Positions 1 to 56,917 of a stretch of 56,917 nucleotides of DNA are shown piece by piece. Each line of letters opens with the position of its first letter. The stretch's first letter is position 1. Below the pieces are notes generated by a model, which saw nothing but the letters and a program-made list of their open reading frames with translations, was not told the origin of the DNA and ran no database searches. The stretch comes from a virus (Duplodnaviria > Caudoviricetes), in the IMG/VR virus record IMGVR_UViG_3300035660_000009, positions 1 through 56,917 of that record. The stretch is one strand, 5' to 3'. The translations under genes and the position numbers were made by a program.

Positions 1-60
1 CCGCGGTTCCTGCTCGCCCAACAACTTGTCCACCGCTCTCTTGATCTCGTCGTGTGACAT
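1..60 (-). CDS. 5' fragment of a gene running off the window (MSHDEIKRAVDKLLGEQEPR...)
   Basis: ATG at 60 with AAGGAG 7 nt upstream. N-terminus resembles that of ORF 1971-2237. Confidence 0.65.
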   Translation of the reverse strand, partial: MSHDEIKRAVDKLLGEQEPR

Positions 61-128
61 TGCATCGCTCCTTTAACATATGTAACCCACCGTAGAACGG
101 GTAAAGGGTTGTCTCACAATAGGTTCTC

Positions 129-353
129 TCAACCCGTACCCTTTTTCTTACTCACTAACCCCTCGGTTGAGGGTAACAAACCACCTACCTCGAGAGCCTT
201 CCTCACACCGAGGGCGAGGACGAGTGAGGGGAAGGTCCAAGCGAAGCGGATCATCTTGTCCCTCGCGTTCCTTAACGCCCACCTTGAGAGTTTACCACCA
301 TTGGGTGACAGATGTGTGGCAACTTCCTTCACCAGTGGACCACCAACCATCAC
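129..353 (-). CDS. hypothetical protein
   Basis: 74-aa ORF with ATGA overlap with the upstream gene. Confidence 0.45.
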   Translation of the reverse strand: MMVGGPLVKEVATHLSPNGGKLSRWALRNARDKMIRFAWTFPSLVLALGVRKALEVGGLLPSTEGLVSKKKGTG

Positions 354-652
354 GTTACCGCTCCTTTACCACACACGACGGGAACCAATACGTGAACTAG
401 GTACATCCCAGCGAGGTCGCACTCGTTGAGTTCGCCATTTCCGTGGGTTATGACTGAACAGATCGCCCTGGAGAAACCCATCTCACCCAACAGATGGACC
501 AACCTATGGTACATCACCATAGTAGGTGGGAGGACGTTCGGGAGGTCCCGGGAAGCGATCGCTTGGAGGAGTGCCTCGCGGTCCGTACCACAGAACCGAG
601 AAAGTGCGAAGTCGTCCGGGACCTCGTAGACAAGTTCCCTTACAGTTGCCAT
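350..652 (-). CDS. hypothetical protein
   Basis: 100-aa ORF tightly packed between neighbours on the gene strand. Confidence 0.6.
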   Translation of the reverse strand: MATVRELVYEVPDDFALSRFCGTDREALLQAIASRDLPNVLPPTMVMYHRLVHLLGEMGFSRAICSVITHGNGELNECDLAGMYLVHVLVPVVCGKGAVT

Positions 653-663
653 AGCGGTTAATT

Positions 664-1377
664 CTATGCCGACACCAGCATCAGCACCGAAGTGGAGCGG
701 AGCGTACCGGTAGTTGGAGAGAGCCTACCGACTCCGCTCCACTGGTCGTCCACCTTACCCTTCAGTCTTCTGCCCTCTAGTCGCATGTGGCATGGTGTGC
801 ACAACGAAACCAGATTCTCGGGTCGGTTGTCGTGCTTGTCACCGTTGGTGTGGTGCACCTCGAGGACCTTCTTGTACCCCCAACCGCTACCCGTTCTACG
901 TTGCGGGTTGTGGCAAGCAACACACAAGTGACCATCACGTTCACGGATCGCTGCACGTAGTTCCTCAGTCCACTCGGGACCATAGTCACTTACCACACCA
1001 CCCCGCCAACTAGGGTTGTCCTCACCCCAAAGGCACTTCCTTCTATGACACTCGTGGTTGACGGGATTAGCATGCCATAGGGAGATAGCGCATGCGATCC
1101 GTGCTTTGGTGAGGTCTGTGTGCTGTCCACCTCGGAAACCTGGACTGAGTTTGAAGATCTGGTTGCCCACCATAACACGAGACAGGTGTTGACGGTGCTC
1201 CTTGGTGTGGTGGAAGTGCTCGTGCATCCACTGTCTGCTCCGCTCGACGGTTTCGGGTGAGTGGCGGTGCCCCGTGAAACCAGAACTGTTGACCCAGTTA
1301 CGGTTGCCCTTCAGTTTCTCGGCAATCCGCTTCCGAGCCTCATCGGACATCCGTTCACCCTTACGTGGCACCACCAC
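664..1377 (-). CDS. HNH homing endonuclease with NUMOD3-like N-terminal repeats
   Basis: IRERDGHLCVAC...LEVHHTNGDKHDNRPENLVSLCTPCH (HNH with Zn ligands); HSPETVER, HTDLTKARI and GEDNPSWRGG motifs. Confidence 0.85.
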   Translation of the reverse strand: MVVPRKGERMSDEARKRIAEKLKGNRNWVNSSGFTGHRHSPETVERSRQWMHEHFHHTKEHRQHLSRVMVGNQIFKLSPGFRGGQHTDLTKARIACAISLWHANPVNHECHRRKCLWGEDNPSWRGGVVSDYGPEWTEELRAAIRERDGHLCVACHNPQRRTGSGWGYKKVLEVHHTNGDKHDNRPENLVSLCTPCHMRLEGRRLKGKVDDQWSGVGRLSPTTGTLRSTSVLMLVSA

Positions 1378-1404
1378 TCTCCCTTTGTTTACGACGAAAG
1401 GCTG

Positions 1405-1854
1405 CTAGCCTTGCGTCTCACTTCCCGTTTCACAATCCATTTCGCACCAGGTGGCACAGTGCAACGGTGGCCACTGGTAGTCGGGGTTCGCCTGCGACTC
1501 GGGTGCGAGAAGGATGGTCCGGATACTGCCCCGTCCGTGACTGAACGCCAGGAGTCTGAACCTGGCCTGGACGTGGTGGGTGTCGATGGACAACCTGCCA
1601 CCGGGGACGAGTGTCGCGGGGTGCTTGTACCTCTGGGTCCAGGTGACACCATCGGGAGAGTCCTGCACCTGGAACTCCGTCACCGCGGTGTTAGCGGAGT
1701 CCGCCATCAACTCCACATGGAGGTGGTGGTAGTAGTCCCGGACGGTACGGACACCGGGTGCCTCAACGCCTTCCTGGTCTTGTATGACCACAACCCAAGC
1801 GTTGGGGTTGAGTGCGGTCTGGAACGGCTGCCGTGATGTGTTCGGTTCGTTCAT
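1405..1854 (-). CDS. hypothetical protein (beta-rich, possibly virion)
   Basis: 149 aa with a QVQDSPDGVTW Asp-box-like turn and a C-terminal HCATWCEMDC. Confidence 0.65.
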   Translation of the reverse strand: MNEPNTSRQPFQTALNPNAWVVVIQDQEGVEAPGVRTVRDYYHHLHVELMADSANTAVTEFQVQDSPDGVTWTQRYKHPATLVPGGRLSIDTHHVQARFRLLAFSHGRGSIRTILLAPESQANPDYQWPPLHCATWCEMDCETGSETQG

Positions 1855-1970
1855 GGTCTAAGGCCTACCTTTCGGTCCAACAGTACCTGTGACAAAAGAC
1901 CACACGGTGCGACCCACCCGTAGGGCGAATCGCGTCAGAGTGCAATCAAAACGGTCGACCCCCTTTCAAC

Positions 1971-2237
1971 TCAGTCACCACCGAAAATGTCCACCTTCTG
2001 ACCGATCAGGATGTCCACACGGTCGGGTGTGTAACCAGGTTCGGATCGGACAACTCGGTTAATCCCAAACAGGTCGGCCGTTTCGGTGTTATAGACGATA
2101 ACTGGAAGGTTGGTGGGAAAGCCGTTCAGCACCTCAAGGAGGTCCGCAACGGTTAGAGTTTTCGGTCTACCCCTCGAGGGTGGACTCTGCTCACCCACCA
2201 ACTTGTCGACCACTCTCTGGATCTCGTTCCGTGCCAT
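1971..2237 (-). CDS. hypothetical protein
   Basis: LTVADLLEVLNGFPTNLPV is a common small-phage-protein motif. N-terminal NEIQRVVDKLVGE. Confidence 0.65.
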   Translation of the reverse strand: MARNEIQRVVDKLVGEQSPPSRGRPKTLTVADLLEVLNGFPTNLPVIVYNTETADLFGINRVVRSEPGYTPDRVDILIGQKVDIFGGD

Positions 2238-2446
2238 CACCTAACCCTCCTAAAAGGTCGTCCCGAGATGGTCTCCCGGATGTAGCGACCGATGGACTGC
2301 TGCTTCGGAAGGTCGTTGAACACCTCGAGAGGGATGTTGTCGTATTCGTAGATGCTACCACCGAGGAACTCCACCTGGAGAACCCTCCGCTCCTTGTCAT
2401 ACCCAACCGCTGCCACGTTTGAGGATCTGACGTGGACCCACTTCAT
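2237..2446 (-). CDS. KTSC domain protein
   Basis: VRSSNVAAVGYD...LQVEFLGGSIYEYDNIP...SIGRYI is the classic KTSC pattern. Confidence 0.9.
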   Translation of the reverse strand: MKWVHVRSSNVAAVGYDKERRVLQVEFLGGSIYEYDNIPLEVFNDLPKQQSIGRYIRETISGRPFRRVR

Positions 2447-2497
2447 TTCCCACCGTTAACGTCTTACTATTGAACCAAGGGTCGAACCGGTGGAGAA

Positions 2498-2989
2498 CTA
2501 ACGTCCCGTTCGGTCCCCAGTCAAATCTAACCTATTCGAAACGTCAACCGAAACAACTAGGCATCCCCGGGGGCACAAAATCTGGAGGACCCCACCAGGA
2601 GCAACCTTCAGACCACACTCGGAGACCTCGAACCTGCAACCACACTGGCGACAGAGTGCGACCCACGTGGGTGTTGCACCATACTGGTCCAACCTCGAGG
2701 ACACACGAAGGGGTCTAGCGGAGGCGGACCAGTGACCGTCCACCAAGTCGCTCCAGTAGTCGACGTAGAACGCGGAACCGAACCGCCTGACACCGACCCC
2801 CTTGAGTGCGGTCAACGCACCGATCATCTCGTGTGGTTGCAGTTCCCCTACGTGGTCTCTCAACACAACGGTGGGGATAGGTGAGCAGTTAGGCATGGAA
2901 CGACTGATGACCACGAAGGGTTCACCCACCTGATCCCTATACACCCTGTTACGCTCTCTCACGTTTTCACAATGTGGACACAGAGTCAT
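2498..2989 (-). CDS. hypothetical Cys-rich protein
   Basis: CPHC, CRQC and CPRGC motifs; 4-bp overlap with the upstream ORF. Confidence 0.55.
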   Translation of the reverse strand: MTLCPHCENVRERNRVYRDQVGEPFVVISRSMPNCSPIPTVVLRDHVGELQPHEMIGALTALKGVGVRRFGSAFYVDYWSDLVDGHWSASARPLRVSSRLDQYGATPTWVALCRQCGCRFEVSECGLKVAPGGVLQILCPRGCLVVSVDVSNRLDLTGDRTGR

Positions 2990-3354
2990 CGCTGGGGTAG
3001 ACTCCTAACCAACGTGTCTAACCTCGAGATCGCGTTCACGAGTTCCCTACCCACCTCCTGGTTACTCCTACCCACACCTTGGGTACTCCTGTCGACCTGC
3101 TCCAGCGCGGAGAGGATCCTGTCGAGTTTATACCAGAGGACACCCAACAGGACACCCAACTGGGACCAATCTTGGTCCCCCAACGCTTCGGTGAGTCTCC
3201 TTAACACGCGAGAAAGGAGAGGAGGGAAACCCGCATGCTCGGCAAGAACACCAACACGTTGGGTCAGGTCGACCACCAGACCCCCATCGACCAACTCACT
3301 AGCTACACAAGCAGAGGTGTGAGGGGACCACACCACTGGGGTACCTCCGAACAC
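2986..3354 (-). CDS. hypothetical protein
   Basis: 122-aa ORF on the gene strand. Confidence 0.5.
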   Translation of the reverse strand: MFGGTPVVWSPHTSACVASELVDGGLVVDLTQRVGVLAEHAGFPPLLSRVLRRLTEALGDQDWSQLGVLLGVLWYKLDRILSALEQVDRSTQGVGRSNQEVGRELVNAISRLDTLVRSLPQR

Positions 3355-3408
3355 AACGTACCGTGTTGAGAGATTATACTAGGTATGGGAGTAGAGGTGC
3401 CACAGTGG

Positions 3409-3789
3409 TCACGGTGGGGGTTTTTGTGCTGTAAGACCACAAAAGACACCACGAAAGTCGAACAACCACCCCAGAGCACAACCCCCACCCAATGTGACCA
3501 ACAGAGTCACACCACCATCCCTCTGCCTAGCCACCACAAGGTTGCACCCCGAACCGTTGTACCTCCCAGCCTTGACCAGGCACACCTCACGGTCGGAGTA
3601 CGTGTGCGCCAACCCAGCGAGTGCGTTCTGGAGTTGACCCTTCAAGCGGATCACCCCAGTGGGGTCGCTGGTATCGGTCTCGTGTGGTTCGGGGTCGGGA
3701 ACGTCAACCTCAGAGACGAACCTCCTCACCAACTCCAGGGTCTCGGCAACACCCAACTCGTATCCGGGGTTCTCACGTTTGGGTGCCAA
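3409..3789 (-). CDS. hypothetical protein
   Basis: 126-aa ORF with GGAGG upstream. Confidence 0.55.
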   Translation of the reverse strand: MAPKRENPGYELGVAETLELVRRFVSEVDVPDPEPHETDTSDPTGVIRLKGQLQNALAGLAHTYSDREVCLVKAGRYNGSGCNLVVARQRDGGVTLLVTLGGGCALGWLFDFRGVFCGLTAQKPPP

Positions 3790-4153
3790 CCAGCACCTCC
3801 TCCTTCACGATGGGTGAACTCCCCCGAACCCTCCCCTGGATGACTGGTGTCCTAACCAAGGGGTCCTCACGTTGGGTGAGATAAATGGTAACGGGGTGAG
3901 CGGCTAACCCGTGGGACTTGAAGTGCTCCTCCGCGACAGACCCCGCGTAGAGCTTCATGGGTACAACCACATGGATCCTGCACAGAACAGTCACCTTCCA
4001 CTCGGAGAGGAGGGTACTCACAGGACGTGCGGGTCCCACATTCAGGTAGTCAACATGGGGTGCCCACTGTTCCCGAATCCGTTCGATCGCGTCCACCGCC
4101 GTGGGTGCACAAATGTGTGGGAACCCGATCGAGATGACCCTGTAGACTGGCAT
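3773..4153 (-). CDS. hypothetical protein
   Basis: AAGGAGG RBS; directly downstream of the promoter-motif copy at 4174. Confidence 0.65.
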   Translation of the reverse strand: MPVYRVISIGFPHICAPTAVDAIERIREQWAPHVDYLNVGPARPVSTLLSEWKVTVLCRIHVVVPMKLYAGSVAEEHFKSHGLAAHPVTIYLTQREDPLVRTPVIQGRVRGSSPIVKEEVLVGTQT

Positions 4154-4173
4154 GGTGTCCTCCTTGCCGCCAC

Positions 4174-4190
4174 TATATTATATGGCGACC
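4174..4190 (-). promoter_or_regulatory. conserved phage promoter-like motif GGTYGCCATATAATATA (representative copy)
   Basis: Plus-strand tatattatatggcgacc. Further copies at ~16254, 20337, 24839, 27085, 30830, 32517, 34555, 38823, 41483, 47047, 49419, 52639 and 56792, each just upstream of a minus-strand start codon. Confidence 0.85.
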
Positions 4191-4195
4191 CCGGG

Positions 4196-4387
4196 TCACT
4201 CCATCAGCAGGGGGCGTCCGTCTTTCACGGTCTCCTTGACCGGAGGGTCGAGGTCCTTCGTAGCGTTGCACTTGGGACACATAACCACACGACCCCCTTT
4301 CGGACTCACCGCTCCCACCACGTTAGTCCACTCGTGGACACAACTCCGCTGCTCGGGTGTGGTGAGACTCTCACCTGTGGGTGGCAT
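4196..4387 (-). CDS. small Zn-ribbon-like hypothetical protein
   Basis: CVHEW...CPKC; starts 3 nt after the portal stop. Confidence 0.55.
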   Translation of the reverse strand: MPPTGESLTTPEQRSCVHEWTNVVGAVSPKGGRVVMCPKCNATKDLDPPVKETVKDGRPLLME

Positions 4388-4390
4388 ACC

Positions 4391-6037
4391 TTAATCCTCC
4401 TTCTTTCCCTTATGCACCTTGATGGCCTCCACCAAGGTGCTAGGTGTTGTGATAACGTGCTCCACACCACCAGACTGGAGACACAACCTAACCCGGCAAC
4501 CCCTACTCGACACACCGGGGTTGGCGGACACACGCACGTGGTACATCAGGTTGGCGGCTAAGGATTCGGTGAGGGCTTCCTTGTCCTTCTTCGTCCATTC
4601 CCCCTCGTGGGACTTGAACAACTCACCGGAGACCGTGAGGGAGAGAACTTCCTCGGGGAACCCACTCAATGTTGCCACGTACTCCAACCACTTCTGTTGA
4701 TTCACTCCCAGCTCTTTCCCAACGGTCAGGAGGTTCGTGACGATGTCCGACCGTGTCTTCGCTGTCTCCGCCTGCTGGAGTTCGTCGAGGTAGCTTACAG
4801 GGTGTGCACGTACTGTGAACTCGTTCTCCTCCCGCACAACATCAATACCACGCATAAGGAGGTCGATCTGGATCAACCACGAGACACCCACCATGAGACC
4901 GTTCTGAACCCGCTTCACACCTCTCGAGTACCGAATGTCTTGGTTCGCAAGGGGTGTGTTCGCACTCAGCGTCCCACTCGTGTCAGCAAACCCCATGTAG
5001 TCTGGTGGGACTCTTACACACCCACTCAACTTCTTCCTCATGTACTCGATGTCGAGGACGTTCCCCGTTTGGGTCGACCCGTGGAGAACGTCCACGTCAG
5101 TCAGCAACCCGTCCGCTGCGGGGATAAACACATCCTCGTCAAGGGACATGGGATTCATCTCAGACCTGATCTCCCCAGTCGTGGTGTCAACCAACATGTT
5201 CTTCCGCAACGCCTGGCGGAAGTACTGGACGATCTCGTTCGCCTCATCCGGGGGTGCGTCACCCACATCGACCTTCCACTTGAGTCTGTCGGGGTGGCGC
5301 CTAACCCGGTACAGCACGAGGCACTCCTCCATCAACCTGAGATACTTAAACGTCCTCCTCGCCGCTGCCAGAAGGGACGACCCATGGTTGGGGTCCTCCA
5401 CTGACCTCCCACCGAGGAACCAGTGGATGTAGTCCCAAGGTGCGGACAACCCCGGAGCGGTAGGGTCGGGTGAGACTTGGAGACCACCGACGTCACCCAC
5501 ATAGAACCCTGCCACTCTCCCGAACTTGTCCATCACCTTCGAGATCTGGTACGGGTTCTGCGTTCTAAGCGCACCCACACCCGCGGGTTGGCCTCCCTCG
5601 CCCACCTTCTGCTGAACAGCTTCAAAGTGGTCACCATACTTGGCCATCCCACGAGCAATCGTGAACGCCTTCGACTCCATCCCGACCTGGTCCAATAGGT
5701 CGTTCGCCAGTTTCTCTATGTCGGGGTTCCTGGAAACAACCCACAGGACCCTCCCCGTCGCGGTGTCGGGTTGAACCGCATCCTCACTGTACATATCGAG
5801 GACACTCGATAAGATATCCTCGTCGTCCATCATGTCGTACTCTCGGTACCGCCCGACCCTGTCGGAGGCGATACGGGTGACGTCCTGGAACCACTTGAAT
5901 ACGGGAGAGTCCTCCCCGAGGGGACCCCACTTGGTGGGGTCTAACATCTTCCCCCTGAAGGAGACCCTAGGTGGGACACCTTGGGAGTACCCGAAGAATG
6001 TCAACAGCGCACGGAGGGGATGGACATCAAGTGCCAT
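4391..6037 (-). CDS. portal protein (T4 gp20-like)
   Basis: LRLMEECLVLYRVRRHPDRLKWKVDVG, DEDVFIP and DIEYMRKKL..VRVP resemble gp20-family motifs; adjacent to TerL. Confidence 0.88.
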   Translation of the reverse strand: MALDVHPLRALLTFFGYSQGVPPRVSFRGKMLDPTKWGPLGEDSPVFKWFQDVTRIASDRVGRYREYDMMDDEDILSSVLDMYSEDAVQPDTATGRVLWVVSRNPDIEKLANDLLDQVGMESKAFTIARGMAKYGDHFEAVQQKVGEGGQPAGVGALRTQNPYQISKVMDKFGRVAGFYVGDVGGLQVSPDPTAPGLSAPWDYIHWFLGGRSVEDPNHGSSLLAAARRTFKYLRLMEECLVLYRVRRHPDRLKWKVDVGDAPPDEANEIVQYFRQALRKNMLVDTTTGEIRSEMNPMSLDEDVFIPAADGLLTDVDVLHGSTQTGNVLDIEYMRKKLSGCVRVPPDYMGFADTSGTLSANTPLANQDIRYSRGVKRVQNGLMVGVSWLIQIDLLMRGIDVVREENEFTVRAHPVSYLDELQQAETAKTRSDIVTNLLTVGKELGVNQQKWLEYVATLSGFPEEVLSLTVSGELFKSHEGEWTKKDKEALTESLAANLMYHVRVSANPGVSSRGCRVRLCLQSGGVEHVITTPSTLVEAIKVHKGKKED

Positions 6038-6040
6038 GCA

Positions 6041-7876
6041 TCACCAACCTTCCTTTACAAACCTAACCTCACGACCCACAACGGGGACAACCACACCGCG
6101 TTGCCGCGATGTGTCACGCGGTCGACGTTGAGTGCGCAGGATTGTCAAGTTCCCCACAACACCCGCGACGGCTTGGGCAATGTCATCCGTCCCCTTTTCG
6201 GGGTGCTCGGGTGTGGAAAGCCCATCCAGCGGTTTCCTCAACTGCACCAACTCCTCCACCAGAGGGGGATACCAATAGTAGTTACACGCGGTGGGACCTG
6301 CGTAGACCTTGCTCCTGAGATCCTTGTACTCCTTCAACGTGATGCTCAACTTATCCGCCTCGAAACCCACTTTCCCGAGCAACTGGATAGAGTGCTTGGA
6401 TTGGAATTGGTCATAGGTAACGCGGGCAAACCTGAACCCTCGCCCACGAAGGTACTGGAAGAACTCCACGATGGAGGACAGGTCAACTTCTCCGATGGTG
6501 GGAGGGACGATCCGGAGGACTAGGTCGAAGTACACACCACCCAAATCTGTTTCGTGGCCCACCGCCAGGCCAAGAGGGTCACCAGTGAGACCAATATCAA
6601 CATGACCAACCCTCAACGCGTGAGGATCCTTAATTGGGACCGACCGGGACCTCTCTGTGTGGAACAACAACTCGGGACGGAGGAACGGGATGAGACTCGC
6701 GTCGGGATCCTTCGAGCTCAACAACGAGACAACCTCACAAGTGAAGGGGTGAACTCTGGAGTGGTCCACACACGAGTGGACACACTCCGTCCGCGTGAAG
6801 AAGTGCCCGTAAGCCGCAACAGACCTCCCTGCGAGGTCGCGGATTGCCTCGTCGGTGTCCTCCAAGAACACACCAAGGTGCTCCACGGGAACATCCAACA
6901 CCTCAAAACCACTGGGAGGGACCTCGTCGTCATCAAGCACCCTACTCGGTACACCCTCCCGTCCCACCAACACCTGGAACTTCTTCCTCGACGGGTAGTC
7001 CGACACAGGTTTGACATCCCAGAGGGCAAAACGGGTTACACGGATCGAGGGGTCTGGTCCTGCACTTCCACCTTTCGCAACGCCCTCACGCTCCTCAAGG
7101 AACTCGGTCTCGGTTCTCTCAGAACCCAATAGGCACGTGAGACCAGGTACCCTACCGAACCGCATGAACCGGGACTGTTGCCGCCTCTTCGCCTGCTTGT
7201 AAATCTGGTGCGCTCTCGTCCTATCGGAGGGACGGACAACCTTCCCGGGAACCTTCCGAAAAAAGTTTGCTTCATCTAGACAGTAACCAAACACATTCTC
7301 ACCCAACACATGCTCGGCAAGACTCCCGACGAGGATCGTGATGTTCTTACTCGGGATATGGATAGGGTCGTCAGGGCGCCTCCTCCTCGGAGCGTGGTCA
7401 CGGAACCAGGGGATTGCATCCAACCAACTCTTCAACTCGTCGTATCCGACGTCCGCTTTGTCAAGGGTAACACTGAAGAAGGCGAACACAATCTCCGAAC
7501 CGGGCAGGTGCCCGTAGTACGCGGAGGGGTCCCGGATACAACAAAGTTCGTAGATTTTGTAAAGTTGCGCGAGGGTGGACACGGTTGTCTTCCCAGTACC
7601 CACGGCTCCCTTTATAACCCACTCCGTTACTCCATTCGAGGGGTCCAACACGTAACACAACTCGGTGAGCCACTTTGGGTGGAGTCCACTTGTAAGGCCA
7701 CCCATATAGTATTCACAGGTGAAGAACACCTCAGGGGAGACAGGGACAAACTCGTAGTCCTCCCCCCAGAGTGCACCCAGCAAGGGGGACGTACCCTGTT
7801 GGTCCAACTCCTTGAGCACCTCAGACAGAACGAGATGGCCCACCGGAGACAACTCACTTTGGGAGTTGCTACTCAC
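6041..7876 (-). CDS. terL: terminase large subunit
   Basis: Walker A GAVGTGKT, Walker B YCLDEAN, RNase H-like HVDIG..D, TYDQFQS and DDIAQA. Confidence 0.9.
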   Translation of the reverse strand: MSSNSQSELSPVGHLVLSEVLKELDQQGTSPLLGALWGEDYEFVPVSPEVFFTCEYYMGGLTSGLHPKWLTELCYVLDPSNGVTEWVIKGAVGTGKTTVSTLAQLYKIYELCCIRDPSAYYGHLPGSEIVFAFFSVTLDKADVGYDELKSWLDAIPWFRDHAPRRRRPDDPIHIPSKNITILVGSLAEHVLGENVFGYCLDEANFFRKVPGKVVRPSDRTRAHQIYKQAKRRQQSRFMRFGRVPGLTCLLGSERTETEFLEEREGVAKGGSAGPDPSIRVTRFALWDVKPVSDYPSRKKFQVLVGREGVPSRVLDDDEVPPSGFEVLDVPVEHLGVFLEDTDEAIRDLAGRSVAAYGHFFTRTECVHSCVDHSRVHPFTCEVVSLLSSKDPDASLIPFLRPELLFHTERSRSVPIKDPHALRVGHVDIGLTGDPLGLAVGHETDLGGVYFDLVLRIVPPTIGEVDLSSIVEFFQYLRGRGFRFARVTYDQFQSKHSIQLLGKVGFEADKLSITLKEYKDLRSKVYAGPTACNYYWYPPLVEELVQLRKPLDGLSTPEHPEKGTDDIAQAVAGVVGNLTILRTQRRPRDTSRQRGVVVPVVGREVRFVKEGW

Positions 7877-8546
7877 CTAACGAAACCCCTTCACCACCCT
7901 GCTTCAAGAGTCTCCTCAAAACCTCCCTGTCCAACCCGGTCAACTTCCCAATCAAGAGAGTCCTCTCCTGCACCTTTTCGCCGACTGCGACGAGTCCCTT
8001 CGCACCCGACATCGCACCCTTCAGGATGTTGACCAGTTGGACGAAGAATTCAGACGAACCAGTGCTCCTCAGACTAAGTATACGTTCGAGGAACTCGGAC
8101 TCCCTAGTCAGGGTCTCGGCGAGGTGCTTCTGTAAGTCCACCAACTGCTCACTAGTGAAACCCCTAACCGAGGTGGGGTCGAGTTTTCCCACCAACGCTG
8201 CGTCGAGGTTCGCCAGCGCGGGTCCGAGTTGTGCAATCCTCATAACCTTATCGAGGGCAACCGAGATGAGTGTCAACCTGAGTTTCACCTCTTGCTCGGT
8301 CATCGCGTCCGCGAGGGTCGAGACGGCTTGGGTCCTCTCGGGTGAACCCAGTTTGTCGACCAACGCGAGGAGGCCCCTAAGGGTACCCATCGCGAGGGTG
8401 ACACTCTCTGGTGGTCCCCTCTGGGTAGGATGTTTGTAGCGAGTGTGGCGACCCAGTGCTTGGGTCCCGTGGCATGTGTAACCACACCCCTCAACGGGGC
8501 ACTTCACCAGTGGTCTTGTTGCCTTCTGTTGCAATCCGTTCACCAC
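7869..8546 (-). CDS. putative terminase small subunit with N-terminal C2H2 zinc finger
   Basis: Directly upstream of terL; helical; CPVEGC...HTRYKH. Confidence 0.5.
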   Translation of the reverse strand: MVNGLQQKATRPLVKCPVEGCGYTCHGTQALGRHTRYKHPTQRGPPESVTLAMGTLRGLLALVDKLGSPERTQAVSTLADAMTEQEVKLRLTLISVALDKVMRIAQLGPALANLDAALVGKLDPTSVRGFTSEQLVDLQKHLAETLTRESEFLERILSLRSTGSSEFFVQLVNILKGAMSGAKGLVAVGEKVQERTLLIGKLTGLDREVLRRLLKQGGEGVSLGE

Positions 8547-8611
8547 AACCTAGACGCACTTGTCTGTACCGCACCGATACACGTCACACTCAGAAATCCT
8601 TCTTCGCCACC

Positions 8612-9337
8612 TTATTTGCATCGGCGGCGACGGAACGCCAATAGTCCGCCCAAGGTCAGCAGCGCGAGCGTTGCCGGTTCAGGAACAACCAAGATGGTTG
8701 CCTTGTATTCGTCCCTGGATTCGTTCACGTGAATATTCACTGCACACGGCGTACCGTCCATCCACTCACCAGTGAGGAGGCCTGTACCCAAGACACGATT
8801 CCCATCCCACCAAAGACCACCGCGCACATCGAAGTTCCTTCCGTGGAAAGTAACAACACTGCCGGGGTAGGCACAGAGGGTGTACACCGAACCACCAAAG
8901 ACATCTACAACGCCAGAGGTAAAGAGACCGTCTACCCATCCACCATAGATGTTCGCAGTACCATTATCGGCAAGGACGTCGAGGTGGTCCACCGAGCCGC
9001 CCGAGATGTTCACGACGCTGCCGCTGCCCCAGGTATAGAGGTAGTACACCGAACCACTCAAAATGTTCAGGGTACTAGCGTTATAGGCAATGAGAGTACC
9101 TGCTGATCCTCCACAGATATTCACAGTACTACAATCGCGGGCGTAGAGACCGGTTACGTACCCACCCGGGACAATAAATGCTCGGCTCGTATCATAGAGA
9201 GAGCCTTCAGAATGGGTTGTGTTGACTGTCATTTGCTGTCCATCCCAGAGAATAAAGTTGCCCCGACTCTCTCCAGTCAGCACACCGACCAGCACCAGAC
9301 CCACCCCGACTGTCAGTATAAGCGCTGTCCGTTTCAT
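8612..9337 (-). CDS. PEP-CTERM sorting-domain surface protein
   Basis: N-terminal signal peptide, repeated (T/V)VNIxGGSV beta units, C-terminal VPEPATLALLTLGGLLAFRRRR. Confidence 0.9.
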   Translation of the reverse strand: MKRTALILTVGVGLVLVGVLTGESRGNFILWDGQQMTVNTTHSEGSLYDTSRAFIVPGGYVTGLYARDCSTVNICGGSAGTLIAYNASTLNILSGSVYYLYTWGSGSVVNISGGSVDHLDVLADNGTANIYGGWVDGLFTSGVVDVFGGSVYTLCAYPGSVVTFHGRNFDVRGGLWWDGNRVLGTGLLTGEWMDGTPCAVNIHVNESRDEYKATILVVPEPATLALLTLGGLLAFRRRRCK

Positions 9338-9339
9338 GG

Positions 9340-10044
9340 CTACTTCTCCTTTCCGGCGACCTTGTCACCTTCTGTTGCAACCCCAATCCCCTCTTTCCCG
9401 GGAGACCAGACACAAGCGACAAACAACTGGATGGGAAGAATGGCGATAGGTGAGGGTGTGTCGTTGACAAGAACGTGTGTGTAAAAACACCCCACCAACC
9501 CAACCCCCACCACTTGAGGGTTCACCATAACCAGGTCGTAACCCAACCCGTTACGGGAAAAGACAAGAAGGGGAAGCACACGTTTCGGGCGTGCCGTGGT
9601 CACAGCGACAGATTCTTTCACAGCACCCTGCCACCACTGGACAATAACGGGGTTGGCAATCCTTGGGTTGACCAGATCGCTGAGAGACCATTCCTGCTGA
9701 TTCTTGCACTCAACCAAAAAAGGGAACCCAGAGTCGGGTGGGATGTAGAGGTCGCCGTACGCATACACCTCGCCGTCGTGCTGGTGCTTGTCCCATCCAC
9801 CACTACAGGGTGTACGCCTGAAGGGTTTACCCTGCCACCACTCACCAAGTATCTTCCCCACGTGTGACTCGTACGAGGAACCCTTCGTCTTACCCCGGTG
9901 GGGGTTGAATGGAGGTTTCGCCAACTCCCTAACCCTAGACAACATATCCGGGGGCAGGGTGGTAGCGGAGAGAGCGGAGGACACGAGACTCTGGATCTTC
10001 TCCAGTCGTGCCCTAACCCGCTGCTGGTAGATTACCTTCTCCAT
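9340..10044 (-). CDS. Holliday junction resolvase (PD-(D/E)xK)
   Basis: KTKGSSYE...FRRTPCSGG...GDL...VECKNQ...WWQ...PLLVF. Start assigned at MEKVIY. Confidence 0.8.
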   Translation of the reverse strand: MEKVIYQQRVRARLEKIQSLVSSALSATTLPPDMLSRVRELAKPPFNPHRGKTKGSSYESHVGKILGEWWQGKPFRRTPCSGGWDKHQHDGEVYAYGDLYIPPDSGFPFLVECKNQQEWSLSDLVNPRIANPVIVQWWQGAVKESVAVTTARPKRVLPLLVFSRNGLGYDLVMVNPQVVGVGLVGCFYTHVLVNDTPSPIAILPIQLFVACVWSPGKEGIGVATEGDKVAGKEK

Positions 10045-10189
10045 CCCTCTCTCCTTGCGTACACGTCCAACCAGGAGATGAACTTCCCGAAGAGCCACAC
10101 ACAGAGGAGACCGAACACCCACCAAGAGACATCAATCTCCTGGACAACCCTTGTTACCTCACCGAGCATCGGAAAGCCCTCCAACAGGG

Positions 10190-12151
10190 TTAGAACGTTG
10201 TGCCAGCTTGTTCAGCCAACGAGTGCGGTTCGCCTATCTTGTCACCCCCACGTTCAATCCGTGCCACACCCCCTTCGTTCACAACCCTAACCTTCGAGGG
10301 GAAGAGGTCCTGCATCTTCGCGGAGTGTGTGACGAACCACACCGACCTCCCCCTCCGAGTGAGTTCCGTCAAGAGGGACACCACCCGTTCGGAACCCTCA
10401 CCATCGACGTTTGCTGTCGCTTCATCACATATGAACAACGAGACACCCGCACCGGTCCTGCTCCTGATCAAGTCCTGGAGCGCGAGAGAGACGCAGAAGT
10501 CGACCCTCTGACGCTCGCCAACGGAGTTCCCCTTGTACACCTCCGCACCTTGCTTGTTGTACGCCTGGACGTTAAAGTCCTCCACAACCCTCCCGTCGGT
10601 GAGCTTCTTTTGGGTGCTGAACACGACCTCGATCCCACCGTCAGTAAGGAACTGGGAGTACTCCGCAGCACGTGAGTTTAGGAACCCCGCAACATCGTCC
10701 AACAGGTAACTCTGAATTCCCTTCTTCCCGAATCCCGTAACCCAGAAGTTCACGTACTGGGTGTCCTTCGAGATCCTGTCCAGATGGTCACCCTCCCGCA
10801 CCTGTTCTTGCCTCAACTCAGTGAGTCGTTTGTCGAGGCGGTCGAGTTGGGACGTCCAGGGGTTGACCCTCTTGGTAGTCCCCTCGATTCTCTGGTCGAG
10901 TTGGGCGAGTGTGGCTTGGGAGGATCTCACGCACGCGAGTTGCGCCTCGAGTGTAGCACACTTGCGTTCCAGGTCACGAACCCTGCACTCTAGGTCGTTG
11001 GACTCCCTCATCAAGAGGTCCAGACGTTGGTTCTTCTCCTGTGTGTCCTTTGTGAGTCGACCCAGTTCCGCGATGAGGGTCAGGTGCTTCTGGGTTGTGT
11101 CCCGGAGCTTCTCTTCCAAAACCTTTCTCGCGGAGAGGACGCTTTCGGAGTCGAAGGGACGCTTGCAGGTGGGACACGCCTCACGGATCGAGTGAAGTTC
11201 ACGTTGTTGGTCCAAAACAGTGTCCCACAGTGCCTCTTTCCTCCCCTTCACCTCAACCTCCAAACGGGTAGCTGCATCCACCTCACGCTTGAGGTCCTCC
11301 AACACCTTTCCCTTCGCGAAGACAACCTTTGGGTTGCAAAGCTCACGAAGTTGGGACGAGACGAACCCGAGAGAGGTTGACAGATCGTCCGCACACTTGG
11401 TCTTCTCGAGGACCTCCTCCCTCTGGGTACGTAATGAGGTGAGTTCACCCTCTAGGGTCTTCGAGAACTCCACCTCGCTCTGACTCGCGATCCTGGTGTC
11501 GTCCTTGACCCTTCCCTCCTCCACGTTGAGACGGGTTAGGGTAGCCTCGTGTTTTGCCCTCTCCTGTTGTAGTTCCCCAATCCTGTCCTTCGCACAGGTC
11601 ACGTACTCCTCGAACTCACCTATCCCCGTAACACGTTCGAGGATCCTCTTCTTCTCCGCGTCGGTCGAACCAGCGAACACGGGTGAGTCCTGCCCGATGA
11701 CCACACACTGGGCGAACAACCTGAAGTCCACACCCAACAAGTTCTCCACGTATCGCTGGGTCTCCAACTTGTCCTTCAACTTAACTTCCTCTCCGTCCAC
11801 CTCCACAACCAGTCTATTACCCATCCGAGGGTCGTCTTGGTAGCGGGTAACCGTACAGGGTGTACCGTCTTTGGTGAACCGAACCATTACCTCACACCCA
11901 CTGGTGCTTCCCCTCCGGACGACGTCTCTAGAGGCAAGACCTCTCAAGGTCTCGTTAAATAAACACCAGACCACTGACTCTAAAAGAGATGACTTCCCTG
12001 CCCCATTCGAGTCAGCAAACCCCTTGTCGAGGTTCAACCCAGTCACGAGAGTGGGACCACCGAGGGTGAGGTCGAGTTCCTCCTCGGCGAACGGCATAAA
12101 GTTCCTGAGGTGAACTTTCTGGAACCCAATCATGGGAGACTCCAACGGCAC
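10190..12151 (-). CDS. SbcC/Rad50 (gp46-like) SMC ATPase
   Basis: Walker A NGAGKSS, Q-loop, coiled coil with CPTC zinc hook, variant signature NSVGE, Walker B FICDE, H-loop VTH. Confidence 0.9.
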   Translation of the reverse strand: MPLESPMIGFQKVHLRNFMPFAEEELDLTLGGPTLVTGLNLDKGFADSNGAGKSSLLESVVWCLFNETLRGLASRDVVRRGSTSGCEVMVRFTKDGTPCTVTRYQDDPRMGNRLVVEVDGEEVKLKDKLETQRYVENLLGVDFRLFAQCVVIGQDSPVFAGSTDAEKKRILERVTGIGEFEEYVTCAKDRIGELQQERAKHEATLTRLNVEEGRVKDDTRIASQSEVEFSKTLEGELTSLRTQREEVLEKTKCADDLSTSLGFVSSQLRELCNPKVVFAKGKVLEDLKREVDAATRLEVEVKGRKEALWDTVLDQQRELHSIREACPTCKRPFDSESVLSARKVLEEKLRDTTQKHLTLIAELGRLTKDTQEKNQRLDLLMRESNDLECRVRDLERKCATLEAQLACVRSSQATLAQLDQRIEGTTKRVNPWTSQLDRLDKRLTELRQEQVREGDHLDRISKDTQYVNFWVTGFGKKGIQSYLLDDVAGFLNSRAAEYSQFLTDGGIEVVFSTQKKLTDGRVVEDFNVQAYNKQGAEVYKGNSVGERQRVDFCVSLALQDLIRSRTGAGVSLFICDEATANVDGEGSERVVSLLTELTRRGRSVWFVTHSAKMQDLFPSKVRVVNEGGVARIERGGDKIGEPHSLAEQAGTTF

Positions 12152-12172
12152 CTAAACCTACCGTCATCGTAC

Positions 12173-13261
12173 TCAGGTGGACGCATGACTCACCTTGCCA
12201 TGTACCCGCTTGACTATATCGTTTCCCACCTCAACCAACTTCGTGGGGTCGAAACCCTCCCCGTTCTTCTCCACGTAAACCCTTATGTAGTCGTTCAAGG
12301 AGGGTGGGGGAGAACCCTCGGGTGTGGCAACTCTCACCTCCACCTTCCGAGTACTCTTCTTGTTGAAGACCACCAGAGTGGCACCCATCGTGGTCAAGAC
12401 TTGTGTGACCTTTCCCTCGTCCACCTCACCGGAGTAGTCTACCCTGACCACCTGTTGGTTGAACCTCTCAGGGAGGACGTCACAAAGGGGTGTAGCATCG
12501 AGGTCGAGGATCACGAACCCGGTCGACCTCACCCGAATGTGCTCGATCGTAACCCCATCCGGACCGGGACCGATGGTAACAGCGAGGAACCCCTTCGGTT
12601 CCTCCGCCTCGGAGAAGTCTCTCGCGACCAGCGACCCGACGTACATCACTCCCTCACCCACCGCCTGCATCTTGTGGTAGTGGCCGAAGAAGGAGTGGGT
12701 AGCGTGACGGAAGAGTCTCGGACTACACCCCTCGGGGGGTCTATACTCGTGCTGACCCACCACAGCACCCTCCAACGCGAGATGGCCCACCACGATGTGG
12801 GGTGCCGCGTTGTCGTACAACACGAACTCGGCTAGGGTTTGGGGGAGGTCCGCGTAGTGGGTTGTGTAGGGGACGAAGAGAACGTGGCAATCGGGGTAGG
12901 TCTTCATCCGGGGTTCACCCAATACGATCTCGTCCACGTCATTCCGTAACCCGAACAGGATGGACTCACCGAGGTTTCCCACATCGTGGTTCCCACCGAC
13001 GAGCACGGTCTTCACCCGGTCCTTCCACCGCTCGAAAAACCTCGAGACGGTGTTGAAGACCTCGGTTTGGACCCTCTCACCTGAGTGGAAGAGATCGCCA
13101 GCGCAAAAAACATCAGTGATCCCGTTCTCGACACACCAAGAGTACATCCGCTCCATTGCACTCAGGGTCTCCATCACCCTCGAGTTCATCCCGGACGAGT
13201 GCACGGAGGAGAACATCGAGAAGGGGTGGATATGAGTGTCTGAAAAAATCGCTACTCTCAT
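12173..13261 (-). CDS. SbcD/Mre11 (gp47-like) nuclease
   Basis: Metallophosphoesterase motifs SDTH, GDLFH, GNHD, GH and GHYH. Confidence 0.9.
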   Translation of the reverse strand: MRVAIFSDTHIHPFSMFSSVHSSGMNSRVMETLSAMERMYSWCVENGITDVFCAGDLFHSGERVQTEVFNTVSRFFERWKDRVKTVLVGGNHDVGNLGESILFGLRNDVDEIVLGEPRMKTYPDCHVLFVPYTTHYADLPQTLAEFVLYDNAAPHIVVGHLALEGAVVGQHEYRPPEGCSPRLFRHATHSFFGHYHKMQAVGEGVMYVGSLVARDFSEAEEPKGFLAVTIGPGPDGVTIEHIRVRSTGFVILDLDATPLCDVLPERFNQQVVRVDYSGEVDEGKVTQVLTTMGATLVVFNKKSTRKVEVRVATPEGSPPPSLNDYIRVYVEKNGEGFDPTKLVEVGNDIVKRVHGKVSHAST

Positions 13262-13971
13262 TGGTGTAACTCCCTCTCCGTCCAGACGACGAACGTCATC
13301 CCGTGCTCTGTGCACCAACGGCGTCCGGCTTCGAACCTCGACTCCTTCACCTCAAGTTGCCACTCTGCAACCACCTCAACCAACTCTTGTTTCCCGGAAC
13401 GGTACGTGACGAGGATGTCCGGGATGTACCTATGGGGTGAACCATCTTCTCGGAAGTATGGAATCGAGAATGGTTCCGGAACGAAGGAGACAACCTCCGA
13501 TAACTGCTCCAAGAGTTTGTATGCCAGCAACTCGTAGGACGACCGGTAGTGTAGCCTCTTTCCGTTCTTCGCCGAGTCGAAGTAGCCACCACGTCCTTGC
13601 CGTTCCGGGTGGAATTTTCCCTCGAGGATAAGCCGAGACATAGTTGAGGACTTCTTCGCACGTACCTCTGGTCGCTTGCACGGGTGCTTGTCACCCCTAA
13701 CCTTCTCAAGAACGATCGGGTTCCTCATTGGATTTCGGTCGCCAAGCATTCGTTGCCTAGAGGCCTCTTTCTGCGACTCCGTGACGGTATGACCCAACCC
13801 GAACCGGTTGCCCAACCTAGCCAACCGGATCTTCTCCCTCACTTCAAGTCGCTTACTAGGGTTCTTATCGCCACGCACCGACAAGTGTGGACCCACGGCA
13901 TTCCTACTACCAAGCATTGACAGACGAATCCTCTCTTTCGCCTTCGAGGTGTGCAGTTGCCCCACTCTCAT
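13258..13971 (-). CDS. NUMOD3 + TnsA-like endonuclease-fold protein (copy 1)
   Basis: HTSKAKERI and GDKNP repeats; YRSSYEL...EPFSIPY...YIPDILV...LVEV...FVVWTE. Confidence 0.8.
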   Translation of the reverse strand: MRVGQLHTSKAKERIRLSMLGSRNAVGPHLSVRGDKNPSKRLEVREKIRLARLGNRFGLGHTVTESQKEASRQRMLGDRNPMRNPIVLEKVRGDKHPCKRPEVRAKKSSTMSRLILEGKFHPERQGRGGYFDSAKNGKRLHYRSSYELLAYKLLEQLSEVVSFVPEPFSIPYFREDGSPHRYIPDILVTYRSGKQELVEVVAEWQLEVKESRFEAGRRWCTEHGMTFVVWTERELHQ

Positions 13972-13973
13972 AG

Positions 13974-14171
13974 CTACGAACCCTCCTCCAGGTCAGCAAG
14001 GTCGTGCTTCTGCAGGAGGTCAGTGATGGCCCCGCGGATGAGTTCAGCCTTGCTCTTCTTCAACTTCCGAGACAGTTCCCGCAACCGAGCGAGGTCACGT
14101 GGGTCGGCGGAATAGGAGTCACCCACCAACCTGACTTCCTCCACGTTTGGCATGTTTGGCACGCTCACCAC
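13974..14171 (-). CDS. ribbon-helix-helix DNA-binding protein
   Basis: LARLRELSRKLKKSKAELIRGAITDLLQKH. Confidence 0.7.
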   Translation of the reverse strand: MVSVPNMPNVEEVRLVGDSYSADPRDLARLRELSRKLKKSKAELIRGAITDLLQKHDLADLEEGS

Positions 14172-14174
14172 CTC

Positions 14175-15227
14175 CTACTTCAACCTTCCGGAGCAGTAAC
14201 CGAATAGCTCCCGCCGTAAGGTGGGAAAGGTGTCCAGGATCAACTTCCAGTTCTTCTTCCTGAACCTCAAGACCCCATCCGCGATCGTTCCCACCACACT
14301 TACATCGACCCCAGGAGGAAGTACCTGCGAATCCAATCCGTAGTAACCACCACCGGTAGTCTTGACCAAACCATGCTCAATTGCGACCTCCAACAAGGAA
14401 GTGCACTCGTCGATACCACCCTCGTTCATGATCCTCACCTTGCACTCGCCGAACGGGGGACCAATTTGGCTCTTCGTGCACCGAACCTTAACCTCGATCC
14501 CGTCCTTCTCCTCCAAGATGGACCTCCCCAGAACCTGGAGGATCAGGGAGGAGTGGAAGTTTATCGGTCTCTCCGCGATATAGGTCTCGGGTACGGGACC
14601 GAACCCTTGACCAGCACCGATGTTCTCCTTCGGTTGGCACACAAAGATGAGTGCCATCCGCGACTTCTCGATCATCCCGTCACCCACCAACCGACGGAGG
14701 TTAAATGATGTAATCCTCGCTGAACTCGCCACCTCACCACGGTCGGCGTCGAACTCAGCATCGACCTCGTTCTTTGTGGGTGTTCCCGAGTGAGAGTCGA
14801 CCACAAAAAGGATGGGTTGTGGTGCACCGGTACCGATCGCAACGTCAGCAACCCTGTGGACCAACGCGAACACCTGCTCGAGGTAGAGTTGTTGGTAGAG
14901 GAGTACGTTGTTCAGGTCAACACCCATCTCCGCGACTCTGTTAGGCGCGAGTTTACCCTCGGTGTCGCACGCTATCACAAGTGCACCCATCCTCTGCGCG
15001 TTCGCCATCAGGTGGATAGTCAGAGTGGTCTTCCCGAATCCTGGCTTCCCCACGATCGCGGTCAACCTACCCACGGGAACTCCAGGTCTACCGATCACCC
15101 CGTCGATGAGAGTTGACCCGGTGGATACCCACTCCTTCACCCCACAAGGTGGGAGTTCGGACAGTCTCCGGGTCGCGATCTTGTCCTTCTCTTGGACACA
15201 CTGTGCGATGTCGTCTGCAAGACTCAC
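14175..15227 (-). CDS. recA: RecA/UvsX-like recombinase
   Basis: STGS.LID..IG..GVPVGR, Walker A GKPGFGKTT, DTE, Walker B VVDS. Confidence 0.9.
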   Translation of the reverse strand: MSLADDIAQCVQEKDKIATRRLSELPPCGVKEWVSTGSTLIDGVIGRPGVPVGRLTAIVGKPGFGKTTLTIHLMANAQRMGALVIACDTEGKLAPNRVAEMGVDLNNVLLYQQLYLEQVFALVHRVADVAIGTGAPQPILFVVDSHSGTPTKNEVDAEFDADRGEVASSARITSFNLRRLVGDGMIEKSRMALIFVCQPKENIGAGQGFGPVPETYIAERPINFHSSLILQVLGRSILEEKDGIEVKVRCTKSQIGPPFGECKVRIMNEGGIDECTSLLEVAIEHGLVKTTGGGYYGLDSQVLPPGVDVSVVGTIADGVLRFRKKNWKLILDTFPTLRRELFGYCSGRLK

Positions 15228-15235
15228 TGGTCACC

Positions 15236-16207
15236 TTACGCGGGCCACCCGCACTGCACCTTGAACTCACACTTGAGACACTCGGGTGACTTCTGGTCGT
15301 ACATCCGCCTGAAGCACCTGGGTGTCGGTTGAGTGGTAACGGGTTGCGCTTGAGGTGTGGGGTTGCACGCCACCTTGCAGTGCACACCGAACGCACACGC
15401 AGCGCACATCGGGTCGGTCGCGGCGAACTCCTTTCCGAAGCAACGCGGTTGACGCCCACTGATAAGTATGGGAAGCGTCTGCGGTTCCACTGAAGTGGGT
15501 GCGGGTTGTGCCTGAGCAGCGGGTTGTGCCTGAACCTGCCCTCGCGCCTTCTCCTGGGTGAACCGGGACAGGACATCCTCCCCTTTGAGGATCGCTTGCT
15601 GCTCCTCGTAGGTGAATATGACGAAGGCCCGACTGAGGTCGGGGAGGTTCACCAACCAGTCCTGGTTCGCGAGTGGTGAGGGGTTCCTAGCGGCGTTCAG
15701 GGTGTATAGGGGTTGGGCACCCTTCGGTCCTCGCGAGATGGTGATGTCGAACCCTCTCGCGGGGTCGGTGATGTCACCGTAGTCGGGGTGGACGTCGAAC
15801 TTCATCAACTCTCGCATGATCTGGATCCCGGACCTGTAGGACTGGGCACCCACGTCCGGGTGGAGGAGGTCGACGAGGTTGAAGGCTGCACCCCACTGTG
15901 CAGGGGTGATGTCCGAGTCGCCCAACTTCGCACCCTGTTGCTGGAACCTGTCCACCTCCTCACACGCGGCACACCTTGTGCCACCGTGCTTGAGGAGACA
16001 CGGTACGACCACCCGCTTGGGACCCACGTTCCAGTGGAGAGTCCACTCGTACCACCACTGTTTGATGTTGAGTGCCCAAGGGGGCATGACCCTGACCCGG
16101 TTCATCCCATCCTTGGGTTGCCACCTGTCCCCAGCCATGAGTCGCTCGTAGAACTTCTGAGCCTCGGTGGGGTCCGCCTTACCGAAAGACGTCGGTACTT
16201 GGGTCAT
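15236..16207 (-). CDS. gp32-like single-stranded DNA-binding protein with two C-terminal Cys modules
   Basis: GMNRVRVMPP...HW...C.....C.AC and YGDITDP.RGFDI; adjacent to recA. Confidence 0.75.
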   Translation of the reverse strand: MTQVPTSFGKADPTEAQKFYERLMAGDRWQPKDGMNRVRVMPPWALNIKQWWYEWTLHWNVGPKRVVVPCLLKHGGTRCAACEEVDRFQQQGAKLGDSDITPAQWGAAFNLVDLLHPDVGAQSYRSGIQIMRELMKFDVHPDYGDITDPARGFDITISRGPKGAQPLYTLNAARNPSPLANQDWLVNLPDLSRAFVIFTYEEQQAILKGEDVLSRFTQEKARGQVQAQPAAQAQPAPTSVEPQTLPILISGRQPRCFGKEFAATDPMCAACAFGVHCKVACNPTPQAQPVTTQPTPRCFRRMYDQKSPECLKCEFKVQCGWPA

Positions 16208-16304
16208 CTTGTCTCTCCTAACCCTTGTGTCCGTTAACGTGGTTTCTTCACATCATATTATATGGCAACCACCCACGAGGTCCCACACAATTTCAACCAC
16301 TCCT

Positions 16305-16724
16305 TTACCCTTTCGCGGCTTCGGCGGTCCCGCCCAGCAGGGCTACCAGGGTTCTGCGCAATCCGGCGATGTCGGCCATGCCTATACCAGACCATTCATC
16401 TACATTTGCAATCCCACCTGGCGCATGAGGGGATAGTTCGTCTATCAAACGTTGGATGCCTGCCCGTAGCGCCTTGATTTCACGCGCCTGCGACTTCACA
16501 ATCGCTTCGGCGTAGGCCGTCCAAGTACTTCCGCAGATTTCCCATTTGTCTCGCTGTTCCTCTTTCGGAGCAAGCAAGGCTGCCTCAATGTATGCGCGTT
16601 CGCGCTTGACGGCTTCTTGCCGCAACCGCTCGACCTCGTCTAGCAGTGCAAGGACCTCCGACCCCTGAATGCAACCCGTCTCCTCGTATTCGGCCCGAAT
16701 GTCGGCGAATCTCTTGTCGGTCAT
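16305..16724 (-). CDS. hypothetical protein (GpC-rich island)
   Basis: VLALLDEVERLR motif typical of small phage proteins; RBS AAGGGG. Confidence 0.6.
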   Translation of the reverse strand: MTDKRFADIRAEYEETGCIQGSEVLALLDEVERLRQEAVKRERAYIEAALLAPKEEQRDKWEICGSTWTAYAEAIVKSQAREIKALRAGIQRLIDELSPHAPGGIANVDEWSGIGMADIAGLRRTLVALLGGTAEAAKG

Positions 16725-16771
16725 GGCTTCCCCTTCGCGGCTTCGGCGGCCGGGTCAGGCGGCCCAAATTC

Positions 16772-17704
16772 TTAAATGTGTGCCCCCCACAATTCCAACT
16801 TATGCATTGTCTTTTCGGCTCGTTGCCGCCACTGGTGAAGTTTTACTGGCAGTAAGTCATCTGGCATCTTAGAGAGCATGTGTCGCATCTCCCAAAGGCG
16901 CGCGTGAGCGGATGTTGCAACGGACTTCAGTTTGTCGTACTGGCATGGCGTCTCCTTCTCGGTGCGCGATTCTGAAACCTCCAGCGCTGCGAGCATCGCA
17001 ATCATGCTCCCGCATTCCTTCTTCCATAGGCAGCAGGCGAACCACGTGCCGTTCATAGGCTGCATCGACGTGGCGACCGAGAACGCGCCGCACTGAGTCT
17101 TGAGCAAGGAGATTTGCCGATGCAACTGGCGGATCTCGGTGCGCTGATTCTTTGCATGGGCCTCGGCCTGCTCCGCGCGGAAGAACGCCTGGTCGGCGAC
17201 CCCCCGCTGCTGGCTCGCGTTTTCTTCTGCCGCGATGGCCCCTGCCTCGGCCTTCTCGCGCCCAGCCTTCTCGGCGTCCCGCTCCGCCGTGCGCTGGGCG
17301 AGTCGCACTTCCGCACAGCGTCGGCCGGAGTGGAATATGCCGCCAAGTTCCCACCAACCAGTTGTTTGCCAGCGCCCAGACTCAACAAACTCCACGTCCT
17401 TACCGCACTTCGGGCACTTCTTCGGTTCGCTCATCGCTCGTCCTCCTTCTGCCCCGACCTCGACGCTAGTCATCGTCGTCGCTCCTTCCCGCCGCGCGAC
17501 ATCAGCCGCCTCTTTGCTGTGGTATATCAAAGTGTCGCATTCGCCAGACGGGTCCGGCCCGGCGTAGCCAGGAAAGCATCTGTCAAAAGATTCGCCGCAA
17601 GGCGCAAGGTCGTCTAGGCCGCACCCGCACTCGCCGGTATCGGACACCAACCCATCGTAGCCCTTCTCCTTAAGACAGGCTTTTAGAAACTCTAGTGCGT
17701 TCAT
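16772..17704 (-). CDS. hypothetical protein, apparently an in-frame fusion of 2-3 small genes
   Basis: Internal in-frame GGAG+ATG at ~17473 and ~17434; Cys-rich N-terminal part followed by CPKC and coiled coil. Confidence 0.55.
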   Translation of the reverse strand: MNALEFLKACLKEKGYDGLVSDTGECGCGLDDLAPCGESFDRCFPGYAGPDPSGECDTLIYHSKEAADVARREGATTMTSVEVGAEGGRAMSEPKKCPKCGKDVEFVESGRWQTTGWWELGGIFHSGRRCAEVRLAQRTAERDAEKAGREKAEAGAIAAEENASQQRGVADQAFFRAEQAEAHAKNQRTEIRQLHRQISLLKTQCGAFSVATSMQPMNGTWFACCLWKKECGSMIAMLAALEVSESRTEKETPCQYDKLKSVATSAHARLWEMRHMLSKMPDDLLPVKLHQWRQRAEKTMHKLELWGAHI

Positions 17705-18120
17705 GGCTTGCTCTCCTTCTGGCACGCCTCGACCGCGGCAACTGCGGCGTCGAGATACGTCTTAAAGCGACTTGGCAATCGCGCGGGCAGCCAACGCCGC
17801 CAACCCTCGCACGTCAATATCTCACACTTGTAATCCGGTCCGCGCAGATGCCGCTCCACAAACCACCAGCCGTCCGCGTGCAGCAGAATATAGGCTTTCT
17901 TCTCCACCAACCGCTCCCTCAGCCACTTCTCGCAGATGGCGTGGACCTCGTACTCTGTCCTCTCAATCGCGTCATCGCTGTAACAATGCTCGTGCTTGTA
18001 TTTGCTCCCGGTTCTCCACCCACCCCACGGGTCACGCCACAAGACCTGAAGGGCGGGACTATACCACTCCGGCCAGGGCTTGCTGAATACGGACGCCAGA
18101 CGCTTGTTCAGGTCAGGCAT
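17701..18120 (-). CDS. hypothetical protein (island)
   Basis: 139 aa with AAGGAG RBS inside the repeat. Confidence 0.6.
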   Translation of the reverse strand: MPDLNKRLASVFSKPWPEWYSPALQVLWRDPWGGWRTGSKYKHEHCYSDDAIERTEYEVHAICEKWLRERLVEKKAYILLHADGWWFVERHLRGPDYKCEILTCEGWRRWLPARLPSRFKTYLDAAVAAVEACQKESKP

Positions 18121-18144
18121 CGTCGCTCCTTCCCGCCGCGTGGG

Positions 18145-18366
18145 TCATGGTTCTCTCAGTTTGGCCAATACGCGACCAATTAACCAGCAATCACTCCGGT
18201 TAACCTGTAAATCAAATATCTCCGTGGGCAACTTAAAGCAGATTCGGTGCGTGTTGAAGTCCTCCTCGTGTTGCACGGGTGCTGGAAGCCGCCCACCGCA
18301 TATCAGTTGCCAACCCGCCAAGAAACCACAATCAGTGTGCGGACACCATTCGGGTTTTGCATTCAT
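18145..18366 (-). CDS. small Cys/His-rich hypothetical protein
   Basis: CPHTDC...CGG...H.IC; AAGGAG RBS. Confidence 0.6.
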   Translation of the reverse strand: MNAKPEWCPHTDCGFLAGWQLICGGRLPAPVQHEEDFNTHRICFKLPTEIFDLQVNRSDCWLIGRVLAKLREP

Positions 18367-18428
18367 GGATGCGACTCCTTCCCGCCGGGCGGGTCATTCT
18401 CCCGCACCCGTCTCACGGCTTACCGCGA

Positions 18429-18482
18429 CTTGGTTGACGAACCCAGATTGGGTTGCTTGGTTGACGAACCCAGGTCGGGTTG
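18429..18482. repeat. 27-bp tandem duplication
   Basis: cttggttgacgaacccagattgggttg and cttggttgacgaacccaggtcgggttg, within ORF 18420-18608. Confidence 0.85.
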
Positions 18483-18623
18483 CTCGATAGGAGCGTACCG
18501 AGCACGTCCGCATTTGGGGCAAACGTGCTCGACGGTCCCGTACATCGTCTGTCGAGACTTCGACCTGCGCATCGGGATCTTGCACACCGAACATGTGGGT
18601 CGCATCACTTCCTCCTTAACGGT

Positions 18624-19034
18624 CTAGGTTCCGGGAGTGGGTGGGTCGGGAGCGGGTACGCACCACCTCTTGCGCCACCCCTCGAGCCAGTCCGGGTGGT
18701 CGGTCTTGTGGCGCAAAGCCAACCAAGCACCCACCAACTCCAGGTCACCGTAGGTTTGGAGGTGCCCCCAAGGTGTCTCCACCCACTTGGGGCACTCGTT
18801 GTACAACAAGGAGCAGATGGAGAACAACGTTGTCCGGTTCTCCTCGTCAGCCCGTCCCATGGCTTCCATAAGGTCGTTGGACAGGACCGCTCGCAGGAAG
18901 CCTCCGGGAGGGACGAAGTCGGTGAAGTACGCACGAAGAGCCTCTCGCGTCCGCTGGGGCACATGTGCGTACTCGGCTTGGTCAAAGTTTAGCATCACCC
19001 ACCTCCTTCTTTGTGTCCTCAACACCATCAACAC
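18624..19034 (-). CDS. hypothetical phage protein
   Basis: PPGGFLRAVLSNDL...RADEEN motif; true start probably MLNFDQ (~18995). Confidence 0.7.
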   Translation of the reverse strand: MLMVLRTQRRRWVMLNFDQAEYAHVPQRTREALRAYFTDFVPPGGFLRAVLSNDLMEAMGRADEENRTTLFSICSLLYNECPKWVETPWGHLQTYGDLELVGAWLALRHKTDHPDWLEGWRKRWCVPAPDPPTPGT

Positions 19035-19105
19035 GAGTCCTCACCCCGTCTTCGTGGTCCAGAAGGTAGTCGTTGTACGAGACTCGTACCCAACAGCCGG
19101 GGTCG

Positions 19106-19459
19106 TCACACCGAGATTGTACCAACACCTCGTACACCTTCGACTCTACCTTCCGCCTTGCCATCGTCAACCTCTTTCTTCACATTCCTTGCCAAAGCGA
19201 GTTGGTACACACCCATCCGACATTTGTCCCTCGGTGACCGTTCGATCTGGCCGTGGTGAGCACAAGGCGTATTCTTGTACCACCGCTTGTTGTGGATCGC
19301 GCAACGATACTTACCGGGTTCACTGCCCCTCTGGTGCTTACAAGATTTGCCACCACCCTCGTGGAACACGAGGTTTCCTTCAACTGGTCCCTTAGCAGGG
19401 CCGTCAACAATGACGACCGATAGCCACTTGCAACAGTAGCCACACCGCAAGCAGATCAC
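19106..19459 (-). CDS. YkgJ-like cysteine-cluster protein
   Basis: CLRCGYCC...CKH...CAIH...PC. Confidence 0.65.
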   Translation of the reverse strand: MICLRCGYCCKWLSVVIVDGPAKGPVEGNLVFHEGGGKSCKHQRGSEPGKYRCAIHNKRWYKNTPCAHHGQIERSPRDKCRMGVYQLALARNVKKEVDDGKAEGRVEGVRGVGTISV

Positions 19460-19468
19460 AATTGCACC

Positions 19469-19687
19469 CTACCCCAGAAGTTCGGTGAGTGTTGCCACCG
19501 CTTCCTCTTTGGTCGCGTAACCGTGGCAACCGGACAGACCGTACAACTCAGCCCAATCCTGTGCCTCACGTTTACCCATCCGCAGCAAGATCGAACGTGT
19601 CGCAAGGTCCCTCGTCAACCACTCGGCGAGGGTGTCGATGAACTTCTGTTTGCGAGTCGACCTGTCGGACATGGTACACCTCCTCAT
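19469..19687 (-). CDS. hypothetical protein
   Basis: GAGGAGG upstream of MSDRST. Confidence 0.55.
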   Translation of the reverse strand: MRRCTMSDRSTRKQKFIDTLAEWLTRDLATRSILLRMGKREAQDWAELYGLSGCHGYATKEEAVATLTELLG

Positions 19688-19893
19688 GTACGGGGCACAA
19701 ACGAGACGACCGAATCGATGTCCGCGTCAGCGTAGATGTCAGAGCCGATGAACTCCAGTGCGACCTTGCGAGCTTCCATACGGGAGAGTTTCCTCTCCAT
19801 CCAGAAGTCGAAGGTCGAACCGAGCGCGATAACCCTGTACCAGTAACCCTGGACAAGGCCACCCGTCAGGTTGTGGCTCAGTGGTCCTCTCAT
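19684..19893 (-). CDS. hypothetical protein
   Basis: 69-aa ORF with GGGGAG RBS. Confidence 0.55.
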   Translation of the reverse strand: MRGPLSHNLTGGLVQGYWYRVIALGSTFDFWMERKLSRMEARKVALEFIGSDIYADADIDSVVSFVPRT

Positions 19894-19902
19894 TGTCTCC
19901 CC

Positions 19903-20316
19903 TTACCTTGCACACGCAAGACCTCTGTGCCGACCCACACGCATGTGGAGTTGCCAGAGGGTGTCGTTCGGGGTCATAGACTCCCGACCTGTGTGTCGTC
20001 TGAACGACCTGTTGGAGTGGAACTCACAGAGGTTCCTCCCGTACCACTGAGTGTACCCTCTCTCGAGGGCAAACCCCCATGCCTCCTCCTCTGAGGGGAA
20101 CACCCGACCGAAGTGGTCACCCTTCTGCATGGGTTTCGAGATGTGGTGACCGAGAGGGAACTTGTACACGTCCAACCGCACACCAGGGTTGCCACCCCCC
20201 GTTCGGTGTGCAGTGCTCCAATCCCCGTCCGTAACGACGGTGGTGCCTCCCGTCTGACACGACACACACCAATCCCCGTTCGTGACGGTGGTGTTCTTGC
20301 GAGGGTCCATTACCAT
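19903..20316 (-). CDS. hypothetical protein
   Basis: AGGAGG RBS; promoter motif immediately upstream. Confidence 0.6.
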   Translation of the reverse strand: MVMDPRKNTTVTNGDWCVSCQTGGTTVVTDGDWSTAHRTGGGNPGVRLDVYKFPLGHHISKPMQKGDHFGRVFPSEEEAWGFALERGYTQWYGRNLCEFHSNRSFRRHTGRESMTPNDTLWQLHMRVGRHRGLACAR

Positions 20317-20355
20317 GCCTCCTATTGTGGGCTCGTTATATTATATGGCGACACG

Positions 20356-22329
20356 TCACCCACATCTCGACCACCCACAACCCAAACATTGCTTACACCC
20401 ACCAGCCCTCGCGAGTGGTTCACCACAGTCGGGACAGGTGTCATCCTCCAGTCCGACAATCGCTTCGATCTCCTTGTTGGTAAGACCAACCCCGACTGGT
20501 TCGCCTTTCAGCTCGTTCAGTAGCACTCGAGCAATCGCGTCGGGACACGAGAGGACCTTTGCACCCGTCTTGATGCACGAGTGACACTTGATCCCACGCA
20601 GGTCCTCAGCCACAGTGCGGAGTGAGGTCTTCCCCTGAGCGATGTCACTGAGAAGGATACCCAATGCAGAGGATTGTGAAGGGCACCCCCCTTCCTTCCC
20701 GACTTGTGCGAACACCTCCCTAACTTCCCCGTCCCACTTGTTGACGTGGAGGAATAGGGACCCACACCCGATCTGTTGCTCAACCGTCTTACCCACACGA
20801 CACGGGGGTCGCCTCCCCGTTCCCGCAACCTTGAGGACCTGTCCCTCCCTACACCCGTCCCGGTAGACTGTGATGCCCTTACAACCCAAAGCGTGTGCGA
20901 GGAGGATCGCCTTCCCGATGTCTTCCTTGGTCGCGTCGTGTGGCAGATTTATGGTCTTACTAACACCACCCCCCACGTGCTCCTGAAACGCCGCCTGGAT
21001 CTTGATGTGTTGTTCCCAGGGGACCTCATGCGCAGTTACGAAGTAGTCGGGTACCTTCTCCTTATCCCGAAGCGACCCGTACAGGGGGTGAACCACCTCA
21101 AACTCCTTCTCCAACGATTTCTGTGTGTAGACCCAAGAGAAGTTAGGCTCAATCCCGGAGGAGGTTCCCGCGATGCGAGAGATCGACCCGGTGGGTGCGA
21201 TTGCCAGCAACAGAGCGTTACGTCTCCCCTTGGAACCGTTACCGTGGAGCGGATACGGTCCTCTCTCCTCACCAAGGTGGAGGGACTCGTCTTCAGCGAC
21301 TCGCTGTAGGTTGGTTGACAACTGTTCCGCAAACTTCACAGCGTCTTCGCTATTGTAGGAGACCCGCATCTTTAGGAGAGCGTCAGCAAACCCCATCACA
21401 CCAAGACCGATTGCGCGTGTCTTCGCCGCCGCCTCGGCGAGTTCGGGGAACGGATAGTTTCCCCTATCCACCACCCTATCGAGGAACAGCACGGCCAACC
21501 TAATCACACGTGCGAGGTCGTCCCAGTCCACCTCTCCGTCCTTCACGAACTTCGCCACGTCGATGCTCCCGAGATTACACACAGATGGTGAGGGAAGTGG
21601 AATCTCCCCACACGGATTCGTCGCAACGATCGGACCTAGCGACGGAACGGGGTTGTCCCTGTTGATCCTGTCGTAAAAAAGAACACCGGGTTCACCCGTC
21701 ATCCACGCGCTCTCAACAATCTTATCGAAGAGCTTGCGTGCCTCGAACGCATCGTCTGGGGGTTGTGCCGAGAAGAACTTGTCGGGTATCATCACGGAGA
21801 GGTTGAAGTTCTGGAGTTGGGAGGTGTCCCTCTTCGCAGTGATGAACTCCTCCACATCGGGGTGACTGATGTCCATCACACCCATGTTCGCACCCCGCCT
21901 ACGCCCACCCTGTTTGATTGCTACGGTAGTCGCATCAAACATCTTCAGGAACGCGAGGGGACCGGACGCCTCACCCCCACTACCGACCTTCGACCCGCGA
22001 GGACGCAGTGAGGAGAACGAGAATCCAGTTCCGCCGCCTTGAGAATGGATCTTCGCCATCTTGTACTGCGCAGTAAGGATGGACTCCATCGAGTCTTCCA
22101 GTCGCACCACGAAACACGCGCTGAGACAACCATTCGTCGCACCCGCGTTCATCAGGGTGGGTGAGTTGGGAAGGAACCTGAGTTTCTTCATCTCCTCGAG
22201 GACATCAGACCGAACGTGCTCGGGTTCGTCCTGTAGGACGTAGTCCACCACCCTCTGGAACATCCCCTCAACGGTTTCGTCACCGTGGAGGTACACGGTA
22301 CGGAGTAGATTCTCAGTTAGTGGATCCAC
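20356..22329 (-). CDS. nrdJ: class II (adenosylcobalamin-dependent) ribonucleotide reductase
   Basis: FLPNSPTLMNAG, LSACFV, QGGRRRGANMG, TNPCGE, APTG, SKTIN; C-terminal SCPDA and Zn ribbon; no beta-subunit gene nearby. Confidence 0.92.
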   Translation of the reverse strand: MDPLTENLLRTVYLHGDETVEGMFQRVVDYVLQDEPEHVRSDVLEEMKKLRFLPNSPTLMNAGATNGCLSACFVVRLEDSMESILTAQYKMAKIHSQGGGTGFSFSSLRPRGSKVGSGGEASGPLAFLKMFDATTVAIKQGGRRRGANMGVMDISHPDVEEFITAKRDTSQLQNFNLSVMIPDKFFSAQPPDDAFEARKLFDKIVESAWMTGEPGVLFYDRINRDNPVPSLGPIVATNPCGEIPLPSPSVCNLGSIDVAKFVKDGEVDWDDLARVIRLAVLFLDRVVDRGNYPFPELAEAAAKTRAIGLGVMGFADALLKMRVSYNSEDAVKFAEQLSTNLQRVAEDESLHLGEERGPYPLHGNGSKGRRNALLLAIAPTGSISRIAGTSSGIEPNFSWVYTQKSLEKEFEVVHPLYGSLRDKEKVPDYFVTAHEVPWEQHIKIQAAFQEHVGGGVSKTINLPHDATKEDIGKAILLAHALGCKGITVYRDGCREGQVLKVAGTGRRPPCRVGKTVEQQIGCGSLFLHVNKWDGEVREVFAQVGKEGGCPSQSSALGILLSDIAQGKTSLRTVAEDLRGIKCHSCIKTGAKVLSCPDAIARVLLNELKGEPVGVGLTNKEIEAIVGLEDDTCPDCGEPLARAGGCKQCLGCGWSRCG

Positions 22330-22573
22330 TTCCCTCTCCTTGCCTACACCTCTTGCAGTGGAACCTCTTGTACGTACGCCACCTCTTAGGATCCTCACAG
22401 CACATGCGCACCCGAGTTGCACACCCGTGCTCGACCCCCTCCACAGCAAACCGGGCGTCCCGCCACCAAACGATGTCTCCCACCTCGGGTGCTCTACCGA
22501 GGAGCCTCTCAACGAGGTTCGCGATCGTTGTGCAGCTACCGCACACCCTACCAATACGACGCGTGGTTCTCAC
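22313..22573 (-). CDS. small Cys-rich hypothetical protein
   Basis: Fills the gap between neighbours; two CxxC motifs. Confidence 0.45.
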   Translation of the reverse strand: MRTTRRIGRVCGSCTTIANLVERLLGRAPEVGDIVWWRDARFAVEGVEHGCATRVRMCCEDPKRWRTYKRFHCKRCRQGEGSGSTN

Positions 22574-22574
22574 G

Positions 22575-23333
22575 CTACGCTCCCTTCGAGAGGACCTTTA
22601 CCACTTCCTTCTTCGACGCGACATTCATTGCAACGAAGCCACCACCAGCCAACTGCATCTTCAAATCAGGTGGCAGACCTGAGAGCAGTGTCTCCGGTGA
22701 GAGGGCTCGCCAGACACCGAGAACGTGCCCGAGACCAATAGTCATCAAGGCCAGTCCCTGGTCTCCCATCGCCGCACCCATCTCCAGATAGTTGTGTTCA
22801 CGGTGGTCAAACCATCCGGGGAACTCGCTCCGTGCCAAGCGCTCGAAGACTTCAGCACTCGCACCCGGCTTACTCGCAACCTTGAAGAACGTCAGGTCAA
22901 CCGTGTGACCCGCGGGTTGTAGGTCCTTAGCATCAGCGGGTGCATCGATGCACCTCCCACAGGTGCACGGACCACGAATCGCAAAGGCCATAACGTAATC
23001 AGCTAGCTTTCCCATGGCCATCCCCTTACCAGAAGATGTCTCCCTATCGAAACAAACCAAGTTCGCACCACCCGCGTGGTGGAACGACAAACGCGCGTCA
23101 TGTCTCCTGGCGGCTATGTTGAGGTGGCCACGGAACGACAAGTACTCGTCAACGGGTCGCGCAAAGGAACCAACAGATGCGATTTGCAGTATTGCGAGTT
23201 CAGATCTAGTGGGTACATCCTCCAGGTAGGCGTGGTGCAGCACATCCCAGTCAAACCAGACTTCAGACTTACCCGTGCCACGGAGTGTCACGTCGATGAA
23301 CTCGTGAAGCCTTCGTTGGGTGAAGTCACTCAT
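22575..23333 (-). CDS. hypothetical protein (possibly two fused genes)
   Basis: Start at MSDFTQ; internal MAMGK start followed by CTCGRC. Confidence 0.55.
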   Translation of the reverse strand: MSDFTQRRLHEFIDVTLRGTGKSEVWFDWDVLHHAYLEDVPTRSELAILQIASVGSFARPVDEYLSFRGHLNIAARRHDARLSFHHAGGANLVCFDRETSSGKGMAMGKLADYVMAFAIRGPCTCGRCIDAPADAKDLQPAGHTVDLTFFKVASKPGASAEVFERLARSEFPGWFDHREHNYLEMGAAMGDQGLALMTIGLGHVLGVWRALSPETLLSGLPPDLKMQLAGGGFVAMNVASKKEVVKVLSKGA

Positions 23334-23928
23334 GCTTTCCCACCCACTCGCTAACAAACCCGTCCTTCCACACGTACTCCTCACCACACACCGCACACCT
23401 CGCGATGGACTTGTCCAGTGGGAAACTCAACCCCGCAGCACACTTGCACACCCAACCGCGTGGACGGGCGGGCACACCTATTACCTTGGTGAAGTCGAGT
23501 ACGTCCTCCACCACGACCGCACCAGCCGCGACGAACGCATAGCGACCAATGTTGTGACCACAGACGATCGTGGCGTTCGCACCAATAGTCGCACCCCTCT
23601 TGACGATCGTCGTTCGAAACTCGCTCTTGCACTCGATGAACGCCCTAGGGTTGTACACGTTAGTGAACACGACGTGGGGTCCGATGAACACGTCGGGGTC
23701 GAGAGTAACACCCTCGAAGACCTGCGCGCCGTTCTGGATCTTACACCCGTCACCGACTACGACACCCTTTCCGATGAAGACGTTCTCCCCGATGATGCAG
23801 TTCTTGCCAATCACCACACCCTCCATCACGTGGGAGTTACGCCAGATCTTCGTCCCCCGCTCAAGGTGGACGGAGTCGTCAACGAGAGCGGTGGGGTCGA
23901 TGTAGACGTTACTCTGTTTTTGGTCCAC
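23326..23928 (-). CDS. hexapeptide-repeat nucleotide-sugar N-acetyltransferase (WbpD/WxcM-like)
   Basis: GTKIW...IGKNC.IG.NVFIG..VVVGDGCKIQN...FTNVYNPR...GATIGANATIVCG...GVPAR..GWVC.C. Confidence 0.85.
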   Translation of the reverse strand: MDQKQSNVYIDPTALVDDSVHLERGTKIWRNSHVMEGVVIGKNCIIGENVFIGKGVVVGDGCKIQNGAQVFEGVTLDPDVFIGPHVVFTNVYNPRAFIECKSEFRTTIVKRGATIGANATIVCGHNIGRYAFVAAGAVVVEDVLDFTKVIGVPARPRGWVCKCAAGLSFPLDKSIARCAVCGEEYVWKDGFVSEWVGKHE

Positions 23929-24256
23929 GGGATTGGCCCTTCAGGTCGGGGAACAACTCGCTAACGAGTCTCTCCACTGAGGGGAGTGCTTCCATGAAAG
24001 CCTCGTTCGAAACCTCGTCACCCGCACGGGTGAAAGCACTCACCCCCTCACTCTCGAGAGTCTCACGCACCACCCGGAGGGCGGCACTCCGACTTTTTGG
24101 TAAACGGTCAACACCGAAGACTGCAGCATGGTACCCAAGCAACGAAACCACGTCGTTGAAAGTCAGGTGGGAGGTGATGTGTGCCTGGACGGTTACCCGA
24201 ACCGACCCGTCACGTCGTGGGGTTGCTCTCACGTCACTCCCTCCCAGGGTTTGCAT
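23909..24256 (-). CDS. hypothetical protein
   Basis: Tightly packed ORF on the gene strand. Confidence 0.5.
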   Translation of the reverse strand: MQTLGGSDVRATPRRDGSVRVTVQAHITSHLTFNDVVSLLGYHAAVFGVDRLPKSRSAALRVVRETLESEGVSAFTRAGDEVSNEAFMEALPSVERLVSELFPDLKGQSRGPKTE

Positions 24257-24564
24257 ATGGTGCAGACCATGTACATCCTCTCCCTACTACGACCGAACTC
24301 CCGGCAGTCCGTCTTGAGTACGAGATTTCCACACCAGGAACACCTCACCTGACCGACCCGAGTACGGAGGGCGCCAATAGCGGTCAGGGCCACCTGGAGG
24401 GGGGTCGATCTGTACTTGATCGCGGACAAGAGGCTGTCGTCGCTGAGTGACCTCAACAAGATATCCGCGGTCTCAGGGCTGTGCCCTTCCTTCAGACACG
24501 CCTCACGGATATCCCGTTTGTAGTTTTTGAACACCGCTAGGTCCTTCCGGAGCACGCGAGGCAA
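24229..24564 (-). CDS. hypothetical protein with C-terminal CxxC pair
   Basis: CSWC...CTIC. Confidence 0.55.
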   Translation of the reverse strand: MPRVLRKDLAVFKNYKRDIREACLKEGHSPETADILLRSLSDDSLLSAIKYRSTPLQVALTAIGALRTRVGQVRCSWCGNLVLKTDCREFGRSRERMYMVCTICKPWEGVT

Positions 24565-24827
24565 TAGCCGCTACTGGTTTGGAGTGACTTCGGGAGGGGT
24601 TGGTGGCAACCGGGACAAACGAACGCCTCGACCTCATGCATCGACATCACATGTGCTCCGTCGAGTGTGCGGAGGGACTCTCCGGTCTGGACCAACGTGT
24701 GACCGAGACTCCTAAGAGTACGGAGACGCTCACCCCTCTCCTCCGGTAGGTGTGACACGAGAGTAACCCACCCACCGATCTGGATCGCTAGTGCCTTCGT
24801 ATCCAGGTCCTCGAGTTTCACCTTCAC
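24537..24827 (-). CDS. hypothetical protein with C-terminal Zn ribbon
   Basis: AAGGAGG RBS with promoter motif upstream; CPGC...CLAC. Confidence 0.6.
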   Translation of the reverse strand: MKVKLEDLDTKALAIQIGGWVTLVSHLPEERGERLRTLRSLGHTLVQTGESLRTLDGAHVMSMHEVEAFVCPGCHQPLPKSLQTSSGYCLACSGRT

Positions 24828-24867
24828 ACCCTCCTTGTTATATTATATGGCGACCCGAGAGGTGGAC

Positions 24868-25308
24868 TCACCCACGTTCGAGTTCCTTCCTCACCTTCGC
24901 CCAGTAGTCATCCGTAGTTTGCTTTCGCCAGCCATCCGGTCCTCCGTTCCAGATCCGAGCAAGTACCTCGAAGGGTACGCGACCAACCTTGTACCGCTTA
25001 CAATACCGTGCACCGTAGAACCCAAGGTATACACCAAACATCTCGCAACTCTTCTCCACGGAGAGACGGTCATCGAGCGTCCACCGCCTCACGTCACCCG
25101 CTAGTTTCGCTATCCGGTTGCAGTCAATAACAGTCTTCACACGGATCTGCACGATCCCACGCGAGTCGCGATCGTTTGTCTTCGGGTTCAGGTCTCCGTG
25201 AGACTCGACCTGGACAACCGCGTTCCACAGTGTGTCGAGTGGGTTCCCGGGGGTCGACAGACACGGTACGAGCAAGGCGAGATGGGCGAGTTGTAGTGTG
25301 TTCGTCAC
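24868..25308 (-). CDS. lysozyme-fold peptidoglycan hydrolase (i-type/destabilase-like)
   Basis: QVES..G, GIVQI and LARIWNGGP.G.....T..YW.KV; hydrophobic N-terminus. Confidence 0.75.
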   Translation of the reverse strand: MTNTLQLAHLALLVPCLSTPGNPLDTLWNAVVQVESHGDLNPKTNDRDSRGIVQIRVKTVIDCNRIAKLAGDVRRWTLDDRLSVEKSCEMFGVYLGFYGARYCKRYKVGRVPFEVLARIWNGGPDGWRKQTTDDYWAKVRKELERG

Positions 25309-25309
25309 G

Positions 25310-25651
25310 TTACCCCAACCAGTGGGAAACCTCTTCCCTCGTGGTGGGTGCCCACTTCGGGTCGAGGGGTATCTCCCCATCCCAATCGAAGGTAACCACA
25401 CTGTACTCACCTTCAGAGTCGATTTCGACCCACCGAATGTTTCTCGGTATAACGTCCAGAAGCCTCACCCGCAGAGCACTGATTGCCTGCTGGACGTAAC
25501 ACTCGATCCCGTTCGTCATCGACATCACGGGTGCGTTGGGGTCGGCCAAGGCAAGGACCACCGTCCATCCCAACCCGTCAGGGTTCCCATATTGCAGAGT
25601 AACCGCGGCAGGTCTCCCATGGGAGTCTCTGAACACGTACCCGAGTTGCAT
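25310..25651 (-). CDS. hypothetical protein
   Basis: SMTNGIE...IRWVE motif; AGGAGG RBS. Confidence 0.55.
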   Translation of the reverse strand: MQLGYVFRDSHGRPAAVTLQYGNPDGLGWTVVLALADPNAPVMSMTNGIECYVQQAISALRVRLLDVIPRNIRWVEIDSEGEYSVVTFDWDGEIPLDPKWAPTTREEVSHWLG

Positions 25652-25787
25652 CACAATCAACCCTCCTACCAGAGAAGTGCAAAGAGAACGACCAGGGAGA
25701 GGAAAATGAACGCAACCACGAGGCGGAGGACCAGCGTGGGTACCTCCTTCCACACAACTCGTAGAAGCCAACCCATCGTGCGTTCCT

Positions 25788-26408
25788 TTACGAGAACATC
25801 CCCGGAAACTCGACACCCTCTGCCTCACCAGCAGCACCCTCCAGTTCATCCGCGAACGCGTTGAGGTCGTTGATAGACTCGTTCAGTTCGTCATCTTCCT
25901 CCAACTTCGCCACTTGTTCCTCGACTGCTCTCTTCGCCGCATTGAGCATAGCGCATGCTTCCTCACAGCGCGCGGACCGACTGCCAAGACCCTGACCCGG
26001 GCGGAAGAATACGGTCAACCCCTCGGCAACCTGTGGTATGTCGGACCGGTTCAGACCACCGAGCATCCCACTCGCTTCCTCCAGTGCTTGCCCCTTATCA
26101 CCTTGCTGAAACTGCTCGGGAAGGTTGCTGTACCAGTCGTCCATCTCACCCTGGAGAGTCTCGAACTCACAGAAGGCGTCCTCGACGAGGGCACCGACGG
26201 TAGTGGTGTACATCGTGCGCTCCATCTCAGCGAACTGTTCGCCAGTTGGGAGGTCGACCAGGAGGCGGAACTTCTGCCACTGCTTCCTCTCACGTGGTAG
26301 AACCTCCAAGATGGCCAGGTGGGAGAGAACGGGTACCGCGTCTCGACCGCCGAACAACTTCTTGAGTGCGGCAGCTGTGACCACGTCACCCTTCTTCGGT
26401 GTTGACAC
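25788..26408 (-). CDS. acidic helical hypothetical protein
   Basis: EMDDW..NLPE.FQ...VEFPGMF. Confidence 0.65.
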   Translation of the reverse strand: MSTPKKGDVVTAAALKKLFGGRDAVPVLSHLAILEVLPRERKQWQKFRLLVDLPTGEQFAEMERTMYTTTVGALVEDAFCEFETLQGEMDDWYSNLPEQFQQGDKGQALEEASGMLGGLNRSDIPQVAEGLTVFFRPGQGLGSRSARCEEACAMLNAAKRAVEEQVAKLEEDDELNESINDLNAFADELEGAAGEAEGVEFPGMFS

Positions 26409-26418
26409 GCGAATCCCC

Positions 26419-26913
26419 TTACACCCTCAGTTCCCACACGAAGTTGAACTGCTTCGACCGGACCAAGCCGTGCGACAGGAACACGTCCTCCAACTTGGGA
26501 ATGTTCCCACCCATCGCGTTGAGTTGGCACGTGAACACCGCACCGACGGGACGTTCACCACGTTCGTTGGGCTTGTCGTCGACGAGTGGGAGGTTGTGTT
26601 TCCTGAGAAACATCCTCACAAAGGTGAGCAACGTATCGAGGTGGTCGGGGTCCCAGCTGAACCGGATCCCCTCCTCGTAGTCGTACGCGAGTTCCCCATG
26701 AGGGAACTGGAGAAGCACCTGCCAGTCGGCGTCACGCTCGAGGTGGTCGGGAACCTGGTGGCCAAACTGCTTCCTCAACTCCGACCGAACCCAGGTCGCT
26801 CTGAGGCACAGGTTCGCGTGAACCCTCAGCGTTACCGGGTTGCCACCGATGGTCGCTATCACCCGTTCCATCGCCATGTCTCCTTTCTCATCTCCGCTCG
26901 AACCTCGGTACAC
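26419..26913 (-). CDS. hypothetical protein
   Basis: AAAGGAG before MAMERV. Confidence 0.55.
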   Translation of the reverse strand: MYRGSSGDEKGDMAMERVIATIGGNPVTLRVHANLCLRATWVRSELRKQFGHQVPDHLERDADWQVLLQFPHGELAYDYEEGIRFSWDPDHLDTLLTFVRMFLRKHNLPLVDDKPNERGERPVGAVFTCQLNAMGGNIPKLEDVFLSHGLVRSKQFNFVWELRV

Positions 26914-27059
26914 GATTTACCTGTGCGAAGGCACCTGTACCCGATCCCGTTGAGGTCGCCAATGGAGCACTCAAAGTGGTCAGGTGATGAGAGCGACCTA
27001 ACATGCTCTCGCACCTGTCTAGCGGAACTGAACCTTTCGCCACACCAACAGTGCTTCAC
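26859..27059 (-). CDS. small Zn-finger-like protein
   Basis: CWC...H...H; GAGGAGG RBS and promoter motif upstream. Confidence 0.55.
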   Translation of the reverse strand: MKHCWCGERFSSARQVREHVRSLSSPDHFECSIGDLNGIGYRCLRTGKSCTEVRAEMRKETWRWNG

Positions 27060-27125
27060 CGGAGTGCCTCCTCTTACACCTCGTTATATTATATGGCGAC
27101 CGGAGGGTGGAAAACGTACTTGTCC

Positions 27126-27464
27126 CTACCCCAACTCACTCACATCATGACCCAACTTCCGCAACCAGTCCGCTAACAGATGCCGGTGGCAGTGCTTGTC
27201 AGGTCCCTCCCAACAAAGGAGCACCATACCATCCCTTAGTAGACCCTCCACCCGACCAACCCCGAGGTGGTCGAGTTGAGTTACGTACTGCTTAGCGTAG
27301 TCCTCCCAACTAAGACCGTGGTACTTGTAATCCGCCACCAGGTCCCATGGTGGGGTAAGTTCCGGGATCGCTGGAAGGTTCGGAAGCCACCAGTTACGTC
27401 CCCCGATGGAGACAGCGTTCGGGTGCTTACCGTGCTTCGCGAAGTAACTGGTGCAGAGTTTCAC
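27126..27464 (-). CDS. DUF488-family protein
   Basis: TSYFA...VSI...L.PPW.L...Y...Y...L...VLLCWE....CHRHLLA.WL. Confidence 0.8.
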   Translation of the reverse strand: MKLCTSYFAKHGKHPNAVSIGGRNWWLPNLPAIPELTPPWDLVADYKYHGLSWEDYAKQYVTQLDHLGVGRVEGLLRDGMVLLCWEGPDKHCHRHLLADWLRKLGHDVSELG

Positions 27465-29968
27465 GTGATTCCCTTCACCTTTATGCTGTCGTCGCCCCAA
27501 CACCGACCGATGGTAGCCTCGGTAGGGATGACCTGGCCACCCAACTCGGGAATGGGTTTCTCGAGTTCCTCCTTCACGATCTCCGCAGTGTCCACAAGCT
27601 CGTCCTCGGGGCACTCACCGTGCCACGCGTCGTGGTGGCTTATCAACAAGCGACCCTTTAGCTTATACTTCCTCAACCTCTCCGCGATCCGAATGGCACC
27701 CAATCCGAGGGCGTCGTTGGCAGGCGACTGGATAGTAACGTTTACCGCCATGCGATACATTTCGTTCAGCGCCCTTCGAAAGTCCCCGAGAACCTCCTTC
27801 GAGTGCCTCCGTTCCTCGAGTGCCTTCTTGAGCATTGGTGCAGCGTAGAGTCTCCGCTTTCTCCCGAACGGAGAGACGATTATCCCCCCGGAGTCCACTA
27901 TCGCTCTAGTCTTGGCAAAGTGAGCAGCCACACCCTTGAAGAGGCTGAAGTAGGAGTCGATGTACTTTTGCGCCTCCCCCTCGGAACACCCCAAGTCCTC
28001 CGCCAACCCGTACGCCGTCTCGCCATAGTTCAACCCGAAGACCACAAACTTCGCGAAGTACCGTTGCTCCTTGGTAACCAACTCTGGAGGGATGCCATAC
28101 TTCTGCCCAGCAACACGCATGTGGACGTCTATCTTGACAACCTTCCCGTCAGGGAGTTGGACCTCTGGTGGGTGGAGCAACATATCGAGGAGTGTGTCAT
28201 CCGGTGCGACCTTCGCCTCCACGTAGAGTTCCGCCTGCTGGTAGTCGAAACTCAGGAACACCCACTCCTCGGTCGCGGCGAAGATCCTCCTGAAGGTTGC
28301 CTGTTCGGGGTCATCAGTGTCCCTCTTGATGTTCTGTATCGCTGGGTCCTCACTCGACAAGCGGCCCGTGACGGCACCGTGAAGCTTCCACCTTGGGTGG
28401 ACTCTCCCATCCGACCGGACGTGTTTGAGGATTCCTTCATTTCCGTTCATCCCCCTCAAATAGGTCCCGATGTCGTGTGCAATCTGTGTGGCTTTGATGA
28501 GTTCCCCCGCAACCGGGTGGACCTTCTTCAACTCGGTCAACGCGGCGGCATCCGTGGTGGGGTTTCCCTTCGGGTTGGACACACAAGGAGGGTTTCGTCT
28601 CACGATGGGGAGCTTCAACTTGTTGAACAACACGTCCACCCTCTGCTGGGGTGACCGAATGTCGAACTCACACCCCGCTGCTTCGTACACCTTCTTGACC
28701 TGGTCACTGTAGCGAGCCATGTAGAGTTCGTGGTACTCGTTCAGGGTGTCCATGTTGATCCTGATCCCGTACCACTCCGCGTCGGCCATGACCCTCGCGT
28801 ATGGGAGGGTGATCCGGTTGTGGACCTTCAGGACGTCCTCGGTAACTGCGTCCCTGAGGACCGCACGAGAAACCCTGTAACCCACGTCCGCGTCCTTTGA
28901 TGAATATTCCCAAAGTTTGTCGTCGGGAACGTTGCTCGCACCACCCTTCTTCCTCATCTCGGGAACGTCTTTGTACTCCCCACTCACGTCGGTGTACCAA
29001 CCAGAGAGGAAGTCGAGTCCATGGGGGAGGTTCTCGTCCACCAGGTGGTGTAACAACATGGAGTCCACCACGAGACCTTCCATCTCGATCCCAAAGGACC
29101 CCCGGAACATGAGTCTGTCGAACTGCTGACCATTCTGCATCGCTTTCGGTGTATCACCCTCGAGGAACCTCTTCAGAGCACCAACCACGCGAACCTTGTC
29201 GTCGGGAGACCAGACCTCCCTACCTTGGTACCCCACAATAGGTACCGCCCACCCCGTACCCTCCCTATTGGAGAAGCTCACGCAGACCACTTTGTCGGAC
29301 AAACAGTCGAACCCGGTGGTCTCGGAGTCGACCTCACAGAAGTCTATTGTGGAGTCCGAGAGTCTCCTCAACACCCACTCGACCTCCTCGGGTGTCCGAC
29401 AGACGGAGTACTTGGTCTCGATCTGGTGGTACCCCTCACGACAGATCCTAAGAGCAAGGGAGAGGTCCCTACGAAGGGGCAACTCATCCTGCCACCTACG
29501 GAGGGCACTCGCGGGGTGGAGTGTGGGGATGAAGTAGACACCGGGGAACTCGTCTGACGTCCTCACACTCCCCCTAACCTTTGTGATCCCCGACCTCCCA
29601 ACCCTAAGGACGGAGTGAGCAGCGAAGTTTCCCATCAGGACGACCACCTTGGGGTTCAACCGTCTGATGTCGTCCACCAGGTGGGGTCGGCATGCATCAA
29701 TCTCCTCATCGGTGGGGTCTCTGTTACTAGGAGGACGACACCGTAGAATGTTTGCGACGGGAACGTCTTCCCTCCTGATACTAACCCACCCGAGGACCCT
29801 GTTCAACAACACACCCGCGTCGCCAGCAAAGTTCCGCCCAGTCCTGTCCTCCTCCCAACCGGGAGCCTCCCCGACCAACATCAGACCTAACCGGCACTCG
29901 TCACCGTCACACGGGATACAGTTCCTCTGTGCTTTGTCGAAGAGTTGGCACTTGGTGCAAATGGGCAT
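27461..29968 (-). CDS. polA: family A DNA polymerase with N-terminal family-4 uracil-DNA glycosylase domain (SPO1-like architecture)
   Basis: UDG4 motifs C..C, VGEAPG.EE..G..F, CRPP.NR.P, HP; 3'-5' exonuclease DSETTG; polymerase motifs TGRLSS..P..QNI, DYQQAEL, R..AK...FG..YG, HD. Confidence 0.93.
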   Translation of the reverse strand: MPICTKCQLFDKAQRNCIPCDGDECRLGLMLVGEAPGWEEDRTGRNFAGDAGVLLNRVLGWVSIRREDVPVANILRCRPPSNRDPTDEEIDACRPHLVDDIRRLNPKVVVLMGNFAAHSVLRVGRSGITKVRGSVRTSDEFPGVYFIPTLHPASALRRWQDELPLRRDLSLALRICREGYHQIETKYSVCRTPEEVEWVLRRLSDSTIDFCEVDSETTGFDCLSDKVVCVSFSNREGTGWAVPIVGYQGREVWSPDDKVRVVGALKRFLEGDTPKAMQNGQQFDRLMFRGSFGIEMEGLVVDSMLLHHLVDENLPHGLDFLSGWYTDVSGEYKDVPEMRKKGGASNVPDDKLWEYSSKDADVGYRVSRAVLRDAVTEDVLKVHNRITLPYARVMADAEWYGIRINMDTLNEYHELYMARYSDQVKKVYEAAGCEFDIRSPQQRVDVLFNKLKLPIVRRNPPCVSNPKGNPTTDAAALTELKKVHPVAGELIKATQIAHDIGTYLRGMNGNEGILKHVRSDGRVHPRWKLHGAVTGRLSSEDPAIQNIKRDTDDPEQATFRRIFAATEEWVFLSFDYQQAELYVEAKVAPDDTLLDMLLHPPEVQLPDGKVVKIDVHMRVAGQKYGIPPELVTKEQRYFAKFVVFGLNYGETAYGLAEDLGCSEGEAQKYIDSYFSLFKGVAAHFAKTRAIVDSGGIIVSPFGRKRRLYAAPMLKKALEERRHSKEVLGDFRRALNEMYRMAVNVTIQSPANDALGLGAIRIAERLRKYKLKGRLLISHHDAWHGECPEDELVDTAEIVKEELEKPIPELGGQVIPTEATIGRCWGDDSIKVKGIT

Positions 29969-29994
29969 CGGGGTCAACCCTCCCCATCTTGGGG

Positions 29995-30081
29995 TGGACC
30001 GGTGGGTGGGATTTGAACCCACATCCCACGGTTGCTCGTGCACTCATTACCGTGTGCGTTAACCAATTTCGCCACCACCGG
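29995..30081 (-). tRNA. tRNA-like RNA with 18-nt anticodon loop (tRNA-Cys-like?)
   Basis: Acceptor CCGGTGG/CCACCGG followed by T-CCA; D arm GCG-AAATTGGTTAA-CGC; anticodon stem CACGG/CCGTG; T arm GTGGG-TTCAAAT-CCCAC. Confidence 0.75.
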
Positions 30082-30820
30082 GATCCAACCTACCTCGAAT
30101 GATCGCAGCACGGGTGGGGTCCTTTTCAACCACAACACAAGACCTCTCACCCACGTTCTTCACCGCAACAGCGAACGACCCAACTCCACCGAATGCCTCG
30201 AGGAGTCGGGAACCGGGTCTGGTAAACCCACGCGCGATCCACTCCATCAATGCGGAGGGTTTCTGCGCTCGACAGATCATCTTCCCGTCAACCCTCACCC
30301 TCTCGCTCTCGGAGGTCATCGGGAAGGACACGACATCCCGACACTGCTTGCCACCATTCCAACTCTTCAACCAGTGGTAGTCCATATACCAACCACCACC
30401 CTTAGAGAACCAGAGGAGGTACTCGTGTGTGTGCATCAACAACTTGGCGGACATGTTGGGGATTGCGTTCGTCTTGAGCCACACGATGTTGTGTAGGTGC
30501 TTCAACCCACACCCCTTCAGTTCCGACAAGAGTGTGTCAAGGTGGTGATGTGTGGTACTCACCACCACACTCCCACCCGGGGACAGACATGAGGCAACCC
30601 ACCTCACCCACTTGCAGGTGAAACGGGTGTAGTCCTCCTCACTGGCGAAAGTGTCGTATGAGGTATCAGGTGGCACTTGGTAGACACCCATCTTCCCGAA
30701 ATCGATGGGTCGTGACAAGTGACTGATCCCGTAAGGGGGGTCCGCGTAGATGAAGTCGAACACCCCCAGTGTCGGGAGGACGGTCAGAAGGTCACCCTCG
30801 ACAACTTGGTGTTCCGCCAC
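30059..30820 (-). CDS. site-specific DNA methyltransferase (N4C/N6A, beta class)
   Basis: DPPY near the N-terminus, IVW.K.N, QKP..L..I and F.G.GS near the C-terminus. Confidence 0.9.
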   Translation of the reverse strand: MAEHQVVEGDLLTVLPTLGVFDFIYADPPYGISHLSRPIDFGKMGVYQVPPDTSYDTFASEEDYTRFTCKWVRWVASCLSPGGSVVVSTTHHHLDTLLSELKGCGLKHLHNIVWLKTNAIPNMSAKLLMHTHEYLLWFSKGGGWYMDYHWLKSWNGGKQCRDVVSFPMTSESERVRVDGKMICRAQKPSALMEWIARGFTRPGSRLLEAFGGVGSFAVAVKNVGERSCVVVEKDPTRAAIIRGRLDPGGGEIG

Positions 30821-30848
30821 ACGTCACCCTATTATATGGCAAATGGGG

Positions 30849-31178
30849 TCAACAGGTCCCAGGGGGTGGTTGCAGAGTCCGCACCTCATCAAACAACTTA
30901 CCCACCGCCAGGAGCAAATCAGCAACCTTCACCAAGACCTTGTGACCGAAATGGAGGCGACCACCAATGTCGATGGTAAACTCCCCACCAGAGTGGGTGA
31001 AGAGTTCCACCAGGAACTCGGGTGTCACTTCGTACTCGATGGGGTAGCCGAGGGAGAGGATCAACTTTCCCCCATCATTCGTGTAGAAATGGAGAAACTT
31101 CGGGAATTCCCTCCCGGATTCGTCACGTGCGATGATCTTCATCCACCACCTCGTCGAACACGAACTGGTGCGTCTCAT
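30849..31178 (-). CDS. hypothetical protein
   Basis: Likely start MKIIAR (~31143) with GAGG. Confidence 0.5.
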   Translation of the reverse strand: MRRTSSCSTRWWMKIIARDESGREFPKFLHFYTNDGGKLILSLGYPIEYEVTPEFLVELFTHSGGEFTIDIGGRLHFGHKVLVKVADLLLAVGKLFDEVRTLQPPPGTC

Positions 31179-31575
31179 CCCAGTCCTTGAACGGGAAACT
31201 CAGTGAACCGCAGAACCCACGTGTCTCCCCCTCACCAGAGAACACCCGAACCTCCACGTGGTCTCCTTCCTTCCGCACCACCGCCACCAACTCCGGATGA
31301 GGCGCGCTCAGTTGCCTCTCCTCTTCCTCGAGTTGTGCTCTCCTCTCACCAACAGTGAAAACCTCGTCCTCGGTCTCGATACCGTGCTCGTTGAGGAACT
31401 TCACCGCAAGTGAGTAGAGCAACGTGGAGACGAAACCATCCTTCTCCCAGTGCACGAGGAGAGACCCACTTGGCTCATCTGGTGTACGGATGCACATGTC
31501 CCTAAGAGTGTTGAGTCCCGTTACCAGGGTGATGACAACGTCCTCCGGTTTCGCAGGGGTTGGGTTTCCCATCAC
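31123..31575 (-). CDS. hypothetical protein
   Basis: 150-aa acidic ORF. Confidence 0.55.
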   Translation of the reverse strand: MMGNPTPAKPEDVVITLVTGLNTLRDMCIRTPDEPSGSLLVHWEKDGFVSTLLYSLAVKFLNEHGIETEDEVFTVGERRAQLEEEERQLSAPHPELVAVVRKEGDHVEVRVFSGEGETRGFCGSLSFPFKDWDETHQFVFDEVVDEDHRT

Positions 31576-31587
31576 ACTCCATCCTTA

Positions 31588-32478
31588 TCACGAGTGGGGC
31601 AGAGACTGGTAGACCAGCACCAGCTCACCCAACAAACTGTCGAACCCCAACTGGAGGAACAACTTCCGCAGGTAGCCGAAACTGGTCTCGGACATCGTGA
31701 GGGGAGTTACGGGAACCTCGATCGGGAGGTTGTCCACCAGTGTCACGAGCGGAAGAGCGATGTCGAACACCTGCTGCTTGTACCTCTCCAAGTTCTCCCT
31801 CAAAGGGGGAGTAAGTTCGTTGAGGTGGCTGTAGAGAGTGGTCAAGTCCCCGTACTTAGCTAACAACTTCGCGGCGGTCTTGTCACCTATACCGGGGACA
31901 CCGGGGACGTTATCGCCATCGTCACCAGTTAACGCCTGGACGTCACGAGACACCTCGGGTGGGAACCCCTTCCACCTTATCACACCCTCCCGGTCGAGGT
32001 AAACCCGCTTGGTCGGATTGTAGAGGAGAACTCTGTCATTGACACACTGCGCGAAGTCCTTGTCCAACCCAACTATCACGACCTCGGTGTCACGTGACGC
32101 CTTCTTCGCGATAGTCGCGATCACGTCGTCCGCCTCGTACCCGTGGTACTGGACAATCGAGATACCCACCAGGGTGAGGATCTCGAGAATCCGCTTGAGT
32201 TGGGGCTCGAAGTCGGGTCCGGTTGTCACGTCGTCCTTGAGCGGTCTCACCTTGTAGAGGGGGTAGATCTGCCTCCTGGACAATATGTGAGTGGGGGAGT
32301 CGAGGGCGAAGACGAAGTGTCTCGGTCTGAAGTCCCTGAGACCGGAGAACAACATCCGGGTGAAGATATAGGTGGCCTTAGTCGGTTCACCGGAGGGACT
32401 TGTCATGTCCATGTCGACAGCCACGTGGTACGCTCTCCGCACCATCGACGATCCGTCTACGATAAACAAGGCATTCAT
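31588..32478 (-). CDS. 5'-3' exonuclease / flap endonuclease (PolI N-terminal-like)
   Basis: VDGSS..RAY, R..IYP.YK, GYEADDVIAT, DKD, GD..DN.PGVPGIG.KTA. Confidence 0.92.
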   Translation of the reverse strand: MNALFIVDGSSMVRRAYHVAVDMDMTSPSGEPTKATYIFTRMLFSGLRDFRPRHFVFALDSPTHILSRRQIYPLYKVRPLKDDVTTGPDFEPQLKRILEILTLVGISIVQYHGYEADDVIATIAKKASRDTEVVIVGLDKDFAQCVNDRVLLYNPTKRVYLDREGVIRWKGFPPEVSRDVQALTGDDGDNVPGVPGIGDKTAAKLLAKYGDLTTLYSHLNELTPPLRENLERYKQQVFDIALPLVTLVDNLPIEVPVTPLTMSETSFGYLRKLFLQLGFDSLLGELVLVYQSLPHS

Positions 32479-32546
32479 GCGAGAACACACTAATCCACCT
32501 CCGTACAAGTTCACGCTATATTATATGCCAATCTTCTCGCCTCACC

Positions 32547-33191
32547 TCACGATCGGGTAACAACTTCCTCCTCCGACCAGACAACGAACGTTACTCCATT
32601 CTGCCTACACCACAGTTTTCCAGCGTGAAGTTTCAGATGCTTCCGCTCAAGTTCCCATCCCGCTGACACCTCGATCAACTCACGTCTCCCGGAAAGGTAC
32701 GTGACGAGAATGTCGGGAATGTATCTATGGTGAGAACCATCATCTCGGGTGTACGGGATCGAGAACGGTTCAGGTGTAAAGGAGGAAACGGTCTCGTCAG
32801 TTTCCAACCTTTGGTACGCGAGCAACTCATAGGACGATCGATAGTGGAAACACTTTCCGTTCTTCACGGAATCGAAGTAGCCACTCTTACCTCTGTGTTC
32901 AGGGTGGAGTTTGCCTGCAAGGATAAGTCGAACCTTTGCCTCAGACACACGCGCACGTGCGCATAATTGAGACATCGGATTCCTACCACCCCGAATCTTC
33001 GCCTTCACCTCCTCACGCTTCATTGGATTCTTATCACCACACACCGATGGGCGTGGTTTTCCCTTTTGCGTCTCACCACTCTTCCGAGAGACGTCGGATC
33101 GCTTCATTGGGTTGTTGTTGCCACGGATCGATGGACGAGGACCTACAGCGTTCTTGTTGCCACGCATCGACAGGCGTCGCTTCTCATTCAT
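32547..33191 (-). CDS. NUMOD3 + TnsA-like endonuclease-fold protein (copy 2)
   Basis: Three NPMK-type repeats; YRSSYEL...YIPDILV...IEVS...FVVWSE. Confidence 0.8.
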   Translation of the reverse strand: MNEKRRLSMRGNKNAVGPRPSIRGNNNPMKRSDVSRKSGETQKGKPRPSVCGDKNPMKREEVKAKIRGGRNPMSQLCARARVSEAKVRLILAGKLHPEHRGKSGYFDSVKNGKCFHYRSSYELLAYQRLETDETVSSFTPEPFSIPYTRDDGSHHRYIPDILVTYLSGRRELIEVSAGWELERKHLKLHAGKLWCRQNGVTFVVWSEEEVVTRS

Positions 33192-33234
33192 ACTAGCACA
33201 CCACGAACAGTGCGTCAGGAGAAGGCATAGTCGT

Positions 33235-33438
33235 TCACCAACCCATCGCTTTTGACTCGCGAACGTGCTCTTCCTGACCACCGGGTTGAGCACGCAACTC
33301 TTTCATCCGTTGCAGCCAATAGGCACCCGTCTCACCCTGGAATATCGGATCACCCACAGGTACGAAGCGAACATGGTGAAGCAAATCCGCGTAAGGCAAC
33401 GAATCAATGTACTGCTTCTTCGCTGGCGTGAGATCCAT
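33235..33438 (-). CDS. hypothetical protein
   Basis: IDSL.Y.DLL...RF.P.G.PIFQGETG.YW; GGAGG RBS. Confidence 0.65.
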   Translation of the reverse strand: MDLTPAKKQYIDSLPYADLLHHVRFVPVGDPIFQGETGAYWLQRMKELRAQPGGQEEHVRESKAMGW

Positions 33439-33505
33439 CTGCCACCTCCACGGGTGTGGGAAGAGTCACGACATGCCGCTCACCGCGCTCACGACGAACA
33501 GTGGG

Positions 33506-34141
33506 TTAAGTGGTGAGTTCCCCATGGTCAACCCGAGCGTTACCGAAGACCAGAGCGTTACCGAAGACCAGAGCGTTACCGGAGACCTGAGCGTTACCGT
33601 GAACCAGAGCGTTACCGGAGACCAGAGCGTTACCGTAAACCTGAGCGTCACCGGAGACCTGAGCGTCACCGGAGACCAGAGCGTTACCGGAGACCTGAGC
33701 GTCACCGGAGACCAGAGCGTTACCGTAAACCTGAGCGTCACCGGAGACCTGAGCGTCACCGAAGACCCGAGCGTCACCGAAGACCCAAGCGTTACCGTAA
33801 ACCTGAGCGTCACCGGAGACCTGAGCGTTACCGTAAACCTGAGCGTCACCGGAGACCTGAGCGTCACCGTAGACCAGAGCGTTACCGTAGACCTGAGCGT
33901 TACCGTAGACCTGAGCGTCACCGTAGACCCGAGCGTTCACACCGACGAAGGCAGTTTCGGCGACCTTCGCGGTCTCCGCGATCCAACCGCCACCGTTCGG
34001 GTGGTGGTGGTACACAACACCGTCGACCGCCTGGGTTTGGTCCCACCAGGAGTCGGGTACGGACACACCCGTATCGCTCACCCACCTAGCTACTATCCGA
34101 GACATGACTTTCTCCTCCTTGGTGAGATCCGGATATCGCAT
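33506..34141 (-). CDS. left-handed beta-helix hexapeptide-repeat protein
   Basis: H.NGGGW.A.TA.V followed by ~22 G[ND]A.V[YSF] repeats. Confidence 0.8.
   Translation of the reverse strand: MRYPDLTKEEKVMSRIVARWVSDTGVSVPDSWWDQTQAVDGVVYHHHPNGGGWIAETAKVAETAFVGVNARVYGDAQVYGNAQVYGNALVYGDAQVSGDAQVYGNAQVSGDAQVYGNAWVFGDARVFGDAQVSGDAQVYGNALVSGDAQVSGNALVSGDAQVSGDAQVYGNALVSGNALVHGNAQVSGNALVFGNALVFGNARVDHGELTT
33533..33937. repeat. 18-bp coding tandem repeat (~22 units)
   Basis: Recurring gagcgt(t/c)accg(g/t/a)agacc(t/a) units. Confidence 0.9.
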
Positions 34142-34199
34142 CCGTCACTCCCTCAAACGAGCGACCATCATCTCGAGCATCTCCCGGTTGTAACCCAAC

Positions 34200-34535
34200 C
34201 TATATCATCCTCTCGAGCTTCTCGCGCATCTTCTCCCACGACTTGGTCTCCTGTAGTGGGTACTTTCCTAACATAGCAACACAGAGGTCGAACCCCATAC
34301 TCGCACCCTCCATACCACGGGTGAAACCGTGGGGGTTGCGGTCGTTGCCGACTGTCCCCTTGATGTAACCGAAGAGCGACTGGCACAACGACAGTGCCTC
34401 AACCAGTTGCGCCACCTGCACACGATACTTACACTTGTGCTCCTTGGTGGTCGGCTCAAGCACCTCTTCCATCTTCGTTCCGGGTCGCACCAACTCGGGG
34501 GAGAGACCTTTTACCACCTGGTCGGTCATTACCAT
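34200..34535 (-). CDS. hypothetical protein
   Basis: AGGAGG RBS and promoter motif upstream. Confidence 0.55.
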   Translation of the reverse strand: MVMTDQVVKGLSPELVRPGTKMEEVLEPTTKEHKCKYRVQVAQLVEALSLCQSLFGYIKGTVGNDRNPHGFTRGMEGASMGFDLCVAMLGKYPLQETKSWEKMREKLERMI

Positions 34536-34585
34536 GCCTCCTACCTCTTCACGTCATATTATATGGCAATGGTGGGGGTGGGTCG

Positions 34586-35260
34586 CTATTTCTTCGTGAC
34601 CAGTGGGTCGGGCGCACCCACAACAGCGAACGCGTTCGCCCTGTACACGCAACTCTCACACTTCCCGCAGGGTCGGTCACCGTTCAAATAGCAAGACCAA
34701 GTGAGTTGGAAAGGAACACCCAACTCGAGACCCACCTTGACGATGTCCCTCTTGGGGACACCGCTCCACGGGAGGACGAGGTCGGGTGGGGTAGCGCTCG
34801 CACCAGTTCCCACCCTAACGGTCTCAGTGAGGGACCGGTAGAACTCAGGGGTGCAGTCCGGGAACCCTTTACAGTCGTCCTGGTGTGCACCGATGACGAC
34901 CACACTCACACCCAAACTCTCCGCGAACGCACACGCGACGGACATGAACACGAGGTTCCTCAGCGGGACGATGTAGTACGAGGGTCCCTCCCTGTCGTTC
35001 TCCTCCACCTTCACGGTATCCTTCCCCCGGGTGAGGGGTGAGACGAACACCCGCTTGAGGACGTTCAGGTCGAGGACCGTATGGGAGATCACACCCAGAG
35101 CCTCTCCCACTTTCAGGGCACACTTCACCTCCCGCCGTGCCCTCTGCCCGTACAGGATGGAGAGTCCAACCACGTCATACCCCTTCGACTTCATCCAGTA
35201 AGCTACTGTGGAGGAGTCCACTCCCCCACTCATCAGAACCACCGCTTGCGGGTTCGTCAT
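34586..35260 (-). CDS. queC: 7-cyano-7-deazaguanine (preQ0) synthase
   Basis: SGGVDS, YGQR, VP.RN, PDC.PEF and TWSCY....PCG.C.SC. Confidence 0.95.
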   Translation of the reverse strand: MTNPQAVVLMSGGVDSSTVAYWMKSKGYDVVGLSILYGQRARREVKCALKVGEALGVISHTVLDLNVLKRVFVSPLTRGKDTVKVEENDREGPSYYIVPLRNLVFMSVACAFAESLGVSVVVIGAHQDDCKGFPDCTPEFYRSLTETVRVGTGASATPPDLVLPWSGVPKRDIVKVGLELGVPFQLTWSCYLNGDRPCGKCESCVYRANAFAVVGAPDPLVTKK

Positions 35261-35264
35261 TGGG

Positions 35265-36371
35265 TTACCTTTCCACTACGTACACGAGTTCCCTGAACGG
35301 TTTCGAGTTCACACTCGAGACCACGTCGTAGAACGTGTGGTACTTACACCGAGGACCGAACTCCGAGAGGAGAACCTCCTCCAACTGGTCACCAGGTGGG
35401 TAGTTGGTCGACTGGGTAGAGAGAATGAGCCTGTTGTAGTGCCCGAGCGCCTTCTTCCAGATCGCGAGGATCTTCGGGACGATGTCCTCCTTCGTGGTGA
35501 ACTGGTGCTTCTCCAGTGGCTTCTGGAGGAGGACACTCGAGATGTCCCTGCTGAAGAAGTCGTAGGTGTCAACGGGAGCACCGGTTGTCCACGGCCAAGC
35601 GAAGTCCATGTAGAGGGTGTCGTGTTCACCCGGGAGGGACACAAAGTCCTCCGCATCCAGGTTGAACGCCTCACCCTCAGGTTGGTCGCGAAGGATTGCC
35701 GCTTGGAGGAGACCACGCCTTTTGAGGAGTCGGTTGTGGAACACCACGAGAGTGGCCTCTCTGCACCAGTTCTTGTCGTAACACATCCCCCTGTAGGTGT
35801 AACCCGACACAAGCGTCCCCGCCAGTGCGGCGAGCGTCAGAGGGTCGTCGTGTGCGAGCGCAAGGGTGGCGACACCGTCGATGTAGGTGGCCACGTCGTA
35901 GGGGAACAACTCGAGGGACTTGACGAACCCGGGCACGGGTACGACCCGTTCGGGATCGATGGAGACCATGTTGGGGGGTTCGTGGTTCGCAACCACTACC
36001 GCACGGGAGACGAAATAGCTCATGTGGCACCAATCGTTGGTCCTAACACGGAGACCCATCCTCTTGGCCAGGTACATCGGTGCGTTGCTACCGGAGGTCG
36101 CATCGCTGATGGCATGCATGTCAGGGTGGCGATGAACCAGGAGTTTCAGCAGTGGTTCGATGTACCTCCCCTGGGACCCGAAGTAGGGTGACGGGAGGGG
36201 GGAGTGGGTCCGGGCGTAACACATGTAGGACCAGTGGTCGGGTCCCACTATCGCGTCGTGTTCCTGGATAAGCCTCTTCCGCGTGGCACCGTCAGTGGAG
36301 GTGAGGAACTCGTGGTGCAACCTATCATGTTCCTCCTGTCGGTGGGTCAACATCAACTCGCGCTCGAACAT
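35265..36371 (-). CDS. Dam/D12-fold SAM-dependent methyltransferase-like protein with non-canonical motif IV (DFAW)
   Basis: PYFGSQ (motif X), DATSGS (I), V.TND (II), FNLDA.DF (III), DTLYMDFAW (IV); AAGGAG RBS before MFERE. Confidence 0.65.
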   Translation of the reverse strand: MFERELMLTHRQEEHDRLHHEFLTSTDGATRKRLIQEHDAIVGPDHWSYMCYARTHSPLPSPYFGSQGRYIEPLLKLLVHRHPDMHAISDATSGSNAPMYLAKRMGLRVRTNDWCHMSYFVSRAVVVANHEPPNMVSIDPERVVPVPGFVKSLELFPYDVATYIDGVATLALAHDDPLTLAALAGTLVSGYTYRGMCYDKNWCREATLVVFHNRLLKRRGLLQAAILRDQPEGEAFNLDAEDFVSLPGEHDTLYMDFAWPWTTGAPVDTYDFFSRDISSVLLQKPLEKHQFTTKEDIVPKILAIWKKALGHYNRLILSTQSTNYPPGDQLEEVLLSEFGPRCKYHTFYDVVSSVNSKPFRELVYVVER

Positions 36372-36708
36372 CAGGTGACTCCTTACCAAAGGACTCCTCA
36401 TAGATCGCCAACGTGCTCGCGGCGACACCAACAAGTAAACGAGTGGCCTCGATAGGATCCCCACGACCCACAACACCCAACGCGAGAGCACACTCCACAA
36501 ACCTTCCCACCTGCCCATCCAACATGCAGCACCAACCCGCAAGGGTGAGGACTGGTACACACTCCTTAACCCGACGTTGCCTCTCCCGGAGGACGAGCTC
36601 GAGAAAGGCTGCCCGAGGAGGGGGTGGTAGGAGGGAGGCCCAGTGGTTACCCGCAACCTTGGTCAACTCCTCAAGGTGGGTTGCACGGTCAACTCTCTCT
36701 GGAGCCAT
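36325..36708 (-). CDS. hypothetical protein within the deazaguanine cluster
   Basis: 127-aa helical ORF overlapping both neighbours. Confidence 0.5.
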   Translation of the reverse strand: MAPERVDRATHLEELTKVAGNHWASLLPPPPRAAFLELVLRERQRRVKECVPVLTLAGWCCMLDGQVGRFVECALALGVVGRGDPIEATRLLVGVAASTLAIYEESFGKESPDVRARVDVDPPTGGT

Positions 36709-38447
36709 TGGATATTCTCCACCGCGAGTCTCACCACCTGTGGTGTCATCATGACACCGTAGTCCAACTTCCCCTTCGGTTTCGGCGAGAGGCGCGACAT
36801 CTGCTTGTACACCAACGCGGTCGCGATTGGGAAGGATGTGTCAATACTCCTAATGAACGGGTACATCGCGTACCACCTCAACGCTCTCGGGTCGCTAAGG
36901 CCCAACAGGTGGTGGGGTATACCCCTCTTCAGGTACCCAGTACCCACGAGGTGATGGATCGACCTTAGACGTGCTGCCTCCATCGGGTTCATCGGACCGA
37001 AGAAGTCCCACGGCATGGGATCCTCAAGGGTCCAGATGTAGGAGAGCCCTATACAGGAGACCCCAGGGAGTTCGCTCAACTCCCTGTAACAATCCACCCA
37101 CTCGGAGAACGTACTACCCTGAGGGCAAACCTGCACCACAATGTTCCCACCCAACCGGTTCAAGCACGCCTTCGACCCGATAACGGTCGCCTTTGAGTCG
37201 CCGATCACGTCGGGAAGAACGACCTCGTGTGGCTTCAGTTCCTCCACGAGGCGGACCAAATCCTCAACGGAGAACAGGTCGCCCTCGAACGCGCCGTTAT
37301 CTAAGACGCAATTGTGCGTGAAAACACCAGAAGACAGTGCAAAATTGTGGTGTTTCTGCACCACTAGGCAATAGACTTCCTCCCGTTCGTTGAGATGCCG
37401 AATGGAGACAACTGTGTGGTTCCAATTGTGGCTACCTTTCGCAAGTTGGTTTCCCAACATCCTCACTCTACACTTTTCGCGAAACGCAGCAGACCGGACC
37501 CCGAGTGCTCTACCCAGGAGAGCCTTCTGAACAAGTAACCCCATCTTTTTCCGCTCCCTCAGATCGGTGTAGAACTGGCACATAAACCTCGAATGCGCCT
37601 CTCGCCTTTCCCGAGTCCAAGAACGGGAGTGTGCTTCCCGTGTACACTTCGTGGCCTTGCGACCCAGCATCCGCTGCCTACACACCTCACAAAATTCGGT
37701 TGTGCGCTTCCGTCCACGGTTCGCTCTACCAACCTTGCGCGACCTCTCACGTGCCTCGGGTAGTTGCATGTGTATTCTTGTATGCTCCTCCACTAAAGTC
37801 CACACAAGGTTCTCAGGGTCGTCGTTCAGGGGGTTGAAGTCTTTGTGGTGACGGATCGCCTTCACACCTTTCAGGTTATCGGGTTTCCGTCCCGCGGCAA
37901 CAGCGAAGAAGGGGAACCACTTACCCGTGTGGAGGGACTGGACAAATCGGTGGATTTTGTCCCCCATTGGTCCGTGACCAACCTTCCGGTACAGTGGCAT
38001 CAGGGACGTGCCAGGAGCGAGGTCCTTTGCCTCCCTATAGCTGCCGTCACGAAGCATCCATGGGTGGTCTGGGGTACAGCGGACCTTCTCTCCGTTGTCC
38101 AGAGTGACCTCGACCAGTTCAGCGTTCCCCCGAGTTTTTCGAGCAGTCGCACGACCGGGGACGATCTTCCCGGTCTCGTGGTCGTAGGAGTAGACCCAGA
38201 ACGGGTCCCTTCCTACGAGGTCCTTGATGGGAACCTCGGTTCCGTTGACGAGGGAGACCTTGGTACCCCCAGTGAGACAATACTTCTCCAGAGAGACCTG
38301 CTCCTTATAGAAACCCGCGTACTCAGGGTTCGCCCTGTAAACCCCGGGGATCACGAAATTGTAGTCGGTGAAGGTCGCGAGGATATGCTGGTAGTGGACA
38401 GGTAACTCAGTCGCGACTGCTACCCGGTTAAGTCGGGGGAACTTCAT
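36663..38447 (-). CDS. TGT/DpdA-like TIM-barrel transglycosylase interrupted by an intein
   Basis: Extein motifs VLDNGAFE, LPDV, V.PQG, IGLS, HHLLG and RSIDTS; located among the que genes. Confidence 0.75.
   Translation of the reverse strand: MKFPRLNRVAVATELPVHYQHILATFTDYNFVIPGVYRANPEYAGFYKEQVSLEKYCLTGGTKVSLVNGTEVPIKDLVGRDPFWVYSYDHETGKIVPGRATARKTRGNAELVEVTLDNGEKVRCTPDHPWMLRDGSYREAKDLAPGTSLMPLYRKVGHGPMGDKIHRFVQSLHTGKWFPFFAVAAGRKPDNLKGVKAIRHHKDFNPLNDDPENLVWTLVEEHTRIHMQLPEARERSRKVGRANRGRKRTTEFCEVCRQRMLGRKATKCTREAHSRSWTRERREAHSRFMCQFYTDLRERKKMGLLVQKALLGRALGVRSAAFREKCRVRMLGNQLAKGSHNWNHTVVSIRHLNEREEVYCLVVQKHHNFALSSGVFTHNCVLDNGAFEGDLFSVEDLVRLVEELKPHEVVLPDVIGDSKATVIGSKACLNRLGGNIVVQVCPQGSTFSEWVDCYRELSELPGVSCIGLSYIWTLEDPMPWDFFGPMNPMEAARLRSIHHLVGTGYLKRGIPHHLLGLSDPRALRWYAMYPFIRSIDTSFPIATALVYKQMSRLSPKPKGKLDYGVMMTPQVVRLAVENIQWLQRELTVQPTLRS
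37311..38279 (-). mobile_element. intein (323 aa) with HNH endonuclease and NUMOD3-like repeats
   Basis: N-terminal CLTGGTKV, block B CTPDHPW, HHKDFNPLNDDPENL, C-terminal VYCL.V..HHNFAL..GVFTHN|C. Confidence 0.92.
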
Positions 38448-38793
38448 GCGTGAGACCCTCCTCCGACAGGTACTTGTGGTGGACCAACCAGATAGCCAAC
38501 AGTGCGGCATACCCCGCGATGTCCATGACAGAGTCCGCAAGGTCTGCTTTCACCCTCGTCATGTTGGTGTCACCGCTAACGGGGAGGTTGGCCCTGAGAT
38601 CGTAACCACGATTGCCGATCGTAGCCTTAATCCTCGCACACTTGTCCCTGATGAACGCGATGAAGTCCTCCAGTTCCATGTCGAGGTACGCGTCACCCCT
38701 CGACACATCCCTCTCAACGAGCACCTTCACGACGGTGGCGAAGAACTCACCCGACTTCCGACCGAGTTCGTCGGTCGTGATCCTCGTAGCCAT
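38428..38793 (-). CDS. nucleotide-modification-associated domain 1 (DUF1599/MazG-like) protein
   Basis: R...RGD.Y...I.DK.ARI...DS..DIAGYA.L. Confidence 0.7.
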   Translation of the reverse strand: MATRITTDELGRKSGEFFATVVKVLVERDVSRGDAYLDMELEDFIAFIRDKCARIKATIGNRGYDLRANLPVSGDTNMTRVKADLADSVMDIAGYAALLAIWLVHHKYLSEEGLTHEVPPT

Positions 38794-38839
38794 TGGGGTT
38801 CTCCTTCTGGTGTGGGTCCACGGATATTATATAGCCAAC

Positions 38840-39433
38840 CTACTCAACACGTAACTTGAGGAGGTCCAGAAACTCACTTTTAGCACTGGGGTCCTTGAGA
38901 AACACACCCTTGACCGCGGACGTGACGAACGACGAACCCGGCTTCCTCGCCCCCCTGCACGAAATACATACGTGCTCCGCAACCAGGACTACCATCACCC
39001 CCATAGGTTTGAGCGAGGACATCAAGTGGGATGCGACCAACTCCGTCAGTCGCTCCTGAGTCTGGGGCATAGAGGCAAAGTAGTCAACAACACGTGCGGG
39101 TTTGCTGATGCCCACCACCCTCCCTTTCGGGATGTACCCAATGTGCGCCCTCCCGCGGAAGGGAATCATGTGGTGTGAACACAAACTGACGAATGGGATG
39201 TCCCTCAACATGAGGAGCTGTTCATGGGAGCTCTTGAACGCTGAGATGTGTGGAGGAGTTGACCTCACCCCACGGGTCAACTCCAACCACATCCTGACGA
39301 CCCTCCTCGGGGTGTGCACAAGGTCGAGTTCGTCGTCGGGTAGGTCTTTCTCGGAGAGGCCGAGCGCACAGAGCGCCTTCGCAACGTAACTCCGTGCCAA
39401 GACCTCATTGGATTCCTTCCGCCTTTCCATCAC
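38840..39433 (-). CDS. folE: GTP cyclohydrolase I
   Basis: TPRRV, SLCSHH.IPF.G, G.SK..R, QERLT and AEH.C..CRG. Confidence 0.95.
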   Translation of the reverse strand: MMERRKESNEVLARSYVAKALCALGLSEKDLPDDELDLVHTPRRVVRMWLELTRGVRSTPPHISAFKSSHEQLLMLRDIPFVSLCSHHMIPFRGRAHIGYIPKGRVVGISKPARVVDYFASMPQTQERLTELVASHLMSSLKPMGVMVVLVAEHVCISCRGARKPGSSFVTSAVKGVFLKDPSAKSEFLDLLKLRVE

Positions 39434-40131
39434 TATCTCCCTCTCTCGCTCCCCCAGATGAGTTTATGCAACTGGACACCAAACCGCAGGTCGAACCTCC
39501 GGGTGAGGCCATGTTCGTCACCCAAAAGGAACTCGCTCAACCACCGTGCGGGTTTGCCTCCCACCACGTGAAAGTACACAGTGGGTCTACACGTGTGGAC
39601 CCCCAGAAGGGACCTCAACATGCTCACGGACGCAAGCACGTCGTCCTCGTTCCTACACACAAACTTGAGTGTGTCGGTCGGTTGGAGGTCCCTATAGTTT
39701 CCCCCGATCATGTGCTCATTCATCCCTGACGAGGGGACCTTGTAGTCTACCACCAGGTCGATCCTCCAGGAGTTCTTCTTCCTCGCGTCGAGGACCCAGT
39801 CCACGGGGCACGCACCGTTAGTCTCGATCGAGACAGTGGGATGGGAGGGGAAACCCATTAACGAAGAGAACAACTGGAGGAGTTCTTCGCGGGGTTGCAG
39901 CAAAGGCTCTCCACCGGTCAAGCAACAATGACGAGGGTAGGGGTCCAGTCTTCCCACCCTATCCATGATCGCGGAGACCGTCATAGCAGCACTCTCAGCG
40001 TGGGACCGTGCGTATACCGCGTCACAATAATCACAGCAAAGATTACACCCGGAGAACCGTATGAAGGTCGTTACTGCTCCCACGGTCTGGCACTCACCCT
40101 GGAGGCTTCGGAAGATCTCGCAGACCCTCAT
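39433..40131 (-). CDS. queE: 7-carboxy-7-deazaguanine synthase (radical SAM)
   Basis: EIF.SLQGE, FIRF.GCNL.C.YCD, LTGGEP, IETNG and QLHK.IW. Confidence 0.95.
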   Translation of the reverse strand: MRVCEIFRSLQGECQTVGAVTTFIRFSGCNLCCDYCDAVYARSHAESAAMTVSAIMDRVGRLDPYPRHCCLTGGEPLLQPREELLQLFSSLMGFPSHPTVSIETNGACPVDWVLDARKKNSWRIDLVVDYKVPSSGMNEHMIGGNYRDLQPTDTLKFVCRNEDDVLASVSMLRSLLGVHTCRPTVYFHVVGGKPARWLSEFLLGDEHGLTRRFDLRFGVQLHKLIWGSERGR

Positions 40132-40658
40132 TTGAAGTACTCCGCGTAGGACTCGGTGGGATGAAGCTGCTCGTATACACGAATGTAGTCGACCTTCAAC
40201 CCTCTCTTCTCCCCCACCTCGAGGGGTTGTATCTCGAAGTCTGCCCTGTCAAAGCACCACTTTGCAAGGTTCTCCGCAGTTGGGTTGGACATGTTGTGGA
40301 GTGTTACCACACCCAACTCCATAACACTACCAAGAGGTGTGAGTAAACCCAACGCTTCGCCCAAAACCTTCACACACTTGCCACACCCCGACGTGGGGTC
40401 GAGGTCAGCAATCTTGTTGATACCGTCCCTATCGGGTTGGCCGAGAACCAGGGTGTGGTCAAAACCCTTCTCGATCTGGTGGAGGATCCTCTCCTTAAGC
40501 CAACCGAAGTCCACCACCATACCGAGAGCGTTAAGGGTCTCACACGAAACGCTCACGTCAATCCGGCAAGTGTGACCGTGAAGGAATCTGCACTTACCCT
40601 CGTGACCACGGATCCGGTGTGCCATGTCGATGTAGCAAGCCTTGACAATACGGTACAT
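40128..40658 (-). CDS. queD: 6-carboxy-tetrahydropterin synthase
   Basis: AHR...H.GKC..LHGH, GMVVDFG, FDH and NPTAEN.A. Confidence 0.95.
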   Translation of the reverse strand: MYRIVKACYIDMAHRIRGHEGKCRFLHGHTCRIDVSVSCETLNALGMVVDFGWLKERILHQIEKGFDHTLVLGQPDRDGINKIADLDPTSGCGKCVKVLGEALGLLTPLGSVMELGVVTLHNMSNPTAENLAKWCFDRADFEIQPLEVGEKRGLKVDYIRVYEQLHPTESYAEYFK

Positions 40659-40708
40659 ACCTCCTCACTTTCTTGGTTGTGGTTTCGACAGGATCTTGCG
40701 TACAGGTA

Positions 40709-40921
40709 TCACCAGTCCAGCGTCACGTGGGTTGGAAACATCGGGAGCAAGCACACCCAGATGTCGAGGGCGTCATGGCCAAAATAGCGAGGACGCTCCA
40801 CTGAACCACGCACTCCCAGAGTCCAACGCCAGAACACACCAACCCAAAGGTCGGCGAGTTTGAACTCGAGACGGACTCGGATATGAGGGAACCGCATCAC
40901 CGACCCCCACGTTTCCTGCAC
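40709..40921 (-). CDS. hypothetical protein
   Basis: DLWVGVFW...WVCLLPMFP pattern. Confidence 0.5.
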   Translation of the reverse strand: MQETWGSVMRFPHIRVRLEFKLADLWVGVFWRWTLGVRGSVERPRYFGHDALDIWVCLLPMFPTHVTLDW

Positions 40922-40993
40922 AACACCACAAGGAAGGCGGGAACGATCCGTGTGTCGTAGGTGGAGGGGTACCCCACCGGAACCGAAAGCGGG

Positions 40994-41455
40994 CTAGCTC
41001 TTTGCGTGGTACTCGACCACCTTGCCCACCCGGCGGGTTTCGAGAACCCCGTCAGACTTGAGCTTCGTGAGGACGTCCAGTGCGGTGGTCCCCTTCCCAC
41101 CACCCGCAACCTTCTGCGCCTCAGTGATGAGCAGTGCGGCGGTGAACCAACCCGCGGCAAGCAACTCCTTGACCGCCTGCCTCGGAGGGGTCCACTGAAA
41201 CCCCTTCGGCCTCTTCTCTCCGGGAGGAGGCACGGTACCCGCGGGTACCTCAGGAGGGGGCACAGCACCAGTTGGTGTGGTCGACATGGCTTCACTCCTT
41301 GTCGCAGCGGGAACGGAGGCTGGAATCCCACGTTCCCTGGTCTTCTCGGCACAGGAGACGTTCAGGTCACACTGTGCGCACTCCGGTACCGAGGGATCGT
41401 ACAGTTGCCCGAAACACTTCGGTCCCTGTTTGATGCTTTCCGTGGTCGTGGTCAT
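40994..41455 (-). CDS. hypothetical protein: Cys module + Pro linker + winged-helix-like C-terminus
   Basis: PKCFG..YD....EC..C....C; promoter motif upstream. Confidence 0.6.
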   Translation of the reverse strand: MTTTTESIKQGPKCFGQLYDPSVPECAQCDLNVSCAEKTRERGIPASVPAATRSEAMSTTPTGAVPPPEVPAGTVPPPGEKRPKGFQWTPPRQAVKELLAAGWFTAALLITEAQKVAGGGKGTTALDVLTKLKSDGVLETRRVGKVVEYHAKS

Positions 41456-41503
41456 CGTAAACCCTTTCCTCTCACCATCGAGAAATTATATGTCCACACG
41501 TGG

Positions 41504-42034
41504 CTACAAAAACCTCACCACCGCCTCACGAATCTCCCTCCTTAGGAGGTTCACACTCTGAGTGGACAACCCAAGTTCCACAGCGAGTACGGTGTCCGGG
41601 ACGCGCTTCGGTTGTGAGGCGAGGACTACAGTGAGTGTCCTCCACGCGAGAGGCGACAACACCCGGGAGAGCAACTTGAGGGAGTCTCGACAGGAGATGT
41701 TGTCGTTTGGAGGACCATACACACCCACTGAGGGTGTACCCAAAACCTCAATCCTCTCCTTCACCCTAACCTCGTCGTTGACAAACGTGATGAGGTCGTT
41801 CCTGACCACACCCACCACCCACGTGGCCAAACTAGCACTCTTCTTCAGGTCATGAGTGGAGAGTGCACGGGGGAGTGCTCTCAACACGACCGCGAAGAGT
41901 TCACTCAACTCGATCCACCCGTAGTGGCCATGGAACCTGGACACCAAGTGTGACACCTTATCCACAACCTTGTCGTCACACCCGAGGGAAAGTGCGTCCC
42001 GGCGGAACATCTCGTAGTCACTGGGCAAAGTCAC
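41504..42034 (-). CDS. sigma-70-like phage sigma factor
   Basis: Region 2-like SEL....L.AL..AL..HD.KK.ASL.TW....VRN and region 4 HTH LAVELGLS.QSV. Confidence 0.6.
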   Translation of the reverse strand: MTLPSDYEMFRRDALSLGCDDKVVDKVSHLVSRFHGHYGWIELSELFAVVLRALPRALSTHDLKKSASLATWVVGVVRNDLITFVNDEVRVKERIEVLGTPSVGVYGPPNDNISCRDSLKLLSRVLSPLAWRTLTVVLASQPKRVPDTVLAVELGLSTQSVNLLRREIREAVVRFL

Positions 42035-43734
42035 CCCATCGCCTCCCGGAACTGCATCGTCGAGTCATCGAAGTACAACACCGCACTTCCCCCACCACTA
42101 AACCTACTCGCGGTCACCCTAACGAGCGTCCTCGCCTCATAGGTGGGTATACTGTTGTCGGTGTAGTCCGCCTCGGACACCTTGTCGGTACCCATCGGCT
42201 TCCTGTACAACGTGATCAGCACGTCCGCGTCACCCGGGATCTCCCCACTCTGTCGAGCGGCGTAGAGTCCGGGCATCTGGTTCGGGTCCATCTTGGTGGG
42301 GTGAGCGATGACGATCCCCGGAACCTGGAGCTCCGTGAACAACAACTTGAAGTCCCTCATCACCTTCCCGGTCTCAGCCACGGAGTGTTCCAGACTCCTG
42401 CACAAGAAGTGGATGTGGTCGAAGACTACCAGTCGGACACCGAACCGCTTGGTCGCATACCTGATGGTCTCGAACACACGCTTTACGTTCAATTCACCCT
42501 CGGTAGCACGACCGAGGTAGAGGGGGAGTCGGTACAGTGTGGGTTTCGCCATCGTGATGTCCACGTCGGTGAGGTTAGCGACGGGGACACACCTAACCCG
42601 AGAGACCACCCTCTCGAGAAGGTCTCTCGGCGGCATCTCCAAACAGAATAGGAGTGAGGGAATACCACGTTGGCTGAGATCGTGACACAGGTTCAGGGCG
42701 AACGTGGTCTTCCCGATCTTGGGTATCGCCTGAAGCACGATCACCCACCCCGACCTAAGTGGACCCACCACCCTATCCACGTTCCTCCACCCGAACCGGA
42801 TAGGTTCCTCCCCCAACCTCTCCGACCTCAACGCGTCGAGTTCGTCAAACGCCTGCCCGAGAGACAAGACTGAGGGTCGTCCAGCGGTCTTAGCCACCTC
42901 GAGGACGCTCTCGAAGTCTGCCTTGGTGAACTTGAGGAAGAAGTCGTTCGGGTCCTTCGTGGGAAGCAAAGGAAGATAGCACCTCTCAGGACCCAACCGT
43001 TGTGCCACATTGAGCGCACCCCTCCTGCCTTCCCCGTCCATGTCGTAACACAGGTAGACCTTCCCACACACCACCAACGGGTCGAAGTGTTCGGCACCAA
43101 ACGTTCCCGCACCGAGAGGGACGCTCACTGTGTTCTCGTACCTTTGTTGGACCATCATCATGGTATCGAACTCACCCTCGGTGACAAACACGGGTTTCTT
43201 TTGGTCCAACCTGTCAACATTGAAGAGGGGTGTTTCGTGGTCGGGGAGGACTCTAAACGTCTTTTGGTTTGGTGGGAGGGCTCTGAACTTGATGTTCACC
43301 ACCTTCCCACCCTTCACGTACGGGATGGTCAACCAGTGGGCCATCCCCTCCTTCAGCAACCCAAGGCGGAACTTCCGGATGGTCCCACGCGTGAGACCCC
43401 GAGCGAACAACCAGTCCAACGCGCTACGGTCACCACCGAGGGTTGCCTCGTAGAGGTTCACCTGTTCCTCGGGAACGGTTGTCCCAGTGGGCATCTCGAG
43501 GGACAAGAGTTTTGTGAGAGGTTCCACCTGGTCGACCGGGTCAAGCTTCCGACGGAAGGTCCAGAGCGACCCCGAAGTTCCACATTTCTTACACGAAAAA
43601 AGTCCAGTCTCAATATGCATGTACAGGTGCCACTTCTCGTCTCCGCAGAAAACGCACGTACGCAGAACAAACTGGTCACTCCCAGAGGGTTTGTACTCCA
43701 CTCCACGTTGTTCAAGAAACTCACCCGGTTGCAC
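42031..43734 (-). CDS. primase-helicase (T7 gp4/Twinkle-like)
   Basis: Zn finger C..C...C..C, TOPRIM EGEFD, D.D..G, KDPND; DnaB-type P..GKTT, LEM, FDH.H and AHP.K. Confidence 0.92.
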   Translation of the reverse strand: MQPGEFLEQRGVEYKPSGSDQFVLRTCVFCGDEKWHLYMHIETGLFSCKKCGTSGSLWTFRRKLDPVDQVEPLTKLLSLEMPTGTTVPEEQVNLYEATLGGDRSALDWLFARGLTRGTIRKFRLGLLKEGMAHWLTIPYVKGGKVVNIKFRALPPNQKTFRVLPDHETPLFNVDRLDQKKPVFVTEGEFDTMMMVQQRYENTVSVPLGAGTFGAEHFDPLVVCGKVYLCYDMDGEGRRGALNVAQRLGPERCYLPLLPTKDPNDFFLKFTKADFESVLEVAKTAGRPSVLSLGQAFDELDALRSERLGEEPIRFGWRNVDRVVGPLRSGWVIVLQAIPKIGKTTFALNLCHDLSQRGIPSLLFCLEMPPRDLLERVVSRVRCVPVANLTDVDITMAKPTLYRLPLYLGRATEGELNVKRVFETIRYATKRFGVRLVVFDHIHFLCRSLEHSVAETGKVMRDFKLLFTELQVPGIVIAHPTKMDPNQMPGLYAARQSGEIPGDADVLITLYRKPMGTDKVSEADYTDNSIPTYEARTLVRVTASRFSGGGSAVLYFDDSTMQFREAMG

Positions 43735-43865
43735 TGGTCACCCCACCACGGTGAAAAAGAAAACCACCACTTTTTCACCAGGTATTACACTTAGTCTGTA
43801 GGTCCTATAGTATATCTTCTTCAGAAGGTTGGAGGAATTCTCGGCATTCTTCCCGTAGCAGTGTG

Positions 43866-44603
43866 TCAAAGGTTCTTCCCTACCTCTTTGTCCAACACAC
43901 TTGCATCCACAGGACGAGTCGCGACCAAGAGATCGAACCCACACCCGAACCTTTCCCTCGATAGTTGATCTAGTTGATGGTCCCTCTGGAGGACCCTCTC
44001 CCTCTCGCGAGAGGACCGTTTGGTGAGAGGACCCCTCGAGGGGTCCTCCGTAACGGGAACGGTTTGGGTGTTCGCCTTCTCCCTCGCCGCACCCCTCACG
44101 ATTCCCAATGCGTAAGGTTCACCGATCCCCCTCTCCGCGTAGTCACCCCTCAAGTAGATACCCAATCCCTCGTGAACCGCGTCGATAGGGTACCCGTCGT
44201 AGGAGACCAACTGTTGGAGCAACACATTGGGAGAGACTACACCACATTTTCTCGTTGTAGCGAACAACCTAAAAACCCTCTCGATCAACAACTGGGTTGC
44301 TTCAGAGTACCTACCTAAGTACAGGACCATCTCGGGGGTGAACACGTCGGACCTCATAACCTGGGACTCCTCGGCGTACCTCTTCTCCGACACGTCCCAC
44401 ACACCGAGTACGACCACCCTCCTCCTCCCGACCTGGCGAAGGCACACGAGACCACGGCGGACGAGGTCGGCCACAATAGTTGCGTGCCCATTGAGGTTCC
44501 CTGGGTAGACCACCAGACGCTCACCATCAACCTCGATAAACCGTCGGTGGTGCTCCAACATGGAATACAGTTCCGAGGACTCCTTCGTTAGGGGGAGAAC
44601 CAT
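43866..44603 (-). CDS. hypothetical protein
   Basis: 245 aa with GGAGG RBS; between the two helicase genes. Confidence 0.6.
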   Translation of the reverse strand: MVLPLTKESSELYSMLEHHRRFIEVDGERLVVYPGNLNGHATIVADLVRRGLVCLRQVGRRRVVVLGVWDVSEKRYAEESQVMRSDVFTPEMVLYLGRYSEATQLLIERVFRLFATTRKCGVVSPNVLLQQLVSYDGYPIDAVHEGLGIYLRGDYAERGIGEPYALGIVRGAAREKANTQTVPVTEDPSRGPLTKRSSRERERVLQRDHQLDQLSRERFGCGFDLLVATRPVDASVLDKEVGKNL

Positions 44604-44873
44604 GGGTAACCTCCAATACCCCGGACACTTACAGGGACGGGGTTTTCAATCGAAAAACGCGCACGTCAGTTGGTCCAACCTCGTGCCGGACGATCTTGTC
44701 CCATGTTACCGCAACCAACCCCCCACCACCATACACAAACCATGGACCCAACCCTGAGTCAGCCCACACGGTACGGAAGGAACCGTCAGCGAGGGGACCA
44801 ACCGTGGTACAACCCTCAAGTACCTGTAACACAAGCACCCGCTCGGTGGGTGGGGAGTCCGTTGAGCACACTC

Positions 44874-46388
44874 CTAAACAACAGTGAAGTCGAGTGGACT
44901 GTAAGTCTTCTTCCACGTGGGTGGGGTGGTGAAGACCCTCTGAACCTCCACCTGGGAGACACCCATCCGTTTGTACACCCTCATCCGTTTCCTGCTGTGA
45001 CGGAGGAGGATGGGGTGGAACCTGTCCAAGAAGTCATATACTTGGAGAGAGCCTCCCTCCTTCCGCCTCATCCCACGACCAGCACGTTGGATCGCCTTGA
45101 TGGTCGAGTTGCCACCCGAAGCGATCACCACTGTGTCAACCTCAGGGATGTCCGCACCCTCGTCGAAGATACTCGACGCGATAACCACTCTGTAGATACC
45201 TGACCTGAACGCCTTCACCGCCTCCTGTCTCGCCTCATCCGAGGTCTCACCCCAGACAAACTTGACGTGTGGTCCACCCTCGAACCACGCACGGAGGAGG
45301 TTGTAGAGGGTCTTTCCGTGCTGGATCCGCTTGATGAGGACCAGCACCCGCCTGTCCTCCGACACCTTGAGTTTGCACAACTCGACCACCGCGGCGTTCC
45401 TCTTCTCATTGAAGACCAACCCGTGGTCCTCCAGGTAGGACCAACCCAGGTCGCTCACGGAACCCGTCGAAGTGTCGTACCCCGTCGGGTCGTAGTCGAT
45501 GAAGGTCACGTGGGGGACCTCCAAGATACCCAACTCCTGAGCCTCCTGGAGGGTCAACTCGTGAACAATGTCACCTATTGAACCAACCAGCAAAAGGTCA
45601 GTCCCATCCCCTCTATCTAGAGGAGTAGCTGAACAACCCCAGCGGAAAGGTGCAGAACACGACATCAGAACCTTGTACCACGTGTCGCTAGACGCGCGGT
45701 GTGCCTCATCGGAGATGACCACCTGAACGTGGGACAACAGGTTCGCAACCCTCTTACGGTGTGCCTTGTGCGAGAGGGTTTGGACCATCGCGACAGTGAC
45801 GTCACCCACATCCCAGTTATTCCCCTGAACGAGACCCACCTTCACACTCGACATACCGTCCAACCTAACCCGGAACCTGTCGTAGGTCTGCTGGAGTAAG
45901 TGCCTTGTGTGGGTCAACCACAAGACAGGATACAAACCAAGTGTCACCACGAGGGAGATCATCGTCTCAGTTTTTCCCACTCCGGGTGGCGCACGGAACA
46001 GACCCCGTTTCGCGAGGAGGAGAGCCGACACGGCCTTCCTCTGGTCTTCCCTCAACGTGATCCCCTCCAGGTTGGCCACTTGAGTTGTCCCGAGGGGTGG
46101 GTATGTTCGGGAGTCGACAACCTCACAGGGGAATCCCGCGTTCCGGATGGTCTCTGCAACCAACGTGGCCAACCCACTCGGGAACTCCAACTTCTTCTTG
46201 GTCATTAGGTGGTGTTGACCATCCCAGTGGCCCTTCTGGAATGCATTGGAGTAGTACGCACCCACGTCTGTCCAGGAGGTGGCTTTGTCAGCGAGTCCCA
46301 CCACCTGAGACTCGATTGCGGGATCGGGGGCAAGGAACGACCACGCGTGACCCACCACGATACGGGTTGGACATGCAACCTCGTTCAC
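44874..46388 (-). CDS. superfamily 2 helicase (UvsW-like)
   Basis: LREDQ, PPGVGKT, DEAH, SATP, EG.DIP and QR.GR.MR. Confidence 0.92.
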   Translation of the reverse strand: MNEVACPTRIVVGHAWSFLAPDPAIESQVVGLADKATSWTDVGAYYSNAFQKGHWDGQHHLMTKKKLEFPSGLATLVAETIRNAGFPCEVVDSRTYPPLGTTQVANLEGITLREDQRKAVSALLLAKRGLFRAPPGVGKTETMISLVVTLGLYPVLWLTHTRHLLQQTYDRFRVRLDGMSSVKVGLVQGNNWDVGDVTVAMVQTLSHKAHRKRVANLLSHVQVVISDEAHRASSDTWYKVLMSCSAPFRWGCSATPLDRGDGTDLLLVGSIGDIVHELTLQEAQELGILEVPHVTFIDYDPTGYDTSTGSVSDLGWSYLEDHGLVFNEKRNAAVVELCKLKVSEDRRVLVLIKRIQHGKTLYNLLRAWFEGGPHVKFVWGETSDEARQEAVKAFRSGIYRVVIASSIFDEGADIPEVDTVVIASGGNSTIKAIQRAGRGMRRKEGGSLQVYDFLDRFHPILLRHSRKRMRVYKRMGVSQVEVQRVFTTPPTWKKTYSPLDFTVV

Positions 46389-46451
46389 GGTTCGTCTCTC
46401 ATCACTGTGGTCTAGCAGATCGACATATGAGAATATGAAAGAGATTTATTG

Positions 46452-46868
46452 TTAAGCTTTCCCTTCCCCTGGCACCGTGTCGGGTGTGAGACCACGCATC
46501 TCCGGGGGAAGGGCGGAGAAGACCTCTGGGTGCTCCTCCGCGAAGTGTGCTACCATCTCACCCGACGACAGGGGTGCCTTCCAGGCACCACCACCCTCCT
46601 CCCTCACCCTAAAGTGGGTGATGAAACACTGGTGACACATCCCACACGCAAGCTTGGTCCACCCCCCATATCTCCACGTGTGGAGTGAGTGACCCGCGGG
46701 ACATACTATCTGGGTGAGTTCACGTGTGAGGGGGATGTTGTAGTGTCTCCCACAGGTGTGACAGAAGAGAGGGAACGATATGACGGGGTCCCTGTTAGGG
46801 TCGCAATGGAGTTCGTTCGACATGGTGGTCACACACGTACCACACCAGTTCTGAGGAACCCAAGCCAC
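46452..46868 (-). CDS. Zn-ribbon hypothetical protein
   Basis: Multiple CxxC and CPxxH motifs. Confidence 0.55.
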   Translation of the reverse strand: MAWVPQNWCGTCVTTMSNELHCDPNRDPVISFPLFCHTCGRHYNIPLTRELTQIVCPAGHSLHTWRYGGWTKLACGMCHQCFITHFRVREEGGGAWKAPLSSGEMVAHFAEEHPEVFSALPPEMRGLTPDTVPGEGKA

Positions 46869-47023
46869 ACCTTACGTGTCATGGGTGCATGGTACTGAAC
46901 ACTTCCAGGTCGCGCGACGTGCCACAACTTGGAACCATCAAGAGCGGGACTCACCATTGCGCGACCTTTGGCGAGGCGGTTCGCCTTTCGGATCGACAGT
47001 GGTTTCGTTTGTGTTGCCGGCAT
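46829..47023 (-). CDS. hypothetical protein
   Basis: GGAGG RBS and promoter motif upstream. Confidence 0.55.
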   Translation of the reverse strand: MPATQTKPLSIRKANRLAKGRAMVSPALDGSKLWHVARPGSVQYHAPMTRKVWLGFLRTGVVRV

Positions 47024-47153
47024 GGTTTGCCTCCAACCGGGCGTGATATATTATATGGCAACCGGGGGTGACCATGTTGCCGTGCACGATCACCGAGGGT
47101 GACGACGTACTGGGGGAAAGCACGTTGTACACCCCACCCGGTTGCCAAACATC

Positions 47154-47429
47154 CTACTTGCGGAGTGCCCGCTTGAGGAGGTCGATCGTAGTCTCCGCAA
47201 CCAACCCCTCACTCGACAACTTGTCTAGGGGAGACAATTTGGAGAACCACACCTCCAGGTGGCCCAGTGCTTGTCTCACGAGAGTGGGGTTACAAGTCAG
47301 GTGCTTCCTCAACTCCTTCCCGAGGTAAGCCTCAAGGTAGTCCCAGTCAATGGGTGCGTTGCTGAGGTCGCCAAAATTGCCCTCTCTGAGAGACTCAACG
47401 ATCGACTGTGCGAGAGTAGCGGGGTTCAT
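47154..47429 (-). CDS. hypothetical protein
   Basis: 91 aa with GGAG RBS; N-terminal AQSIVESLRE. Confidence 0.55.
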   Translation of the reverse strand: MNPATLAQSIVESLREGNFGDLSNAPIDWDYLEAYLGKELRKHLTCNPTLVRQALGHLEVWFSKLSPLDKLSSEGLVAETTIDLLKRALRK

Positions 47430-47539
47430 TCGGGTAACTCCGCTAAGGGACCCAACTGTATGAGTTCGGAGTTTCTTACCTCCACAGGAGAGACCGTACC
47501 TTCAATATGATTCATCATGCACAAACTAGTGGGTTGGGT

Positions 47540-48105
47540 CAAAAGGGTGCCAACGGGTAGGGGGGTCCTGTGACGTCGCCCGTACGTCCCGGACCAGGAC
47601 TCTCGCGCACGGAGGTGATGCGGCGAGAATCTTGTGTGGTTGAGAGTACCACACGCCACCTACCACGTTGGCAAGAGGTGTGGGGTAGGTCGGTATCCGT
47701 ACGGGGGGACATACAGACCCTAAACCTACCCCACTTGTACTTGATCGGGTCCCGTGTGGGTTGCAGGACTGGTACTCACCCATGCGTCGCTCATCACGCG
47801 AACTCACAGAACCCGGTCGACGGAGACTCCAGTGGGCAAACAGAGTTCTGGGAGGTAACCCTACGATGCCCGCTCGGGTTTCCTTTTCCCGTCGTCTGTG
47901 CAATCTGGTGTCCCCGTCGACTGTTCAAATAGGTTTGGTGTGTGGTAGACCGGATTACCCCGGCAACGCATACGGAGCGTCATCGACCCGTCGGTCGATG
48001 AGCAAGGGTCGGGAAAGTGAGTTGCAATCCCACACGCCCAACTTGGCTTGTTTCGTGGTGAGCACACATGTCCTCTGCCACGCTCTTCCCACACACCAAA
48101 CGGTT
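47540..48105. ncRNA. candidate large structured non-coding RNA
   Basis: No convincing ORF; more than 10 complementary segment pairs, including 11-bp and 13-bp perfect helices and two crossing long-range helices (see findings). Confidence 0.6.
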
Positions 48106-48130
48106 GTCAAAGATCGTTACGACATCACAC

Positions 48131-48358
48131 CTAACGAGACACGACAAACCTTACCCACGTCCAACGGGAGCAAGTGCAGTGACTACGGAGACACGGCCCG
48201 GCACCGTGACGCCGTACCCCACCCACAAAAACAAGGTCCGCGTGGTCCGTTATGCTGTGTCCACACTTACAAATCTCGTCGACAATCATCTTGCCCTGGG
48301 GGGTGATGTTGCCGATCGAGCCGTACCCCACACCGAACCCTGTCTTTTGCCTTGTCAT
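48131..48358 (-). CDS. small Cys/His hypothetical protein
   Basis: CKCGH...H...C...C.C. Confidence 0.6.
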   Translation of the reverse strand: MTRQKTGFGVGYGSIGNITPQGKMIVDEICKCGHSITDHADLVFVGGVRRHGAGPCLRSHCTCSRWTWVRFVVSR

Positions 48359-48400
48359 GGTTACACCTTTCCACCCACCGTCGACAATTGCTAAAGTTCG

Positions 48401-49381
48401 TTACGACCGACGGAGACGTGAACTGCAGTGGGAGCACCGATGGGCGTTTGTCGCCATCACGGTGGTCGCTTCACCGAGGAGTGTCGTCACCCTCTCCCGA
48501 CTCGCGGTGGGAAGGTCCCTCGCGGACATGGTCGCGAGGTTCATCACGTCGTACATCGAGGGGGAGTTCGGCAACTCGGGCAACATCTCCACGACGCCCT
48601 GGACGAAGGGTCTCGGGAGAGCGAACTCCTGACCCAACCGGATGATGGTCTGCTCGTTGTTCTCCACGCGGACGTCGTCGAGGGCGAACAGGTGGCCGAC
48701 CAACGTGGTCGCCCGAACCTTCTGTGCCTGGCACACGTTCCGCACCTCCTGGGCGACGAGGTCGGTGTGGTTGACCTTGCGGAGACGTTCGTAGCACCGC
48801 TGCACCCCGTTCGTGCACGCCAACCTCCAGCAATACGGACCGAGTTCCACCTGGCCGTTCATCCTGACGACGATCCCGGTGTGGATGAGGTCACCCTTCT
48901 CCTTCGGGCGGTCTGTCGCCTGCTGGCTGACGAACCACATCCGAAGGGTGTGACCGTGCTCCTCGATCTGGACGTTCTTGACCGGGATCTCCTCGGCGAT
49001 GACGTCGAAGACGGTCGCGGGTGGAACAACACAACCACCCTTGGGTGTCGTAACCGAGGACACCCTACTCACCGTCCCCGTGAACCTCGCCAACACGTCC
49101 TTCCGTTTGGCGATGCTGTGGGAGATCATCCGAGCGACCAGCTCGGGGTCACTCTCGAACTCCCTCAGTCCTCCGGACGAGATCCCCGCTTGGGCGAGCA
49201 ACCCGATGGTGTCCGTAACGGGAAGGACCATGTCCCCCCGACGGAGACCGATTCGCGTTCCCTCGACCTCCGGGATCAACACCAACCCGGTCTTCGAGAG
49301 TTCCGTGTCCAGAGCCCAGTGACCCATCTGCTGGACCCTGCTACGGCCTTCCTCCAGCGTGAGCATTGCCGGTTGGACCAT
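48401..49381 (-). CDS. DUF932-like protein
   Basis: RLACTNG motif, YD..N..T..A; promoter motif upstream. Confidence 0.65.
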   Translation of the reverse strand: MVQPAMLTLEEGRSRVQQMGHWALDTELSKTGLVLIPEVEGTRIGLRRGDMVLPVTDTIGLLAQAGISSGGLREFESDPELVARMISHSIAKRKDVLARFTGTVSRVSSVTTPKGGCVVPPATVFDVIAEEIPVKNVQIEEHGHTLRMWFVSQQATDRPKEKGDLIHTGIVVRMNGQVELGPYCWRLACTNGVQRCYERLRKVNHTDLVAQEVRNVCQAQKVRATTLVGHLFALDDVRVENNEQTIIRLGQEFALPRPFVQGVVEMLPELPNSPSMYDVMNLATMSARDLPTASRERVTTLLGEATTVMATNAHRCSHCSSRLRRS

Positions 49382-49436
49382 GTGTGGCTCTCCTATCCCT
49401 GTCCCTTACCCCTCACCCTATATTATATGCCAACCC

Positions 49437-49871
49437 TTACGGGAGGGCTGTTAGGGTCCATGTGAATTTGAACTGGTAGTCGGACGTCTTGAGGTGTGGG
49501 GCGAAGACCGCACGGGCGATGAGTTCGCCGTTAGCCGCGACCAGACCCGCCTCAGAGATGGGGAACCCGTTCGCCTCGCCCACGAGGAGGTAGACAACAA
49601 GTTGTGCGGTGTCGTCAGTGGGATAGGTGCGCGAGGCGATGTCCTTAATAGGGGTTATGGGGGTCTGGAGTAGGGTGTCCGTCACGAGGGGTGAGTCCGT
49701 TCCCGTTCCGAACTGCATCTTCGCGACCTGTTGGTTCGCCGCATCGTCACCCGCGAGGAGTTTCGCAAGGTGGGTGTACCCCTGGTTGAGGAACAGGTTG
49801 TGCGTCTCAGCGACCCGTACGACCTCACCCGTTACGGGGTTTACCTTGTCCACAACGAGTTCGCCTCTCAT
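49437..49871 (-). CDS. tail-collar/baseplate-associated protein-like (paralog A)
   Basis: HNL....G...LA.LL.G, FGTG, EANG..ISEAGL, AR.VF and K......FTW. Confidence 0.6.
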   Translation of the reverse strand: MRGELVVDKVNPVTGEVVRVAETHNLFLNQGYTHLAKLLAGDDAANQQVAKMQFGTGTDSPLVTDTLLQTPITPIKDIASRTYPTDDTAQLVVYLLVGEANGFPISEAGLVAANGELIARAVFAPHLKTSDYQFKFTWTLTALP

Positions 49872-50160
49872 AGTTGCCCACTCCTAAAAGGGTGGCCACA
49901 TCACGTGACCTCAGGAACCTCACCAGTTCACCGAACTTGATCTCCACCGCACCCAACCTAACGGCCAACGCTCTCTTGCCCTTTGTCAAGTCGTAATGTG
50001 GGAGGCGTTTGTCCTGAAACCACTCCCTCTTCAACCCCAACCGTGTGGCGAAAGAGTGGAGTTCCTCGAGAGAGTCGGCCACAAGGTGGCAAGACTCGGT
50101 GTACCTCCACCTCGCATTCGGTACGCAAAAACCCAAACTGTCAACGTATACACTCATCAC
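49825..50160 (-). CDS. DUF4031-family protein
   Basis: VYVD...CHLVADS.EELH.FA.RLGL.R.WFQ...HYDL...KR..A..LGA. Confidence 0.8.
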   Translation of the reverse strand: MMSVYVDSLGFCVPNARWRYTESCHLVADSLEELHSFATRLGLKREWFQDKRLPHYDLTKGKRALAVRLGAVEIKFGELVRFLRSRDVATLLGVGNYERRTRCGQGKPRNG

Positions 50161-50373
50161 TCACCGGGTCGCGGTAACCGAGCAAACCTGCGGAGGAACC
50201 TCTCCGACGACCAACCCGTGCCGCCGAATGAGTTCGCCCACCTAAAACCCCGTCCGTCCCCTGAATTGTAGGTGGGTCCTCGAAGGGTGATGCGGTCTGA
50301 CCCACCCGCTGGTTGCTCAACAACCAACACCATTCCTACCCGCAACTGTGTGTGTCTCGGGATCATGACCACG

Positions 50374-50847
50374 TTACACCCATGTGAGGGTCCACCTGAT
50401 AAGCCACTCAAAAGCACCACTTTTAGCCATCCCCGGGAAGGTTTTTCTTGCCGCCAACACGTGAGTGGAGAACAGGAGACCCGCCTCCTGGAAGACCACA
50501 CCGTTACCCAGACCCGCGGCGAGCGTGGCCTCGAACCTCACACTCTTCAGTGCGGGGTAGGAAAACGTCGTAACGGCGAACTCAACAGGGTTGGTTATCA
50601 CTGTGTCACCCGCGACCTCGGGTACACCACTCGTCCCGAGTTGGACGTACGCGACCTTGTAGTCCGCGGCGGGTCCACCTCCAACGATCCCTCTCACCTC
50701 CTGGGTGAGGAACCCAGCAACGATGACGTTCTCCTGGTCGACCAACCTCTCCCACTCCGCTTCACCGAACCCTCTTCTGAGGATCTCCAGCCGCCCTCGT
50801 ACCTGGGGGATCCTGTCAGAGCGGTTGCCAACTCGGGTGGTAGTCAC
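50374..50847 (-). CDS. tail-collar/baseplate-associated protein-like (paralog B)
   Basis: N.IV..G, LGT, GNG...EAGL, ARKTF and K......IRW.L. Confidence 0.6.
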   Translation of the reverse strand: MTTTRVGNRSDRIPQVRGRLEILRRGFGEAEWERLVDQENVIVAGFLTQEVRGIVGGGPAADYKVAYVQLGTSGVPEVAGDTVITNPVEFAVTTFSYPALKSVRFEATLAAGLGNGVVFQEAGLLFSTHVLAARKTFPGMAKSGAFEWLIRWTLTWV

Positions 50848-50862
50848 AAGAGTCTCCTTTCC

Positions 50863-51060
50863 TCACTCACCATCCAGGTCTGCGGACAACCAATCCGCCC
50901 TCGTCCTTAGGTGTCTCTCGATCTGGTCCTTCAACTCTGGGTAGACCCACCCCTCACCCAACAACCAGTCCAGGTACGAGGTGGGAACGTCACTGATATG
51001 TTTCCCTTTGTGGCAACCGAATTGCAGGATCGGGTCGGGTTCAGGCATGATGGGGTACAC
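50863..51060 (-). CDS. DUF3820/ExoX C-terminal-like small protein
   Basis: FG.HKG..I.DVP.SYL.WL. Confidence 0.75.
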   Translation of the reverse strand: MYPIMPEPDPILQFGCHKGKHISDVPTSYLDWLLGEGWVYPELKDQIERHLRTRADWLSADLDGE

Positions 51061-51898
51061 CCTTCTCCTTCAGGTACGCCTCTGCCGCAAGTTCACCACC
51101 AACACGCGAGGCAACTCGAGAGAACAGGACATGGTCGAACCCAGCAACCTCTAACTGGTGATCCTTCTCCGTGTAGTACCCTCTGACACACCAGAACGGT
51201 GCGTGCCCCTCGGAATGGATGACCGACCCTGTGGGACCCACACCGAGGTGTTGAACCTGATAGGGTGGTTTCGTTCGGGTACAATACGAGTAACCCGCAC
51301 TCTTAAGTGAGGCAAACTGTACGTCCGCGAACCCCTTCGGTTGGTCGCCGAAGTGGACACCCACTACGTCCAGTGCCCTACGGTCGAACACAACGTGTGC
51401 CTCACCCGTGTAACTCAGTTGTGCGAACATACTCGTACCAAACGAAAAGTGTTCACCCAGTGTCGCTAATCCGAAGAGGGTTAGCGCACCCACCTTGTGA
51501 CCCTCCTGGATCAACGCCTGCAGGTCGCCTACACACTCGTGGACCGTCGCGGAGGAGACGAGGACGTCGTCATCCTTGAGAAAGATATAGTCGTAGGGTG
51601 GGTCCACGCTGAGAGCGAGGGTCAACACGTCTCTCCTAGCGAGTCCACACCGTTGGTTTGCCACTGCAAGTGTAGGACGCCCGAGGTAACTCCGCTTCAG
51701 GGTACTCGCGTGAATCGCGACACCCTTGGAGAGCATCTCCTCGAGGTACGTGTGGACGTCCTTGTAGGTCGACCCGTCGTCGAAGATCCAGTAGGTAAAC
51801 TCGTCCCGCCTGTCCTTGAGGAGCCACCCCGTGGTCAACCTCAACAGGTTTGGCCTGTTGTAGGTGGTCGTGACGACGAGAACTTTAGGGTTGCTCAC
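51041..51898 (-). CDS. glycosyltransferase family 2
   Basis: TYNRP..L, DDGS, DDD (DxD) and VQHLG. Confidence 0.8.
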   Translation of the reverse strand: MSNPKVLVVTTTYNRPNLLRLTTGWLLKDRRDEFTYWIFDDGSTYKDVHTYLEEMLSKGVAIHASTLKRSYLGRPTLAVANQRCGLARRDVLTLALSVDPPYDYIFLKDDDVLVSSATVHECVGDLQALIQEGHKVGALTLFGLATLGEHFSFGTSMFAQLSYTGEAHVVFDRRALDVVGVHFGDQPKGFADVQFASLKSAGYSYCTRTKPPYQVQHLGVGPTGSVIHSEGHAPFWCVRGYYTEKDHQLEVAGFDHVLFSRVASRVGGELAAEAYLKEKGVPHHA

Positions 51899-52410
51899 TT
51901 AACGCAAACCTCCGTGGGTTGTCCGACACCCACCTCCGGAAGGTAGTCGCGGATGTGGGGGTTCCCTGGTGGCTTGTGGGAGAAGACCACCCACTTGACC
52001 CGCTTCGCTTTGAACCCTTCCTTCAGTTCCTCCCAAGACTGGTCGCCAGCGAACCTCCGGATAATCTGAAGCAGGTGGTTGCAAAAGACCCGACCGTGAG
52101 CGGGTGAGTTGCGACCAAGGCGGTGTTTGTACATCGCGACGTGGGTCAACTCGTGGAGGACCACAAAATCGTTCCACTTGGACTTAGGTAGCACGAGCGT
52201 GCCCATCCATCCCATGGACGCTCTCCACCAATCAGGACCGACGATGAACTTGAACTCGCGTCTCGCGAAGGGGTACTTGGTCTTCCACCACCGACTCCCA
52301 ACTACAGTGGAGATGAACTGTTTCACCTCGTCGAGCGACCCGAACTGCCGTCGGGTAGTGACGAAGCGCTCCGCGTCGTAGACCTTTTGCCTCTGCGAGT
52401 CGCGCTTCAT
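51895..52410 (-). CDS. zincin metallopeptidase-like protein
   Basis: RD.QR.KVY.AE, VVLHELTH and AHG..F. Confidence 0.75.
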   Translation of the reverse strand: MKRDSQRQKVYDAERFVTTRRQFGSLDEVKQFISTVVGSRWWKTKYPFARREFKFIVGPDWWRASMGWMGTLVLPKSKWNDFVVLHELTHVAMYKHRLGRNSPAHGRVFCNHLLQIIRRFAGDQSWEELKEGFKAKRVKWVVFSHKPPGNPHIRDYLPEVGVGQPTEVCVK

Positions 52411-52415
52411 TTGTG

Positions 52416-52616
52416 CTACTCCCAGTGCTCTCGAATGTGGTCCCTTATCTGCTCGAGTGTGAGCCACCCATAACCCTCGCGTAGAAGCATCGCTTGGATC
52501 TTCTTGAGCCCACTCTCGAACTGAGCCTTCACCCGGTCGGGTGTGGTCTCCACAACTCCCTGGTGTAACGCGTGTACGATCCGCTGCGCGCGTTTGTCAC
52601 TCATCAGGTCTGCCAC
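52416..52616 (-). CDS. hypothetical protein
   Basis: GAGGAGG RBS; promoter motif upstream. Confidence 0.55.
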   Translation of the reverse strand: MADLMSDKRAQRIVHALHQGVVETTPDRVKAQFESGLKKIQAMLLREGYGWLTLEQIRDHIREHWE

Positions 52617-52642
52617 GGACGATCTACCCTCCTCTCGTTATA

Positions 52643-53362
52643 TTATATGGCAACCCGGTCACCACATTCCGCCGGCATCCGTTGGAACAACTCTTTCTCT
52701 GCCCATACCACGAATGTTGCACCGTTCTGTTGGCACCACAGTCTTCCAGCTTCGAACTTCAACCTCTTCGTCTCGCTCGTAACGTCCCACCCGACCTCGA
52801 TCAACTCCCGTCTTCCGTCTCGGTAGGTGACGAGGATGTCTGGGACATACAGTCGCTCCGTTCCCTTCGTATCGGTGTAAGGGATTGAGAAAGGTTCGTA
52901 CCTGTAGGAGACGACGGTCACGTCTTTCTCCAACCACTGGAATGCGAGTAACTCGTAGGACGACCGGTGGTAGAACCTCTTTCCATTCTTCGCAGACCAA
53001 AAGTGACCTACTCGACCCTGAAACCACTTTCCCTCAAGAATAAGTTGCACCACGGTCATAGACATTTTCGGGCGGGACCCCCGCAACTTCGCCCTGAACT
53101 CCTCCGAACGCGGAACCGCAGCGTACTTGTTGCCACGATGCCACGGGTGGGGTCCAGCAGCGTATCGGTTGCCGAGGTTTATCAGGCGAAGCTTCTCTCT
53201 CACCTCTTCACGGATCGGTGGTCGGGGCCTTCGTAACGCCTCCTGTACCTCTGGCCTCTTCGCGGGATTCTTGTCGCCACACATCGACGGTCGAGGAACC
53301 CCACGTCCGCCACCGTACTTGTTGCTAAGGTCCGCCAAACGAATCTTTTCCTCTCGTTCCAT
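52643..53362 (-). CDS. NUMOD3 + TnsA-like endonuclease-fold protein (copy 3)
   Basis: GDKNPAKRPEV; RSSYEL...YVPDILV...IEVG...FVVWAE. Confidence 0.8.
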   Translation of the reverse strand: MEREEKIRLADLSNKYGGGRGVPRPSMCGDKNPAKRPEVQEALRRPRPPIREEVREKLRLINLGNRYAAGPHPWHRGNKYAAVPRSEEFRAKLRGSRPKMSMTVVQLILEGKWFQGRVGHFWSAKNGKRFYHRSSYELLAFQWLEKDVTVVSYRYEPFSIPYTDTKGTERLYVPDILVTYRDGRRELIEVGWDVTSETKRLKFEAGRLWCQQNGATFVVWAEKELFQRMPAECGDRVAI

Positions 53363-53363
53363 A

Positions 53364-54335
53364 TTACGTAGCAACCCGCGAGGTCTTTTCCACATGGTTG
53401 GCAATGGACTCCACGGAATGGCTCAACATCCTGTCACAACCCGTCTCACGGCACTCCTTCTTCCAGCCCTTGAGGGAGTTGTAGTTGCAAGGGAGACTAC
53501 ACCGGGTGCTCTCACCATCAAGGGGGGTGAGGGACGGGTAGGTCCGCGTGATGTTCCTCCCGTCTGTCGGACCGAAGACACCCACCGCGGGGGCACCGAG
53601 AGAAGCGCACAAGTGGACCATCAAGGAGTCCACTGTGAGGACCACCTTGCACTGCTTCACCACACCAGCGACGAGGGGAATGGGGAGACCCACACACAGT
53701 GTGGTACCGTCGGGGACCTCTATGGGGGGTACCACACAATCGAACCACACCACGTTACCGGACTTGGAGAGGCGTTCGGCAAGGGGCACCCACAAGTCTA
53801 CGGGAAGACTTCTTGCCCTACAGGTGCACCGTGGTTGGTACCCGATCAGAGGTCTACCGAGGTCGCACCTCTGAGTGACCCACTCTCGTGCGCACCTCAT
53901 CTCGTCTTCGGAAACACGCCACTGCGGACACGCGCGCGAAACGTCCTCCACACCCCCAGTCCGGGCGAACACCTGAGGACGGTTGAACAACAGTTCACCC
54001 ACACACGTTGCCTCGTACTGGAATGCTGGACAGTACTCGTCTACCACAGGGTAACCTCTGTCCAGGATCGACTTCAGGTATGGGTACTTGGTGGGGTCGA
54101 GGGGGTCGCACCTCCCCCTACGAGTCCTCCGAACGTCCTCCAGGAAACCGAGGCTCCACACCTCATCGACACCCACCAGGTGGCTCGCGGTGTCGACAAA
54201 CGGTTGAGGTGTGTATACGATCACACGCCAATGGGGGTGAGCGAGTTTGATCGCGAGAGCAGCAGCACCGAGGCAGATTACGTCACCGTACCCACCCGCC
54301 TCCCTCAACAAGATGACGCCCTCTTGGTCTCTCAC
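53364..54335 (-). CDS. glycosyltransferase family 9 (heptosyltransferase-like)
   Basis: GG.GDV...IK..HP, RSLP...W and VDS...HL..SLG.P.VG.FGPT. Confidence 0.85.
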   Translation of the reverse strand: MRDQEGVILLREAGGYGDVICLGAAALAIKLAHPHWRVIVYTPQPFVDTASHLVGVDEVWSLGFLEDVRRTRRGRCDPLDPTKYPYLKSILDRGYPVVDEYCPAFQYEATCVGELLFNRPQVFARTGGVEDVSRACPQWRVSEDEMRCAREWVTQRCDLGRPLIGYQPRCTCRARSLPVDLWVPLAERLSKSGNVVWFDCVVPPIEVPDGTTLCVGLPIPLVAGVVKQCKVVLTVDSLMVHLCASLGAPAVGVFGPTDGRNITRTYPSLTPLDGESTRCSLPCNYNSLKGWKKECRETGCDRMLSHSVESIANHVEKTSRVAT

Positions 54336-55723
54336 TTCTGCTCACCCATTGGTTTACGCCCCTGAGGCGTCAACGCCCTTGGCTTCGGAACAATACGGGT
54401 TAGGTCAGTCGGAGGGAGGTTGGACATGATCCACGCGGCAGCCTTGAGCCAGATGAAACGGAGTGCGCACTGAGTGGCAACCGGGGCGGATATGTCACCG
54501 TGCACCCCGAGACTCTCCTCCCTGCAACCACCACCGCAAGAAAACCTCACGGGACACTGCATGCACCCCTTCCGTAAGTAGATCCTGTTGTCCAACCACT
54601 TCGCCCTGAGTTCCTCGTCGAGACCACCCCGGAACACGTTCCCAATCAACGAGGACTGCTCCCGGTGGCAGGCGAAAGTGTCCCCTTTGGAATTCACCGA
54701 CACGTATCCCACACCTGCCCCACATTCAGTTCCACTGTGGATACAATAGAGGAGTCTCTCGAGGGTCTTGGTGATGTTGTGGAACACGGGTTTCCGACCC
54801 AGTTGGATCTGCTCGACAAACCAATCCGCCACCTTTAGGTACTGGTCCTCCAACATCAGGAGGTCCTCCTGGGTAATGGTGACCTTGGAGGCATTGGGGT
54901 CGACGCACAGGGACTCCGTGAGGAAGGAGGGTTCGATGGACACGTGGTTCCCGAACCCATCCCAGACGAGTTGGTTCAAGAACTTCGCGACGTCGAGCAT
55001 CTCGCCAGCGGTGTCCTTGGTGTAGGTCGCTCTGAGGGTGATGGACCCCGTGAACTGTTCCTGCCTGAGGAGCCTCAATCCCTCGAGAACGTCCTTGAAG
55101 GAACCCCTCCCGTTCGCGTCCTTCCGGTGCCTGTCGTGGACGTGTTCGGGTCCGTCGAGGGACACGATGAAGGAGAACCTCCTACCCCTCAAGAACGCCA
55201 ACTTGTCCTTCGAGAACAACGTCCCGTTGGTGGTGATGTGGAAGTGTGGTTGAGCGGGGAAGGTCCTCCCCTCGAAGTACCTGACGACGTCCACGATCGT
55301 CCGCCAGTTCAAGAGTGGTTCACCACCGAAGAACCCGATACTCCCACCCTTAGCTGCCTCCACATTCGGGAAGAGGTAGTCGATCGCGGACCTCGCGGTG
55401 TCGAACGACATCATGTCCACACCAGGGTAATATGCCCGGACCAGGCAATAATCGCATCGAAGGTTACACGCGTGACAAGCCTCGATGACGAGATACCTGC
55501 ACGAGGAGAGCCTGTAACAGGGGAACACAGGTCGGTACTCCACCCCGAGGACGAGGTCGGGTGGGTGGTTTTTGGGGTTCTCACCAGGTTCGAGTTGTGC
55601 TAAGACCATCGAGTTGCAGTCGTACACGAACCTGCGGTCCCTAACAGTGAACTCGAACAGCTCGGGTTTCGCACCACCTGTGCACCTCACCTTAGGCGAG
55701 GTATCCGCGTTGAGAAGTTTCAT
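54332..55723 (-). CDS. radical SAM/SPASM maturase
   Basis: CNLRCDYC, FFGGEPLL, TTNGT, SLDG...HD; SPASM CGAG...G...ACH...C..C.....CGGGC...C. Confidence 0.9.
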   Translation of the reverse strand: MKLLNADTSPKVRCTGGAKPELFEFTVRDRRFVYDCNSMVLAQLEPGENPKNHPPDLVLGVEYRPVFPCYRLSSCRYLVIEACHACNLRCDYCLVRAYYPGVDMMSFDTARSAIDYLFPNVEAAKGGSIGFFGGEPLLNWRTIVDVVRYFEGRTFPAQPHFHITTNGTLFSKDKLAFLRGRRFSFIVSLDGPEHVHDRHRKDANGRGSFKDVLEGLRLLRQEQFTGSITLRATYTKDTAGEMLDVAKFLNQLVWDGFGNHVSIEPSFLTESLCVDPNASKVTITQEDLLMLEDQYLKVADWFVEQIQLGRKPVFHNITKTLERLLYCIHSGTECGAGVGYVSVNSKGDTFACHREQSSLIGNVFRGGLDEELRAKWLDNRIYLRKGCMQCPVRFSCGGGCREESLGVHGDISAPVATQCALRFIWLKAAAWIMSNLPPTDLTRIVPKPRALTPQGRKPMGEQK

Positions 55724-55920
55724 CCTACTCTCCTAATGGGTGTGGAGGCGGTCCACTTTGGAACCCTCTCTCGGAGACCTAACAAGCACACAGCGAAAGG
55801 TTTGAGGAGGTAGGTCTGGAACCCTACACAGCACCGAGTGTAGAACTCACACCTCCGGTTCGCGTAGTGTGTGCATGCCTCACAGACAGCCAACCTAGTC
55901 TTTTTCACGTCCGGACTCAC
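55720..55920 (-). CDS. small six-Cys protein (DUF6171-like pattern; possible maturase substrate)
   Basis: R.AVCEAC......RC....CC.............C.....KW; ATGA overlap with the rSAM gene. Confidence 0.55.
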   Translation of the reverse strand: MSPDVKKTRLAVCEACTHYANRRCEFYTRCCVGFQTYLLKPFAVCLLGLRERVPKWTASTPIRRVG

Positions 55921-56060
55921 TCACGGAACAGTAGTGCCCGTTTCGATGGTCCAGAACAACGACCACCCCATCCTCAAACCCCACCGACAGGATATAACCT
56001 TCCAGGTCAATTGTGATGTAGCGCACCATCACCTATCCACCACCCACACTACATTCGGGT

Positions 56061-56423
56061 TCACCCGCGTAACCGCTCGACCTCGGACCGGAGACTAGAG
56101 ATGGTACCCAAGAGTTCCTTGTGTTGTCTCTCCCTCTCGTATCTCTCACGTTGTTCCTTGATCTGGTGCCTCGCGAGTGCCCATCCACCAACAGCACCCG
56201 CCACCACATACGGATTGGTGGGTTTTGGGTAGAGCGCCATATGGGGAACCCAGAACACGTCCACCAGTTGACCCACCCCGAGGAGACCCAAGGTGAACAA
56301 CCACAGGAAACCGGTAAAGGTCCTCCCGGTGTACAACCTGTGGAGACCACACAAACCGACTGCACACCCCAACCACAGGAGGTACGAGAGGAAGATGCTC
56401 TTCCCTTTAACCTTCGGGTACAT
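56061..56423 (-). CDS. TM2-domain membrane protein
   Basis: KS...SYLLW....GLHRLY.G....G.LWLFT.G..G.G..VD; AAGGAGG RBS. Confidence 0.85.
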   Translation of the reverse strand: MYPKVKGKSIFLSYLLWLGCAVGLCGLHRLYTGRTFTGFLWLFTLGLLGVGQLVDVFWVPHMALYPKPTNPYVVAGAVGGWALARHQIKEQRERYERERQHKELLGTISSLRSEVERLRG

Positions 56424-56482
56424 AGCTGACCTCCTTACGTTTGTGTGCCACACACCCAGGGCCAACTGATTACCCCATTAGG

Positions 56483-56755
56483 TTAAACACTAGGAGGAGT
56501 GGTTGCTTGGTGCGTAACCTTCCGCGACCCAATGCGGAAAGGCCAAAGCAGGACAAGCATGAACACGCACACGCACAGGACGAACAAGGAGGTGACAAGA
56601 CTTTTTTGTGCAACATCCAACGCCAACTGACAGGAACCAGCATTCATCCTCGGTAAACCAACGATAACCCTCACACACTGTGCTATCATAAGAAAGAGTG
56701 TGGGTACGGTGAGGGCAAAAAACACCCACACGACCAACTTGACTTTCGAGTACAT
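56483..56755 (-). CDS. small two-TM membrane protein
   Basis: Two hydrophobic segments; AAGGAGG RBS; promoter motif at 56792. Confidence 0.6.
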   Translation of the reverse strand: MYSKVKLVVWVFFALTVPTLFLMIAQCVRVIVGLPRMNAGSCQLALDVAQKSLVTSLFVLCVCVFMLVLLWPFRIGSRKVTHQATTPPSV

Positions 56756-56917
56756 TGCGAAACCTCCTTGTGCTTGTGCATCGTACACCTGGATTATATG
56801 TCAACCTCCCCACACAACTCCGGAATCACGCGGCCAAAGCCTTGCCATTCAGGTCGTACCAAACCCCATCGTCCATCAGAACTGCGATAATGTGCCCCCT
56901 AGCATCGACACGAAGGT

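Follow-up and report, generated by a model that had tools for sequence, protein, structure and literature searches.

A so far unnamed Dam-like family with an altered motif IV is linked to 7-deazaguanine genes and is a candidate for a further hypermodification step

The protein P0001, encoded within a 7-deazaguanine gene cluster of a Caudoviricetes genome (IMG/VR record IMGVR_UViG_3300035660_000009; the window is the whole analyzed stretch of 56,917 nt), belongs to a so far unnamed family of Dam-like proteins with an altered motif IV, and this family is tightly linked to 7-deazaguanine genes. As its members are nearly always found beside genes of deazaguanine synthesis or import, P0001 probably adds a further decoration to 7-deazaguanine. 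The reading that we prefer, with a probability of roughly 0.3, is that P0001 is a SAM-dependent N-transferase of the Dam/D12 fold, retargeted to 7-deazaguanine and acting on DNA after insertion of the modified base by a DpdA3-like transglycosylase.

The open reading frame of P0001 is a real gene (Table 1). Its translation is free of stops, and the ATG start is backed by the preceding Shine-Dalgarno sequence and by the end-to-end alignment with the sole close homologue, P0002 (367 aa, 62% identity; residues 1-368 of P0001 align to residues 1-367). As was stated in the original prediction, the gene is located between the DpdA-like gene and queC, while a canonical methylase with the DPPY motif is encoded elsewhere in the window. 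QueC clears the NCBIfam equivalog cut-off for 7-cyano-7-deazaguanine synthase, and genes for FolE, QueE and QueD are found in the same cluster. The DpdA3-like gene, with an intein at about 37311-38279, probably has its true start at the ATG near 38447. All top 50 Foldseek matches for the model of a homologue of this protein are TGT, and in tblastn the gene matches the 'DNA guanine transglycosylase' of the immuto phage. The DpdA3-like homologues of loci L011 and L005 are intein-free. P0001 lies in a phage replication/modification module together with another methylase, a UDG-PolA fusion, a helicase and a primase.

The absence of queF and gat-queC, noted already in the original prediction, agrees with the profile searches: no QueF was found, the three weak matches to PF14489 in related records being cross-matches inside FolE genes, and no GATase domain was seen in the 56.9-kb record. 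DUF6884 was not detected in the window either. Since QueF, Gat and DUF6884 are missing here, the deazaguanine is expected to carry as its substituent a nitrile that lacks an amine, and thus a side-chain target is unlikely in this phage.

Table 1. Coordinates of the Dam-like gene, its motifs and other genes of the window.
Feature	Coordinates	Strand	Details
Dam-like ORF (P0001)	35265..36371	-	368 aa; end coordinate takes in the stop codon
Shine-Dalgarno AAGGAG	36379..36384	-	7 nt ahead of the P0001 ATG at 36371
Motif X equivalent YFGSQGR	36165..36185	-	residues 63-69; Y-x-G-x-K in Dam; Q67 here
Motif I equivalent DATSGS	36087..36104	-	residues 90-95; G94 in 50/50
Motif II equivalent TNDW	36030..36041	-	residues 111-114; D113 in 50/50
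Motif III equivalent LDAEDF	35643..35660	-	residues 238-243; D239 in 38/50
Motif IV equivalent TLYMDFAWPW	35589..35618	-	residues 252-261; D256, A258, W259, P260, W261 each in 44-49/50
Family motif LSTQSTNYP	35397..35423	-	Q320 in 49/50, N323 in 48/50, P325 in 50/50
QueC	34586..35260	-	begins 4 nt past the P0001 stop; PF06508 E 3.9e-61; TIGR00364 180 bits, cut-off 150.3
DpdA3-like TGT-fold transglycosylase, intein-interrupted	36663..38540	-	Intein_splicing E 4.6e-21; phrog_20335
FolE (GTP cyclohydrolase I)	38840..39433	-	PF01227 E 8.6e-56
QueE (radical SAM)	39433..40131	-	best models TIGR04349 E 2e-40 and TIGR03963 E 1e-39, both under curated cut-offs
QueD (PTPS family)	40128..40658	-	PF01242 E 1.8e-25
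Canonical methylase	30059-30820		ADPPYG; N6_N4_Mtase E 7e-25

Scans of P0001 against Pfam, PHROG and NCBIfam gave zero matches at E≤1 or 0.1 (E≤1 for Pfam), so the protein does not reach the gathering score of the D12-class model PF02086, and its D12 relationship is visible solely via its relatives, the family profile and the fold. Among 50 relatives, 22 match PF02086 at E≤0.1 (best E-value 9.3e-13). The DAM-like-phage1 model PF22555 (gathering score 27 bits) has no match in P0001 and is matched by three of the 50 relatives at E≤0.1; the family member from locus L014 scores 21.1 bits against this model, which is under the cut-off.

The family profile aligns to T4 Dam (E-value 6e-4) with the correspondences YFGsQ-YTGNK, DltaGg-DLFCGG, tNDi-ANDI and YmDpA-YVDPP. 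Since the profile brings the same motifs X, I, II and IV onto T4 Dam, their reading in P0001 is more than chance. The motifs named in the original prediction, with LYMDFAW as motif IV, are located in the translation in the order given there.

Two of the motifs deviate from those of known enzymes. The D12-class motif IV is defined as (D/N)PP(Y/F), whereas P0001 has DFAW in this position. Motif X of Dam is Y-x-G-x-K (YTGNK in T4 Dam), whereas P0001 has YFGSQ, and Gln in place of the Dam Lys is found in 43 of the 50 relatives. The signature [DN]xAW[PA][WFYG] occurs at the motif IV position in 70 of 78 sequences (DPAW in 38, DFAW in 28), while DPPY is seen there only in P0071, a distant match. Judging from this conservation, the altered motif IV is a family signature under selection rather than a result of decay. 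At the positions that align with the SAM motifs of Dam, the residues G94, D113 and D239 vary little or not at all. With a median pI of 6.2, the family is rather acidic and has few conserved basic residues, a property not typical of DNA methylases.

The AlphaFold2 model of P0001 (pLDDT 90.7, pTM 0.89) has E. coli Dam (4rtj, E-value 2.6e-7), T4 Dam and DpnM as the top Foldseek matches in PDB, in line with the Dam fold originally claimed. VIA-align superimposes it on 225 of 244 residues of E. coli Dam, 217 of 249 residues of T4 Dam and 229 of 258 residues of DpnM, and thus the predicted structure is a complete Dam/D12 fold that includes the helical insert between motifs III and IV. The alpha-group order of elements, that is, X, I, II, III, inserted target-recognition domain and IV, is seen consistently in the profile, the Foldseek matches and the alignment. 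The best VIA-align cores belong to exocyclic-amine methylases, several of them acting on guanine N2 (RsmD, Z 16.7; TGS1, 16.6; Trm11, 15.9), but these scores are nearly tied with those of m6A and Gln-N5 enzymes, the gap being within about 2, and hence the structural neighbours do not separate guanine N2 from adenine N6. A further protein, 'Mcbe1' (PDB 7m6b), gave no lead from the literature.

The survey of gene neighbourhoods shows strong linkage to que and dpdA genes, in the direction that had been predicted. In particular, que genes are present within 10 kb of the family member in 13 of 20 fetched phage or metagenome loci, and FolE, QueD and QueE together with QueC or Gat-QueC are encoded in 6 of the 9 non-redundant long loci fetched. 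As a control with the ordinary N6_N4 methylase of the window yielded no viral loci, the frequency of QueC in GenBank phage records (338 of 50,697, or 0.67%) was used as the baseline. The chance of the observed que linkage is then about 1e-11, on the assumption that the loci are independent of one another and that the baseline applies to them. The place of the family member within que operons varies between loci, and the family tree places the que-linked members in four distinct clades, each well supported. Both plain QueC and Gat-QueC occur with the family.

Moreover, co-location with folE, queD, queE, queC or gat-queC, and dpdA, as characteristic of cluster accessory genes, is seen in the window and recurs across loci. 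In the window and in loci L002, L005 and L011, the family member co-occurs with a TGT-fold DpdA3-like gene, which adjoins the Dam-like gene in the window and L005. A further locus, L006, encodes a fusion of the Dam-like domain with DUF6884 of the DpdC type (E-value 4.4e-24), and this fusion is present in two diverged clusters. DUF6884 has been assigned to DpdC in a preprint, and DpdC is described as turning preQ0-DNA into ADG-DNA in vitro (PMC10164549).

As for the remaining loci, a PRTase gene is next to the Dam-like gene in L013, L014 has no informative neighbours, and in L004 no DpdA was recognized, a 364-aa neighbour being not recognizably DpdA. The TGT model PF01702 detects no DpdA in five related records, at least two of which encode one, this model being too distant. 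Comparison of the window-type DpdA profile with the phrog_887-type DpdA of L008 by hhalign was weak (probability 2%), and a phmmer search with the DpdA-like protein of L002 against PDB sequences gave nothing.

The family comprises 77 representatives at 50% identity, with 152 matches in the 90% collection. Loci were searched with an 11-row alignment, as the 50-row alignment gave no conserved stretch; a search with P0022 alone yielded no loci, and the pattern of the 11-row alignment found no relative among 399 candidate stretches of genome contigs. Neither tblastn of five members (P0001, the members from L008 and L005, P0022 and P0016) against the 50,697 GenBank phage records nor blastn of the 7-kb cluster against GenBank phages produced a match. 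Within this set, no phage with characterized DNA encodes a member. In the literature, none of the titles, abstracts and passages covered links a D12/Dam-like protein to deazaguanine clusters. The words 'methyltransferase' and 'methylase' are absent from the text of Hutinet 2019 (PMC6884629), and a 2026 genome-mining preprint (10.64898/2026.04.15.718813) contains no mentions of D12, YhhQ, Nudix, phage or Bacilli.

In the preferred reading, FolE, QueD, QueE and QueC would make preQ0, and the intein-bearing DpdA3-like transglycosylase would put preQ0 into the phage DNA in place of G. After that, the inserted base would be flipped out of the duplex by the Dam-like enzyme, and one of its exocyclic nitrogens would receive a methyl group or, with lower likelihood, a different SAM-derived group; the base pocket D-F-A-W-P-W, replacing D-P-P-Y, would have been re-aimed from adenine to 7-deazaguanine. 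Because the family occurs with QueC and Gat-QueC alike, a feature common to preQ0 and G+ is suggested as the target, and the most likely site would be the N2 amine, the sole amine that the two share. The outcome would be a doubly modified base, adding to the protection of DNA against host nucleases.

This action at the DNA level is favored by the full Dam architecture, the conserved SAM-type residues, the motif IV signature, the que linkage and the DUF6884 fusion, as well as by the guanine-N2 methylases among the best structural cores, the DpdA3-like genes alongside and the precedent of DpdM, a post-insertion methylase of phage clusters (PMC10516641). The operon of the gut clade described below, the acidic character of the family, Gln instead of Lys in motif X, and loci L014 and L004 count against it. 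Of the hypermodification step proposed originally, the general idea agrees with the fold, the conserved motif IV signature, the que/dpdA linkage and the DUF6884 fusion, while the deazaguanine side chain is an unlikely target in this phage, given the predicted nitrile. Only tentatively do we suggest that the family makes a 7-deazaguanine derivative new to natural DNA bases, e.g. N2-methyl dPreQ0 or dG+. Phage DNA is known to contain eight 7-deazaguanine derivatives according to Cui et al. 2023 (PMC10516641), who also report that their tests of DpdA3 in E. coli failed.

The derived gut-Bacilli clade has a different context. In 15 of its 17 loci the family member is found in an operon of small-molecule enzymes, with genes encoding a queuosine-precursor transporter, a purine PRTase, a Nudix hydrolase, a dTMP-kinase-like protein and a radical SAM protein. 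The transporter is of the YhhQ/preQ0 type (TIGR00697, 176 bits vs. the cut-off of 50.95), and neither a nucleic-acid enzyme nor DpdA was seen in this operon. In locus L036 the two genes overlap, the PRTase gene beginning within the Dam-like gene. According to the alignment, the insert between motifs III and IV is shortened in this clade and in its phage sister clade.

Given the transporter, PRTase, Nudix and kinase genes of this operon, a free base or nucleotide becomes possible as the substrate. The free 7-deazaguanine base or nucleotide could be SAM-methylated or alkylated first and then passed to DpdA in phages or to the purine PRTase in the gut operon, a possibility that we consider nearly as likely as the preferred reading. 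Most contexts share a source of a free preQ0-type base (QueC, Gat-QueC or the YhhQ-type transporter) and a user of the free base (DpdA or PRTase), and the PRTase genes of L036 and L013, the acidity of the family and the shortened insert are in agreement with such an order of events. Among precedents, HuiC O-methylates free preQ0 (10.64898/2026.04.15.718813), and the tubercidin pathway employs a PRTase together with a Nudix hydrolase to construct 7-deazapurine nucleosides (PMC6112128). Still, P0001 retains the full Dam-type helical domain, the DUF6884 fusion partner comes from a family acting on DNA, and the altered base would need to be accepted by DpdA. Moreover, we know of no D12-fold enzyme that acts on a free base.

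It is rather improbable that P0001 is an ordinary orphan m6A or m4C DNA amino-methyltransferase with a divergent motif IV, forming a second anti-restriction layer with no chemical tie to deazaguanine. The Dam fold and motif order, the PF02086 matches of the relatives and the location of P0001 in a replication/modification module with another methylase are consistent with this, and D-x-A-W is close to the D-P-P-W/Y motif that known amino-methylases carry. However, linkage to que genes, the DpdC-type domain and the preQ0 transporter is far above the 0.67% baseline and is seen in four clades, with the gene found within que operons at shifting positions; the changes in motifs X and IV are fixed family-wide; and the family was not found in the 50,697 GenBank phage records, a set in which ordinary Dam-type methylases are frequent.

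Even more doubtful is a non-methylating Dam-like scaffold that would bind a deazaguanine base, a nucleotide or modified DNA as a preQ0 carrier to DpdA or PRTase, a specificity subunit or a sensor: although the replacement of the motif X Lys by Gln, the altered pocket residues, the adjacent DpdA-like gene in the window and L005, and preQ0 channelling to DpdA as suggested by Hutinet 2019 (PMC6884629) speak for it, G94, D113, D239 and D256 of motif IV are conserved, as expected of an active transferase, and in the gut operon the family is present without any DpdA.

If P0001 acts on 7-deazaguanine in DNA, as we prefer, the family would illustrate how an adenine methylase that flips its base can be redirected to a different base, and a new derivative made in combination with a DpdA3-like transglycosylase could extend to most, if not all, G positions in the genome of the phage. 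Deazaguanine-diversifying enzymes are few and have unrelated folds (DpdC, DpdL, DpdM, DpdN, Gat-QueC, ArcS), and a Dam-fold family inside que operons with D[PF]AWPW as its fixed motif is a concrete candidate for one more step of hypermodification. Such a modification might influence restriction, CRISPR cleavage and sequencing of the DNA, and possibly provide a handle for labelling deazaguanine DNA. The gut-Bacilli operon ties the family to a preQ0 transporter and nucleotide-building enzymes, hinting that queuosine precursors are put to a use in the gut that has so far not been described; if the family makes a new deazaguanine derivative, this clade would mark a new pathway from imported preQ0 to a modified nucleotide. 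The hypothesis is directly testable by co-expression in E. coli and LC-MS, both already established in the field.

Among the closest known systems, the D12-class (alpha-group) N6-adenine DNA methyltransferases E. coli Dam, T4 Dam and DpnM (PF02086) share with P0001 the fold, the order X-I-II-III-helical insert-IV and the SAM-type residues. The differences are in motif IV (DPPY vs. D[PF]AW[PA]W in the family), in motif X (Y-x-G-x-K vs. YFGxQ), in the acidic character of the family and in the genomic context, which is restriction-modification or orphan Dam for Dam-type enzymes and 7-deazaguanine genes for the family.

DpdM, the dPreQ1 methyltransferase (DUF3109; Cui et al. 2023, PMC10516641), is likewise encoded by an accessory gene in a FolE/QueD/QueE/QueC/DpdA cluster and has been shown in vivo to further modify the inserted base. 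Its fold is unrelated to that of P0001, as it is a metal-binding CxxxCxxCC protein, and it requires preQ1 and hence QueF, which is absent from the window. The identity of P0001 with DpdM is ruled out, as DpdM is a DUF3109 protein (PMC10516641), while P0001 has no DUF3109 match and no CxxxCxxCC motif in its translation. DpdC of bacterial Dpd systems (DUF6884; dPreQ0 to dADG) acts after insertion into DNA (PMC10164549), and its domain is the one fused to the L006 member, but it differs from P0001 in the fold and in its nitrile hydration chemistry.

HuiC of the huimycin pathway performs SAM-dependent O6-methylation of free preQ0 (10.64898/2026.04.15.718813), resembling P0001 in the methylation of the preQ0 base proposed here. 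It comes from a PF08241-type family and an actinomycete secondary-metabolite cluster, and its product is O-methylated, not N-methylated (10.64898/2026.04.15.718813). Finally, RsmD, TGS1, Trm11 and TrmN/Trm14, which have the highest VIA-align Z-scores for the catalytic core of P0001 (16.7-15.6 over 162-178 residues), lack the Dam-type helical insert and act on RNA, while the group that they methylate, the exocyclic N2 of the guanine ring, corresponds to the site suggested for P0001.

The open reading frame of P0001, the Dam-like protein of the window, has its start supported by P0002, the sole close relative among 1.84 billion representative proteins (62% identity), since the two align end to end. 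P0001 by itself has no match in Pfam, PHROGs or NCBIfam. Still, all motifs listed in the original prediction were found in the order described, including the DFAW-type motif IV, and the neighbours were also as described, that is, QueC, a TGT-fold gene and a second methylase with DPPY (table).

Features of the window and of homologous loci (window positions unless a locus or P0001 residues are named)
Feature	Position	Strand	Description
P0001 ORF	35265-36371	minus	open frame, 368 residues
AAGGAG	7 nt 5' of P0001 ATG	minus	read from sequence
YFGSQGR	P0001 residues 63-69
DATSGS	P0001 residues 90-95
TNDW	P0001 residues 111-114
LDAEDF	P0001 residues 238-243
TLYMDFAWPW	P0001 residues 252-261
N-terminal extension	36207-36371	minus	P0001 residues 1-55
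QueC	begins 4 nt downstream of P0001 ORF
TGT-fold gene, labelled DpdA3-like	36663-38540	minus	upstream of P0001 ORF, then FolE, QueE, QueD; split by intein
Intein	about 37311-38279	minus	Intein_splicing E 4.6e-21; N- and C-terminal splicing regions
127-aa ORF	36325-36708	minus	candidate only
YdcK-type beta-solenoid repeat protein	33506-34141	minus	PF18836 E 1.8e-36
Antisense ORF	33407-34276	plus	SVTGD-like repeats
TnsA-like endonuclease domain protein	32547-33293	minus	C-terminal domain, PF08722 E 6.7e-11
Methylase	30059-30820		canonical DPPY
UDG-PolA fusion	27461-30043	minus	N-terminal UDG (PF03167 E 6.7e-27), then 3'-5' exonuclease and family A polymerase domains
QueC paralogue	L004:3-536	minus	PF06508 E 6.6e-35
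QueC paralogue	L004:481-1191	minus	PF06508 E 6.1e-43
DUF6884-Dam-like fusion	L006:9359-10990		543 aa
Vut_1/YhhQ-type transporter domain	L019: about 7960-8235	plus	between QueC and QueD; ORF call merged two frames
Gut operon	L036:9379-15240		and 14 further loci among L022-L037

The proposed D12/Dam-type assignment holds at the levels of both profile and predicted structure. The profile of 50 relatives aligns motif by motif with T4 Dam (E 6e-4), 22 of these 50 reach PF02086 at E<=0.1, and Foldseek with the AF2 model of P0001 (pLDDT 90.7) ranks E. coli Dam, T4 Dam and DpnM first. VIA-align superposed 217-229 residues of the chains of these three enzymes on the model, so that the match extends to the helical insert separating motif III from motif IV. 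The top VIA-align cores are amino-methylases, several being guanine-N2-specific (RsmD, Z 16.7; TGS1, 16.6; Trm11, 15.9), with m6A and Gln-N5 enzymes within about 2 Z of them. As modelled, the fold supports N-methylation and does not single out a target atom. The N-terminal extension consists of two helices in which some His positions are conserved, and is present in part of the family only (e.g. P0005, P0009, P0011, P0016).

A phmmer search yielded 77 relatives at E<=1e-3 (26 of them at E<=1e-10). The pattern [DN]xAW[PA][WFYG] occurs in 70 of the 78 sequences, P0001 included, most often as DPAW (38) or DFAW (28); three further sequences have DFDWPW or DFPWPW at motif IV, and DPPY occupies this position in P0071 alone, a marginal match of 820 aa. 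Conserved across the 50-row alignment are Y63, G65 and Q67 of motif X (Q replacing the K of Dam), G94 of motif I, D113 of motif II, and STQSTN-P near the C-terminus. Judging by sequence, DFAW is a signature of the family and not a sign of decay; residues aligned with the SAM motifs are kept while the base pocket is altered in one consistent way, the pattern that would be expected if the enzyme were active on another substrate. The family has no name in any source, "hypothetical protein" being the only one among the 120 matches listed of 152 in the 90% collection.

For the neighbourhood survey, loci were retrieved by the pattern of the motif IV region only and so blindly to gene context, eight from IMG/VR and 12 from JGI metagenomes. 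Searched by tblastn with the Que proteins of the window, 13 of these 20 loci contain at least one que gene, and of the other seven, four lie on contigs no longer than 2.9 kb. With near-duplicates merged (L001/2, L003/4, L007/8, L010/11) and only loci with several kb of flank retained, que genes are present in six of nine (L002, L004, L005, L008, L011, L019). The baseline, a QueC homologue anywhere in 338 of 50,697 GenBank phage records (0.67%), is the frequency in GenBank phages and not in a matched set of ordinary methylases; at this frequency the chance of 6/9 is ~1e-11, assuming independent loci and a transferable baseline. Hence the DFAW family is linked to que genes, as had been anticipated. 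Moreover, the position of the Dam-like gene shifts within que operons: it separates DpdA from QueC in the window, QueE from FolE in L004, FolE from DpdA in L005, and Gat-QueC from QueD in L008. Members with que linkage are spread over four separate clades, all well supported, of a 60-member maximum-likelihood tree. One Dam-like-bearing metagenome contig, L019, also encodes a transporter domain.

The window transglycosylase gene has no Pfam TGT match. Its C-extein and the neighbours in L002 and L011 all fall in phrog_20335/19058; the gene following the Dam-like gene in L005 is a homologue (hhalign probability 97.4%), and the best 50 Foldseek matches of the L011 protein, modelled with low confidence (pLDDT 57), are all tRNA-guanine transglycosylases. 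We infer the label DpdA3-like from a tblastn match to the "DNA guanine transglycosylase" of the immuto phage, which encodes DpdA3, a subfamily associated with complete replacement of G (Cui et al. 2023, PMC10516641). The L008 DpdA differs, being of the phrog_887 type. The intein, which contains an HNH endonuclease, interrupts the gene immediately ahead of the invariant motif LDNGAF.

The que/Dam-like module is flanked by a primase-helicase and the UDG-PolA fusion. Fusions of the latter type have been tied to phages with T-modified genomes (2026 paper, PMC13697223), and here one accompanies a G-modification cluster. The 127-aa ORF, without a family match, covers the 291-nt spacer between the DpdA-like and Dam-like genes and overlaps both. 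The antisense ORF is probably a by-product of the YdcK-type repeat, and the TnsA-like protein, in whose N-terminal part the unit G-x-x-N-P-M-(K/S) recurs in a row, is a possible homing-type endonuclease.

In the 56.9-kb record (CheckV completeness estimate 34%), QueF, GATase, DUF6884 and PRTase were not found, confirming within it the absence of queF and Gat-QueC; the window QueC scores above the NCBIfam equivalog cut-off. By the rule in Hutinet et al. (2019, PMC6884629), this gene set predicts dPreQ0. The C7 side chain should then be a nitrile, having no nitrogen able to take a methyl, which argues against the side chain as the target in this phage, one of the options in the original prediction. 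Gat-QueC (GATase and QueC domains), associated with dG+ (Hutinet et al. 2019), is present in L002, L005, L008 and L011, and stand-alone QueC in the window and L004. As both accompany the family, it follows no single C7 side chain, which would point to something that preQ0 and G+ share, for instance the N2 amine. The QueC paralogues of L004 are in tandem (also in L003), and DpdA was not recognised in this phage.

As the contexts share a preQ0-type base, P0001 is taken to be a putative SAM-dependent N-transferase specialised on a 7-deazaguanine. The favoured, tentative reading (probability about 0.3) is that it would act on the base already inserted in DNA, because of the full Dam architecture, a DUF6884 fusion and the precedent of DpdM, the dPreQ1 methylase of phage clusters. 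The fusion, found in two clusters (76% identical; the second protein is 563 aa), combines N-terminal DUF6884 (residues 5-151, E 4.4e-24) with a C-terminal Dam-like domain. DUF6884 has been assigned to DpdC (preprint, PMC11888242), an enzyme that turns preQ0-DNA into ADG-DNA in vitro (PMC10164549). The Pfam paper gives DUF6884 a fold like that of YaaA and a putative DNA-binding cleft, and models one member flipping a base (PMC11701544). The L006 fusion neighbours DUF932 and RecA, and no que gene was found in its 28.8-kb record.

Action on the free base or nucleotide, before DpdA or a PRTase, is nearly as likely. It is favoured by a small-molecule operon whose Dam-like proteins, about 298 aa long, form a derived clade. 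The clade is represented by 17 loci in gut Bacilli and Mycoplasmatota MAGs, one of them on a contig of 1.26 Mb. Among the neighbouring genes, five families are each present at 15 of these loci: a WYL/HTH regulator, a purine-type PRTase, a radical SAM protein (MoaA/twitch-like, 286 aa), a dTMP-kinase-like protein and a queuosine-precursor transporter (TIGR00697, 176 bits vs cut-off 50.95). DegT aminotransferase is found in nine loci, Ham1 in seven and QueC in L029 only; a MutT-like Nudix lies in the scanned L036 operon, its homologues clustering in ten loci. A PRTase also adjoins the Dam-like gene of L013. The operon looks like a pathway from imported preQ0 to a modified nucleotide or nucleoside; the tubercidin pathway uses a PRTase and a Nudix hydrolase to make its 7-deazapurine nucleosides (PMC6112128). 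Also in favour are the family median pI of 6.2 and scarcity of conserved basic residues, the shorter insert of the gut clade and of the phage clade that is its sister, and the precedent of HuiC, a SAM-dependent O-methylase of free preQ0 (10.64898/2026.04.15.718813). An ordinary m6A/m4C methylase is unlikely, as it would leave the linkage to deazaguanine genes unexplained, and a non-catalytic binder, even less probable, would leave the conserved SAM-type residues unexplained.

Five family members have no tblastn match in the 50,697 GenBank phage records, so no analysed phage DNA bears on the product. In the titles, abstracts and main-text passages surveyed, no D12/Dam-like protein was tied to deazaguanine pathways. 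The family thus combines the Dam fold with a signature of its own and a new, pathway-specific context, its chemistry being predicted. The methylase already known from these clusters, DpdM, belongs to DUF3109 and is unrelated to P0001 (PMC10516641).

Follow-up and report, generated by a model that had tools for sequence, protein, structure and literature searches.

To our knowledge, very few non-ribosomal RNAs of bacteria and phages are longer than 500 nt and adopt complex folds. Among the described examples, ROOL RNA averages 581 nt and is reported from three phyla (PMC5737381); it has six junctions and three pseudoknots, is borne by phages and prophages, and often lies near tRNA genes (PMC5737381; 10.1101/2024.12.08.627333). 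GOLLD, likewise associated with phages, is described as large and ornate, and many of its members exceed 800 nt and lie beside tRNAs (10.1101/2024.12.08.627333; PMC5737381). Neither RNA has an assigned function; both have been reported to form RNA-only nanocages (bioRxiv 10.1101/2024.12.08.627333). Candidate structured RNA models described from IMG/VR are 29–151 nt long (PMC10690425).

The locus considered here lies in one virus record from IMG/VR, 56,917 bases long, which was analyzed over its whole length (hereafter the window). A first-pass annotation, made from the letters of the window, had proposed that the locus encodes a large structured noncoding RNA, either ROOL- or GOLLD-like or of a new class. 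The proposal of a structured RNA is supported by its folding energy, by strand asymmetry, by the lack of coding signal and by a small number of natural variants, whereas the likeness to ROOL or GOLLD at the level of family membership is not.

Results

Genomic Setting of the Element

The record has an estimated completeness of 34% and a GC content of ~57% throughout. All 11 of its proteins with Pfam matches are encoded on the minus strand, including PolA fused to a UDG domain, ribonucleotide reductase, a T4-like portal, an SbcC-like ATPase, a DnaB-primase, an SF2 helicase, a radical-SAM protein, a DUF4031 protein, and an intein-bearing protein. The closest match to PolA among 50,697 phage records is ~31% identical and, judged by such sequence comparison, the phage is deeply divergent from cultured phages.

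Elsewhere in the record, a 625-aa ORF (36663–38540, minus strand) contains an intein splicing domain (Pfam PF14890, E 4.6e-21), and a tandem array at 33423–34067 comprises at least 24 registers of an 18-nt unit that would give a six-residue repeat if translated, and lies within overlapping ORFs on both strands. Three paralogous gene segments (13271–13636, 32566–32931, and 52692–53020; DNA identity 61–75%) reside in three minus-strand ORFs of about 240–250 aa at a spacing of ~20 kb. A 503-nt gap at 18121–18623 (minus strand) lacks a well-scoring ORF and contains a 27-nt tandem duplication (18429–18482); its fold has a z-score of −1.56. The sole tRNA in the window (29995–30081, minus strand; Rfam, 52 bits) overlaps the longest-ORF start of the PolA gene, and was called by ARAGORN as tRNA-??? 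with a two-letter anticodon, "(aa)", indicative of an unusual anticodon loop.

The element occupies a gap of 701 nt (47430–48130) between a 91-aa orphan gene on its downstream side (47154–47429, minus strand) and a 75-aa ORF on its upstream side (48131–48358, minus strand). Further upstream, a 326-aa gene (48401–49381, minus strand) to which no function is assigned is conserved in related phages and is the first gene of the unit. Coding potential was assessed with a log-odds score per codon, trained on the 17 minus-strand ORFs of at least 300 aa. ORFs within the gap scored at most 0.044, compared to 0.39 for the 91-aa gene and 0.387 for the 326-aa gene, and each of the three minus-strand frames of the gap is interrupted by several stop codons, on which ground a recoded gene was rejected. 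The earlier observation that the stretch holds no credible ORF is therefore upheld; the rest of the contig is gene-dense.

The two small neighbors are themselves poorly connected to known proteins. For the 75-aa ORF, which contains two motifs of the form CxC and CxC, the codon score is borderline (0.143 per codon), no family match was obtained, and a search of a protein collection returned nothing, itself included, within the length range searched; its status as a gene is uncertain. An exhaustive HMMER search of 1.84 billion representative proteins with the 91-aa protein returned the protein itself and one weak match (E 6e-4), so that the only credible match is the query itself.

Transcription Context and Flanking Motifs

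A motif, GCCATATAATATA, occurs 12 times in the window when up to 2 mismatches are allowed, compared to 0.05 expected, and all 12 sites are on the minus strand, starting at 4174, 16254, 20337, 24839, 27085, 30828, 32517, 34555, 38823, 47047, 49419, and 52639. Read against the ORF list, the copies usually sit shortly upstream of ORF starts, often after a GC-rich stem, suggesting that the motif is probably the phage's own promoter or a terminator–promoter module. One promoter-like copy, GGCATATAATATA (49419–49431, minus strand), lies 38 nt before the 326-aa gene and, on the basis of this motif scan, is where transcription of the unit with the element probably begins; the element is located 1.3 kb downstream of this copy. 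The next promoter-like copy, GCCATATAATATA (47047–47059, minus strand), marks the probable end of the unit.

The element has no promoter-like motif copy of its own in the scan of the window, and no terminator-like site was found in 46400–49000. Since the element lies between two motif copies, it is most likely cotranscribed with the 326-aa gene, the 75-aa ORF, and the 91-aa gene; since neither a terminator-like site nor a repeated promoter motif bounds it, its existence as a discrete RNA species is putative. Directly before the copy at 47059–47047, in the 285-nt gap after the 91-aa gene (gap z-score −2.54), a stable three-way structure is predicted at 47056–47147 (minus strand), with an 11-bp perfect closing helix, TGGCAACCGGG/CCCGGTTGCCA. 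This structure may serve to terminate the unit.

There is a weak sigma-70-like site (TTGACC-17-CATGAT, 9 of 12) just 3′ of the last domain of the element, between it and the 91-aa gene. The element is also flanked by a short direct repeat, with one copy, UUUGAC-AACC, immediately before the first domain (48102–48111, minus strand) and the other, UUUGAC-CC-AACC, a few bases past the last domain (47532–47543, minus strand), where it overlaps the weak sigma-70-like site. TTTGAC is depleted in the contig (13 sites compared to 32 expected), and 11 of the 13 sites are on the minus strand. The two copies may mark sites of processing or be the scars of an insertion, or they may be coincidental.

Folding Stability and Strand

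Folding energies were compared with those of dinucleotide-preserving shuffles. With RNA parameters and 100 shuffles, a core slice of 576 nt (47535–48110) has a minimum free energy (MFE) of −269.0 kcal/mol and a z-score of −7.63 on the minus strand, compared to −249.9 kcal/mol and −3.94 on the plus strand. Two minus-strand coding controls of the same length, treated identically, yielded −242.9 kcal/mol and a z-score of −0.59 (48401–48976) and −246.5 kcal/mol and −2.24 (45000–45575). The whole 701-nt gap behaves in the same way (−304.4 kcal/mol, z-score −8.03 on the minus strand; −286.7 kcal/mol, z-score −3.49 on the plus strand; 20 shuffles), and two other minus-strand noncoding gaps have z-scores of −2.54 and −1.56. 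In a scan of 284 consecutive 200-nt windows of the minus strand, with 8 shuffles each, windows 47601–47800 and 47801–48000 ranked 1 and 2 by energy gain over shuffles, with gains of −18.8 and −16.6 kcal/mol, respectively, where the mean over the contig is −1.1 (standard deviation 4.8).

The comparison with shuffled sequence, which the first-pass annotation had proposed as a check, thus comes out clearly in favor of structure, and the structured strand is the minus, or gene-sense, strand. The annotation had read G–U pairs as favoring the plus strand, a reading that is reversed by the 19 kcal/mol advantage and the much stronger z-score of the minus strand. The GNRA hairpin that it took to favor the minus strand, GCCGGG-GUAA-UCCGGU, is present there. 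It should be noted that the minus-strand core also scores strongly with DNA parameters (−133.8 kcal/mol, z-score −6.23, 100 shuffles). Stability alone therefore cannot tell RNA from single-stranded DNA, and the case for RNA rests on the strand asymmetry rather than on stability by itself.

A Predicted Four-Domain Fold

The predicted minus-strand fold comprises 194 pairs (118 GC, 60 AU, and 16 GU). For the core, the centroid and MFE structures nearly coincide, which in the model indicates a well-defined fold. In the MFE fold, the core of the structured RNA candidate (47548–48101, minus strand; 554 nt) is organized into four domains that follow one another and are each closed on their own; they all lie on the minus strand and are here numbered D1 to D4 from the 5′ end.

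D1 (48101–47933; helix list and RNAalifold of its single-sequence model) would be closed by a 13-bp perfect helix and form a six-way junction with five hairpins, including CAUCGACC/GGUCGAUG and one with a GUAA loop. D2 (47931–47738; MFE fold and its single-sequence model) is predicted to have a 7-bp closing helix and two long arms, at 47816–47921 and 47746–47815, the latter branched. D3 (47734–47680; MFE fold) is modeled as a long hairpin of 12 + 9 bp. D4 (47673–47548; MFE fold and its single-sequence model) would be a four-way junction, with a closing helix of 8 bp (47666–47673/47548–47555) and 6 bp (47659–47664/47556–47561) and three inner hairpins (47648–47654/47634–47640, 47623–47631/47598–47606, and 47591–47595/47564–47568).

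The individual complementarities listed in the first-pass annotation are recovered in this arrangement. Its 13-bp helix (47933–47945/48089–48101) and 11-bp helix (47680–47690/47724–47734) are 100% complementary over 13 and 11 nt, respectively; the helix described there as ~16 bp extends over 17 nt (47816–47832/47905–47921) with 88% complementarity; the closing helix 47548–47561/47659–47673 around three hairpins is present at these coordinates; and the catcgacc/ggtcgatg hairpin was located at 47993–48000/47981–47988.

A long-range pairing had also been proposed in which 47753–47779 pairs with 48017–48036, crossing the 13-bp helix and implying a pseudoknot or switch. The complementarity and the crossing were confirmed: the segment of the D1 loop at 48017–48036 (minus strand) is complementary to its partner in an arm of D2 (47753–47779, minus strand), and their duplex has a computed energy of −25.7 kcal/mol. 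The pseudoknot or switch itself is a thermodynamically permitted alternative, and only that. With both segments forced open and the duplex added, the total is about −271.9 kcal/mol, compared to −269.0 kcal/mol for the nested MFE structure, with no pseudoknot penalty applied; on these modeled energies, a pseudoknot, a kissing contact, or a switch between D1 and D2 is allowed.

Three candidate features of the sequence were considered and rejected. An anti-Shine–Dalgarno mimic in a D4 loop (AUCACCUCC) was dismissed, the 9-mer occurring twice in the window compared to 0.88 expected and a U of the loop being altered in a natural strain variant (run X6, below). GTGGGGTA was not retained as a meaningful motif (9 sites compared to 3 expected, 4 of them local), and an alignment of D4 with the downstream structure at 47052–47150 was unconvincing as evidence of paralogy.

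Natural Variants in Sediment Metagenomes

Six sediment-metagenome runs from six studies were considered, two of which may be the source of the record's DNA. Five of them contain at least half of the stretch's sampled words, and the sixth contains 0.19. Variants were compared over 46400–49400 in contigs of four runs (X3, X4, X5, and X6). Runs X3 and X5 show zero differences, and run X4 differs by a T>C change at 47700, inside the element, and by one change in the 326-aa gene. Run X6 contributes a 286-nt contig (47511–47797) with 10 substitutions and one 1-nt deletion, from a strain that is roughly 96% identical; its depth is 3.1, and differences seen in a single contig at a depth below 5 may be errors.

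The variant events total 12, with 11 from the one X6 contig and 1 from X4. Two of them, at 47621 and 47607, affect the partners of one pair in a D4 hairpin, which change jointly from G–C to A–U in X6 and are thus compensatory; by our own rough estimate, the chance of one compensatory pair among 10 substitutions is ~0.05. Two single-sided changes keep pairing on the minus strand and would produce A–C mismatches on the plus strand, namely C–G to U–G at 47748 and A–U to G–U at 47700 (D3, run X4). Unpaired positions account for 5 of the 12 events, and 3 of the 12 weaken predicted pairs: G–C to C–C at 47568, a loop-closing U–A to A–A at 47648, and the deletion, by which one C is lost from a paired C-run at 47560. 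The pattern is suggestive but falls short of proof.

Known RNA Families and Related Loci

At gathering thresholds, a cmscan of the whole window against Rfam 15 returned only a tRNA (29998–30081). When 47300–48500 was scanned at E ≤ 10, three weak, unrelated matches were obtained (a plant miRNA, traJ-II, and a snoRNA), and models of ROOL, GOLLD, introns, RNase P, and tmRNA were absent from the results; ARAGORN likewise found no tmRNA. With nothing credible in Rfam 15 at either threshold, membership in ROOL, GOLLD, or an intron class fails. This is the outcome of the cmscan proposed in the first-pass annotation, which itself had not recognized group I/II intron, RNase P, or tmRNA cores. In principle, the shorter IMG/VR models (29–151 nt; PMC10690425) might include a sub-motif of the element.

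Homologs were sought at the nucleotide, protein, and structure levels. Neither blastn of the 701-nt gap, at a distant setting, against 50,697 phage records nor single-protein searches of viral contigs for related loci (with the 326-aa neighbor, the helicase, and PolA) gave any match, and the 326-aa protein, used as query for homologous proteins, retrieved nothing but itself. Related loci, 80 from metagenomes and 80 viral, were then gathered by means of an alignment of 7 helicases. In these 160 related loci, blastn and nhmmer searches with the RNA found chance-level fragments only. Single-sequence covariance models of D4, D1, and D2 (R1, R2, and R3, respectively), run over the window and 169 loci, matched only themselves, besides subthreshold noise and the antisense of R3, and R2 had no match in the whole of a related 39.3-kb record (G001). 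Exact-pattern searches of viral contigs with two 19–20-mers found none. One 19-mer matched a single viral contig (L170) and another matched 8 bacterial contigs, about the number estimated by chance; none of these nine contigs matched the domain models.

The nearest syntenic relatives are a viral contig, L082, and a metagenome contig, L006, which gave tblastn matches and share the 326-aa, 144-aa, 157-aa, and helicase genes with the window. In L082, the helicase is 51%, the 326-aa homolog (L082:1801–2805) 36%, and the 144-aa homolog 39% identical; L006 has the same conserved neighbors, and in it a 159-aa ORF and then the helicase come immediately after the 326-aa gene. Nothing like the RNA element was found in either contig by blastn, nhmmer, or the three domain models. 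This synteny without the element indicates that the element, the 75-aa ORF, and the 91-aa orphan lie between conserved genes, in a part of the genome that varies. The idea that L082 has a comparable structured RNA was considered and rejected (gap z-scores −1.27 and −2.23, no Rfam match), and the fold of the corresponding gap in a further locus, L007, has a z-score of −0.03. Relatives carry tRNA genes near the helicase, two in L002 (798–878 and 1001–1099) and one in L006 (9267–9350); in the window, the same variable helicase neighborhood carries the large RNA candidate.

By these sequence searches, the element is an orphan whose known occurrence is limited to a single phage lineage. As no homologs were found, there is no phylogenetic covariation, and the covariation check proposed in the first-pass annotation extended no further than one strain variant.

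Discussion

Exceptional stability that is specific to one strand, the absence of coding signal, a place within a transcription unit, and a few structure-compatible variants form the observed basis for interpreting the locus. A simple model, to which we give about an even chance of being correct, would be that 48101–47548 on the minus strand encodes a noncoding RNA of ~555 nt that acts through its fold, belongs to an orphan new class, and is embedded in an operon. The RNA would share its transcript with the 326-aa gene, with the 91-aa orphan gene, and with the 75-aa ORF, whose status as a gene is doubtful. Its fold would consist of D1 to D4, arranged in series and each closed independently. The RNA would work via this fold rather than by coding or by simple antisense pairing, would be stable and possibly excised from the operon transcript as a discrete molecule, and might act in trans, in a scaffold or assembly role. 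Because the element is an orphan, its status remains that of a candidate.

An element in this position could instead be a cis-acting, intercistronic part of the mRNA that controls how stable the flanking cistrons are or how they are processed or translated, for instance by shielding the upstream message from 3′ exonucleases or by gating expression of the 91-aa gene. Its location within a unit bounded by two promoter-like copies speaks for such a role, as do its lack of both a repeated promoter motif and a terminator-like site and the start of the 91-aa gene about 120 nt past the end of D4. Nevertheless, we consider it unlikely: some 555 nt in four closed, multistem domains go far beyond the needs of known leader or protective structures, the weak sigma-70-like site lies between the element and the 91-aa gene, and relatives express the conserved 326-aa gene without such an element. 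The absence of the element from the syntenic position in these closest relatives, together with the direct repeat on both sides (48111–48102 and 47543–47532) of which the rare TTTGAC forms part and the GUGUG just after the upstream stop codon, which matches the 5′ consensus of group II introns, would suit a selfish or mobile insertion or its remnant. In that case, an ORF-less intron-like or nonautonomous element, with a structure serving its own mobility, would have inserted between the 326-aa gene and the helicase, where the sequence is variable. This seems very improbable to us, however, given that group I and II introns have no Rfam match even at E ≤ 10, that the covariance models gave no second copy in the window and 169 loci, that no terminal inverted repeats were seen on reading the ends of the element, and that each flanking ORF has a start codon of its own while neither has homologs that would reveal a split gene; the shared 10-nt repeat with its indel is, by our own post hoc estimate, only mildly improbable.

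The strong fold obtained for the minus strand with DNA parameters and the proximity of replication genes (the SF2 helicase gene at 1.2 kb and the DnaB-primase gene at about 4 kb) raise the question of a DNA-level site that serves as an origin of replication or in recombination or packaging, with hairpins that would form in single-stranded DNA. Against this stand a folding preference that is strongly strand-asymmetric and dependent on G–U pairs, the two single-sided transitions that keep pairing on the minus strand only, the absence of an AT-rich block and of an iteron array at the element, and a cumulative GC skew that does not turn there, and we would assign such a site only the slightest likelihood. 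Chance self-complementarity in functionless, decaying, or junk intergenic DNA, arising from repeated words of the GTGTGG/CCACAC type, is in our judgment quite improbable as well. While GGTGTGTGG, with up to 1 mismatch, has 58 sites in the window compared to 40 expected, several of them in the region of the element, and the element is an orphan without evidence of conservation, z-scores and window ranks such as those described above, along with a centroid so close to the MFE structure, are hard to obtain from word repeats. Moreover, the partner of each GTGTGG word is used in a distinct helix, and the contig is otherwise gene-dense.

Returning to the operon-embedded noncoding RNA, a bolder version would see in it the first representative of another class of large and ornate RNAs of phages, excised from the transcript and operating, like ROOL and GOLLD, as an RNA-only machine, for example a homo-oligomer or a ribozyme. 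We regard this version as doubtful. If the RNA were a homo-oligomer, interdomain kissing contacts such as that between 48017–48036 and 47753–47779 would hold the assembly together. Should the noncoding RNA as such be real, the small set of large RNAs would gain an unrelated member from a deeply divergent sediment phage, one readily amenable to probing and cryo-EM.

Compared to known systems, the element shares with ORFless group I and II introns a similar size, a multidomain and sometimes pseudoknotted architecture, residence in phages, and a presence that varies between strains. The domains of the element, however, are arranged in series rather than around a central wheel, and a hairpin like domain V was not seen on reading its fold. 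The ORFs that flank the element look like separate small genes, with their own start codons and no intact homolog known. As for a group I intron interrupting a recognizable gene, the 91-aa ORF has no homolog of any length among 1.84 billion representatives, and a search restricted by length gave none for the 75-aa ORF. The GUGUG at 48130–48126, just past the upstream stop codon, resembles the 5′ consensus of group II introns; apart from it, nothing fits that class, which has no Rfam match at E ≤ 10. GOLLD, like the element, is large, ornate, and phage-associated. It often exceeds 800 nt and lies beside tRNAs, in contrast to the ~555 nt of the element and its position between protein-coding genes with no tRNA nearby, and the Rfam model of GOLLD, which includes a conserved 3′ region, has no match in the element.

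With ROOL, the contrasts are in distribution and setting. ROOL spans three phyla and the element one phage lineage; ROOL is often found near tRNAs, and the nearest tRNA to the element (29995–30081) is about 17.5 kb away. Architecture may differ too, with six junctions and three pseudoknots in ROOL and, in the single-sequence fold prediction for the element, four multistem junctions and one candidate pseudoknot. On the other hand, the phage context of the element agrees with the phage and prophage setting of ROOL, both are noncoding RNAs (putatively so in the case of the element) with several multistem junctions and without an obvious protein partner, and their sizes are similar (581 nt on average, compared to a 554-nt core). 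By analogy, then, the likeness of the element to ROOL and GOLLD is only a loose one, of size, complexity, and residence in a phage.
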